Assembly: GCA_964016885.1 (NCBI GenBank)
Contig: OZ024742.1
Location: 89,528,001-89,592,000 of the forward strand
Source: Eledone cirrhosa
Taxonomy: Eukaryota
Length of the DNA: 64,000 bases
Direction of reading: 5' to 3'
The notes beneath the pieces were generated by a model. The model did not search any database, was not told the DNA's origin, and saw only the letters and a program-made list of their open reading frames with translations. Below, piece after piece: positions 1 to 64,000 of this stretch. Each line of letters opens with the position of its first letter. The stretch's first letter is position 1. The position numbers and the translations under genes are program-made.

Positions 1-183
1 CTTTTTAGCGATACTCCGGCCAAATATATATATATTGTTATACTTGGGGAGGGTCATATTTGTGTAATAATATTGCCAGAATTAATAACAGAACACACTC
101 AGAGAGAATATATATATATATTTATATATATATATATTTAATTATAATTATATATATATATCATTTTATGTATGTATATATAA

Positions 184-220
<37 letters not shown>

Positions 221-550
221 TATGTATATATATATATATATAATTATATGTATATATATAATTATATATATATATATATGAAAAGTTTATATTTAATTTG
301 TTGGGATACAACATGCAAAATATTTTTATAACTGATATAAAGCACTCAACAAATTATTGGAGTAAATATACAATATATTAACAAATGGTAACTATAATTA
401 TAAAACCATATTTATTTCATTATACATATTTAAAGGGCCACCAAAGCAAACTATGGTGCGCTTTCATCAGATAAAATATAATATAGGTTAGTTTTATAAA
501 TAAATATTGTCATACACATAAAAAAAAAAAATATATATATATATATATAC

Positions 551-907
551 AAATAATTACACACAAACAACGGACAACAGAGGCCACGTATTTTTATGTA
601 TATATATATATATATAATTACATATATAAAAAATTGCAGATGGGTAAATCTCCGGGTAACAGAATCCGTTGCTGAAGAGAGAGATGTAAGAGAAAATTTA
701 GAATGAGATATATAGTGTGTAGAGGAACGTAGAAAATAGCGTAAAAAATAAAAATAATAACACAAGATAGAGTTACCTTGGCAGACATTTAATTGTCCCT
801 ATATTTCGGATTTCGCATCCATCAACTGGGGCTTTTCCGAGGGGGAATGTTATCTGACGGAGAGGAACGGTACGTGGCCTCTGTTGTCCGCTGTTTGTGT
901 GTAATTA
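551..907. repeat. Small element bounded by ~38-bp inverted repeats, with a degenerate HHR-like motif (797-830, -)
   Basis: AATTACACACAAACAACGGACAACAGAGGCCACGTA (~554-590) is the reverse complement of TACGTGGCCTCTGTTGTCCGCTGTTTGTGTGTAATT (~870-906). Minus strand reads CCC-CAGUUGA-U-GGAU-GCGAA-AUCC-GAAA-UAUA-GGG, with two mismatches in the CUGANGA box. Confidence 0.5.
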
Positions 908-927
908 TATGTATATATATATATAAT

Positions 928-2112
928 TACAAAAAGTTATGAAACGAAAAGAGCTGTGTGGTTATTAAAACAACGTTTAGGATGGTGGTTAGGACTGAAC
1001 AGGAGGAGAAAGGAAGAAAGGTGTTTCCATCGTCAGCTGTAAATGTTTCCCGAACCGATGTTTCGGCGCTGAATTACAGGACATCGGTGTATTTCGGGTG
1101 CGCTTGATGCCTTTTATTAATAAAAAGGCCAGGTGGAAAAGGAGAGAGAAAGAGAGAAAAGGAGGAGAAAAAAAGGATAGAGAGAAGGAAAGAGAGGGAA
1201 GGAGGAAGAACAGGAGGGGATGAGGAGAGAGGAAGAGGGGGGGGGGCGAAAAAATAGGAAAGGAATAGGACAAAAAAGTGTACAGGTCCCATCGTGGGAA
1301 GACAGAGGTGAAAGAAACATGCAAAAAAGTAACCATGGAAAAATAGGGAAAGTAAGTTGTGGCCAACCTGGGAGACTTTGCCTGGGGGTCAGCTACAACT
1401 CAGAGCTGGTATAAGCGTGCTGCCTCTCACATAGACAGGAGAAAGTGAGAGAGAGACACGGGCAACCAAAAGTGAGGAGGACAAGGGAAAGGGAGATAAT
1501 CCAGAAGAGGTTTTTTTACAACGGTGGTAAAAACGTGCCGCAAAGATTGCGGACAGAGAGGCCACCACGGCACGTGTAAATATGTCAACAATCAAAACTG
1601 AGGAAAAACGAGAGTGAGGAAGAGAGGGGAAGAGTGAAGGGAGGATCTATGCGAAGTGTGGAGGGAACACAGATCGTTCAAAGCAGGTAGGGTCACAGCG
1701 GTAAATACAAAAAGTTATGAAACGAAAGAAATTGTGTGGTTACTAAAACAAGGTTTAGGATGGTGGTTAAGACGGAACAGGAGGAGAGAAGAAGAAAGGA
1801 GTTTCCATCGTCAGCTGTAAATGTTTCCCGAACCGAAGTTTCGGCGCTGAATTACAGGACATCGGTGTATTTCGGGTGCGCCCGAGGCCTTTTATTAATC
1901 AAAAGGCCAGGTGGAAAGGAGAGAGAACGAGAGACAAAAAGGGGAGAAAAAGGAGAGAGAAAAGGAAAAAGAGGGAAATGAGGAAGAACAGCGAGGGGGA
2001 GGAAGAAGTGGAGCAGGGAAAAGGCGAAAAAATAGGAAAGGAATAGGAGAAAAAAGTGTACAGATCCTATCGTGAGAAGACACAGGTGAAAGAAACATGC
2101 AAAAAAAGTAAT
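928..2112 (-). mobile_element. Tandem ~400-bp direct repeats (928-1331, 1706-2111), probably PLE pseudo-LTR-derived
   Basis: Two diverged copies offset by ~778 bp. The spacer on the minus strand gives weak GIY-YIG C-terminal-like remnants (YTCRGGLSVRNLC). Both copies carry HHR core boxes. Confidence 0.55.
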
Positions 2113-2122
2113 TTATATATGA

Positions 2123-3551
2123 CTAGCAGTTTTGCCCGGCGTTGCTCGGGTTTGTTCATTTGCAATGAAAGCTTTCATACAGGTAAACGTGGCTTAAAAG
2201 CGAATAAGCTTATCAATTAAGTGCATAAAGCAGTTGAAACGGTTATTAAAAGTTACGAACCAATTAGCATTTTGGACAATCAATGATGGGTTAATAATCT
2301 TCCAATAGCGAATTTAGCAGACCAAGGTTGCAAGCTGGTGGCCCTGATACGGCTGGGTGTCAGATCTATCCGCCATGGGTGACCCTACCAGGAAATAATT
2401 TTCCAGATGGCATAACTCCAACACCTCCAACACCTGCACCAACATCTATAGCACCTCGTTGTAGACGATATTGCGTGTCATCACTTGAGCAGTGTAAGCA
2501 AAAATTCTATTCCTGCTCCCTACGCGGGAATAGGCAACATAAAGTTGGGCATGGGAGAAGCATCGCTCCCCCAAATGGATGCCCGCCACCGACAATGTTT
2601 GCCCTTGTGACTTATTAATGAACATGGCAAAACATGGTCTCACCGGGAATTAGGATCGCCGGAAATCGAACGGGATATCTGACACCGGGGGGAAATGGTT
2701 CATCCTTACAGTGTGTTCGGTAGAATTGCCAGAAGTACAACACTATGGGTGTTGTCATATTAATATTTAACCAATTAAAGTCGTAAAAAATAAATAATTT
2801 AAACATTCCGATTCATATGTCTATATCATTAATCTGTTATATGAAGTGTTATTTTGCGGGTTGTTATTTGCAATAAGCCGATTTAAAAAGCCCCCGAAAA
2901 CCGTATGTCAATAAAGAACTCCAATGGCTCCCCCATTGGTTAAATTATAGAGAGGGGGAATAATCTATTATAGAGAGAGAGAAGAGCAACGAAGAGAGTA
3001 AAACTAAGAAACTATAGGGAGATGTGTAAAACAGTGTTGTCTTATAGAGAGTCAAGAGCGACAGAGAGAGTAAAGTAGTTAAATATTAGAGAGGGGGAAT
3101 AATCTATTATAGAGAGAGGGAAGAGCGACGGAGAGAATAAAGCTGTTTGTTGTTGTATAAATTGATGTGTTGTTTCGTTTTCAAAATTTGTGTCGCGTTG
3201 ATAGGGTAGTAGAGAGAGGCATTAACCTTTTAAAGAGAGTTGCAGAGGGGAGTAGAGGGAGGGATGAATCTTTTAAAGAGAGTTGCAACATGTATGTAGT
3301 TTAATAGATTGTTGAGGGTAGTAGAGAGAGGCATTAAGCGTGTAAGAGAGGGTGTTACAACATGTATTTAGTTTTATCGATTTTTTTTCTTGAAGCAGGA
3401 AATGCTGTGTAAAGTTTATTACGCGATGACCATCGCTGGTACATTTGGAGCACATTGGACAAAAAATCATCAAAATTGGTAGAGAAATGTGGAAATGCAT
3501 AAAAATCATACACACACAGATACAGACATCTTTGTTTTATATATAGAGAGA
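2123..3551 (-). mobile_element. Non-autonomous (internally deleted) Helitron
   Basis: Minus strand has a 5' TC start (TCTCTCTATATATAAAAC) preceded by A, and a 3' hairpin CCCGAGCAACGCCGGG then CTAG followed by T. It retains the PIF1 helicase C-terminus (RPCFAMFINKSQGQTL...HAQLYVAYSRVG, 2446-2643). The 3' ~580 bp match the Helitron at 59355-63215. Confidence 0.9.
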
Positions 3552-3554
3552 TTA

Positions 3555-3867
<313 letters not shown>

Positions 3868-5000
3868 TATTTTCCATTGTATTGTAATATAAATATTACA
3901 CACAGTAGATTGACAGCTCACGTAGAGTTTGCTCGGCGGTTCCAGTTGTAGTTCCAAAAGCAATCCGGAGAAAAATAGAAAGATTTGAATGGATACAGTT
4001 TAGTTGAAAGGAATTTATTGACACGTGTTTCTATAACAGTTACATTACCTGAAAACAGCTGCTATCTACAAAGTTTTAGTTATGCAGACATTCAATATTT
4101 CAATGTTATTATTTACTGTCATTTCATCAGAATAATATTATTGAGGACCTATTTGGTTTTGATAGAGAATATTAGGAGGGAGGGGTGAAGTTGTTAGAAG
4201 AATAATTGAGGGAGTGGTTTGTTGATAGCAGTGAGAATTTTTGATGGCAGTGAGTAATTAGATTCCCATCTGTTGTTTTGACATTTTTATAGAATATATT
4301 ATTGGTTATTTTTCTAAATTTATAGAAGGATTAGAGATAGTAAAGATATGCGTGGTTGGTTTTGTGTTTGCACTTAATTAACATTCAGACTTAAATTTTT
4401 CTTTCAAGTGTACGTATCCTTTCACCCACGCATTCACACACAAATATATTTGCACACCTCTACAAAATACATATACTCACATTCACCTATTCATACTTAC
4501 ATACATATACACATGCATACATATATATATACACACATGTATTCGTGTACATACATACGCGTTCATGTGTATACATTTTCATACTCAACTTATCTTTATA
4601 TACACACGCATAGACACACACATATATACATACATACTCTAGTCTATGTGTACACATATACATATACATACACATCTATACATATATATATATATACACA
4701 CATATATATATACATATATATATATATATAAGCACTTTAATACATGAATACACTTACATCCTACTATACACATCAAACATATATATATATTTACTTATTT
4801 ATATACATTTTCACATATATATACATACTTATGGACGTTTTTAGACACATTCATTATCGCATATTTGCACCTATTTTCATCAGCATATCTTTCCATTATT
4901 AGTGTGGTAATTTAAGGTTATTAATATATGTTGAGAAGAGATTGTTTTTATATTTTTCTAACTAGAATGAGGTTTATATAGTTGGGGGGATGTCTCTCTT

Positions 5001-5450
5001 TTATGTAATATTCGGCTTGTAGTGGGAAAAAAGGGTTTTAGTTCTGTGAAGGCAGAATAATGTTCGTTCAATTCTGTTATTCAGCAATTTCTTCTTGTGT
5101 GTGATTATGTAATAAATCTCAAGATTACATAATTTGCAGAAATTTTGGCTCCTGGAAAAGCTTTGGGTTTTAGCTAATTTCTCCCATTTTAGAGTAAACT
5201 TTTGATCGCTATCCCTGAGCGTCCAAGCTTTTTCTGCTAAAGTTGTTACATTTCTTTGGCTCTGGTGTTTTATTGAGTAAGAATGCCTATATAATCGAGA
5301 TTTAAACGATGTTGCCGTTGATCCCACGTAATACCACTCGTTGCCTCCGGATTTAATGGTACACTTATAAATAATTTTTTTTTCCAGGCAGTTATTGCCG
5401 AGGGGGCAGTTGTCAGGATAGGTGCAGTTACAGTTGTGTACGTTGGGTTT
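5001..5450 (-). mobile_element. Penelope-like element 3' fragment, GIY-YIG endonuclease (Naiad-type CxCx5C linker)
   Basis: Minus-strand translation CNCTYPDNCPLGNNCLEKKIIYKC...YVGSTATSFKSRLYRH...CKLCNLEIYYI...LLNNRIE...CLHR. Confidence 0.85.
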
Positions 5451-6159
5451 TCTCTGGAGTAGTATTGCGGACGAACTTATTTTCAGTTTAAGTCATTTAT
5501 TTGCTTACAATTGTTTCCTCCAAATTCCGGACAGCATGATATGTTAATTAAGAACCAACTGGATACCGTTTATAGCTTGACTATATGCTGAAACACTGCG
5601 AATTATACGATAGTCGCATGTTCTCTATATATATATTGCATCTCATGGATTATGTGAGTGGTGGTGTGAGCAAGGACAGTGGTACGACCTTGCCTAAGAT
5701 ACAATAAGGTTTATAGTATGTTGAAGGTTTTTGATATTTTGGTGTTTCCCCGCATCCGAGACTGTATATCATACAGATGTATGAGAATAAATGACTTAAT
5801 AATTCAGCCTATATTATAAGATCGATTGCCTGCTTCAACTGCCTGACCCTGCAAATATCATTCTGACGCACTCTAATCATGTATAGATAAGACAAGCTTG
5901 CATGCTACACGGGAGATTGCTTCATGCACTGACTACTCTAAGCTTTCCTCTTGCTTTATCTTCATAGACTACCAACGCTTCATGTTTATCTTTATTTTCA
6001 CTCTTGCTTTTATTTTATTTTATTTTTATCATGTAACACTTTATATGTAAATTGCCATGCTATTTCATTTGATGAATGTCACCCCACTGTTGATCAATAT
6101 GCGCATATGTTTTATGTGTCTCTTGGGTTGAAAAGGAGGTCAAGTATGTTATAAATAAC

Positions 6160-6206
6160 TGCTCCGAAGAATCCAAACCTCGGTTTGGAGGAAACAATTG
6201 TAAGCA
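6160..6206 (+). ncRNA. Type I hammerhead ribozyme variant (CCGAAGA core)
   Basis: UGCU-CCGAAGA-AUCCAAACC-UC-GGUUUGGAG-GAAA-CAAUUG-UA-AGCA. Stem III is palindromic. A partial inverted copy lies at ~5502-5525. Confidence 0.6.
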
Positions 6207-6240
6207 AATATATGACTTAAACTGAACTTTGATTACTGTA

Positions 6241-6546
<306 letters not shown>

Positions 6547-6557
6547 ATATATATATA

Positions 6558-6619
<62 letters not shown>

Positions 6620-6831
6620 TGTATGTATGTATGTATATATATATATATATAACAGTACAGAGAAATACGGAATACATCGGCCTCGGGATGGTGTCTAGAT
6701 TTTGTGCTTATAAAAAAAATTCGTCGTAGATTACCAGGAGTTTTTTGCGTGTGAAGGAAATCAATACTTTATCGCGAAATTAATACTTTTGTTTATATTT
6801 TGTTATTGTGTGTGCAAAAATATCTGTACAC

Positions 6832-6876
<45 letters not shown>

Positions 6877-7132
6877 AGGTGAGTTTTATTGTAGTACAAT
6901 AAAGCAATGCAGATATCGGATAAGAAGCACTCTACAGTTTGTAGGACTGGAGTATACATAATATATAAGAACAAAAGATGGTTAAAAGAGTTCCATGTAT
7001 TTTATTATGCGCATTTCAAAAACAAATATCATCATGCAATAGTATTTGTGTTTTCATCAGATAAAACAGGAAGACATGATATGAAGGTTAAAAAAACACT
7101 TGTGGATAGTGCAGTTTTAAATCAACATATGA

Positions 7133-7514
7133 AAAGTAGTTTTAGATTGATGTGTGATATTGGGAAAAAAATATTTTATTTTGAGGGGGGGGGGGATGAA
7201 AAAGAGGAGGAGATGAGAGTAAAAAGTGGAGAGAGGAGTATAATGAGCAAGGATGAGATAGGCGGAGAGATGGGTGATAGAGAGAGAGAGATAGCTTTTA
7301 TAACTATATGTAAAATAATATATTTTTCTCAGTTATAAAAGCTATCTCTCTCTCTCTATCACCCATCTCTCCGCCTATCTCATCCTTCCTCATTATACTC
7401 CTCCCTCTCCACTTTTTTCTCTCATCTCCTCCTCTTTTTCATCCCCCCCCCCCCCCCCCCCCTCAAAATAAAATATTTTTTTCCCAATATCACACATCAA
7501 TCTAAAACTACTTT
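7133..7514. repeat. Inverted repeat, ~175-bp arms with ~25-nt spacer
   Basis: 7133-7305 is the reverse complement of 7331-7514, including the poly-G/poly-C runs. Confidence 0.9.
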
Positions 7515-7828
7515 ATCTTCGCTACAGAGTTAAGAACAAAGTAAATAAATACAATACAGAAGTAATAGAAACAAATAAATACATACACTAAATACACTGA
7601 AATACACTAAGACTAACTTTTGTAATCGTATGCAAATGTTGGCCTTGTTTGTTTATATATTTTTTTTGTATGCAAAAATATCTGTCAGTGATGCATGTGA
7701 TTATGTAATCGCCGGCGTTGTTTGTTCATATTTTGTTCTTGTGTATGCATCGTATGTAATCGTTGGCCTTAATTGTTTATATTTTGTTTTTGTGTATGCA
7801 AAAAAAAAATGTATATATTAAAATAACA

Positions 7829-8412
7829 GATTAAAGTTTAAGCAAGAATCGCTGCTTTCCACCTTAACGGGATCTTCTGAAACTAAAAAAAATCAATCTG
7901 TGAACGCAGATGTAAATATTTCGAAAAACGTTGCAAACGAAGGAAAACAGGAAGACGATACGTTGGTTCGTGAAGACGTCCCCTGACATAAAAAAAATAC
8001 ATATATATATACACACACAACTATATATATACATATACACACACACATACTGATTGCGTCATAATGATGTAATGTAGACAGCCAGGCATACAGACATATA
8101 TTATAAGGGTGCAACGTTATATCTATGTATCTATCTTAAAAGAGAAAGACTAAGAGTTATATAGAGAGATCGCTAAATCGCCTAATGCGATCGCTAGGGC
8201 ATTGAAAAGACTAAATATATATAAACCCATAGAGCAAATATTTATTATAAGAAGAGATTAATGTTTAAGCAAAGAATCGCCGCTTTCCCCCTTAACGGGA
8301 TCTTCTGAAACTAAAATAAATCAATGTGTGGACGCGGAAGTAAATATTTCGAAAAACGTTACAACCAAAGGAAAACAGGAAAACGATACTTTGGTTTATG
8401 ATGATGTTCCTG
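7829..8412. repeat. Diverged ~150-bp direct repeat (7829-7983, 8255-8412)
   Basis: Shared GATTAA.GTTTAAGCAA.GAATCGC.GCTTTCC.CCTTAACGGGATCTTCTGAAACTAAAA...GGAAAACAGGAA.ACGATAC. Confidence 0.8.
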
Positions 8413-8647
8413 GCAATTTACGGAAAACAGCGAGGATAATTACGTCGTTATGTGGAGCGTTGAGAACAATTTCACTCAAAGATAAAAACACTTTTATGGT
8501 ATAAATGGTGTCATTAGACTAACTAGCAGAAAAACCGCACCGGGATGCTGTCTGCTAGTATATGTAGTGTGCATATTGGTATTATACGCAAATATATATG
8601 CATATATATATATATATATATTTAAATTGAAAAGTAAATGAAAATAT

Positions 8648-9325
8648 CTTCTTCTTCGCCCACTTATTTCTGAGAGTGTCGTGAGGTTAGAGTCCTTCTC
8701 AAACAATCTTTCCAGCGAGCCTGTCAGAAACAAACATCTCTAACTGATCCAGCTGGATCCCAAATCGTGAGCAGCCACACTCATGGATGTTATCCAACTA
8801 TGTTGCTCAGAGTCTACCTCTGGGTCTCTTGCCGGTTGGTTTTGCCTGTAAAATCTGTCCAGCGATTCTTTACTGGGACATTCTAACCCCATGCTCATAA
8901 TATCGAAGTTGTGATCTCACATTTCGAAGAAGTAGCGGCTCTACCAGGAGTGAATCTCTGGTCTCTGAGCTATGCACTTTATTGAGTAATGCACTGAGCT
9001 ATCGAGTAATGCACTGAGCTATGCACTTTATCGAGTAACGTTACTCCAACGATCCTTCGAAGGAAACCCGTTTCTGTCGTTTTTATTTGCAATTGTATTT
9101 TTTGATCATTACCCAAGATTCATGATCCTCAATAAGAGTTGCTAGGAATACCAGGAAGACAGCGAATTTGCCTTTTTACACCTACCCCCTTCTTCTGATT
9201 GCTGAATGCTGAGGCTGGTACATTACTGCATCAGCTTTTGCAATTCTTGCACTTAATTCAGCCTCTTGCATTCCATCACTCATGAACACGGCCTCCAGAT
9301 ACTTGAACTTCTGAAACTGCTTATG
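8648..9325 (-). mobile_element. RTE-clade LINE 3' fragment (decayed RT C-terminus)
   Basis: KFKYLEAVFMSDG...ELSARIAKA motif, a downstream RPRGR...W-like remnant and a (GAA)n tail at ~8648-8657. Confidence 0.7.
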
Positions 9326-9454
9326 TCTATAATTTAAAAACGGTGACACACACACATAAGTCTCTAATTTAAGAACGGCGATTAACACACGCGCGAGAAC
9401 TTACACACACTGTCTTATTACCACTTAAGAGCTTTGGCACGGGCAAACATCCCA

Positions 9455-9845
9455 TCAAGTTTGGAACCGTCTGGGTTGTACAGAATTGATGGTAAAAGAC
9501 TTGACGCTCTACTCTGTGCTCCTGGTCAAGAGGCAGATGCCTTATCTGGGACGTCACAGTTAGTGACTCTTTTGCTTCTTCTCACATCCTGAATGCAATG
9601 GTAAGGAGGAGAGCTACAGCATCTGCAGCTGAACGGAACAAAATCCTAAAATACCGTGTTCTGTCAGCTAATTATCCATCTTGTGGCGTTCGAGACGTTT
9701 GGGGACGTCGGGCTACTGTCACAAGGTTCTTACCTTCACTGTCGGCTTGTAAATCAGAGGTAACTGGTGATACTCGTGAGGGCACTTGGTTGTTCCAGCA
9801 CCTCAGCTTCGCCATCACCCCAGGTAACGCTGCGAGCAAAAGTTA
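9455..9845 (+). mobile_element. CRE-like non-LTR retrotransposon fragment (restriction-like endonuclease domain)
   Basis: LEPSGLYRIDGKRLD...WSRGRCLIWDVTV...AAERNKILKY...VETFG...LFQHLSFAI..GNAAS, read across frameshifts. Confidence 0.75.
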
Positions 9846-10289
9846 TACTTCATTTTGCTCTCGAACGCTGCTATCATGAGTGTGTGACTGTATGTGTGTG
9901 TTTGTGTAAATGTATGTGTGAATATGTCCTTGAGCGTGTATTTTTGTAAGTTTGTATTTGCGCGATTATAGTTATATACTCATACATATAGATGTATGTA
10001 TATGCACATACAGACATGCACACACATGCGTCAGCGTATTGAAAAAAGTCGTAATCTCTTCATCTATCTCTTTCACTCATTCTCTCTCTCAAATTATTTA
10101 TATTTAATCAAGAGTTACGAAATTTAGTACATAAATTATGTAATATTCATTCATTATTTATTCAAAGTAATCCAACTTATTTCATTAACTGGATTAAAAG
10201 AAAGAAATCGGATGCTGTCCCGCACTTCTCCCTTTATTATAGTAGAGATGTACTATTTAGAATAACCGAATGATTCTCAGCTCTGGAGT

Positions 10290-11580
10290 TTAAGAATGAT
10301 GTCATATTCCACGCTAGGAAGACCGCCTTGCTCTTTGAAAACTCCACATGGTTAAAGAGAGCTCCAGACTCTCATTTCGACGTCAGTATGGGCTCGACTG
10401 ACTCGGTCATGGTGACCGACCTTATAGGACTATACATACTCCGTAAACACATCGAAAAGTTTCGTCTGTATCGAGATTACGGGCTTCTTACCCTCACAGG
10501 GTACAACCGCAGTAGCACGGACCGGGTCCTTAAACACCACATGAAATTATTCCGGGATTTGGGTTTCAAAATCAGCCTACAGTCGTCCCTTACCCGCGTC
10601 AATTTTCTTGATGTTACATACAACCAGGAGAATCATTTGTACTACCCACATAGGAAACCGAATGCGAATCTACACTCTATCCAGCGCAGTTCTAACCATC
10701 CAAGGCACATTACCAATAACTTAGTAAAATAATCTCCCTCCGCATATCTCGCTTGTCCGCAAGCGAGCAGATCTTCAACGAACACGTGCCATATTACAAC
10801 TAGGCCTTCAAAAGAAGCGGATTCCTATTATCCAGGCCCTTCTAGCGGATCCAGCAGGTGACGCCGTCACTCACACCACGTAACGTGGTTCAACCCTCAC
10901 CACAATGCCGAGGCTGCGCACCAATTGGAAAGATCTTATTCAGACTTCTCGATAAACAATTCTCACCCAACACCGCTACCACAATATCATCAACAAAAAC
11001 ACTGTTAAACTTTCCTACAGCACTACACCCAACTTTGCACAAAACATTTCTTCATCTAACAATAAATAAAATCCTCTCTAGCAGAAGAAATAACAACGAT
11101 ATTAGGAGTGATCAAACTAGGAGGTGTAAGTGTCCGGATCGTGCCGCCATCGTGCCCCCACAACAATAGATGCCGAGGACAAAACGTGGTTTACCAGTGC
11201 AATATGAGGACGGAAAACTCCAACAGGCCTACATCGGATTAACCGCCTCCGATTTTAAGACCCGGTATTATTAACACCAACACCAACACACATTTAGAAA
11301 CCCGGCCCGGCGATACGCGGCAGCACTTTCTGGCCATATATTGTACCTCCAAAACAACAATATTACCTACCATCTAAGTTGGAACATACTTTCCAAGACA
11401 AAATCTTACTCGGGTGGACGCCGTCCGTGCATTCTATGCTCGGAGAAAACAATCCAGATGCTGTTTGCAAAGGTCCGACTTCTAAACAAAAATGATGAAC
11501 TCGTTCCCTCGTGTAAATACAGAATACTTAGGACATATCGTATCTTCAAACCCCCTCACGACCCAGGTGGGTAGACCTCG
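10290..11580 (+). mobile_element. Decayed Penelope-like element (RT + GIY-YIG, Naiad-like)
   Basis: FDVSMGSTDS...LIGLYIL...LYRDYGL...VNFLDVT...HRKPN...SNHP, then RCKC...NVVYQC...YIGLTASDFKTRY...CILCSEK...LLNKNDELVPSCKY. Multiple stops and frameshifts. Confidence 0.88.
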
Positions 11581-12000
11581 GTTGTATCTCCTTCCTAATT
11601 ACAAAGTAAGTATGTATATATATACGAAACCATGGCAGAGGCAACTAAATATGTTCACTTTTCTCCTAGTTTATTTTACACCTAATTCTGTTTAGTTGAC
11701 TGTATATCTGGTCGATTTATACACGGTGTCGAAATACTCGATAAATACTCCGTCGCAACCGCCGTGAAGGGCTGCTTTCAGTTATTTGTCGGATATTTCT
11801 TCATAGAGCCTTTATTCTTATAGCTTGGTCTAATCGATTTTTTTATATGGTTAATTATGCTAATTGGGAGAGGAAACTGTATATATTTTATCTGGTGATT
11901 CTATAGACATGTTTTATGATATATATATGTATATATACAGTTTTATGTATGTATATGTATATAATTATATATATGCATATATATATATATATATAATTTA

Positions 12001-12039
<39 letters not shown>

Positions 12040-12042
<3 letters not shown>

Positions 12043-13115
12043 TAAGTATACGTACATACATATATGTATACAGACGCACAGTTGTATGAATATATATACA
12101 TACATGCACACATATATGTATGTACGTATGGATTTACCGAACATTTATTATAATGCTCGTTTTTTTTTGTAAACAAACAAACATCCCGAATTAAGCCGTA
12201 CAGTGTTTAGCAACCATCGTTGCCCTTTTGTTCAACACTGACAAAGGAACGATGTACTAGTTTCAAGCTTATTAGCTATCGTCAGCATCGTATACCTTCC
12301 TGCCAGATGATTGAACGTCTGAATATTCATACTTTCCTTATGCATATTAACGGCTGAGCAGCCTAATTTGCATATCGAGTGAGTTAATTGGCCGGGCGCA
12401 CCGAAAACGATAAATGGAAAAAATGAAACGAAATTTCATTTCTCACTCTTAGTGCGGCTCTTATTTACATATAAGTATGTATACGTACATACTTATATGT
12501 ATACAGACGTACAGTAGTATGTATGTATATACATACATGCACACATATATATATGTACGTATGGATTTACCGAACATTTATTATAATGCTCGGTTTGTTT
12601 GTAAACAAACAAACATCCCGAATTAAGCCGTACAGTGTTTAGCAACCATCGTTGCCCTTTTGTTCAACACTGACAAAGGAACGATGTACTAGTTTCAAGC
12701 TTATTAGCTATCGTCAGCTCCGTATACCTTCCTGCCAGATGATTGAACGTCTGAATGTTCATTCTTTCCTTATTTCTATTAACGGGTGAGCAGCCTAATT
12801 TGCATATCGAGTGAGCTAATCGGCCGGGCGCACCAAAAACGATAAACGGAAAAAATTAAACGAAATTTCATTTCTCACTCTTAGTACGGCTGTTACTTAC
12901 ATATAAGTATGTATACGTACATACATATATGTATACAGACGTACAGTAGTATGTATATATATACATACATGCACACATATATATATGTACGATGGATTTA
13001 CCGAACATTTATTATAATGTTCGGTTTGCTTGTAAACAAACAAACATCCCGAATTAAGCCGTACAGTGTTTAGTAACAGCCGTACTAAGAGTGAGAAATG
13101 AAATTTCGTTTCATT
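12040..13115 (-). repeat. ~432-bp tandem repeat (2.4 units plus short inverted end) carrying type I hammerheads; retrozyme-like
   Basis: Units at ~12040-12465, ~12470-12895 and a partial ~12897-13075. 13081-13113 is an inverted copy of the unit end. An HHR motif is present in each full unit. Confidence 0.85.
12250..12290 (-). ncRNA. Minimal type I hammerhead ribozyme
   Basis: CGAUG-CUGACGA-UAGCU-AAUA-AGCUU-GAAA-CUAG-UA-CAUCG, with GUA cleavage triplet and ACUAGU palindrome. The second copy (12682-12722) has a damaged stem I. Confidence 0.8.
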
Positions 13116-13119
13116 TCTT

Positions 13120-13199
<80 letters not shown>

Positions 13200-13763
13200 A
13201 GCGTCCGAAACGTTAAGACGCTCTTCCCGGTATATCAAGCGTTAACCTAATATATACCTTCCATATACTGTACCGATTGTGTTGTTAATTTTGTTTACCT
13301 TTTATATACACATATGTATATCAACGCCTACGTGGACCTCTCAAAATTCGTTGCATTTTCTGATTGGACTTTCACCTCGAAGCTGGATACCAACCAGGAG
13401 TACACCTGAACTTCCACCAGAAAATCTTTCGTATCTTTGAAATTTTCTTTGCCTCTTGCATTTAAATATTCCACGACTCTCTACCACTTTTCCTTTACTA
13501 GATTCTTCTCAGCCGTCTATTTTTCACTCCCACCCAAGTACCTTCGATATCCCGAATCTCAAATCTTTTCTATTTGTATCTAAAGACATTGTTTCTAATT
13601 CCATCCCGCCCGACCCCTTAATCTATTTTATTTCTCATTCTTTCTTCCGATGAAGGACTAGCGTCCGAAACGTTAAGACCTTCTTCCTGCTATATCAAGC
13701 GTTAACCTAATATATACCTTCCTTATACTGTACAGATTGCGTTGTTATTTCTGTTTACCTTTT

Positions 13764-13765
<2 letters not shown>
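13200..13765 (+). mobile_element. PLE 3' remnant with directly repeated pseudo-LTR segment and minimal HHR (13643-13678)
   Basis: 13200-13305 is repeated at 13660-13765. HHR reads UCUU-CCGAUGA-AGGAC-UAGC-GUCC-GAAA-CG-UU-AAGA. Confidence 0.65.
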
Positions 13766-13814
<49 letters not shown>

Positions 13815-13816
<2 letters not shown>

Positions 13817-14120
13817 AACGTAGATTTTACATGTGGCCGGTGCTCAGGTGCAATAGGTAGCAAGTGCCCACAGCTTATTAGCTCCGTCTATTGCCCAGAT
13901 TGTTCTATAGAAATAGTGGACACCTTCCGTTACCTGGGTGACAAAATCAACAATATATGTTTTCTGAAAGTACAGTAGCCAGAGTCAGAATAGGATGGAA
14001 AAAGTTCAGAGAGCTTATACCACGATTGGCCACTACAGATTTCTCTCTACAAATGAAAGGCAGACTGTAGGATGCCTGCATACGAACAGCAATGTTACAT
14101 GGCTGTGAATCATAGGCATT
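13815..14120 (+). mobile_element. RTE-clade LINE RT fragment
   Basis: IEIVDTFRYLGDKI...ARVRIGWKKFREL...MKGRL*DACIRTAMLHGCES. Confidence 0.75.
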
Positions 14121-14149
14121 GTGTTCGCTACTGCTGCACTTAGGTTACC

Positions 14150-15005
14150 TTCGTAACGTGCTGTGGGCTCATCCGGGATCCTAAATAGGGCCTTTGGACC
14201 CCTGGCTATTGCAATATCTGCTCCTTATCCTAGATGTGGAAGACGGGACGGGACGTTTGGCACCACACAGTGATGTTCTGTTCGGGAGTTGGTCCAGCTC
14301 CCAATACCAAAGTTCGGTAATAGTCCCTCCAGGATTTTCCCTATGTATAGCACTGCGTATCTCTCCCGTCTTCGTTCCAAGGAGTAGAGGTTCAGTTCTT
14401 TTAGCCTCTCCCAGTAGCTTATCTCCTTCATCGTCGCAACCCTCTTGGTGTAGCTTCGCTGGATTGCCTCAAGCTCCGTGGTTAGTTTGACACTATGGGG
14501 TGACCACAGCTGGGAGCCATAGACCATGAGGCTTAGGACAAATGTCCTCCATACTATCAACATGGTGTCTCGGTCTCTTGTCCAGAAACTCCTCAAGATC
14601 CAGCCAGCGAGTCATCTGCACATTGTCGCCCTTTCCATGATGTGGGAAGAAAAAGATGCATTGTCGCTCATGTCTATTCTCAGGACTCGTATCGATTTCG
14701 AGCGGAATTTCGATCCCTTCTGGCCCGGTGTATCTGTGTTGTATTGTCTCTGTATTTGCAGGTTTGTATTGTAGACCTTGAAATTTTCCAGCATTAAACT
14801 GGATATTGTTGTCCTCAGCCCATTTGTATATGGCATCCAGATCTTGTTGTAAAATGGCAGCATCAGCCGAGTTTTTGATTGCCTGTGCTACCTTAGTGTC
14901 ATCAGCATAGCTAGTGGGGGATGTTTTATGTACTACATAGGGCATATTTGAGAAAGCCACCAAAAACGGTAGTGGGCCCAAGACTGTGCCCTGGGTCACC
15001 CCACT
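14150..15005 (-). mobile_element. CR1/L2-group LINE 3' RT fragment
   Basis: QGTVLGPLPFL...YADDTK...LQQDLDAIYKWAEDNNIQFNAGK...YGSQLWSP...LEAIQRSYTK...YWERLKELNLYSLERRRERY. Confidence 0.88.
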
Positions 15006-15120
15006 TGTTATTGATGTTTCCTTTGAGAGGGCCCTTTTAGGAAATCATGCAGCCACTCACATACTTTTCCAGTTATGCCGAGGTTGTGTAGTTTGTGACA
15101 TATCATTCCGTGGTCGACCA

Positions 15121-15222
15121 TATAAAAGGCCTTCGCAAAGTCAAGATATATTACGTCTAACTGTGAGCTGTCCAACAGTTGTTTCAGTACCCAGCATGGC
15201 CTCAGCCGGATGGCTGGAACAG
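15121..15222 (+). promoter_or_regulatory. Candidate TATA box plus short first coding exon (MASAGWLEQ), possibly of the galaxin-like gene
   Basis: TATAAAAGG at 15121, AGCATGG Kozak-like start at 15196 and CAG|GTAAAA donor at 15222/15223, in a stretch not assignable to a repeat. The link to the 21437 exon is unproven and the phases need an intervening exon. Confidence 0.25.
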
Positions 15223-15386
15223 GTAAAAGAGTTTAAGAGTAATTTATATATGTATATGCGCGCGCGTGTGTGCGTGTGTAAATATATTTATATATATATA
15301 TATGTATATATTTATATATATATATACGTATATATATATATGTGTGTATGTGTGTGTCAGTGTGTGTGTGTTTGTCTTTGTGTATG

Positions 15387-15427
<41 letters not shown>

Positions 15428-15758
15428 CAAATAGTCTATTGCCCTATATAGCTGAATACAATAAATATAATCTGAGTTTTTGAATATTAATAATAATGTT
15501 CGATTCGGTTGCTGTTATGCAAAAATCCTCTTTAAAGCCATGTCAGTAGAATTTACCCGCCATTCCTGCTCTTGTGTTGGCATGTAAACTAAACTGCAGA
15601 CACTAATGTTTCTGGCTGATTACTCTTCATCAGTAGAGTATACTGCCAACTGTCAGAGCTATTGAAAATATATGATTTATCTATCTATCTATCTATATAT
15701 CCATATATATACATACATACATATATATATTTATGTATATATATATATATATATATAT

Positions 15759-17655
15759 ACTGTTATACTTTGGGAGGGTCATGTTGCCAATAAGAAACAC
15801 ACGCACCAGTTGCTTTCACTTCAATTTATTATAATAAATTTATAAATTTAGCAAGTTATAAATTTCTGGTTGGTTGGTTGGTTCCACAACCAAATAGTTG
15901 TTTATATATTGTCAAAGTTCTTTCGTCACACATTCTGTGACATCTTCAGTGATTGGGGATTCTTTTCTTTCTTTTTTGCCTCTCCTTTGTTCTGTTCTAC
16001 GCCATTTTGTTTCTGTGTGTCTGGTGTGTGCTCAGTCTGCGGATGCGCCACATCCGGGTGTCTGTGTGTGTTTGTATTCGTTTATTTATTTGTTTATTTA
16101 CATGTTACCGGTTGGTTGTTTGTTCTATGTGCGTGTGTGTTTTCATTTTGTCCTTAATTGTAAGTTGTGATGTTGCTGTTCTACTCATATTTTCTATTTA
16201 ATTTTGGTTGTAATTCTTTTATGTTTATTGCCTCTGTGATTTGTCTAAACATTGCGTCTTTTCTGTGTGTAGATTCTATTTTTATTTCTATGTTCTCTAA
16301 TTTAACCTTATATTCTATTTTAGCATGTTGGTATAGTACAGATGATTCTTTACTATCTTGAATGTCTCGCCAGTGTTCATTTATCCGTTCCTCTACACTA
16401 CGAGCTGTCTCACCTATCTACACTATATTTTTGTCTCTACATTGTTCTCCAGTACATCTTATGCTATATACTACATTTCTAGTTTTACAGTTAATATGGG
16501 GGCTTATTTTACAGGTTATACATTTCTTATCTATACAGGGGAGTCTTTGAAAAAGGGTATGTCTTGCTAATAAGTGTTTTTACGGAGGTACCTGGTCTTT
16601 CTACTATCTTAATATTGAGTTTATGTTTATCTAGGGCCCTTCTAAATGTGTAAGCTAATTCACCTCTAGGGGTTGTATCGATGAACATTACTCTCTGGTA
16701 TTTATTGCTATCATACCATGAGTTTATTCTATTAGCCTTATTCCTAGTTCTTTCTATTCTATTCCAAAATGTGCTCCTATACAAGGGGCCGGTCCCATTT
16801 GTGTCATTATTTACCATTTTTTCCCATCTGGTTCTGGTTCCTCTATACACTCTGATTTTATCTCTCTGATTGTAACCAGAGAACTGCATACGGTGGATGA
16901 AGTGATTTATGTGTCTCTCTAGTTCTTCGGGGTTGCACATGCGGGACAGGTTTCTCATCACCCGTACCAAATCCGCAATCACTATGTTGACTTTGGTATG
17001 GTCCGAAACAGCTGAGTTTCGGTGGATCAGATGTTTGGAAGTCATGGGTTTGGCATAATGGGAATGGAGCATTTGTTTTTTGTTATTAATGGTATCTAAC
17101 CAGAGCTCTGTGTCTAGTACAGGTAATCGATGGTTGGGGTGTTTACTTGGGTAGTCTATATTAACTCTAATACTCTGGTGGATGGAGTTAGCTATTTGCT
17201 GGATGCTTTCCATTGTGTTTTTCTCTAATTCCTGACTGTTCTCTAGTGGGATGTCTTAACTACGATGTTTATATCATCAACGTAGCGGGAGTACATTACC
17301 AGGGTTAAGGGGTATTCTAATTGTTCTTTAAGTTTAAGTTTAAGTCTACTGTCCCGCCATACCATGAATAAGTTAGCTATGTCGCCTGCAATGCTGACAC
17401 CAATGGCTGCTCCTTCCTCTTGGGCATATGTTTTTCCATTAAATTTGAACATATGTTCCTTAAGGGTTAGCTTTATGCTTGCCCCTACCGCATGTGCAAT
17501 CATTTTCTTCAATTCATCGTGGTTTTCGGGTGTCCGTATGGCTCTGGTCCACCAATTCCATCTATTTGTGTGGGTTTCCTTGGTAGGTGGTCTGCCCTTG
17601 CTGGTCTTGTAGGGCACAGGTTGCTAAGGTCATATGTGTCTAGGTAATTATTACT
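15759..17655 (-). mobile_element. Inverted 3' duplicate (~1.9 kb) of the adjacent Penelope-like element
   Basis: Reverse complement of ~19270-21184. ORFs 17243-17617 and 16527-17213 match 19356-20228 (YSRYVDD). GIY-YIG reads NVVYSIRC...VYIGETARSVEERINEH. HHR at 15911-15953. Confidence 0.95.
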
Positions 17656-17659
17656 CTAG

Positions 17660-20600
17660 GTAAGTTTGAGTAGGATCTACAAATATATACGGCAACACAG
17701 CAATAGATCCTGATGAATTATCTGTATTACAGCTACCGCCGAAATTTGCGACATTCAAGAAGGTAAATATGATTAGTTGTCTGTCAGAAATAGAAAAGTC
17801 ATTTACAAAATTACGTTGAAGCCTCAAAAACAAAAACAAAAACAAAAGTAACAACATACGCACACACATATACAACACACATCCCAACAACAACAGACAC
17901 ACAGACACAAACAACAATAACAACAACACACACACCAACAATAATAACATACTCAGAAACAACAACAACAGACACGCAGACACAAACAACAATAACAACA
18001 CACACAACAATAATAACACACACGGAGACAACAACAACAACACACATCAACAACAGCACACATCAACAACAACAACACACACACATTCAATGCCTGTCAC
18101 CACCACCACAATCTTAACAAACACACAGACACAGAAAACAAGTAATGACAGTAGCACAGAAATCACAGAAATAAGGGAAAGTAATAGGATTAAAAGGAGA
18201 AGGGAGACTATGGACAAACAAAATAACCAAGACGAACACACAGACACACAAAATAGAGTAGATAATAACAATGAGCCAGTGGAAAGAGGCAGGAGTAATA
18301 ATGAGAGACATAGAAACAACCATGAGGCTGTTGGTGGAAATAGAAATAGAAACAACACAACTAACAATAACAATAGCACTAGTACACATAACGCAGCAGC
18401 CTGGAACTCTACTTTTTATAATCCCTCCGATAAGTCGTTCGACCTGCGACGAGTCCAGGCCACGACTTTACCATTTAACAAACGCACGCAATTTCCGTCG
18501 CAGGTCGATGAACAAACAGAACCACAATTTAGTATAGCTAGATCCGGACTTAGAAATATTATAGAACAGTATAGCAAGAAGCATAATAGAATGGAGGCCC
18601 AGCAACTGGGAGAAAAATCTGCAAATGGCTTGCGTAAGCTCATGCAGCGCTCGCGTAATGGAGAGCTAGCATGCTTTCCAACAGACAAGTCTGGCAGAAT
18701 GTCGGTTGACAGCCTGCCAAACTACATCCAGGCAATGCAACCCCACATCACTGACACAAGAGAGGTAACACCACAGGAGCATGAGGATAGAGAAAAAGCC
18801 CTCAATGCCCATATGGTGATGTGGGCGAATATAATGCAGCCCAACAAAAGGACTGCCAACAACTTCCAGGCCTGGAACAATGACGTGCCGATCGTTGTAT
18901 GGGCTTCGAAAAGACCATAAAACGGGCAGTGACCCTGTCACGGGACCACCAACACGGCCAGTCTGTGGAGCTAACATTGCTAGTAACTACAGACTGTCCT
19001 ACTTCCTCTCCCTGATCATACGCCCCATCATTGAAATGTCCCCATATGTATGCGACAGCACGGAGGACCTCCTCAGCAGAATCGGCGAGAGTAACCGATC
19101 TAGGGACCTAACAAACTGCATAATAGGTAGTATGGATGTTGTGTCCCTGTATCCATCTATTGACGTGGATTTTGCTGTGGAGAAATGCGTAGAAATGATC
19201 AGTGAGAACAATGTTGAGTTCCGTGGGATTGATACCAGTGAGCTGGGACACCTACTCAAACATACCTATAGTAATAATTACCTAGACACATGTGACCTTA
19301 GAGAAACCTGTGCCCTACAAGACCAGCAAGAGGCAGACCACCTACCATTACCTCAATGGCCAAGAAAACCCACACAGATAGTTGGAACGGGTGGAGCAGA
19401 GCCATACGGACACACGAAAACCACGATGAACTGAAGAAAATGATTGCACTTGCGGTAGGGGCCAGCATAAAACTAAACGTTAAGGAAAATATGTTCAAAT
19501 TTAATGGAAAAACATATGCCCAAGAGGAAGGAGCAGCCATTGGTGTTAGCATTGTAGGCGACATAGCTAACTTATTCATGGTATGGTGGGACAGTAGACT
19601 TAAACTTAAACTTAAAGAACAATTAGAATACCCCTTAATCCTGGTAATGTACTCCCGCTACGTTGATGATATAAACATCGTAGTTAAGACATCCCCACTA
19701 GAGAACAGTCAGGAATTAGAGAAAAACACAATGGAAAGCATCCAGCAAATAGCTAACTCCATCCACCAGAGTATTAGAGTTACTATAGACTACCCAAGTA
19801 AACACCCCAACCATCGATTACCTGTACTAGACACAGAGCTCTGGTTAGATACCATTAATAACAAAAAACAAATCCTCCATTCCCATTATGCCAAACCCAT
19901 GACTTCCAAACATCTGTTCCACCGAAACTCAGCTGTTTCGGACCATACCAAAATCAACATACTGATTGCGGATTTGGTACGGGTGATGAGAAACGTGTCC
20001 CGCATGTGCAACCCCGAAGAACTAAAGAGACACATACAACACTTCATCCACCGTATGCAGTTCTCTGGTTACAATCAGAGAGATAAAATCAGAGTTTATA
20101 GAGGAGCCAGAACCAAATGGGAAAAAATGGTAAATAATGACACAAATGGGACCTGCCCCTTGTATAGGAGCAAATTTTGGAATAGAATAGAAAGAACTAG
20201 GAATAAGGCTAATAGAATAAACTCATGATATGATGGCAATAAATACCATAGTGTAATGTTCATCGATACAACCCCTAGAGGTGAATTAGCTTACAAATTT
20301 AGAAGGGCCCTAGATAAACATAAACTCAATATTAAGATAGTAGAAAGACCAGGTACCTCCGTAAAAACACTTATTAGCAAGACATACCCTTTTCAAAGAC
20401 ACCATGTATAGATAAGAAATGTATAACCTGTAAAATAAGCCCCCATATTAACTGTAAAACTAGAAATGTAGTATATAGCATAAGATGTACTGAAGAACAA
20501 TGTAGAGACAAAAATATAGTGTAGATAGGTGAGACAGCTCGTAGTGTAGAGGAACGGATAAATGAACACTGGCGAGACCTTCAAGATAATAAAGAATCAT

Positions 20601-21184
20601 CTGTACTCTACCAACATGCTAAAATAGAACATAAGGGTAAATTAGAGAACATAGAAATAAAAATAGAATCTACACACAGAAAAGAAGCAATGATTAGACA
20701 AATCACAGAGGCAATAAACATAAAAGAATTACAACCAAAATTAAATAGAAAATATGAGTGGAACAGCACCATCACAACTTACAATTAAGGACAAAATGAA
20801 AACACACACGCACATAGAACAAACAACCAACCGGTAACATGTAAATAAACAAATAAATAAACGAATACAAACACACACAGACACCCGGATGTGGCGCATC
20901 CGCAGACTGAGCACACAACACACACACAGAAACAAAATGGCGTAGGACAGAACAAAGGAGAGGCACACAAACAAAGAAAAGAATCCCCAGTCACTGAAGA
21001 GGTCACAGAATGTGTGACGAAAGAACTTTGACAATATATAAACAACTATCTGGTTGTAGAACCAACCAACCAACCAGAAATTTATAAATTCCCAAATTTA
21101 TAAATTTATTATAATAAATTGTAGTGAAAGCAACTGGTGCGTGGGTTTCTTATTGGCAACATGACCCTCCCAAAGTATAACAAT
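17660..21184 (+). mobile_element. Near full-length Penelope-like retroelement (RT + GIY-YIG), inactivated
   Basis: PTDKSGR, LYGLRKDHK, PTRPVCG, SMDVVSLYPSID, QEEGAAIG, YSRYVDD, LPVLDT motifs, then C-terminal GIY-YIG. Frameshifts near 18890 and 19310-19360; stops at 20226 and ~20523. Confidence 0.95.
20990..21032 (+). ncRNA. Minimal type I hammerhead ribozyme in PLE pseudo-LTR
   Basis: GUCA-CUGAAGA-G-GUCAC-AGAAUGU-GUGAC-GAAA-GAAC-UU-UGAC. Homologues at 15911-15953 (-) and 47378-47420 (-). Confidence 0.75.
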
Positions 21185-21240
21185 ATCGGTTTCAACACAC
21201 GTTTTCAGATAAAGAATCTTGCTAAACAAATTCAGAAACG

Positions 21241-21350
<110 letters not shown>

Positions 21351-21436
21351 CAAGTGTAAATGTGTATCAACTTTACTTATATAGTTGCCAAATTTAAACA
21401 TAAACAATATTAACATTCGCTTTTTTATTATTTTAG

Positions 21437-22083
21437 GTTATGGTTACTGTGGTACCCAGGTGTATAACCCTGCGACTCAAATTTGCTGTGAATCTCAGGT
21501 TTTATCCAAATATGGATTGAAGAGTCCTGCTTGCTGTGGAAGTGTAGTATTTGATGGGGAAGATAAATTATGTTGCGCTGGTACTTTAATAAATAAGGCA
21601 CCAACCGTGAATGCATGTTGTGGCAACGCGGGGATAGATGCATCTTTTAAGGTCTGTTGTAGGGGGGCAATTGTAAACAGGAAAAATAATGTATGTTGTG
21701 GTGGGGTAAAAATTAATAGAGAAACTGTAGCTGATGGTTGTTGCGGGTCAGATCGTATCAATACATACAAAGAACTTTGCTGTGGTGGGGTTATAGAGGT
21801 GATCGCAACCAGCTTTCCTGGAGGTTCTAATGTCATAGAAAACACATACGCTTGTTGTGGATCCAACATTTACAAAACAACTGTAAACGAATGTGTCGCT
21901 GGAAATATCAGGCCAAAGCATGTCCATTATCCACATCCACCAATGCTACCATCCAGTATACCAATACCACCACCCCAACTCCCAATATCGCATCCCCATC
22001 TACCAATATCACATCCCCAACTACCAATACTACCACCCCAACTACCACTATATCCATGGTGGACACGGCCGGGGTGGCAATAA
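21437..22083 (+). CDS. Galaxin-like Cys-Cys repeat protein, terminal exon, with Pro/His-rich heptad C-terminus
   Basis: Open frame with CC dipeptides every ~12-14 aa (YCGTQVYNPATQICCESQV...CCGSVVFDGEDKLCCAG...CCGNAGIDASFKVCC...), typical of galaxin repeats. Polypyrimidine acceptor TTATTATTTTAG ends at 21436 (phase 1). TAA at 22081-22083; AATAAA at 22099 and 22112. No in-frame Met, so upstream exon(s) are needed. Confidence 0.85.
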
Positions 22084-22098
22084 GCTTTGCTTGATATC

Positions 22099-22117
22099 AA
22101 TAAATGCATTCAATAAA
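22099..22117 (+). terminator. Tandem polyadenylation signals of the galaxin-like gene
   Basis: AATAAA at 22099-22104 and 22112-22117, followed by the GU/U-rich tract TGTTTTGTCTGTTTATTTTGTTTT. Confidence 0.7.
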
Positions 22118-22539
22118 CATATATGAATCCATGTTTTGTCTGTTTATTTTGTTTTATATATAGCATATATTTGTCCGGAATTTTAGATAGTATTTCAACC
22201 TCTTTAGTTATGGAGGAGAAAAATATCAAACGTATTCTAGCGGCAAAGATCACTTCAAATATATTCTCAAAAAACAGTATTTCAAGAGCCATGTCTTCCA
22301 TTAATTATCCGTGATTCAAACTTTCCAATCATAAAAAAATATTTAAAAGGTAAATAAACAAGGTGAAATTGTAAACGAGAGGGTTGCTTGAACCAGAAAT
22401 GTAGTGTGTCGAGAGTGAAAACGTTAAATGGTTATTGAAAGGTTTTGCTCGCACAACTGACTAGTTAACATTTCCACACAGACGAGTGGGAGCTCTGTCA
22501 GCTTGACATCGTAATTTATTTGTCTTAGAAGGTTGACTT

Positions 22540-24470
22540 CTAAGACTAATGAACATCATATTCCCACAAATCTTGAACCTGTTGTTGGCTTTTCGTTCAT
22601 CAATCAAGTATTCTCAGTATACTACCCAATGCTCATTTGCATGATATTCTATTGCTTTATTATTATTGCCGCATCTTAATGACTTGAAACAATTAGTTTA
22701 AGAAAGGAAAAGATAATGGTTATTGATCATTCGAAAATCCAATCGCATAGACCAAACATAATTCATCTTAACCAGTCAAAGACAAATAATTCAAAACTGT
22801 GGATTTATGAATAGAGTAAACATTGGGAAAGATCGTAGAATAGTTAGGACAAAATTTAGAATAAACCAAAATTAGCAAGACTTCAAATTATAAATAAAGA
22901 AACTAAAAATTATAAATAGCGTCGATAAGATTTCTAAATAGAGCTAAGTATATTATTAGTGTCAAAATAGAGAATTGATGGAAGTAATTTGTCAGCATTC
23001 TTTAAAACGAAATATGAAACGCTGCAATGATAATAGAAGTTGGCATCATTTTCAACAAATAGATTTAGTAGTTAAGATGGAAATAGATGGTAAATAGCAT
23101 AGCTAGACAGTAGAAGAAATAAAGCTGAATAGAAACTGTACAGAATTATATTCTGGAAAAGTAGAATATTCGGAAAAAGCGTTTTGAAAGATGAGATTAA
23201 TTCGTACCTAACAAATCTTTCATGTAACAGGCATAAAAATAGAGACAGAAAATCAATATGGTTAAGCTCTCCCTAGTACATAAGCGTAAAGGTAAACGTA
23301 GATAAGAAGTTCTTAGAAAATGAGAAAACTTGGACGAAAAAGACGGAGACCATCAGACGCCCCCAAAAAGGGAAAATTTAGAAACGATTTTGGAGAGCGG
23401 AGTAAGCATAAATAAAATAGAAAATGAAACGTACAAAAGTAGAATAAAAATTTGAGGAAAAGAAATAAATATTTAAAGTAGTCTATAATCGAGATATTAA
23501 ATACATGTTTAAAACTTATATCAGATACTACATAGTTTGCCATTAAATGACATATCTGTCAACCACAAGGAACTACCATTACACATTTATTCTGTAGAGA
23601 CTAAAGACAATATAGATGTAACCATCTCAATAGACATAATAAAAATACGATGACACCTATAATAATATATAACAAAATACAACAGCCAAGATACACCTGG
23701 GTGGTGACTGCTCAAAGACGTTCCTTATACAACGTAGTTTCATCTAACCGCAAAGTGGAATATTGTTAACTGGAGAGCACTCAAGAGATTTAAGTTTTGT
23801 AGATGACAGGAATCCTCACAAATACAGCTATGAGATTTAAATGACGTCTATACCAAATGTATAGAAAAAAATAAACATTTTCGGTTTGAACATTCAGAAT
23901 GAGAAACCAGGTACAAAACAATGCAGCAACACACAGTAAGAGATTAAAAGAAAAGACACTTTAATAAAGAATGTAAATAATTATGAATATCTAGGTCAGA
24001 ATTATCAGACAAAGCAAAGAAATAAATTTGAGAACAAGAACAATGGTGAGATAAATTTGTTTAAGAAGGAACGATAATATATACGGCGATAAGATTACCT
24101 ATGTTGGTGAAAAGGAATGTGTTCAATCACTAATGTTTGCACTGTTGTATATGCAAGGGGAACGTGGAAGACATACCAGAGTTATGTGCTTGTGTGTGAA
24201 GAAAGGGATGAGAAAGAGGACAGTAATTAGAAATATACTTAAGGAAATAACAATGAAAAACAAAGTAAAGGTCGGCAGTAAGTTTTAAACAAAACGGCAG
24301 ACGATAGGTGGACAAAGAGAACCACTGACTGGATTACAGGAGAGAGATGGAAATAGAGCAATAAACAGAAATTCATGAAGACGAACAGGAGAAGTACAAG
24401 ACAAATTTGAACAAGAATAGCGTTGAACATAAAGTATGTAAGGGGCGTCAAAAGGGATACGTTCAGGAAT
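22540..24470 (+). mobile_element. Highly decayed RTE-clade LINE
   Basis: Scattered remnants in the expected order: GKDRRIVR (APE end), LSFVDD, VNNYEYLGQ, KRNVFNH, WTKRTTDW. Confidence 0.55.
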
Positions 24471-25254
24471 GAGATGCCAAGCCCTAAAGAAGTGCGCGGC
24501 TATCTCTGGCAACAACATATATACGGCCGAGACAAAAGAGTGCAAGATATATAGCTAAGGGCTCTGTGATTCATATCGTTCCAGTGATGTTTCCTGAGAC
24601 CATATGTAATGTACGTAACTCTCATTAGCTGAGGCTACAAAGATTGAAGTGTGTAATTGACTAGAGAGAAAATGAGCACAATTCCATTAGATTGAGTTTG
24701 GCTATAGGGGTTAATCTATCGCCAAGTTTAAAACCATCACCGCTGGCATGATTTCTTTTTGTGATGAGCCTGGAGATTTTGAATAATATTATTGGTTTTT
24801 TTTAAATGCTTCAAACTATCAATCGTATTAGATGCAAATATGTCAGTGGTGAATTTCCTATGTATAATTCTAAATCGGTCCAATGGCTTGATTTTTCTGT
24901 ATAGATTTACCAGCGTAATTTGAGTTACATCTTAATTGCCTACCAGCACGAGCGCTTATTATATATGAATTAGAATGTCCATTTTCAGACGGAAACAAAC
25001 AAAGAAAAGACGTCGCTCCTATGGCACTACGAAAAAGTTGACATTTCTATCACGTAGAACTAGACATCACACAGATCTTAAATCTTTCATTATATTTATC
25101 TTGCTGTATAACAATTCTATACAGTTTTTAATTATGATAATCTTAACTACACTAGTAATGGCGACGCTGGGTTACGCAGTAATAAGCATAACTACTGCTG
25201 CTGCCCACCAAATGTAAGAAGAAAAAGTTAAAGAGAAGAGAAAAATTAAACAAT

Positions 25255-26760
25255 AATTCCAACCTATCGCACTGAGCAAAGTCCTCCGACATCTTGTAGC
25301 CAAGATAGCTTGTAAGTCAGTCAAATATGACCTGGGCGAGGCGCTAAGCTCTGTTCAGCTCGGAGTGAGAGCTGTGTGGATGTAAGGTGGCAGCACATGC
25401 AGCTAGATACTTCTTGGACACATGCCTCTTTCGACATTCTACCTCCTAAATAAGTAGAAAACGAGAAACGCTTTCAACAGCGGAAGGCGAGATCACGTCT
25501 TAGACGAGCCCCTTTGATATTCCCTCATGTTCACCTCTCGTACGGGACACCAAACATACTCATTGCCGCTGACAACAAGGTCACTTCTGCTACAGATATC
25601 CAGCATGAAGACGAACTTGTTCCGCTCCTCTTTGTGCTGGCAGGCGTAAGGTTTCCCACTCTGCCGGTCGCCCTTCATTGGCTTGTACCTGGACTACGTG
25701 ACCCCTAGGGGCTCAGTTGAGTCGGCAGTTACTTCTACGACGCCATACACAGCATCCACCCCGTATTGTCCGGAGCTCGGCCTATGCCCAAAGACTATGT
25801 CTGCTTTCACGGCTCTCCAATTCTCTTGACAACCATACTAGAGTGCCTGGAGACCAAGCACGCAGACCTGTTTAGGATGACAGAGAGGCGCCCTTCCTCC
25901 TGATGGACTGCCTTCCCGTTTCTAACTTCTTGTTAACACACTCGTCTCTCTCTCGTAGATCACCTCGGTGAACTTGATGCCACTATGCCACGCTGTGTGG
26001 AACTCATCCGTAACGTTAGTTTCGACAGTGCCGGCTGGCAAAAGGCGAGACTCCCTGTGGGGTTTAGTGGCCTCGGCCTCCATCTGCACCAAATCTGGCC
26101 TGCTTCTCCTCAAATCTACCTTCATAGGGCTCGATTCAGGCTTAAAGCAATACAGCCTCGCCTGCCTCTGTCCCGCTTCGCAGTCAAACAGCGGCACGTG
26201 CATCAATTCAGTGCCCCCTTCATCAACCGGTAGCTTTCTTGATGATGTGTGCACTCGAATCGGAATGGCCCAAGGCCTCGGCTTCCGCATGTGTGGACCA
26301 CACGCATGCCGTTGTGGAGCTGTCATCGATTAATTCGACCTGAACCTACAATCATGCCACCACAATGCAAGCCAGTTTCCCCTAGATACCGCTGTCAACG
26401 ACATAATGAGAAGAAGCTTAGAGGCAGCCGGTTTCCCATTACAACTGGAGCCAGTAGACGTCGACCATGGAGTCGGCAAGAGACACGGCGGAATTACTTT
26501 CTTTCCATTAGAGAGAGGTAAATCTGGAACGCGACACACTGCGATACGATCTCCACATTGAACTCAGTCGCTTCGACCAAAAATCTTGCATGCTATGCAG
26601 AGGACAGAAAGCCAAGCAAATACACGAGCTGGACCACCCGGTTCCTCCTTGCACCGGTCGTCATCGAAACTTCAGGCGTCCTCCGATTCCATACAGCTGA
26701 CTTCCTCTGTAGAATCGCAGATATAACATTACCGTGCACGTGGGCTGCTCAGCACACTTC
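25255..26760 (+). mobile_element. Decayed CRE-like non-LTR retrotransposon (RT, Cys/His knuckle, REL endonuclease)
   Basis: PIALSKVLRHLVAKIAC...QLGV...AAHAARYF...NAFNS...ELVPLLFVLA...ARLPVGFSGLGL...RIG...CGPHACRCGAVID...AVNDIMRRSLEAAGFPLQLEP...APVVIETSG. Confidence 0.8.
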
Positions 26761-27215
26761 AAGATGTATATCTTAATTAACTACCAGCACGAACGCTAAT
26801 TATATGCGGACTAATACGTTCATTTTCGGAATTTTCATAAATCTTTATGAAACTTATCTATAACTGTGAATTTTTAATGAGTTTTTGATCTCTTATTTAT
26901 AGTATAATATAATATAGTATATGCATATATTTCTTTTAAATATATTTACTGCACTATAAAATCTAAAATTTAAGACAGATTCAAACTTATATATAAATGT
27001 GAATTTTTGGTGCGCTTTTGATCTCTTATTTATAATATAATTTATTATAATATGTATGTAGTTATATATTATATTTTATATATTTTTAAATATTTTAAAA
27101 TATACCTACCACATTTCTATATATATGATTCTAATATAGAGAAAATATCCAAACTAAAAATTATTATAGACATTATTTTGAACTCTGAATTATCCATACA
27201 CTCATTATTGTTTTT

Positions 27216-27256
<41 letters not shown>

Positions 27257-27958
27257 ATTTAAACGTAACACGTTGAACTCTACTTTATAAAATTATAACT
27301 GTTATCATTTACCTAAAGTATTAATATATATCTATATATATACCTCTCTGTATCTAATAATATGTTGATATCCTGTTTGAAGAATAATTAGTACATTTAC
27401 GCCCAGTTATACATAGGTATATATTTATCCTTAACATCCTCCAATCTATTATGTTATTTTATTTTTATCTTCGTCGTTATTATTTACCTTAAACATACTG
27501 GCTCATTAATATATACCTATATACATAATAGTTATTTAAATATTTATAACAATAAGTACGTCAAAAGCTTTACATACCTAATATGTTGGTATCTTTGTTA
27601 AAGTTTAAATTTAGGTAAATGATCAACAGTATAATATTTCATTCTTTATGTGCCAGCTAAATCCTTTAAATGTTACCCTCATAAAATTCAGAAGTTTAGA
27701 AATGATAACACACTTATCGAATTTATAAAAATAATATATAATAATCAGCAAATAATCCTGAAATCTGGAGTCTTCACCCTAATATTATAAATGAAATATT
27801 TTCAAATTTAACCGTTTAACTTTCGGAAAAAATCTCCTTCTGCATATATCAGCCCCCCCCCTCCACCATTTATCTTACCCTCTTTGTAAATCCTTTTCCA
27901 GTGGCTATCACTGGCTGTTATGATTCATGTATATATTCTGTTATGATTCCTGTATATA

Positions 27959-29606
27959 TTCTGCCATGTATATGAAGAAATAGAAGGCAATAAATAGAGA
28001 ATAAATGAAAAAGTAATGAAAAAGTAATGAAAAATGAAAATGGAAAATGAAAAATGAAAATGAAAAGTGAAAAATAAAAATGAAGATTCAAATAAAATAA
28101 GATAAAATGTGTGTGTGCATAACCCAAGGTCAGAAATATGTTGGATAAAGTTGTAGGAGGAACAAGATAGTAAAAGTATAAAACGAAATAGGATAATCAA
28201 ATAAAATGTGTGTATTTTAACCAATCTCAACTTAAATATAAATATAAGGTGATAAAGTGAAGAAAACAGAAAACAAATAACAAATGAATAATGAGAAATC
28301 AAAAATGAAAAATCAAAAATCAAGTAAATTAAAATGTGTGTGTGTTATAAAGATGTTGGCCAAATTATAAAGGCAGTGTCAGAATCAATCTCTAGGCTAT
28401 CATGGTGTCTGCTCAGCCTAGGTTGGTCCCTATGGCTTGAGGGGAGTTCCCAACCTATGGTGTTGTTACTGCCCATATAGCTTGAGGGAGGTGTGGCCGA
28501 GAGGTCTCTACATGTTCTGGAGATTCCCTATAGTTTGAGGGGAGTTCACATCTTATTGTGTTGCTACTGTCCATATATCTTGAGGAAGGTCTCGACCCTG
28601 AGGTGTCTGCATGTCCTGAAGAAGTCAGTTCTGAGGTTTATCAAGCCGCTTCCACCACTTAATATCTCGAGGGTCTCGTTCAGACATAGTTTGCATATGC
28701 AAGATCCCGCTTTATCGGGTGGTACTTTCCTGATTATGGACCAGGCCAGAAAGTACGGGGTCCTGTCCAGCTTAAGCTTCCAGATCAGGTCGGAGAGAGC
28801 CGTACTTTTCCGTTTGGCCTCCTTATTGAAGGAATGGCGATGGTTATACCAGCGGTCTTTAAAGCTCGTTGATGTGGCTCCTATGTAGAGGTGTTCGAAG
28901 TTGGGGGGTTTAACCCTACAACCGTATACTAGGTCCATCTTAAGGCATTCATTACCAAGGGGTCATGATTCGGGGTTTCTGCAGTTGCAGAGGGTAGTCG
29001 ATCTCTGCGTGCCTAGATTGGGGTTCCGTTAGATGTTACATGGTGGTCTTCCCCCAGGCACGGTGGGGGTCCCCGGGTTTGTTTGGGTTTCTTGGGTGGG
29101 CACTGGGTACCCCTTTCTCCCCTTTCACATGGTTCTGCTGAGTGCTTGTATTGCCATCTTCTGGCTGTGTGTGGTTTTTAAGCCTACTCCTGTTGATGCT
29201 AGCTATGTGTTCGGCCAGATTTCTCGTGGTGGAATACGAGAGCTTCATAGTGTGTCTGTTGAAGATCTTGTGGTATCTATGGTCCCTTGGGAAGAATTTA
29301 TAACACACACACATTTTATTTGATTATCCTATTTCGTTTTATTCTTTTACCATCTTGTTCCTCCTACCACTTTATCCAACATATTTCTGACCTTGAGATT
29401 GGTTATAGCACACACACATTTTATCATATTTTATTTGAATCTTCATTTTTATTTTTCACTTTTCATTTTCATTTTTCATTTTCCATTTTCATTTTTCATT
29501 ACTTTTTCATTACTTTTTCATTAATTTTTCATTTATTCTCTATTTATTATTTATTTTCTGTTTTCTTCATTTTATTGCCTTCTATTTCTTCATATACATG
29601 GCAGAA
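27959..29606. repeat. Inverted repeats (~27959-28212 / 29305-29606) flanking a PLE endonuclease fragment
   Basis: CTGCCATGTATATGAAGAAATAGAAGGC... versus ...GCCTTCTATTTCTTCATATACATGGCAG, with shared (TGAAAA)n arrays. Confidence 0.9.
28564..29300 (-). mobile_element. Penelope-like (Naiad-type) linker and GIY-YIG fragment
   Basis: KFFPRDHRYHKIFNRHTMKLSYS...CNCRNPES*PLGNECLKMDLVYGC...YIGATSTSFKDRWYNHRHSF...CKLCLNE...LINLRTDFFRTCRH. Confidence 0.9.
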
Positions 29607-30338
29607 CCGCCCCCCCCCCCCACACACACCCACACAGACCACCACCACCACCACCAACACCACCACCACCAGCACCACGGGAGATGGTGGCAGGAGGAAT
29701 GAAGAAACACACACACAGATACTTCTAAATTGTCAGCAGCAGCAAGACATAAGCTGACCACAACACCAACAACACTACCAAAATAAGGGTAGAGGTCAGA
29801 TGTACTTAACAATAGCAAACACAAACACTACAGGGAGCCTCACCACAGAAACAATTTCTATAGACTTTGGACTGAGGAATGCTCTCAAAACTGACCAATG
29901 GAAAGAGTGACCTTACAAATCTTTATAACATTGAGATGGGTATAACACACACACATTTTATTCGATTATTTTATTTTATTTTGTTCCTTTACCATCTTAT
30001 TCCTTCTACCACTTTATCATTTTTTTTAGCTGACTCCAACAACAACACCACTACCAACATAAGAATAGTCGTCAGATGTAGCTAACAATAACAAGAACAA
30101 CAACTACAGATTGGCTGCCTCAGAACGAATTTCTATAGACTTTTGACTGAGGAATGTTCTAACAACTGACCAATGAGAAGAGAAGAGGCCCTTTGACGCA
30201 GAAATTCGTTTGTTTAAATTCATATGATTCCAGTTCCTCAGTGAAATAACAACCCAACCAGGAACTGGGCATATCAGAGTATTGACAAAGTTATACACCT
30301 CAACAACATGTGTACTCGTCTCTACCACACTAATTCGG

Positions 30339-30393
30339 ACTGCCTGAAGAGGTCACAGCCAAAGATGGCTGTCACCGAAATATATATAGCAGT
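30339..30393 (+). ncRNA. Type I hammerhead ribozyme
   Basis: ACUGC-CUGAAGA-GGUCACAGCC-AAAGAU-GGCUGUCACC-GAAA-UAUAUA-UA-GCAGU. Second copy at 32350-32404; partial inverted copy at 31412-31442. Confidence 0.8.
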
Positions 30394-30919
30394 AATAAAC
30401 GAAGCCAAATTTTAAACATTTGACTTATTTATTTTATTTTATTTTACATTACTCCGGAGTAACCAAACCAACCTGCGCACTTCGTCGAGTGCTCCAATCT
30501 GCATACTGAGGTGTTGGTATACAACCAACATAAACTCAATATATATATATATATTCAAAAGATATATTTATAGAGAGAAAAGGAGCCATATATCGTTTGA
30601 GAAACACATAGTATATTGTACACATATTTAATTCAAATAATAGTCAGAAAAATATACATACATAAGGGGGAATAGATCCTTGCAGCACAGTTTCAAAGCT
30701 CCAAGAGAACACTAGGCAAGTGAAAATCTATCCAAGTAATCGATTATCGATTGCAATAAATGCCAAGGAAAGACAAGGTGCTACTCACCACAGGAATTGT
30801 CTACAAAATACCATCATATCTGTTGACAGGTGAAAGTCTGAATGAGTTTCAAAGTACATGGTACCGATAAACATTTAACGACAAGTGCAGATACATTCCT
30901 TAGAATCATTATGTAACAT

Positions 30920-31103
30920 AATTGTTTCTACTTTAGGCACAAGGCCAGCAATTATCCAGTGCATTACTGGTACTTTATTTTATCGACCCCGCAAGGATGA
31001 AAGGCAAAGTCAACCTCGGCGGGATTTGAACTCAGATCGTAAAGAGACGTAACTATGCTGGAAAGCATGGCGTCCGACCCTCTACCGATACTGCCAATCC
31101 ACG
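30920..31103 (-). mobile_element. tRNA-derived SINE
   Basis: A-box TGGCAGTATCGG, B-box GAGTTCAAATCC, central CCGAGGTTGACTTTGCCTTTCATCCTT.CGGGGTCGATAAAATAAAGTACCAG, tail GGCCTTGTGCCTAAAGTAGAAACAATTAT. Three copies in the window. Confidence 0.9.
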
Positions 31104-32349
31104 CTACTTAAACACGGCGTAATAGATTGTTTGCGCCTAAATACACCGCTTCTATAACTTACCACCGTGTTCATTTTTGTTTTTTGTTTATTTTTGATTT
31201 ACAGCATGCAGTATAAATACGAAGGCCGTTAGCTATCACAGTGACTATAGATTTCTTTTTTTTTCTGCATATGCTGGTTGTTTACCGACACCTCAGTATG
31301 CAGATTGGAGCACTCGACGAAGTACGCAGGTTGGTTTGTTTACTCCGGAGTAATGTATAATAATTAAGTCAAATATGTAAAATTTGGCTTCGTTTATTAT
31401 AAATTAAAAATTACTGCTATATATATTTCGGTGACAGCCATCCTATAGGAACACATCCACCTAGCAGCTAAAACCATGCCTCACACCGTTGTTTTCAACC
31501 CTTCTCTATCACTTCCTTAACCAGAACTCAAGTTTGCTGACACTAGATAATATAAATAGACGAAGTACGTCGATGGAGTCCTATCTTCTGTGCAGATAGG
31601 CACCCCAAATTTCCGAACAACAGGCCCCAACGCCAACCCCGCATTGTGACCCGAATACCCTGGGGATATCCGCCTCGAACCCGTCCCCTCTCGCACGCAT
31701 GAGTCAGGGATAAATACCACAAGTAAAAATGACGCGCCGATTATTACCACTTACCCCTCTCCCCACCTCCAGAGGGGACTTTGACCCTGTGTGCGTGTGA
31801 GTGTATCCACATGTGGGCGTATATGGAGCTATGTGTATGTGTACAAGTATGAGTGTGCGTGACTGTGTAGACGTAATATGGGAATGCACCTGAGCCTGTG
31901 TTTGTGCATGTGTGGTTGCAACGGTGTGTGTTGACATACACGCATATGTACTTTATGCTGAAATAAGAATTGTAGTCCTTTGCAATTCTGAATTTTGACA
32001 CATAGGGCTTTGGTATTTTACACTCCACTTTTGCCTCATCTGTTTTTAAAACGCACCACTCTATCATAAAATAAGAATTATAATTCTTTACACTTCTCGA
32101 TTCTGACACACAGGTTTTCTATTTCAGTTTATATTTTTCAAAATGTTTTATATTGGTTGTAGCACATACACATTTTTTTTTTTTGGGATACGAGCTTGTC
32201 CTACGACGCTGAAATTCGTTTGTTCTAGCCCATATGATTCCAGTTCCTCGGAGGAATAACAACACACCCAGGAGCTGGACATATCGATGTATTGACGGAG
32301 TAAAACACACTTCAACATAATGTGTACCCTCTTTTCCACACCAATTCGG

Positions 32350-32404
32350 ACTGCCTGAAGAGGTCACAGCCAATGATGGCTGTCACCGAAATATATATAG
32401 CAGT
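32350..32404 (+). ncRNA. Type I hammerhead ribozyme (copy of 30339-30393)
   Basis: Same fold, within a direct repeat ~30195-30425 / 32205-32450. Confidence 0.8.
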
Positions 32405-32453
32405 AATTTTTAATTTATAATAAACGAATCCAAATTTTACATTTTGACTTAAT

Positions 32454-32498
<45 letters not shown>

Positions 32499-33124
32499 TG
32501 CTACTGGTAACATGTATCCCAGTACAACCTGACTCATGGTCGGGTCGTTGGCGACATACATACATACATACATACATACATACATACATACATAGACACA
32601 TACATACATGATGATGGCTGCAACTCGATTTGAATAATGCCATCGCATGATACGTAAGCATGAGCAGTACGGATGTGGCTTTTTAGTTCTGCTAGGGACT
32701 TGCTCATGGTCAGCAATACTATGCATCGCAAACAAAATGCCACATATCAATCGATGCCTGTGCTTGAAGCTTTTTTGAGTGAGGAAAGGCTTTACACGGG
32801 ACCAATCCCATTCTCTGAACATCTACCCAATACATTTACCCCAAAAAGAAGAAATTGTCTACATCTTGGGATGCAAATGAAGTCGCAGGTTTTATAGAAG
32901 AGTTACCTTCTCATAGAGAGATGTCTTAATGAAGACTAGAAGTCACTCGCTCCACATAAACAAATGTTTTCATGGCCATTTACTCTTCTTAATTTATCCG
33001 CCCTTTGACGGTTTTTGTTTCTCATCCCTCAGCGTATCTAAAATCACCCTCCTCCCCAAGCAAACTTGGTGGGGGTGCCGCTTTAGTCGCCGTCGGCCCG
33101 ACTATACATATATACATAGATGGC

Positions 33125-33597
33125 ACTAAAGTATACTGGTAGAACCTGAAAATAAAATCTGCCACCAAATTAAAGCACATCCGGCCTGGTATTGTTGTTT
33201 GGGACCACACATTGAAAACGTGCTCTGTTGTAGAGATCAGCAGCCCACTTTATGTCAACGTTGTGAGAAAATACAAGAGAAGGAGGACATCTACGGACTA
33301 TTGGTGAGGAGTTTGCAGATCCAGTATCCAAGATACACCTTCAGCTTCATAGCCATCATTATTGGAGCTACAGCTTACATACCAATCCGCTTGGACTAAA
33401 GTATAACTGAACTTGGATTTGTGGACAAAGAACGCAGCTCCCTAATTCATAGACAACAAATGGCCGAGATAGCTGGCACCTTCAAAATCTGCAAAACATT
33501 CTTGCAATTCAAGTGATGACAATTTCTTTTCTTTTACAAACTTGCCAGCAGGAAGGTGGCCGGTCAAAAATGTACTCGAAATTAAGAGAAAGAGAAA
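33125..33597 (+). mobile_element. R4/Dong-like LINE 3' end (REL endonuclease), ending in (CATA)n
   Basis: RPGIVVWD...CSVVEISSP...KIQEKEDIYGLLVRSLQIQYPRYTFSFIAIIIGA; abuts the microsatellite. Confidence 0.75.
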
Positions 33598-34419
33598 CAT
33601 ACATACATACATACATACATACATACATACATACATACATACATACATACATACATAAATGGTGGCTGCCAACTCGTTTTCGAGTACGGCCACTACTTTA
33701 TATCCATGTAGGAGAACCCCTACCGAAGCGCTCAACGAGTGTGACTTTTTAGTCCAGCCAGCGACTTGAAAACTCTAGTACAAACACTACACTTATGACA
33801 ATTATTGACACATAGTGTTGGACCCATGGTACCATGTGACGACAAGTGCAGAGAGATCTCCAGATATAAAGCAATACCTGTGTCGTGAAGCTTTTATAGT
33901 GAGCAAAGGCACTGCACAAAGCCAGTCCCACTCTCTTAACCAAGATGATATTTACCAAAAAGAAGAACATGTCAACATCATTGGATACCATCAGGGTTGC
34001 AGGTGTTATATCAGAGTTTTCTTCTCCTAGAATTCTGCCTTGACAAAGGCTAAGGAGTCATCTCTCCCGGTGATTTTGGATGGCCATTGACTCTTAAGAG
34101 CTCCTTTGCCCTTTGACGGGTTTTGTTTTTAGCCTTTCAGGATGTCCAAAGTCACCCTCCTCACCAAGAAACCTTGGTCAGGTCACCAGTTGGTGCTATT
34201 AGTTACATGTATCCCAGTACAACATGTCCCATGGTCGGGTCGTTGGCGACTAAACATACATACATACATACATACATACATACATACATACATACATACA
34301 TACATACATACATACATACATACATACATACATACATACATACATACATGAATGTCGCATCATATCCCTCCGATAACATCTACGAACCTCGAAGCGTAGG
34401 AGCTCGTCTCTCGAGCAAG

Positions 34420-35592
34420 TCTATCTGCATGAATCAGATAAGATCATGAGAGTTGGGAAGTAACTCCTCGAAAGATTTTCCCTGTGTGATAATCAAAAAC
34501 TCACACCCAGGGAAGTCCCTCAGCAGTATCACAGTGAATCCATGGATGAAAAACTGCATGCTTATTAGCAAAACATCATGCATGGATATGTTGCCAGGAA
34601 GCTCCAGTGTGAGAGTAATATAGATAAAGAAAGTAGTATATCTTGGACCAACAACCGCTATATTGGCTCCAACTTTGAAAGATACGCTTTTGCAATCCAA
34701 GAACAGGAAATCAACACGAAATACCTGATTCACAAAAGAGATAGGGATGCAGGCAAACCACCTAGATGTGCTAACAAGTGCAGACTCTGCAGAATTAACA
34801 TCGAAGATGTCACCCATGTCATAAGCAAAGATGTCATCGTGGTACTATCTACCTATGAGGTATGATGTAGTGGCCAAAACACTGTACAATGCAATCCGTA
34901 GAAAAGATAGCCCCGATAATAAACACATTAAAAGCTATAGCAGCATGGAAGACATACATATACATAATATGAAAGAGTACTGGTGGACTGTTCCAGTAAA
35001 AACCCCAATAAAATACAGGCATAACAGATCAGATATAGTGATATGGGACAGGGAAAAGAAGGCATGCACAGTAGTGAAAGTTAGCTGCCCAGCAGATGCC
35101 AATATAATATCAAAGATTAGCGAAAAGGAGAATATTTATGCAGAACTGATGAGTAATCTGCAGATACTCCACCCTGATTATACCTTCAGATTTATGCCTG
35201 TGGTTATTGGGGCACTGGGATATGTTAGTAATTGCCTCAACACATATCTTGAGAAGCTGGCCTTAACAGGAACAGAAAGAACACTAGTTAGGAAATTACA
35301 AGTACAACCATTACTAAAACAGTAAAAATATGTAAAGCATTCCAAAAAAGTTGCATCTAATAACTGCATATACACATGTACAGATACAAAGCATATACAC
35401 ATGCACACATACAACTCAAAACATACACATCCACACATACAATAAAATCCATACCTACACATGAATGCGTGCTGTCATGCAGACATATCTACCTAGTTGA
35501 TGTGTAAATTCCAATGAGAGAGTCTTGTATCTATGTTAGAAACCGACTCTCTCTCTATTGGCAAAAATGTGTGAAATTATAAAACCAGAAAA
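34420..35592 (+). mobile_element. R4/Dong-like LINE 3' part (CCHC knuckle + REL endonuclease)
   Basis: MHGY...AFAIQEQEINTKY...KCRLCRINIEDVTHVIS...RYDVVAK...HNRSDIVIWD...VKVSCPAD...EKENIY...PVVIGALG; followed by (CATA)n. Confidence 0.88.
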
Positions 35593-35636
35593 ACATACAT
35601 ACATACATATATACATACATACATATATATATACAT

Positions 35637-38093
35637 ACTCCATCAGTTAACGCGATCATCGCATATTTTGCCGTGTGAGACTTTTTATTAAATTTAAGAT
35701 GAATACAATCTCCGACAGTAATGCCACAACTACAGCCAGGTTGAATAATTGGTTATTCTTCTAACTATCCCTTCTGAAGACACCTTTTATTCGAATTCGT
35801 AGAGATATCCGACTAAATACATAATTCATTTTACAGGGATTTGCTACAAACAGCATGGCTGAACACAAAATCAACAAGAAAATTAAGGAAGAATCGAAGA
35901 CAAATAACAAACAAGGTAATCAAACTTTATTCAGTTGTAGCTACAGAAGAAACCGAAATTATAAATCGCATTTCTCTCGGAGTTGCGAACTTAATAATGA
36001 TTTATTTAATTGTTATAAAATGGCAAAACACAATCCCTCCATTTGCTATATGAATAGAATGAAGCTACACTGGGACGAAATGCACCCAGAACTAAATTAA
36101 TTCACAGCGAAACAATTACACCAACAAGCGACGTTTATTGAACGTAAAAATAAGATAAATATTATTAATTGTAAGTCACCCACAACAAACCTGGAATAAA
36201 CAACATGTGCTACAGATCGCCATGCTACTAGACTTCCTAGCAACCAGGTCGAACAGCGCCTTGAAACAACTATGCCTGTAAGAAACTTGACACCACCTGT
36301 ACCATCTAAGTCTACCTCGAATGCTGGGGAAAACACTATGGTTAATAATAATAATCGAAGAAATAAAAATAATAATCGAATAAATGTGACACCACGTATA
36401 CCATCCGAGTTTACCTCGACTGTTGTGGAAAATACTATCGATTATGATAATCAAAAGTATAAACAATTGAAAACTTCCCTCAACGAAAACTTTCAGAGAG
36501 AAATTAATTTATCTATAAATATCTCTCTGACTGAACGTGTTAAAATGACAATGGTGAATAAAAAACCAAATAATGAAATACTACGTGTTATTGACGAAAT
36601 AGGGGATGAATATTTACGACGGATAAAAACCCCAACATTTTGGCAAATCAACGCCTGTTTATATGCCTTAGCAATGACAGTGAAGCATTATCTTGGTGAT
36701 AGCAGAGATATTAACAAGAACAAAACACCACCAAAAATACCATCATATATAACTAAAATAGAAAAAAAGAGTGCTGACCTACGAAAAAACATAGGACATG
36801 TGACAATGCTCCTTACATGCAAACAAACACACAAAAAACACACTCCTCGCCAACAAAGAGTGAAAAGTAAAATAGAGACGATGTTTGGTAACAGTAGAAC
36901 CAGAACTCTCCAATATAAGCTGATCACCCTCAAACAAGAATTGAGAGCTGTTAGCGAAAAACGCCGATACCTGAAGAAGGTAGATGAGAGAAAAATGCTT
37001 AATAAAAGATTCAGACGCAACCAAACATCAGTCTATAGAGATATGAAGGGCAAAATAATAAGCGTCACTGAGGCCCCATCCCAGAAAGACATAGATTCCT
37101 TTTGGAGAAAAATATGGGGTGAAAAGAAGAATTTCAACCAAGATGCAGTGTGGCTAAGAGAAATCCGAAAGTACTATTGCTGCTACACTACAACAAAAAC
37201 ATACGAAATAAGTGAGGGTACCCTTGAGACTGTGATAGGAAAACTCCAAGATAAGAAAACACCAGGAAGAGACATGATTGTCGGCTACTGGTACAAAAAA
37301 CTAATATTCTATCGGAGGTATCTTACTGACCTCTACCAACAAGTTCTTAAGAGAGATACACTTATACCAGAATGCTTGACATTAGCACAAACGTTACTGG
37401 TCCCCAAGAACAAAGACACCCACTTGGCAAAAAACTACCGACCCATTGCATGCCAGAACTTGATGTATAAGATGTATACAGCCTGCCTGAACCTATTTCT
37501 CCATGATCACTGTGAAAATAATAACATCATCACAGATGAACAAGCAGCTGGAAAGAAAAGTGTTTGGAGATGTGCTGAACAACTCCTAATCAACAAAACT
37601 GCGATGTCGGAGGTGCGACAACTTAGGAGGAATATGAATACAGTCTGGCTGGACTACAAGAAAGCTTTCGATTCTGTTCCCCACTCTTGGATGATAGAGG
37701 CCCTCCAACTTGTTAAAGTCCCAGCCATTATTGTCAGAGCCATAGAGAGGCTGTCTTCTTCTTGGGCTACTATCCTAAGGTTAAAGACAGAGAGGGAGGA
37801 CTCTATTTTCACTGATAAAATAAAATATTGCAGGGGTATATTTCAAGGGGACAGTCTCTCTGTGATATTGTTCATCTTGTCATTAAACCCCCTGTCCTTT
37901 CTGCTCAAGAAATGTGAGGGATACATCATTGGCTCACAGGAGGAGAGAAATACGAACCTAACCCATAACTTCGTTGTGGACGATCTGAAACTCTATGCCA
38001 AGAACATGGATGGGATGAAGAAAAATCTTGACCTGGTTCCAACGTTCTCAAAGGATTTAGGAATGGAGTTTGGCCAAGATAAATGCTCATACA
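35637..38093 (+). mobile_element. R4/Dong-like LINE 5' part (N-terminal region + RT), 3'-truncated
   Basis: ORF 36272-38236 has KTPGRD, NYRPIAC, EQAAGK, WLDYKKAFDSVPH, GIFQGDSLS, FVVDDLKLYA, GMEFGQDKC. The upstream frame reads CYKMA...MKLHWDEMHP. After 38093 the ORF runs into an unrelated inverted segment. Confidence 0.92.
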
Positions 38094-38955
38094 CTGCACA
38101 AAGCCAGTCCCACTCTCTTAACCAAGATGATATTTACCAAAAAGAAGAACAAGTCAACATCATTGGATACCATCAGGGTTGCAGGTGTTATATCAGAGTT
38201 TTCCTTCTCCTAGAATTCTGCCTTGACAAAGGCTAAGGGGTCATCTCTCACGGTGATTTTGGATGGCCATTGACTCTTAAGAGCTCCTTTGCCCTTTGAC
38301 AGGTTTTGTTTTTAGTCCTGCAGGATGTCCAAAGTCACCCTCCTCACCAAGAAACCTTGGTGGGGTGGCCAGTTTAGTCGCCAACGACCCGACCATGAGA
38401 CAGGTTGTACTGGGATACATGTTACCAGTAGCACCAACTATACATACATACATACATACATACATACATACATACATACATACATACATACATACATACA
38501 TACATGATGGCTGCCCCCTCGTTATCGAGTATGGCCATTGCACGAGGAGAAAAAAAAAAAAAAAAAGAAATATATATATATATATACATATACATACATA
38601 CATATATATATGTATATATGTATATATGGTGGCTGCCAACTCGTTTTCGAGTACGGCCACTACTTTATATCCATGTAGGAGAACCATTACCGATACGCTG
38701 AACGAGTGTGACTTTTTAGTCCAGCCAGCGACATGAAAACTCTGGTACAAAAACTACACTTGTGACAATTATTGACACATAGTGCTGGGCCCATGGTACC
38801 ATGTGACGGCAAGTGCAGAGAGATCTCCAGATATAAAGCAATGCCTGTGCCGTGAAGCTTTTATAGTGAGCAAAGGCACTGCACAAAGCCAGTCCCACTC
38901 TCTTAACCAAGATGATATTTACCAAAAAGAACAAATCAACATCATTGGATACCAT
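38094..38955 (-). mobile_element. Repeated fragments, probably the 5' region of a related LINE, in opposite orientation
   Basis: 38094-38360 and 38627-38955 duplicate 33910-34178 and 33659-33990. Conserved terminal motif GTCGGGYCG..GGCGACTAAA beside TA/TACA microsatellite. Confidence 0.6.
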
Positions 38956-39189
38956 ACATACACATATACACACACACACACACACACACGTACATTAATA
39001 ACAACAATAATAATAATAATAATAACAACAATAATAATAACGCAACAACAATAATAATATACATATATATATACAGACACACGCACACACATAAGCATAT
39101 CTATACACACACACACACACACACGATAGCAACTAACAGCGCTGCGATCGAATGTGGCTTATTAGCCCAGCCAATTATCTAATATGTCT

Positions 39190-39535
39190 TGCACAGAGTC
39201 GGAATCCAAAACATTCACTGGGAATAGTCGGCTGTGGTTGGAGTTCTTGTACTCTTGCATGTCGCTTGAGCCCTCCTGCTGATTTACATTCTCTACCACA
39301 TGTTTGGCAAGCATGATGAGTAGCATCTCCAACAACAGCCTGGTAGTCAACCACTGGTCTTACTTTATGACTGCGAAGATGACTTTCGAGTCCAGCTTTG
39401 CTTAGGCAGAGTCTCGCACAGACGCTGCATGTCAAAACCATAGGAGGACCCTCGCCGTCTGGGAGTGCAACAGCAATGCCCTTCCTCACATCCCGCTTTA
39501 CTTTCTCGTATGCGAGACTAGAAAGGCCAGACTAA
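39190..39535 (-). mobile_element. RTE (BovB-like) LINE 3' fragment with C2H2-like fingers
   Basis: LTCSVCARLCLSKAGLESHLRSH and HACQTCGRECKSAGGLKRHAR, typical of the RTE ORF C-terminus. Confidence 0.65.
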
Positions 39536-40223
39536 AAACAGCCTCCGCCAACGCATGACTGTCCATAGATCCCAAATTAAAATACGCTAATACAGAAAAA
39601 TACCACTGAGTGAACACATTGATATCTGTGCCGCCCAAAATCATCCCAACTTTAGAATCTTTCCTCTCTATAAATTTAAAGATAATGCCACCCACACCCA
39701 GCGCATCATCAAGGAATCTCACTTTATTAACAAATACGGATCCCGTCTAAACACTTCTCCCTAAGACGAAGCCACAACATACACACGTCAACATACATAC
39801 CTACATCAGCATACATCCTACATACATTTCTATCCACATATAAACACAATGACATTCGTAAACACGCATGTTCTATGGTGCAACACATATATACACAAAT
39901 TTGCATACCTTTTGATGTTTATAGATATAAACGTGCTGACACAGAAACATACATATGCGCACACATGCATTGCACACTGATGGGCACATACATGTTTGTA
40001 CACAAGTATTCCCATACGACCGGGCCTAATAGATTTCCCTTGCAGTGCGCAAAATCTGGACACTGACACACACCTTGGTGTTATGACAATACTATACATC
40101 ATTTCACCCCTCTTATTATTAATGTTTTTGATGTTCTTTTGACAGAATCGTTTTTTGCAAATTACTGAAAATATCGAATAATGTACACCATTTTTACCAG
40201 TATCACAAAAATACTGGTCCATC

Positions 40224-40255
<32 letters not shown>

Positions 40256-40442
40256 CACACACACTCACACATACACACATACACATACACACGCGTACAC
40301 TAACATACAAACAGACACACACACCCTTCTCCGTATAAGACAAGAGATGAAAAATATCTTTCAACATGTTAAAATATCCCCCACACACGTACACACACAT
40401 TCCTACTGACCGAATTTATTTCCTCTACCACGAACCACTCTG

Positions 40443-40484
<42 letters not shown>

Positions 40485-41129
40485 TTGTCTTAATAAACTT
40501 ATTTTTCAGTGACTTCTCAATCAGGCGAAAAAGGATACTCTTCGACAAACCTACATTTGGCGCAAAATCAATTTTTAACGTTCCCGTGACCTCTACCGAC
40601 CAATCAAAATTATTTTGACTACAAGAATGTTTGCAACACAAATTGGCGCGATATTTATAGTACTCATTCACGTGACATTCAGCAACCAACCAAATCTTAA
40701 TACCTCTGGAGCCACTTTTTTCACATGAAACAGGAAGAATTTCCAAAACTGATCAGATTAGAGCAAACATCACGAGCGCTCTATCTCAAAATTATTTTTG
40801 AAAAGCATTAGAAATACGCAACCGGTAAAAACTTAAAACTAAAACTGAATACTAACCAATACTTATTCCTAATTAAACTATTTTTCACTGGGAACAATTT
40901 TTCAGCATTTTCTTTTCCTTTTACTAATATATATATATATACATGTGTTTTCAAATCATAAGTGATATAAACACACCATGGGAAGGGGGGGGGGGGATAT
41001 ATTATCAACGTATAGAACAGTTTATACAAATTAATTAAAATGATAAATCAAGGTATACAAACCGACCATAACTATTAACACCCAGGCAAGTTCAGAATAA
41101 AGCTATGTTTGGCAATTAAGTGAAGACAT

Positions 41130-43279
41130 ATAGATCAGGTATTGCTCGTCGTGGATGTCTGTGAAAAATATGCTCATCACAACTAAATAATAATTAGAAG
41201 ACTATAAACGCACGTGTGGTAAAAGAGGAAAGACACACGCGACCATCGTTCAACGCGGCGCAAATAAAGATTGTTCGACTACTAAAAATAGCACCCAGAA
41301 CCATTCAACATATTACAGCTCTACTAAATAACAGGAGCCGAGTATATTAAATTAAAATGTTAAAAACTCGCATGAAGACGAACATCCCTTTTAACCTAGC
41401 AAGAAGAATTTGCACAATTGTCTCCAATTATGAAACGCGAAATAAAAGACTTCAAGAATTAAAGGAAATTCTACTCGAAAGACTACCCACCATTACTAAT
41501 AAATAATGGAATAGAAAGTGCTAAAGCAATAAGCATTGATGAATTACGAAAACAAAAACAAATTCAAGGTACGTCCAATATTCTATCATATATCTCAACA
41601 CACGACCCAATAAATGCGGAACTTACAACATTATTCGCAAGAACATCCCACTATTGAAACAAGACCCAAGAATGAAAAAAGCCCTTGAAACACACAAAAT
41701 AATCAAAAGCAAAAGACAACCGAAATCAATAAAAACATTACTCACAAGATGCCAAATTACCCACCACAAACCTACAACCAACTGTCACAAAATGTGGGGA
41801 CTCTAATTGTGGAACCTGCACTCACCTCATTGAAGGCAACACGTATACATTTCAATCAGGACAAAATTTTTCTGTAAAAAATCACTTCACTTGCCCATCA
41901 AAAAATCTACTTTATGCCATTAAATGAATGGCATAAACGAAGGATGCTATGAAGATTATATAGGACACACTAAACCCACACTAAGAAACAGAATCATAGT
42001 TCATCGCCAACAATTACGAGATCCAAGCACGAGACAGATACCACTAAGTGCACATCTAGACATATGCGCAAGTAATAAGACACCCACATTCCAAGTCTTC
42101 CCATTTTACCTTTGCGCTGACAATACAACAGAACAAATACGAATAAATAAGGGAAATATGTTTATTCAAAAATATAGACCAACATTAAATATAGTTTAAT
42201 AAACATTATGTCAACACCATAACATACTAACCATCCAAACAGACACATACATACACACACACATAACACCTTCTACTTTAGAAAATAAAAACCAGAACTA
42301 AATAAACCTTAACATACGTTAATACCCTAACACCTTAACATGCTAACCACACCATCCACAAACACACACAAAATATATATTCTCCCACACACACACATAA
42401 CACCCATACACACACACACACATACCCCCCCCCCCACACACACACACACATAACACCCATACACACCCAAACAACTCCCTTCCCTATTTCTACTAATAGA
42501 ATCATCTTCCCGCACACACACACACACACAGGCACACAAATAAACATACATATCTCTACTTTCTTTATTTCAATAGAAAGTCTGAATTCTGACACCCCAG
42601 CGAACCAGCCATATTTACTGAACCAGAACAATTCTGCCAATTCCATTTCTCTTGAACATTATCTTTTGTTTGTCTTAAAATTCTCTAAAAACTACAAAAT
42701 AAATTCCCAAATACGGGCGCGAAATTTAATGAACTTGTTCACGTGACAGTCATAAGTTCATTTATAACCAATCAAATTACATTAATAAAAAAAAGCCTTC
42801 GTGAGCCACCTTTTTAAAGTAAAAAGAAATTCAAACAAACTGGCGCGAAAGCTGATGACTGCATCAACCAACCAAACTTCAGTCATATATGAAAAGACAA
42901 GCTGAGCTGTCCTCCTCCTTGGTTTGAAGAACTAAGTAAGGCGAACTGGCGCGAAATTTATTATACTTAATCACCAACCAATCAAATTACTACTCTAAAA
43001 ACCTGCCGTTTCAAGCCACTTTTTCCATATAAAACAAGTAACATTCAAAAACCAACCAGATGTGAGAAAAACCACAGACCCTCCATCTCAACTCTACTTT
43101 TGAAAAGCAGAGGAACTGCGAAACCGGTAAAGGAACCAAATAAATATATATATATTTTTTTAAATAAGACTCCAGTTGCATTTCTATTTCATCACTATTC
43201 CTTTTATATATATATATATATTGTCCATTATCCATATCACAATGGAAAAACAATACTTGGTTTATTCATTATTTTTTTA

Positions 43280-43330
<51 letters not shown>

Positions 43331-44059
43331 AGTCCATAGAATCATTAGATAAAATATATACAGTATTTCTTCTCCCAATCACCATAAATCAACCACATAA
43401 TAAATCATTTAAACGAGGCTATAAGTTTAAAATATACTTATGAAGAAACAATAGATAAATGATATAGCTTCTTATCCGCAGTTGTAGCTACAAATAATTT
43501 ACCTAGTATTTCTAATTGCCTGTAAAAATTGACTAGACATATAGGTAACCATACATAATTAGGTACAAAATCAAAGTTAGAAGAAAAAATGTACATAAAC
43601 CTTACCAAAATCATCAAAATATCTCTAACCGCGTTGGTGTCATTCCATTTTTGGATATATCCGATCTTGGATAAATCAACGAGATTTGGAAATCATCAGG
43701 AGATAACTCAATTGGACAAAGATTTTTCTTACATGATCCCCGCCAGAAACGAATTCAAAATGGCTAAGAATTATGACGTGGCTAGTGGTCAAGGCAGAAA
43801 GTTTGTGATTGATGCCTGTCGGCGAGTACGATGGTTGCCAGAAAGCGCAGCTGAATACTGCCTAAACTGCTACTCACCTTACGGGAGTATATAAAATTTA
43901 ACGGGTATATACATATAAACTAGACACACTATATATATATAAAGAGGAATAAAAGAGGAAAGACACACGCGGCCATCGCCCAAGGCGGCGCAAATAGAGA
44001 TCGTTCGACTACTAAAAATATCACCAGAACCATTCATCATAATACTGTTCTACTTTAAT

Positions 44060-44092
<33 letters not shown>

Positions 44093-44295
44093 TGTTATTT
44101 AGTAGAGCTGTATTATGTTGAATGGTTTAGGGTGCTATTTTTAGAAGTCGAACGATCTCTATTTGCGCCGCGTTGGCCATGACCTCGTGTGTCTTTCCTC
44201 TTTTATCACACGTGCGTTTTTAGTCTTCTAATTATTATTTAGTTGTGATGAGAATATTTTTCAGAGACATCCACCAACGAACAATACCTGATCTT
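41130..44295 (+). mobile_element. Penelope-like element (Neptune-type RT thumb + GIY-YIG, 41375-42199) with direct and inverted pseudo-LTR segments
   Basis: NIPFNLARRICTIVS...IKSKRQPKS...KCGDSNCGTCTHL...FTCPSKNLLYAI...YIGHTKPTLRNRIIVHRQQL...FIQKYRPTLN. 41220-41332 recurs directly at 43950-44062; 41150-41332 recurs inverted at 44095-44294. Confidence 0.8.
43621..43704 (-). ncRNA. Type I hammerhead with extended stem II (degenerate)
   Basis: AUCUC-CUGAUGA-UUUCCA...UGGAAU-GACA-CCAACGCGG-UUA-GAGAU, with GAAA mutated to GACA. Covarying homologue at 54355-54440. Confidence 0.6.
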
Positions 44296-44334
44296 TATGT
44301 CTTCATAATAATTGTTTCTACTTTAGGCATCTTC

Positions 44335-44369
<35 letters not shown>

Positions 44370-44448
44370 ACAAGGGATTGTGGTAAGGAACCAGATGGAC
44401 CATAACGCACCAGAGTACTCAATACTTAGGATAGTAGAGTGGGAAATA

Positions 44449-44556
44449 GGAAAAAGCATGACCCCGACGGCAGAGCTCAAGACGTTTCGACGGCTATTTC
44501 TGGACTCCAGCAATAGCCGTCGAAACGGCTTGAGCTCTGCTGTCGGTGTCATACTT

Positions 44557-44560
<4 letters not shown>
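44449..44560. mobile_element. Palindromic MITE-like element, second copy
   Basis: GGAAAAAGCATGACCCCGACGGCAGAGCTCAAGACG.../...CGGCTTGAGCTCTGCTGTCGGTGTCATACTTTTTC followed by (TA)n. Confidence 0.8.
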
Positions 44561-44605
<45 letters not shown>

Positions 44606-44609
<4 letters not shown>

Positions 44610-45550
44610 TTAAAACAATGAAATAAAAGATCATGTTATTATAGATATACATCACTGCTTTACGAGCGTTTCTAGATGGTCATAATACATTGTATCTATA
44701 CTTATACACAGTTATTGATCTATGTAAGTTTACAAACTATCAGATAGAGAGAATATTTACTTACATGCATATCACCAGCTGTTTTCAAAAGCAATAATAA
44801 TTTTATTCAATAATAATTTTACTCAGAATTAGTATTATGTCCATATTTGGAGGTAGTTAAAGAACTAACGAATCAAATTGTTTTTTTCATATGGTGTTAA
44901 AACGAAAAGTAATACACTTTAGTTGAGGTCATGACCCTTTGAAAGAAGTGGTTGAAAGGTGTTAGTAGAGATGGCATAAAAATCTATTAGGAAGGAAGTG
45001 GATTGTCAAACTGATAGTTGAATGTATCTTGTATAGTGAATTTAAAAGGAATGTCAAAATAATTGGTGATTAGTGTTGAATTGAGTTTTAAGGTGAATAT
45101 AAATATATTTTGATATTCCTTTTAAATTCACTAAGATACATTCAACTGTCAGTTTGACATCCCCTTCCTTCCTAATAGATTTTTATGCCATTTCTACTAT
45201 CACCTTTCAACCATTCCTTTCAAAGTGTCATGAACGCAACTAAAGTGTATTACTTTTCATCTTAACACCATATGAAAAAAACAATTTGATTCGTTAGTTC
45301 TTCAACTACCTCCAAATATGGACATGATACTAATTGTGAGTAAAATTAATATTGAATAAAATTATTATGCTTTTGAAAACAGCTGGTGATATGCATGTAA
45401 GTAAATATTCTCTCTATCTGATAGTTTGTAAACTTACATAGATCAATAACTGAGTATAGATACAATGTATTATCACCATCTAGAAACGATCGTAAAGCAG
45501 TGAAGTATATCTCTAATGAGTTCATTTTTTATTTCATTGTTTTAACTTAT
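44606..45550. repeat. Long foldback: ~430-bp inverted arms (44606-45050 / 45118-45550)
   Basis: TAAGTTAAAACAATGAAATAAAA... versus ...TTTTATTTCATTGTTTTAACTTA, with colinear reverse-complement identity throughout. Starts at (TA)n. 45525-45645 recurs at 50105-50225. Confidence 0.92.
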
Positions 45551-45989
45551 ATCATGACTCTGTTTTCCTTTTAATGTGTTATTGTTTTCTGCGATTTCTT
45601 AACCTACAACATTTTCAACATATGGATTACATTGAGTTCTTCATACATAAGAAGGAAGGAAGTGGATTGTCAAACTGATAGTTGAATGTATCTTGTATGT
45701 CTTTCTTCTTATAGCTGACATTAACCCTGGCTTCTCTTCTTCTTCCTTCCCCCTTCTCTCTCCCTCCTTTCTTTCTTTCTTTTGTCTTGTGGCATGAGAT
45801 TAACGCTAACTTATGTTCCCATCCCTTTCTGTTTTCCTCTATCTGACCGGTAGTAGCACACTGTAAGCTTTAGCCACATCACTCGAGGGCGACCGGATAA
45901 GGTAGAAGGTAGAGGATAGCGATCGCCCTCGGGTGCTCGATGTTCAGCCCCATGTATTTTATCTATTACATTCACGTATTATATTTCGA

Positions 45990-46047
45990 ATACCTGATGA
46001 TATCACCGGATTCATACGGAACCCGGTCATTGAAATGACCATAGTAT
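45990..46047 (+). ncRNA. Type I hammerhead ribozyme (partly degenerate stem II)
   Basis: AUAC-CUGAUGA-UAUCACCGG...CCGGUCAUU-GAAA-UGACCA-UA-GUAU. Confidence 0.6.
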
Positions 46048-47259
46048 AATAAACCTTTCAAGGATTTACACAAATCCAGCCTCCTGTCATTTCATTATAA
46101 TATTTGCTCCGTAATAGCACCACCAACTACAAAAACAAAAACGGTTGAACTGCTTTACGTTGAGTACTCTCCATATTATTACATTACGATTGACCATACG
46201 GAATAGACCAGCTCTATCAAGTGGTGAACCTCAAACCTGAATATATATATATATATTTATATATATATATAATATTCAATTTAGGAAAGTTTGTTGATCA
46301 TTTAATCCGCTGACGTTTTTTATAAACGGACATAAATCACTCTATAAAATATCATTTTCGTTTCTATTTTTCTAACTTTATTTGATTTTGTTTTTTTATT
46401 TTCTAATTTAATTTAATTGTTTGATAATATAGTTAATATTACAATTGATGTAGAGAATATAAAACACATACAAATGCTCAGATAGATGAGAACCGAACTC
46501 ACCGAAACTGGAAACTAAAGGAACTAGAATTTATGCTCAGTGCATGGAATTGAGCTAATGGCTCCCTTTCAAACAAGCTAATTAAGGATGCCCTACAAAG
46601 ATGTGGCTTTCTGAGAACTTGGGCACAGCTACAACTGAAAAAGAACGAATTTATTCGTGCCTACACGCTTGTTCTGCTACACGTGGATCAGTTGAGCCAC
46701 ATTTGGTCAGAGGAGACAAAAGAAGAAGGGGAAGAAGTCGAAAACTAAGAAAAACAATGTCCCTGGGAAAAAGAAGGCCCAGGTTCTCTGTGAATTCCAC
46801 AAGAAAGTGACCTGTTAGCATAGGGCGTCTGGAACAAACTGCGGGTTTGCAAGTCGCACCCATCCTGCTTATGCCAACTACCCAAGCCAAAACCAACATG
46901 TGCAAACAATACAGTGCACAGGGTCACTGTCCAGGATGTATGCTGAGGTTGTACGCACTCCCCTGATGACGAGAAGGAAGTATACAGAAGCAGTACAGAG
47001 TTTTAACTGGATAAAAGGACTTTTTTTTTAATAACGGAAAAGATAGTGAGACAGATGACTTAGCTTCGTCAACTACAAAGCCAAATTCAGTTACATCAAC
47101 ACTCGCGACCACCACAAATAAAATAGCTGGTGTGGCCGCTTCTGATACCCACGCAAGTGCCATATAAGCAGCCACCACTGATCCCTAAAATGTCACACTA
47201 GTGCTACTAGTAAATGATCTTCTAACTGACACTCAGTATGGCTTTCGTCCGGGTAGAAA

Positions 47260-47420
47260 TTGTATATATTGGGAAGGTGATGTTTCAAATGAACACACAC
47301 GCCGCTGTTGTTTTCACTTCAATTTATTACAAATTACCGGGTGGTTGGTTCAATAACCCGATGGTTGTTTATTTATCGTCAAAGCTCTTTCGTCACACAT
47401 TCTGTGACCTCCTCAGTGAC
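47260..47420 (-). mobile_element. Short solo pseudo-LTR of the 17.6-21.2 kb PLE family, with HHR (47378-47420)
   Basis: Colinear with 15759-15953. HHR reads GUCA-CUGAGGA-GGUCAC-AGAAUGU-GUGAC-GAAA-GAGC-UU-UGAC. Confidence 0.8.
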
Positions 47421-48756
47421 TACCCTAATAATTTAGCTCCAATTAGTTGAGCGCTTTACGATGTAACCGATATGGTGGAGAAGAGAGGAACCAACCATAA
47501 GCTACCCCGGAAATTCCCTCTACTATGGGGATGGAAACCCCTTACACTGGACGGACATACTAGTAACTTTCGGCCGGATAAATACGCGGAAACAAATAAT
47601 AGGATAAACCCCTATTTTTCCTGCACCAAATCGCATTTGAACAGAGGCCCGCTCAATTCAATCTATACATGGACAGAAGGACAATCATATGGATCATTTT
47701 GCATATATGTACTCTGTGTCTTTGCATTTATTCACTATTGGTTCTGTTCTTTTCTTTTGTGTACTTTATGTCTGTTTTTCTTTGATTTTGTTCCATGTGA
47801 TGATAATTAAAACTGTGTACCAGATTCACTAATGCCTGGAGCCCTGTAGTTATAATGTACGGCACTGTCGTTCAATATGTGGATAGAGTGTCTGGGACAC
47901 TAGAATCCCTCTCAGAACATATTACTTAAACATCTCCCTCCATATTATTTACTCACTTCAGTCTATATTTTTACTCACCTCAATCCGAATTATCACCCGA
48001 AAAGAATTTTTTTTATTCTTTAATTTCTAATTGTTAATTTCTTAATTGTTTAATTTATAATTTCTGATATTTGATTTAGAATTTTAATTTTTATTTCCAA
48101 TTCTCACTCTTAACTTCCAACGTAAAACCATGATACCTATAATAAGTTTGTTTTCCCTTATAAGGTGATGGTCAGTCGTACCGTCAATGCTTAGTGAGGG
48201 GTAGTATAATGACCTGTAAAAACTAACACTCTCCCATCCCCTCTGGCTCTCGGCTGACATGATGGGTAGCAGCCGTGATGGGTAGCCGTGATGCCACAGC
48301 CGTGATGGGTAGCAGTAAAATATGGTACAGGTATTGGTGGGCCATTGTTTTGGATGATAGGATGAACTGACTAAGCAAATTTCGTTGAAGTCTGCGGTGG
48401 CGAATGGTCAACTTCCTTCGGACATGCGCTTGCGCAGGCCGGTGGGGCTGAATTGGTATTCACAAGGGAGCGGATGAAAAACCCCAAAACACGCAATTCA
48501 TCCGTTCCCTTGTCGATCCAATTCGGATTGCCTCGGAAACATAACCTTATTATGTAACAAGCTGTCTGATGATGACACGACACTCGCACACAGAACAGTG
48601 TGGCCAGTGTCGTCACTGAAATATATATCATAGCATTATTATTAAAGGACTTGAACATCTGAAACTACTTCGCTTTTCCTTATTCGATATTTACTCCATC
48701 ACTCCTATATGGAAAAAGTACGTTGAGTGCTTGAATTGAATTGCATCAATGTTTAC

Positions 48757-50088
<1,332 letters not shown>

Positions 50089-50259
50089 TTAAAACAATCA
50101 ATTGATTTTTTATTTCATTGTTTTAACTTATATCATGACTCTGTTTTCCCTTTAATGTTTTATGTTTTCCGGGATTTATCTTAACCTACAACATTTTGAA
50201 CATATGGATTACATCGAGTTCTTCATGCAGAATAGACCCCACAAGTTACTCTGGATACC

Positions 50260-50324
<65 letters not shown>

Positions 50325-51130
50325 TTTAAGTATGCATACGTACATATAAATGTATGTATATATATATATATATATATATCTAAAATCAAGGGAATGCAAA
50401 TACTGAAAAAATCTTAAAATAAATTCTAAATAATTCACTGTACTTACTGTATGTGCCCTTACCGCGGTTTCAAATCCCAAATGAATAGATAATCCAAGCG
50501 GATTTTTCATTAAGAAAAAGATTCTCGTCAGAAGGCATTTCTCTCTCGGAGGATATAAAATTCCCGAGTTAAAAATTATAAACTAGCGCCATTCAAAACT
50601 GCCTCAGAATGAGAGCAAATAAATGATAAACCAGTTTTGTCATGGTACCATGTGCAAAAGCAAAAGCAGGGTGGACAGGTCAATCCTGTACTGCTAAAAA
50701 TAGCAGCCATTCAGACGACCAAAGATGTCTCTACCATTGGGGAGAATAATAATAAAAGTATATGTCTCTACATGTAATTAATACACACAAGGACACAAGT
50801 CTGGTCCGACCATATATATATATATATACATTCCACACAATACAATTAGTTAGCACCCCGAACGTTTAATTAGGAATATACTCACTTTCCTAATGTTTGT
50901 TGAGTGAGTTGGGATTTGGCCGGCGCATTGCTATTAGCTTTCTCCGATAATGTATTTATATATATATATATATAAGCAAGATGTATGGTAGGTCGTACGT
51001 AAATCGCGATGATCACGCCTGATCTACCAAATATGCGACGGTAGCTAGGTAAGCTCTATGCGTATAAGCAGAGCAGAAATATTAATGAAAAAGAACAAAG
51101 GAACTATTATGACATTATAACAAGTTTATC

Positions 51131-51175
51131 GCTGACAGCCGTTTCGTCCGACCATATGGTGGGACTTTTCAGGGC
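51131..51175 (-). ncRNA. Degenerate type I hammerhead
   Basis: GCC-CUGAAAA-GUCC-CACCAUAUGGUC-GGAC-GAAA-CGGCUG-UC-AGC. G8 is changed to A and stem I is weak. Confidence 0.5.
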
Positions 51176-51570
51176 ATATAACAGGTGATTGTAAGTTCAT
51201 TATTTACATCAACGTTTCACTCAAGATTAGCAGTTTGAAATCGTGGTATACATCAACATCTCTGCTTGTATATTTGGGGTCTATATTCTAAGGGGGCTCT
51301 TTTATATTAGTTGTAGGAGTTGTAAAAGGGATGGGTTATAGGGAGTTAAGATAATTTGAAAAGAGCCTAAGAGTTAGGGATTGAAGGTTAAAAATTAAAG
51401 AATTTATAAGTTACGCATTAAAAGTAAGAGACTATGGATCTCGTAAAAGCACCTTTAAAAATCCCTCAATAAGCGCATAAAGCTTATAAGCCCCAATAAA
51501 CCTAAAGGAAAGGGATGTTTCTCTTTGTTGAATATAAGCCACCAATTTAGCGGAGAAGTATTTAGAGAGT

Positions 51571-51986
51571 TGTAATGTTGCCACGAGGAACCACCGTTGG
51601 TAGAAAGATATGATAGGAATATCGACAACGACTTTAGCTTGGTTTTACATTATTTATTAACAGAGGTTGCGCTGGCATGCCAAGAGAAATAAAACAAATC
51701 AATTAAGATTACAAGAGAAAATACGGGCGACTGACTGAAGGCGTTTGGCAAGGCTCGTAGGTAATGTTTTGTCGTTACATATTGTTTGTGCTTACGGAGC
51801 AAAAGAACAAGCGTGTTTTACCTTAGCATGGTCCAGCTGCGACTCATAGCGTCCTCAAATCTTTGCGGGCTATTTCTCCCTCAGAACGCGTAGGGATACA
51901 TCCTCTTCTCTTGGCGCTGATTGGCTGAGCTGAGCCAAATCAGGCACAGAGAATGTATGTGAGCCCGTGGAATGTAGGTCACTACA
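51571..51986 (-). mobile_element. Possible solo LTR
   Basis: 416-bp higher-GC island with TGTAATG...CACTACA inverted termini inside very A-rich DNA; AATAAA on the minus strand. No TSD visible. Confidence 0.4.
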
Positions 51987-52880
51987 AACCTAACAAACCA
52001 GAAGAGATTAAGAGAATAAAAAAAAATTAAAAAATAAAAATAAAATGTTTCCTAAAAAATTCCTTCAAAAACAAACAAAAAAATTTTTCTAAGAGATCCC
52101 CTTAAAAAATTTTAGAAAATTTACGAAGATTTAATAATCCCTACAAAAGTTCTAAACTCAAAAATTAAAAATTAAAAATTAAAAATTAAAAATTAAAAAT
52201 TAAAAATTAAAAATTAGGGAAAAGAACTTTCAATAAGATTTAAGAGGTTAATAAAGTTAATGATTTAGGGAATCCATAATATAAAGATTAAGATTTAAGT
52301 TAGGATTTGAATTTTAAGAGTTCCAAACCCAGAAATTAAAAAAAATTTATGAATTTAAGATTAAGCAATCTTATATATCCAAGATTAAAAATTAAAGATT
52401 AAGGGGTTGAACATTAAATTTAATTTTAAAAATTAAGAAAAAAATAGTTGAAAGAAATTAATTAATTAAAGGTTAATTCAAAAAGCCTTCAAAAAATACC
52501 TCAGAAAAAGCCCTTTTAATATTTTTAACAAAAACCTCTTCCGAAAGACCCTTCAAAGAATTAAAATTTTAGAGAACCTTTAAAAATATATATAAATGAA
52601 TTGAGGAAAATTAAAAATTAAAAATTAAAAATTACGGGATTTGGGAGATCCGAGGAATTTTCAAAGGGCTGCTTCAACAGATACAGCAACTTAGGTATAA
52701 TAGATAAAGTAATTTAAGTAATTTAAGTAATCTAATTAAGAAGCAATTCAAAGAGCTTATCAAGTTGGGCAAGATTAAAGAAAATGATAAGTAAGAAAAT
52801 ATATAAGCAAAACGACAATAATTATAAAATGTATTTTTAATAGCTTCAGTAATCTAATAATGTATTATCAAAAAATTATT

Positions 52881-53136
52881 TATATAGGATTAACAAAGAC
52901 ATAATAATATATTCCTGCCTAATTAACTAACAATCAATAAACAATTAATAGTCAAGCAAATTTACTCAGGGATATCCCACGCACGGATACTTTACACACA
53001 TACAGCAATATATAGGATTAACAAAGACATAATAGTATATTCCTGCCTAATTAACAAACAATCAATAAACAATTAATAGTCAAGCAAATTTACTCAGGGA
53101 TATCCCACGCACGGATACTTTACACACATACAGCAA
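52881..53136. repeat. ~129-bp tandem duplication
   Basis: TATATAGGATTAACAAAGAC...TACACACATACAGCAA occurs twice. Confidence 0.9.
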
Positions 53137-53189
53137 GATGAACAATACAGGTGACCTTGTGGGTGCGATATCCATTGTGCCATGCAGTA

Positions 53190-53930
53190 ATCTGCATAGC
53201 TCCAGGCACAGTTGGTCTTGTTGAAAAGTTCCGAGTTCACGAATCAACTGGGATTCACTATCAGCTGTGTGGACTCTCTGGGAAATGTACCTGTGGATCA
53301 AATAGCTAGTGGTCACAGGGTGTGGTCCGTTCGATCTTTTCCATGTAGTTTCGGTCGTGCCAGTTATTAATCCATGCGTGGGATTGCACGCGTTTGCGAT
53401 AGATCAGCCTGCCGGTTATAAATCCAAGGTTTTGCTGTATAGGATATATTGGTGTACATGATATATTGGTAAAAAAGTCCAGTATGGACTTGACTGGGGT
53501 GGTATATTGCGTCTCTCGCTATTATCCCCTCCTCTCACCAATTCCAAGTTCACACGCGACTGGTCAAATTCTAAGGGCTGTCTCCTCTTTGCTTGTTGTA
53601 GGGGTCGGTTTTAGATTAGATGGTGGTTGTGTTATCCATGTTTCTTCTTTATCCCGTCAGTCATGCATATTCAAGACAGATCACGGTATATATGCAAATA
53701 TTTGCGGGTATGGTCCGGCGTCTACGCTATCCAAAGGGTCTCTCTTGTGGTATTTTCAAATTCGCATGTCATCTCCCGGTTAAGTCTGCGCATGCTTCGG
53801 TGAATCCCGTGCATGGAATCTTGGGGTATCATATTACACGGGGTGACTAGCAGAAAATACATACTCCATGCTCTCACGCAGGCGCAGGCCTGTGGCTACG
53901 ACCATGTCCAGTCTCGGGTAGTAGCAGACA
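53190..53930 (-). mobile_element. Highly decayed Penelope-like GIY-YIG region
   Basis: Remnants TGRLIYRKRVQSH...HPVTTSY...ESQLIRELGTFQ; adjoins inverted and direct pseudo-LTR-like repeats at 53956-54860. Confidence 0.45.
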
Positions 53931-53955
53931 GCATGTATAATTCAAAGGGTTATAT

Positions 53956-54860
53956 GTATATAATTCGACATAGTCACAGATACATATATGAGTTTGGCTA
54001 CCTTTCACGGTGTGGCTCAAACTTGCAATTTTTTATATATAGCACTGATTAATCATTATTTGCTTAATTAATTCTTCATTGAGCCACACCGTGAATGGTT
54101 GCCAAACTCATATATGTATCTGTGACTATGTCTAATTATATACATATATCCCTCTAAATTTAATATATACTCCCGTAAGGTTGAGTAAAACTTTAGGTAG
54201 TATCTGGCTGCGCTTTCTATCAACCAGCCTACTTACCGACTGGCAACCAATCACTACTCTCTGCCTTGACCGCTAGTCATGTGATAATTCTTAGCCATTT
54301 TTTAATTCATTTCTGGCGGGGATCACGGTAGTAATTTTAGTCCAGACTCGAGGTGTCTCTTGAAGAGTTCCAAGCCTTGTGGATAGATCCAGGATTGGGT
54401 ATATCCGGAGAAAAGGAACAAAACTACCGGTAGTCGAGACTAGAGGAATTTTGGTAAAGTTTATATGCATTTATACTTCTAACTTCTATTTATACCTAAC
54501 TCCGTGTAGTTGATTATTTATCTAGTCAATTTCTAAGGGCTAAAAGGAATGACTAAGTAAATTTTATCTTGCTATCCCTCGAAGAAGATAGTCTGTATCA
54601 TTTGTCTATAATTTCTTCATAGTTATTTTTTAAACTTATAGCCTCGTTTAAATGATTATTTATGTGGTTGATTTCTACGGGCTAGGGAAAGGAAATACTG
54701 TATATATTTTATCTAATAGTTCTTCAAACTTGCAATTTTATATATAGCTCTGATTAATGATTATTTGCTTAACTAATTCTTCATTGAGCCACACTGTGAA
54801 AGGTAGCCAAACTCATATATGTATCTGTGACAAATTATATACATATATCCCTTTGAATTT
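53956..54860 (+). repeat. Pseudo-LTR-like unit with short hairpin (53956-54020 / 54079-54143), direct repeat (54018-54160 / 54725-54860) and HHR (54355-54440)
   Basis: 54155-54717 is a diverged reverse complement of 43343-43900. HHR reads GUCUC-UUGAAGA-GUUCC...GGAAC-AAAA-CUACCGGUAG-UC-GAGAC. Confidence 0.75.
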
Positions 54861-54877
54861 TATATATATATGTATAT

Positions 54878-57480
54878 TAGAGTGTGCCATAAAAGGCAAG
54901 GTCACAATACTAACGCCCCCTGTGTATTTTCCCATTATAAATGCCCCAATTGGTAAAATAAATCATATTTTGTATAAAATAAATTATTTTGAGACTTGTC
55001 TATATCATGGTGATTATAGTAGAAAGTGTGATTATGTTGTATGAAATCATGAAAATGTGAAACCAAATATGACCATACAATAATTGTTTATTTTATTAAT
55101 CCATTATATTAGTAAATCAGCTTTGAATATAAACGCGTACAAGGAAGAAACAAGTTCAGTTAAGTTAACTCCAGTCATATTTTTTTCAGAGTTTCTTTTT
55201 TGAAATCAGCGACGACTAGCTTCGACTACTTGAAGAACACACTGATTCTCCTCCTCATTCTTGGTGATGGCAACAAAATCAGTCATCAACTTGACTGCTC
55301 TCTTCGTCGTTGACTACCTTGATATTGTGAACAACAGCACAGGCATTTTGATATGACGCTTGTGATGACCAAGTTGCAGGTGACAGCTCAAACCAAACAT
55401 CGTCGAGACCAAGGAGATCGAACAGAAGCCTTGATTTCTTCCCAACTAGATGAGGCAGCTTCGTGGACGACTTCAACTCGGCAAATACTGGAGCATCACG
55501 ATCGAGAGGCCCAGACGTTTTCGTTTTGACAAGACGTTGGGCTATTTGTTTCTTCTCGGACTCTTGGACCCGACTTCAAAACAGCGCTAGCGGAATGGCT
55601 TCCACCGTCAGGTACCAACGATGCCTGCTCAGAGCAGTAGTGGCTGCCTGCGAGAGATCTTTGTCAACCTTCCTGTACTGTGTCAACTCCACGTAAAATT
55701 GGAGGTCATTGGATGGTTTATCAGCACACTTGACTGCTGTCAGCCAGTATCGCACGTAGAACAGAGCATTGAAAATACAGATCCGGCGCAACTTTTACCT
55801 TTTAGTTTGATCGTAATTGAGTCGCTCACCAAATGCATACATCTTTGCACTATAGATAATTGTGGACATCCACCAAGCGTTATGATGTGCACTAGGCCGC
55901 ATCCAATGAATTCCACGAGGAGGGGTGACACCAAGCAAGATCAACATCCACTCGGCACATCCTCGGTAGTCGTCAGATGTCAGCAAATCTTGGAGGAACT
56001 TGATGTTCTCAGAACACAGACGCTTGAGTCTCCGGTCGACAATGTTCAATGTTTTAAAGTTGGTCTTGTCCGTGAGTAACACCCAATCCTTTTTGAACTC
56101 CTTGAACTCTGGGGTGTCTGGACTGGACATTACTCCGAATAGTTGTTGCCACACTGCACACAAGATACGCTCCATGACTGGTGCCGACAAGCAAAATAAA
56201 ACACCTTTTTGTTGAGCATCTCTTCTAGTTTCACGCAGGCACCATTTTTCCATCCAGAATTCGAAGCAATTGTGTCGAAGATCAAGCCCACCACAGACCC
56301 ATCAACATTCCAATCTTTAACAAGATCAAATGATGCTTTGGCTTGGGTGGTTCCAGTGCCATCAGGAATTATGGGAACACCGAGGAGTTTACCTTCTCTG
56401 AAGTCCGGAGTTCCAGCAACTAGCACACCTAGCCTCTCGTGGTCACCAGGAATTATTTTGCCATCCCAATGCAAGGTAACAAAGTCTGGTACAGCAAATT
56501 GTTCCTTTATGTGTTCAGCCCCCACAGTTTGATCTTCTTAGCTGCACGTCTGCTACTATTCTTGGAGAGAGTTGTGGTGTCTATGTCAGTCCCATCCTCA
56601 GAAATAATCGATGCCATAAATGCTGTTTTCTGGCCCAGTGTCAGCTTTAAACGATCTGCCATTAGAGAAATTTTGGGACTTTGAAATGGATTCTTTGGGA
56701 GTTCCTCGTTTCTTGTCTGACTTTGAACTGTTTCTGGGTGGGTTTGAGGCCTGAAATTCAGGATCCTGTTCATCTTCAGTTTCATCATTGGTTAAACTTG
56801 AATCTCTCAGTTCATTACGTGGACGTTGTGCTGCTACAGGACCTGACAAACGCTTTCTATCGTTCTCTGACTCTCGACGAGCCACAGAAACCTGATTACG
56901 CTTAAACTTTGAAGATACCTTTTTCTGGTAACCCTTGTCTTCAGCACCCAGAGATACTTTTTTCTGGCAACGCAGGGCTTCGAGAAATGTAGCATCTTCC
57001 ATTTTCTCTTCATTATTACGAAGACGGTCTTTCAAAATTTTCTTTTCTGCATCAGCATGTGCAATGTAGAAATACGAATCCAATTCAGAAATAAATAGTG
57101 CTTCCTTTTCTTTGTTTGACTTAGAACCTTTGTTTTTTTTGTAAATTTCTATATTCACTGTACATGTTCATAATTTTCAGTTTCACTTTGTCTGTTCGTT
57201 GAGTCGCCACACCAGCTTTTTCCCACTGACTAACTATTTCCATCACATATCTATCCGCAATAGCACCATTGAAGCTCACATGCTTTTCGTGTTTCATAGA
57301 ACCATTTTTCAGGTAGAAGAAATATCTTAGAACATCCCCCTTTGTTGGTATTTTGTTTGGTGATAAGGATTTAACATATTGCCCCAGGAGACATATTTCT
57401 CGATCATCACAACGGAGCGAGTAGCTACAACTAGGCCTACTGGTTTCCGCCATTTTGCAACTATTAGGCAAGGCTTAAAT
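54878..57480 (-). mobile_element. hAT-superfamily (hATm-like) DNA transposon, frameshifted transposase
   Basis: KIPTKGDVLRYF...WEKAG...VTLHWDGK...LIFDTIASNSG.KNGAC...YFACRH (CxxH)...AHHNAWWMS..IY..K...RHRWYL...VVND. One putative terminus TAGAGTGTGCC at 54878; the other was not found. Subfamily assignment is from memory. Confidence 0.75.
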
Positions 57481-57539
57481 TAGTCTGAAATAATCAAAAT
57501 TACATTATAAATTGATAATATACAAAATGGCATAAGAAA

Positions 57540-57750
57540 ATGCATAGGGAGCTAAGAAAAAGACACTTTTGTGTAAAATTATCGACAGCAAATGCCTACA
57601 GCAATGGTATGTCCCACTGCGGGCTCTGTAATTTAGAACTGCTGCATATTTTAAGAGACGATAGGATGCTGCTTAACAGCAAAATAGAAAAATCCATTTT
57701 CTGTAGGCATAAAATAGCTACTAGATTTACGAACTTCAAACCACCATGAT
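57540..57750 (+). mobile_element. Penelope-like GIY-YIG C-terminal fragment
   Basis: AYSNGMSHCGLCNLELLHIL...LLNSKIEKSIFCRHK...FKPP, paralleling the ends of the elements at 5001 and 11574. Confidence 0.75.
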
Positions 57751-58659
57751 TTGAACCAGCAATCCCAAAATTAGTACTGAACCACTAGATTTTAATATAT
57801 TGAATACACACTATCGCACCACTATTAGCTATCAAACAGCCAACTGATCACTGGAACATACATCTCTGTACACTTCTTCCACCCTATCTCCATCAACCTC
57901 ATTAAGATAGAACAACGAGCAAAACATCTACAACAAACGTTTATCAAACGCCCTGTCAGCCCATAAGTATCATACATTAATTAATCTCTAATTTATTATC
58001 TTTCCTTTATCGGACCCTCCACACAAATTTATCTACATCTCAAATCTGGTTTCTCATGTTAGCACCAAAAAACACTTCCTCAAAAACTACTAAAATCTAA
58101 TTCTACGTACACTCTCTCATTCTTATTTATTTTATTTCTTTGTATCCTCCATTTCCTCATGTTCTTCTTATTATTATTACTTTTTAATGTACTCTATCTT
58201 ATATTTTACTTTTTTACATCTGTAACATCCCTATCTATTTACCATACATATTCTACTATTGATGTTATTGTTTTATTTAAAATGTTATTATTGATGTTAT
58301 TGTTTCGGTGTTACGCTACTTTTCTATATAAGTCTTGCCTCGAGTGAACTATTTTCATATCTACGTGCTTTTATGTATTGGAGTCGATTGACGCAACCTC
58401 AAGCGATTAGCGAACTCTAGACACACCTGATCAACGAAACAATTATCAGTACTTTAAATAAAGCCCTTATTGTACAGCCAACTATGTTACTCTTCTTTCT
58501 TTAACTATTATTACTCCAAGTATAACCTACATAGAAATTAGCGCGAACTCGCTGCATAGCTATGAAACCATCTTGTTGAGTCAAACAAAGCCGTACGTTA
58601 AAACGATCCACGACACGGAGTACTCTAACTGGATTACCTATAACGACAACTTGTTAGTC

Positions 58660-58788
<129 letters not shown>

Positions 58789-59354
58789 TTTAAATTTCGT
58801 GGTTTACCACTGGATAGAATTGGTCATTCTGCAATTTTAATCATGACGTAATATGGAAAAATCACTCGAAGTTTGCAACACATCCATCTTCAATGTTGAA
58901 TCTTGCTGGTGATGCGGGAACGGAGTAAATGTATTATAAAGTGAAATGACAAGAGGCCAAATATGTTGAATTTCCTTAATTTCCTATTACTGTAAACAGT
59001 CCTTAAAGCAGTTCCCTCCCCCATCCTACGTAAACTTGAGTGGATGAATCTATCGCAATGTTGCTACAACATGAATTCGCTACTCCTCCTCTAGCAATAA
59101 AGCACCAGCGCAACATAATTTAGCATTCCTCTCAAATACTATACTTCCACAGCAAGCAGGACTCGTGAATCCATTTTTGATTAAAATCTGGGATTCACAG
59201 CAAATTTGAGTCACCTTGTTATAAACCTGGGTGTGTACGACAATAACCTAAAATAAAAATAAAAATAACGAATGTTAATATTGGTTAAATTTAGCAACGA
59301 TATTAGTAAAATTGACATACATTCACACTTGATGTATATTTATGTGTATATATA

Positions 59355-62300
59355 TCTATATATATAAATCTGAGGATGTGTGTGTTAAGGTTTGTAACGG
59401 ATTCACGTCTACAACTTCCGACAGATTCTATTCAAAGTCAGGACAATTATTGCTTTTGGTCAGGAAAACGTCATGAAGCAAAAAGAAATTCAAATCCATC
59501 AACAATAAGGGCAAAAATCGATCATGATCATTCCCCCTCGCTATAATTTAACTGTTTTACTCTCTCTGTCGCTCTTCACTCCCTAAATGACAACACTGCA
59601 GAGAGAGAAACAATGTGTATGATCAAATGGAGCGTTCCGTATATTCCCTCTCTCTATAATTTAACTGCTTCACTCTCTCTGTCGCTCTTTACTCCCTATA
59701 TGACAACACTGCGGTGGAGCATTCCGTATTGAGCGTTCCGTATTGAGCGTTCCGTATTGATATACGGCTTATCTGGTGCATTATATAAATCGGAATGTAA
59801 CCCGTGAAATTTTTCCTGGGCAAAATTATTCGAACAGACATGACCTTATTGCCAGAGTGTTCAGACTGAAACTGGCTAAACTCATGGCTTTTATCAAAAA
59901 GGGTCAGGTACTTGGGGCTGTAAAATGTGACATATTCACCGTCGAATGGCAAAAACGAGGGCTGCCACCTGCTTACATTTTGATTTGGTTAGCTGATAAA
60001 ATCAAATCAAATGCCATAGACAGCTTCATTTCGGCCGAAATCCCTAACCCAGCAACTGTCCAGGAATTACATGATATCAGCAAAGCTAACATGGTCCGTG
60101 TGCCTCGGGTCCTAATGAGCATCACACGTGTCTGAAAGAAGGGTCGTGCAGTAAGGGATACCCAAGAAAATGTGTTGACCAGACTCAGACTGGTGGCGAC
60201 AGGTACCCCCTGTACAGGCCCGATACGGCATGAGAACGGTGGCTTCACCACAACAGTAAAGGCAGGTCAAGTCGACAATAGATGGGTGGTCCCTTACTGC
60301 CCGCTTCTCTTGAAGATGTTCAACGCCCACATCAACGTTGAGATTTGCAACTCCGTCAAGTCGATAAAAGACATATGCAAATATGTAAATAAGGGCTCTG
60401 ATGCCGCAATGTTCGCATTTCAAGCTGAAAATAGCAGGGATGAGGTTACAGAATACCTGGCGTGGCGGTACATCAGTAGCAATGAAGCTTTTTGGCGCCT
60501 ATTTGGTTTACCCCTACACCAACGGCACCCCGCCATCGTACAGCTTGCGGTACATTTGGAAAATGGGCAAAGGGTTTACTTTACGGACCAAACCGCCGCC
60601 AAGTTGGCCGCCGATCCGAAAGAGACCATTCTGATGGGTTTCTTCAAACTTTGCCACTTCGATGCATTTGCGCAAACAATTGTGTACCCCCAGGTTCTAT
60701 CCTACTTTATATGGCCGAAAAACACTTGAGTGCGAAGAAAGTCAGGTCAGGCTGTTGAAAGACATCCTGGTGTAAAATTTGACAGCTGTCTTGGAAGGGT
60801 TTACACTGTGTCCCCAAGTCAGCATGAGTGCTTTCATCTCCGCCTTCTTCTGCATGAAATTGTAGGCCCACAAAGTTTTCAGGACCTCAAAACTGTTGAT
60901 GAAGAAATATGTGATACGTACCGGGAAGCCTGCTTTAAGCGTGGTCTTTTGGAAGGTGATTCGCAATGGGATTCCACTTTAGCATAGGGTGCTTTGTTGA
61001 AATCAACTAAAAGTCTACGAGAACTCTTTGCCATTTTGCTTCAAAAGTGTGAATTGGGTGATCCCAAATCTTTCTGGATCAAGTACAGAGACTTCATGTC
61101 TGAGGACTTCCTGCGCCTGGCTCATCTGCAGTATCCTTCAGTGGAAGTTGGTTACAGTGACATTATCTACAACAGGGCGGTGGATTGGCAGTATCGGTAG
61201 AGGGTCGGACGTCATGCTTTCCAGCATAGTTACGTCCCTTTACGATCTGAGTTCAAATCCCGCCGAGGTTGACTTTGCCTTTCATCCTTACGGGGTCGAT
61301 AAAATAAAGTACCAGTAATGCACTGGGTAATTGCTGGCCTTGTGCCTAAAGTAGAAACAATTATCTACAACAGGGCACTCATTGATATCAAGGACGCCCT
61401 CCTCGACATGGATGGGAGCGAATTGGCGACGTATGGTTTGCTGTCAACCGTCAGAGAGGACGCTAACACGTTGGCCCCGGATTTGTTGCGAGAAACAGCA
61501 TATGACATCGAATCTCTTTCCCAATACTTAGAGGAAAATGAGCCTAAACTTCTGTCGGACCAAAGGTTGGCTTATTTAACTATCATTGATGCGGTTCAAA
61601 ATGAGACTGGTGGTATTTACTTTCTCGATGCTCCTGGGGTAATGGAAAAACCTTGGGAACAAAATTGATTCTCGCTAAGATTCGTCAGGAGAAAAAAATT
61701 GCGTTGGCCGTTGCATCGTCCTGGATCGCTTCTACTTTTCTGCCGGGAGGCAGGACAGCACACTCAACCTTAAACTCCCCTTGGATTTAGTAAAAACTGA
61801 GACACCAACATACAATATCAGCAAGAGTTCACACGAAGCTCTGGTTCTCAAAAAATGTTACCTCATTGTTTGGGATGAGTGCACAATGGCACACAAGGGT
61901 TCGCTTGAGGCATTGGACAGGAATCTGAAAGACATTAGGGATTCTACTGCTCCTATGGGTGGCGTAACCCTTCTGCTATCAGTGGATTTTCGGCAAACGC
62001 TGTCTGTCATCCCCGAAGGGACAAGAACTGATGAAGTGCGCGACTGCCTTAAGTTGTCCATGTTGTGGCCCCTAGTGAAGAGTTTGTAGCTGAGCACAAA
62101 TGTGAGTGCTCATTTGCATGGTGACAACATGTCTGCAGCATTTTCTAACATTTTAACATTTGGTGAGGGCAATGTCCCTGCGGATGACAAGGGCGGCATA
62201 GCAATCGACTCTCTGTGCAACATTGTGAGCATCCCTTCTGACCTTTGGGAAGCAGTTTTTCCTAATGTCTTTAATAACTTTAAAAAATTCGATTGGCTCA

Positions 62301-63215
62301 GCGAAAGAGCCATCCTTGCTCCGTAAAATCCCATGGTTAATTTTATTAACGAGCAGCTAATTAAGAAGATTCCCGGTAATAAGCACATCTTCAAATCTAT
62401 CGACCTGACGTCAGACCCCGACAATATCGTTAATTATCCGGTTGAGTTATTAAATTCCCTTGAGCCCCCAGAGCTCCCACCTCACATTCTTAAGCTTAGG
62501 GTTGGCTGTCCAATTATGCTAATAAAGAACATGCGTCCACCAAAGCAGTGCAACGGTACTCGCATGGTCGTCAAGTCACTGACGCCCCAATTGGTTGAGG
62601 CCACCATTGTAACGGGGTGCGGGAGAGGGGAGAATGTTCTCATTCCAAGGATGAACCTTTTCCCCTCGGCGTCAGATATCGCGTTCTATTTCCGGCGAAT
62701 CCAATTCCCGGTGAGACCATGTTTTGCCAAGTCACAAGGGCAAAAATTGTCGGTGGCGGGCATCCATTTGGGAGTACCATGCTTCGCCCATGGCCAAATT
62801 TATGTTGCCTGTTCTCGCGTAGGGAGCAGGAATGGATATTTTGCTTACACTCCTCAAGGGATGACACCCAATATCGTCTACAAATAGGTGCTATAGATGT
62901 TGATGCAGGTGTTGGAGGTGTTGGAGCAATGCCGTCTAGAAAACTATTTCCTGGTAGGGTCACGCTTGGCGGACAGATCTGACACCCAGCTGCATCAGGG
63001 CATCTTGCAACTTTGGTCTGCTAAATTCGGTATTGGAAGGTTATTAACCCATCATTGATTGTCCAAAATGCTAATTGGTTCGTAACTTTTAATAACCGGT
63101 TCAACTGCTATATGTACTTAATTGATGAGCTTATTCGCTTTCAAGACACGTTTACCTGTATGTAACTTTTCATAGAAAATGAACAAACCTGAACAACGCC
63201 GGGCTAAACTGCTAC
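59355..63215 (+). mobile_element. Helitron with decayed Rep-PIF1 helicase
   Basis: 5' A|TCTATATATATAAA. Rep motifs EWQKRGLPPAYILIWL and KSIKDICKYVNKG; VDNRWVVPY; helicase FLDAPG, IVWDECTMAHK, DFRQTL, CNGTR, QFPVRPCFA, SQGQ, HGQIYVACSRVG. 3' hairpin followed by CTAC|T (CTAG in the 2123 copy). Confidence 0.95.
61176..61362 (+). mobile_element. tRNA-derived SINE nested in the Helitron ORF
   Basis: Same family as 30920-31103; flanked by the direct repeat ATTATCTACAACAGGGC (61162-61178, 61360-61376). Confidence 0.93.
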
Positions 63216-63700
63216 TATATATATATATGTGTGTGTGTGTGTAGCTAGAATGAGAGAGAGTGAGAGAGATATTTAATCAACTTAAACATCCGTATGTTGT
63301 AGCGCCCACAACGGTGTTGGGGAGAACAAAGTTCCTGATTTTCGAGCCAGTTCATCTCATTAACAATCGTATCACACCGTCTATTGATTTGTAATTGGCA
63401 TCTGGGTTGCTCCATTATTCCTAATAATTTGTTTCGGGCATCAGTATTTAAAGTAAGGCTGGGCAAAGGTAGAAAAAAGGAGAAACTTACTATAATAACG
63501 GGTGGAGGGCGGGACTGTGTCTTGTTTATATTTCTTTTATCCGGTTAGTAAAATAAGTTGGATTACTTTGAATAAATAATGAATGAATATTATATAATTT
63601 ATGTACTAAATTTCGTAACTCTTCATTAAACAGAGATCATTTTATTGCTTATTCCATTTTGCTGTAGCGTTAGGTTCGTTAGTCAGTATGTGTATGTATA

Positions 63701-63882
63701 ATAATTGTTTCTACTTTAGGCACCATGCCAGCAATTACCCAGTACATTACTAGTACTTTATTTTATCGACCCCGTAAGGATGAAAGGCAAAGTCAACCTC
63801 GGCGGGGTTTGAACTCAGATCGTAAAGGGACGTAACTATGCTGGAAAACATGGCGTCCGACCCTCTACCGATACTGCCAATC
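63701..63882 (-). mobile_element. tRNA-derived SINE
   Basis: Third copy of the family, reverse orientation. Confidence 0.9.
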
Positions 63883-64000
63883 GGTATAATAATGAAAATT
63901 ATTGTGTACAGCGCTCAGGTGCATTATAATTGTTGTTCTTCTTCTTTGATTTTTATAAAATTAGTATCACATATCAACTACAACTACAACCACCACCACC

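Follow-up and report, generated by a model that had tools for sequence, protein, structure and literature searches.

Introduction

Cleavage by the hammerhead ribozyme takes place 3′ of H17, with G12 acting as the base and G8 as the acid, while its metal site is formed by the A9 phosphate and G10.1. One extra base at the junction of A9 and G10.1 is tolerated in a viroid hammerhead.

The closest described relatives of the motif reported here are the permuted hammerheads of Eckert et al. (2023; PMC10085705), whose scheme comprises six orders of three blocks that are taken as uninterruptible. The order cleavage site, GAAA, CUGANGA is termed 'type SGC'; it was described there from metatranscriptomes only, with cleavage in vitro at 0.007–0.19 per minute. 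In this type stem II directly follows CUGANGA with one or two inserted bases at most, and the corresponding descriptor requires CUGAUGA followed by a stem II of three pairs or more. The geometry of some SGC ribozymes was flagged as puzzling by the same authors. Type CSG is known from two metagenome sequences (PMC10085705).

Among Penelope-like elements (PLEs), Naiads target (TA)n and were described as being without canonical hammerheads, although in some of them a core or 'half core' outside all descriptors was noted (Craig et al., 2021; PMC8557442). An unexplained 'HHR_core' and eight 'HHR_half_core' cases are listed for them in that paper, and the absence of hammerheads from Naiads has been used to argue that ribozymes may be dispensable passengers of PLEs. 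Targeting of the (TA)n type is not unique to Naiads, as Neptune elements also target microsatellites (PMC8557442). Minimal PLE hammerheads are of type I with a vestigial stem III, lie in pseudo-LTRs, and have been proposed to cut as two copies in a way that spares the unit circle (PMC4209133). Non-LTR retrozymes, which are defined by type I hammerheads, consist of non-coding head-to-tail units with one hammerhead each, are linked to PLEs, and were shown to form circular RNA (PMC7229834; bioRxiv 10.64898/2026.07.22.740005); their units span 51–972 bp according to the preprint. As far as their methods are described, both of these studies searched for canonical or minimal motifs only, the preprint with type I models. 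A circular-template model has been published for PLEs and retrozymes, with a host ligase as the favoured agent of retrozyme circularisation. Hammerhead variants with additional helices are mentioned in PMC13725137, which cites Weinberg 2015 and PMC10162972 (no such variants appear in the examined text of the latter), and other insertions into the hammerhead core are listed in PMC3088659. A search of openly available papers and of preprint main texts yielded nothing on permuted Naiad hammerheads or on a break of the core at the A9/G10.1 junction, and the term 'Type-SGC' only in Eckert et al. (2023).

Results and Discussion

A non-coding Penelope-like insertion

The window, i.e., the whole analysed stretch of 64,000 nucleotides from the genome of Eledone cirrhosa (contig OZ024742.1, positions 89,528,001–89,592,000), contains on its minus strand, at 924–2111, an insertion of about 1.5 head-to-tail, non-coding Penelope-like units with its 3′ end at about 924 and a truncated 5′ end at about 2111. 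A single unit comprises 778 nt (924–1701, minus strand). The original prediction had spoken of a 400-bp repeat; the 410-bp direct repeats at 924–1332 and 1702–2111 are, however, the overlap of the 1.5 units. At the 3′ end of the element lies a (TA)n target (900–923), and a TA run also ends most of the sampled loci.

In the 3.0-Gb genome of E. cirrhosa, which holds 804 candidates for the motif region, a near-full 778-nt unit was present at all 23 dispersed loci that had been chosen by the internal part of the unit. An additional head-to-tail part was found upstream of the unit in 19 of the 23, and an inverted piece in two. At its 3′ end, which lies at a constant place about 155 nt past the predicted cut, the unit passes into (TA)n. 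Among 30 loci examined for their 3′ ends, 21 end in a TA run (seven being duplicates of one insertion) and three run into another unit, the remaining six being without the anchor of this count. The 5′ ends, for which 30 loci were chosen by their 3′ part, are scattered over 24–871 nt upstream of the predicted cut in 29 cases; no pile-up at the cut site was seen, with a single end among the 30 falling within 5 nt of that site. A constant 3′ end, 5′ ends at varied positions and incomplete tandems together make up the anatomy of a non-autonomous Penelope-like element. The PLE-derived context proposed in the original prediction is supported by the (TA)n target, the partial tandems (pseudo-LTRs) and the inverted pieces, all of which occur in the family of the window element.

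No long plausible open reading frame was found in the 778-nt unit, and an ORF with N-terminal GIY-YIG, CxC linker and C-terminal reverse transcriptase (RT) is absent from it. Being non-coding, the unit could belong to the Naiads only as a non-autonomous derivative, and the window element is likely a non-autonomous retrozyme of the Naiad type. Copies of its family (family 1) differ by about 4% from their majority sequence. A second, older non-coding family with a 690-nt unit (family 2) is homologous to it along its length and shares the (TA)n target and the same ribozyme with a putatively split core.

The ribozyme core

Each of the two motif copies lies on the minus strand, copy 1 with a full extent of 1024–1139 and copy 2 with 1802–1917. 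In copy 1, block S (1074–1088) contains the 3′ strand of stem III, the GUC triplet and the 5′ strand of stem I, with the cut being predicted by analogy between 1080 and 1079. Block G (1054–1069) contains the 3′ strand of stem II, GAAA and the 5′ strand of stem III, and the last block (1024–1042) the 3′ strand of stem I, CUGACGA and the 3′ strand of a helix IV that replaces stem II at this place. The equivalent blocks of copy 2 are 1852–1866 (predicted cut 1858/1857), 1832–1847 and 1802–1820. Stem III of copy 1 has 8 bp (1088–1081 with 1061–1054) and stem I has 6 bp (1079–1074 with 1042–1037); H17 is C1080 of the GUC triplet, GAAA occupies 1064–1061 and CUGACGA 1036–1030. All of this agrees in sequence and coordinates with what had been predicted, as does the near-identical second copy, which lies at a distance of 778 nt (H17 at 1858) and has one mismatch, in the third pair of stem III. 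The range originally assigned to the motif was too short, as the ribozyme reaches about 50 nt further in the 5′ direction.

The conserved parts C3–A9 (CUGANGA), G12–A14, A15.1–U16.1 and H17 are all present, and they follow each other as site, GAAA and CUGANGA, which is not the circular order of types I, II and III. A descriptor for this order matched once in the 64 kb (copy 1) and never when the full stretch was dinucleotide-shuffled 200 times, matches on either strand being counted. The non-circular order claimed for the core is supported; copy 2 fails this descriptor through its single stem III mismatch. It was also correctly foreseen that standard descriptors miss the motif: there is no Rfam hammerhead match at E up to 10 in 1–6000, and the SGC descriptor of Eckert et al. 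fails, only two pairs being possible in a downstream stem II. Two alternative cores, with a GAAA right after CUGACGA or with the GAAA at 1099–1096, were rejected by eye for their poorer stem III.

All 14 core positions, including G10.1 and C11.1, are kept in 15 of 23 family copies sampled without bias. In the family the core is flanked by stems I, II and III with the pair G10.1–C11.1, if the upstream strand described below is counted, and both window copies are damaged: in copy 1, G10.1 (1104) is changed to A and stem II is without its core-proximal pair, while copy 2 has an intact stem II and the mismatch in stem III.

A probable upstream strand of stem II

The original prediction had named a stem II of about 2 bp (GG/CC) as its weak point. 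This reading is probably wrong. Upstream of the cleavage strand lies a sequence (1882–1878 in copy 2, its counterpart in copy 1 being 1104–1100) that pairs perfectly, over 5 bp, with the bases immediately before GAAA, G10.1 (1882) standing opposite C11.1, and the calculated duplex energy of this pairing is −8.4 kcal/mol versus +0.8 kcal/mol for the downstream GG/CC pairs. The 5′ strand of stem II is therefore probably the upstream one, and the hammerhead core is probably split between A9 and G10.1.

Further helices accompany this strand. Helix IV pairs its 5′ strand (1912–1917; copy 1, 1134–1139) with the tail after CUGACGA and is part of the minimum free energy (MFE) structure. Hairpin V (1886–1908; copy 1, 1108–1130) has 8 bp and ends 3 nt before G10.1. 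Helix T, whose 5′ strand at 1872–1876 pairs with 1827–1831 (copy 1, 1094–1098 with 1049–1053), connects the sequence that follows stem II with the one that leads into stem I; its length is 5 bp in family 1, in family 2 it has 7 bp and contains an internal loop, and it is found in the MFE structures of copy 1 and of a family-2 copy. Helix T can also be read as a continuation of stem III across a bulge, which is only a different name for these pairs. ViennaRNA predicts helix IV and hairpin V in copy 2, and hairpin V, helix T and stem III in a family-2 copy; in an intact copy the pair probability of hairpin V is 0.96–1.0. Stem II itself reaches a probability of only 0.02 in the pseudoknot-free ensemble, in which a local hairpin masks its 5′ strand. 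Five bases at the start of the region of this strand (1872–1885) are identical to the downstream strand of helix T (1827–1831, minus strand). Owing to this identity the local hairpin can form first, and it appears possible from the sequence that it is later displaced, which would amount to a co-transcriptional switch.

In an alignment of 31 rows (15 of family 1, 15 of family 2 and one outlier, taken from 115 and 29 distinct copies), stem II is paired in 96.7% of the cells. Five helices, helix T not being counted, are paired in 93.9% of 770 cells compared with 37.6–47.2% for slid partners, a lenient control as the structure was derived from the same aligned sequences. Helix IV shows one clean compensatory change between the families, a pair that is A-U in 15 of the 31 rows (family 1) and U-A in 14 (family 2), and one of its bases is the one that a downstream GG/CC stem would leave as a bulge before GG. 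One of two pairs that seemed to have changed on both sides is an artefact of the misalignment of one locus, L090, by MAFFT, so that the compensatory changes of L090 were assessed by eye only. When the 80 nt upstream in one copy were shuffled, a stem II of at least 5 bp led by G10.1 arose in 88 of 3000 trials, and such a stem together with an 8-bp hairpin in none of the 3000. The full descriptor was passed by 68 distinct genomic copies, 67 of them with at least 5 bp in stem II, and failed by both window copies, copy 1 being without G10.1.

With type SGC (HRIMA-1 and variants; PMC10085705) the window motif shares, as far as that type is described, the ring order S-G-C, the full core, a link of 3–4 nt from stem I to stem II, and a helix that joins the free strands of stems I and II and corresponds to helix T. 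It differs in the upstream position of the 5′ strand of stem II and in helices IV and V at the A9/G10.1 junction. Plain type CSG, as published, has neither helix IV nor helix V, and its link between A9 and G10.1 is unbroken; in terms of topology, opening a C-S-G ring within an inserted helix IV gives the window motif. The claim of a possibly undescribed architecture thus has to be divided: the S-G-C order is already known and was validated as type SGC, whereas the split of the core by an upstream stem II, in an animal transposon, looks undescribed.

Permuted hammerheads at the ends of published Naiads

File S5 of PMC8557442 was searched for core strings, and the matches among its 54 Naiad consensi were then parsed by eye. 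This search misses motifs broken across lines, and Naiad names were assigned from the order of the headers, so that all counts in this section are to be read within these bounds. The same six-helix split layout, with different stem sequences, ends at least 11 of the 54 consensi: Bfor, 3_Chem, Amil, Aacu, Anas, 2_Movir, Plae, EuTe, Obim, Ovul and Esco. These represent eight independent lineages in five phyla and come from ctenophores, cnidarians, acanthocephalans, crustaceans and cephalopods. Their stem II has 4–6 bp, for example GGCUCC/GGAGCC in Amil, GGCCCC/GGGGCC in Plae and GACGCC/GGCGUC in EuTe, and is led by G opposite the base before GAAA, which is C except in Esco. Hairpin V lies 0–3 nt before stem II, and helices IV and T also occur, built from unrelated sequences. 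Minor deviations are single mismatches in Aacu, a slight decay in Esco and a stem I of 2 bp in Bfor. Across the eight lineages the catalytic bases and both core-proximal pairs are kept and the stems vary, with N7 and H17, the free positions, being those core positions that change. The layout and the bases flanking the core in the window motif are common to Naiad_Obim and Naiad_Ovul.

Other consensi parsed by eye show related orders. Plain type CSG with all stems and a fourth helix was recognised in six nematode consensi (one Pristionchus, three Nbra, Hcon and Asuum), and the order S-G-C in five from arthropods, of which Smim and 4_Dst have long linkers and Ptep, 2_Dst and 3_Dst gave no parsed stem II. 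Among the matches listed, the reversed ring order occurs in at least 22 of the 54 consensi. In 1_Dst the core parts stand in the order S-C-G, and a complete motif was absent from the whole sequence of Omin and from 2_Skow. Six of the eight published 'HHR_half_core' cases (3_Nbra, Smim, 3_Dst, 4_Dst, Ovul and Esco) could be parsed as permuted hammerheads, with Parc being uncertain.

Relation to Naiads and other PLEs in the Eledone genome

The window element shares with Naiads, as published, the (TA)n targeting, the partial tandems, the inverted pieces and a motif about 100 nt from the 3′ end, and it differs from them in having no ORF. Its assignment to Naiads, which we regard as likely, is based on the layout of the ribozyme and the anatomy of the insertions rather than on a shared ORF. 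Three decayed genomic pieces (L089, L090 and L095) have linkers in the style of the Octopus Naiads; of these, L090, a motif-bearing remnant without an ORF, by eye resembles the tail of the Obim and Ovul Naiads and shows compensatory changes in stems I and III relative to family 1. A search of the genome for the RT motif of the common Naiad type returned no match, and one for the cephalopod-type motif four decayed matches. By protein match, 73 Naiad-type RT remnants were found, with open frames of at most 223 aa. Decayed RT remnants from this genome are most like the cephalopod Naiad consensi. At 44 loci around RT remnants there was neither a motif within 3 kb downstream nor any similarity to the 778-nt unit, and ten aligned loci of one old Naiad subfamily had no core at their 3′ ends.

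A larger and younger PLE family (26,756 candidates; 87–95% protein identity in the best 150) has a C-terminal GIY-YIG-like domain, and seven of eight sampled copies carry a type I motif in canonical order that resembles the Hydra-clade motifs described by Craig et al. (2021; PMC8557442). Its similarity to the unit does not go beyond low-complexity DNA, so that a role of this family as the helper is not supported, and these searches revealed no other helper element.

Conservation and alternative explanations

An alignment of the family had been suggested as a check on the motif; this is a weak test, as the copies decay neutrally. Changes in family 1 are not clearly rarer in the core than in the flanks (9/322 versus 82/2178 changes, p 0.52; without CpG sites 3/253 versus 79/2090, p 0.03), as expected under neutral decay, and no clear difference was seen for the stems either (p 0.45). 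Between families 1 and 2 the ribozyme windows have an identity of 0.65–0.71 and are surpassed by the region near the 3′ end of the unit, with 0.80–0.82. The covariation on which the check was also to rest is found between families and species. A chance resemblance within a repeat family would have in its favour that the descriptor was written after the motif had been seen and that the genomic copies are mutually dependent. Against it stand the 200 window shuffles without a match and the 3000 upstream shuffles without stem II plus hairpin V, as well as the controls with reversed patterns, which gave no match compared with 24, 12 and 208, the last number being the exact genomic matches to a 26-base stretch of the core. 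Moreover, in a metagenome scan with a loose pattern, none of 80 among the matches listed (of 120 stretches) forms the stems. Chance is already largely refuted by the covariation across phyla, and we regard it as very improbable.

A different objection concerns the split. The motif might be a type-SGC hammerhead of the ordinary kind whose stem II is minimal, GG pairing with CC after a one-base bulge and the upstream helices being an off-state or a folding aid. A U between A9 and G10.1 is also carried by SGC-2 (PMC10085705 supplement), GG follows after one base in families 1 and 2 and the Octopus Naiads alike, and engineered miniribozymes are reported as active with a single G10.1–C11.1 pair (PMC544870). 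However, Amil, Plae, EuTe and 3_Chem have, in their published consensi, no reachable G after CUGANGA and a perfect, G-led upstream partner opposite C11.1; the supposed bulge base covaries with an upstream base; and the motif does not comply with the published SGC descriptor in either CUGAUGA or the downstream pairs. This reading thus appears unlikely. About equally unlikely, in our judgement, is that a hammerhead-derived fold has lost most of its cleavage in family 1 and provides a PLE RT with a signal for recognition or priming. Such a role would fit with the 29 of 30 insertions that cross the cut site, with the poor cleavage in vitro that has been described for metazoan PLE hammerheads (PMC4209133), with the competing hairpin that masks stem II, and with some Naiads that thrive with no core seen; yet it would hardly lead one to expect catalytic bases and core-proximal pairs to be kept over eight lineages while the stems and, within the core, the free positions N7 and H17 vary.

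Possible mechanism of cleavage and insertion

On balance we consider it quite probable that the window holds 1.5 units of a 778-nt, likely Naiad-type PLE, each bearing a complete hammerhead core that is predicted to fold with a break between A9 and G10.1 and that likely cuts after GUC. From 5′ to 3′ the predicted order is helix IV, hairpin V, 5′ strand of stem II, helix T, cleavage strand, GAAA strand, partner of helix T, CUGANGA strand and partner of helix IV. The nested helices IV, V, T and III would fold first. For activation, the loop of stem III with its strands of stems I and II would next have to dock on the multiloop in which G10.1 and CUGANGA lie. With the break lying 3′ of A9, the A9 phosphate of the metal site and G10.1 both keep their places.

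Tandem read-through transcripts might be cut at each site into unit-length RNA, the ends of which could be joined by a host ligase or by reversal of the reaction; the latter would be possible as the products would stay associated through about 24 bp in four helices. A PLE RT may then prime about 155 nt past the cut at a nicked (TA)n and copy the circle over a variable distance. Copying of a circle would give what is observed, a 3′ end at one place, 5′ ends at varying distances and tandems that are incomplete. Insertions whose 5′ ends run through the cut site are what a circular or uncut template predicts, and a lack of cleavage also fits them.

For docking in family 1, a second copy or melting of helix T is slightly favoured over a plain monomer. 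By rough geometry (2.8 Å per pair, about 6 Å per free base), helix T and stem III would form one rod that is not foldable back intact, the top of stem II lying an estimated 43 Å or so from the end of stem III and helix T with its links spanning about 30–35 Å. The same estimate suggests that Bfor, 3_Chem and Obim have room to fold alone. A requirement for two copies, a topology also considered in the original prediction, would cut tandem precursors and spare the unit circle, and it would thereby fit with insertions running through the site. Such two-copy-only activity would be shared with the minimal PLE hammerheads of PMC4209133; the window element differs from these in its long stem III and in that any dimer would arise by docking of loops through stems I and II. 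From the published non-LTR retrozymes it differs in the topology of its ribozyme.

More tentatively, and with rather less than even confidence, we propose that the Naiad clade as a whole uses non-circularly permuted hammerheads (type CSG in nematodes, type SGC in some arthropods and the split core in others), and that the split core is built by docking of loops between two copies and serves to count copies. If this is correct, the split core would be a seventh natural hammerhead topology, and permuted hammerheads would for the first time have a defined role in animal genomes. The predicted split by itself would break the assumption of an uninterrupted CUGANGA block in the scheme of six permutations. 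Non-circular permutations would move from unknown viroid-like RNAs to high-copy animal transposons, and the permuted forms would offer a direct answer to the reported lack of canonical hammerheads in Naiads. As standard descriptors and Rfam miss these forms, genome-wide counts of hammerheads are likely too low.

Other features of the window

Beside the TA target of the element, 55-bp inverted repeats at 536–590 and 871–925 enclose about 280 bp in a MITE-like arrangement. Directly past its 5′ end lies a Helitron-like piece (2123–2650), in which a minus-strand frame at 2446–2649 resembles the C-terminus of a helicase (weak Pfam match); an inverted copy of this piece is located near 62729–63214. 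The neighbourhood 501–2200 recurs at seven sites of the contig between 89.39 and 90.27 Mb, with a spacing of about 140–160 kb and an identity of 92–97%, and represents a large tandem segmental duplication. Long inverted repeats at 15757–21186 (arms of up to about 1.8 kb), 27972–29554, 44783–45379 and 48760–50054 are fold-back or inverted insertions of the PLE type. At 12029–13032 a sequence of about 432 bp is repeated in tandem.
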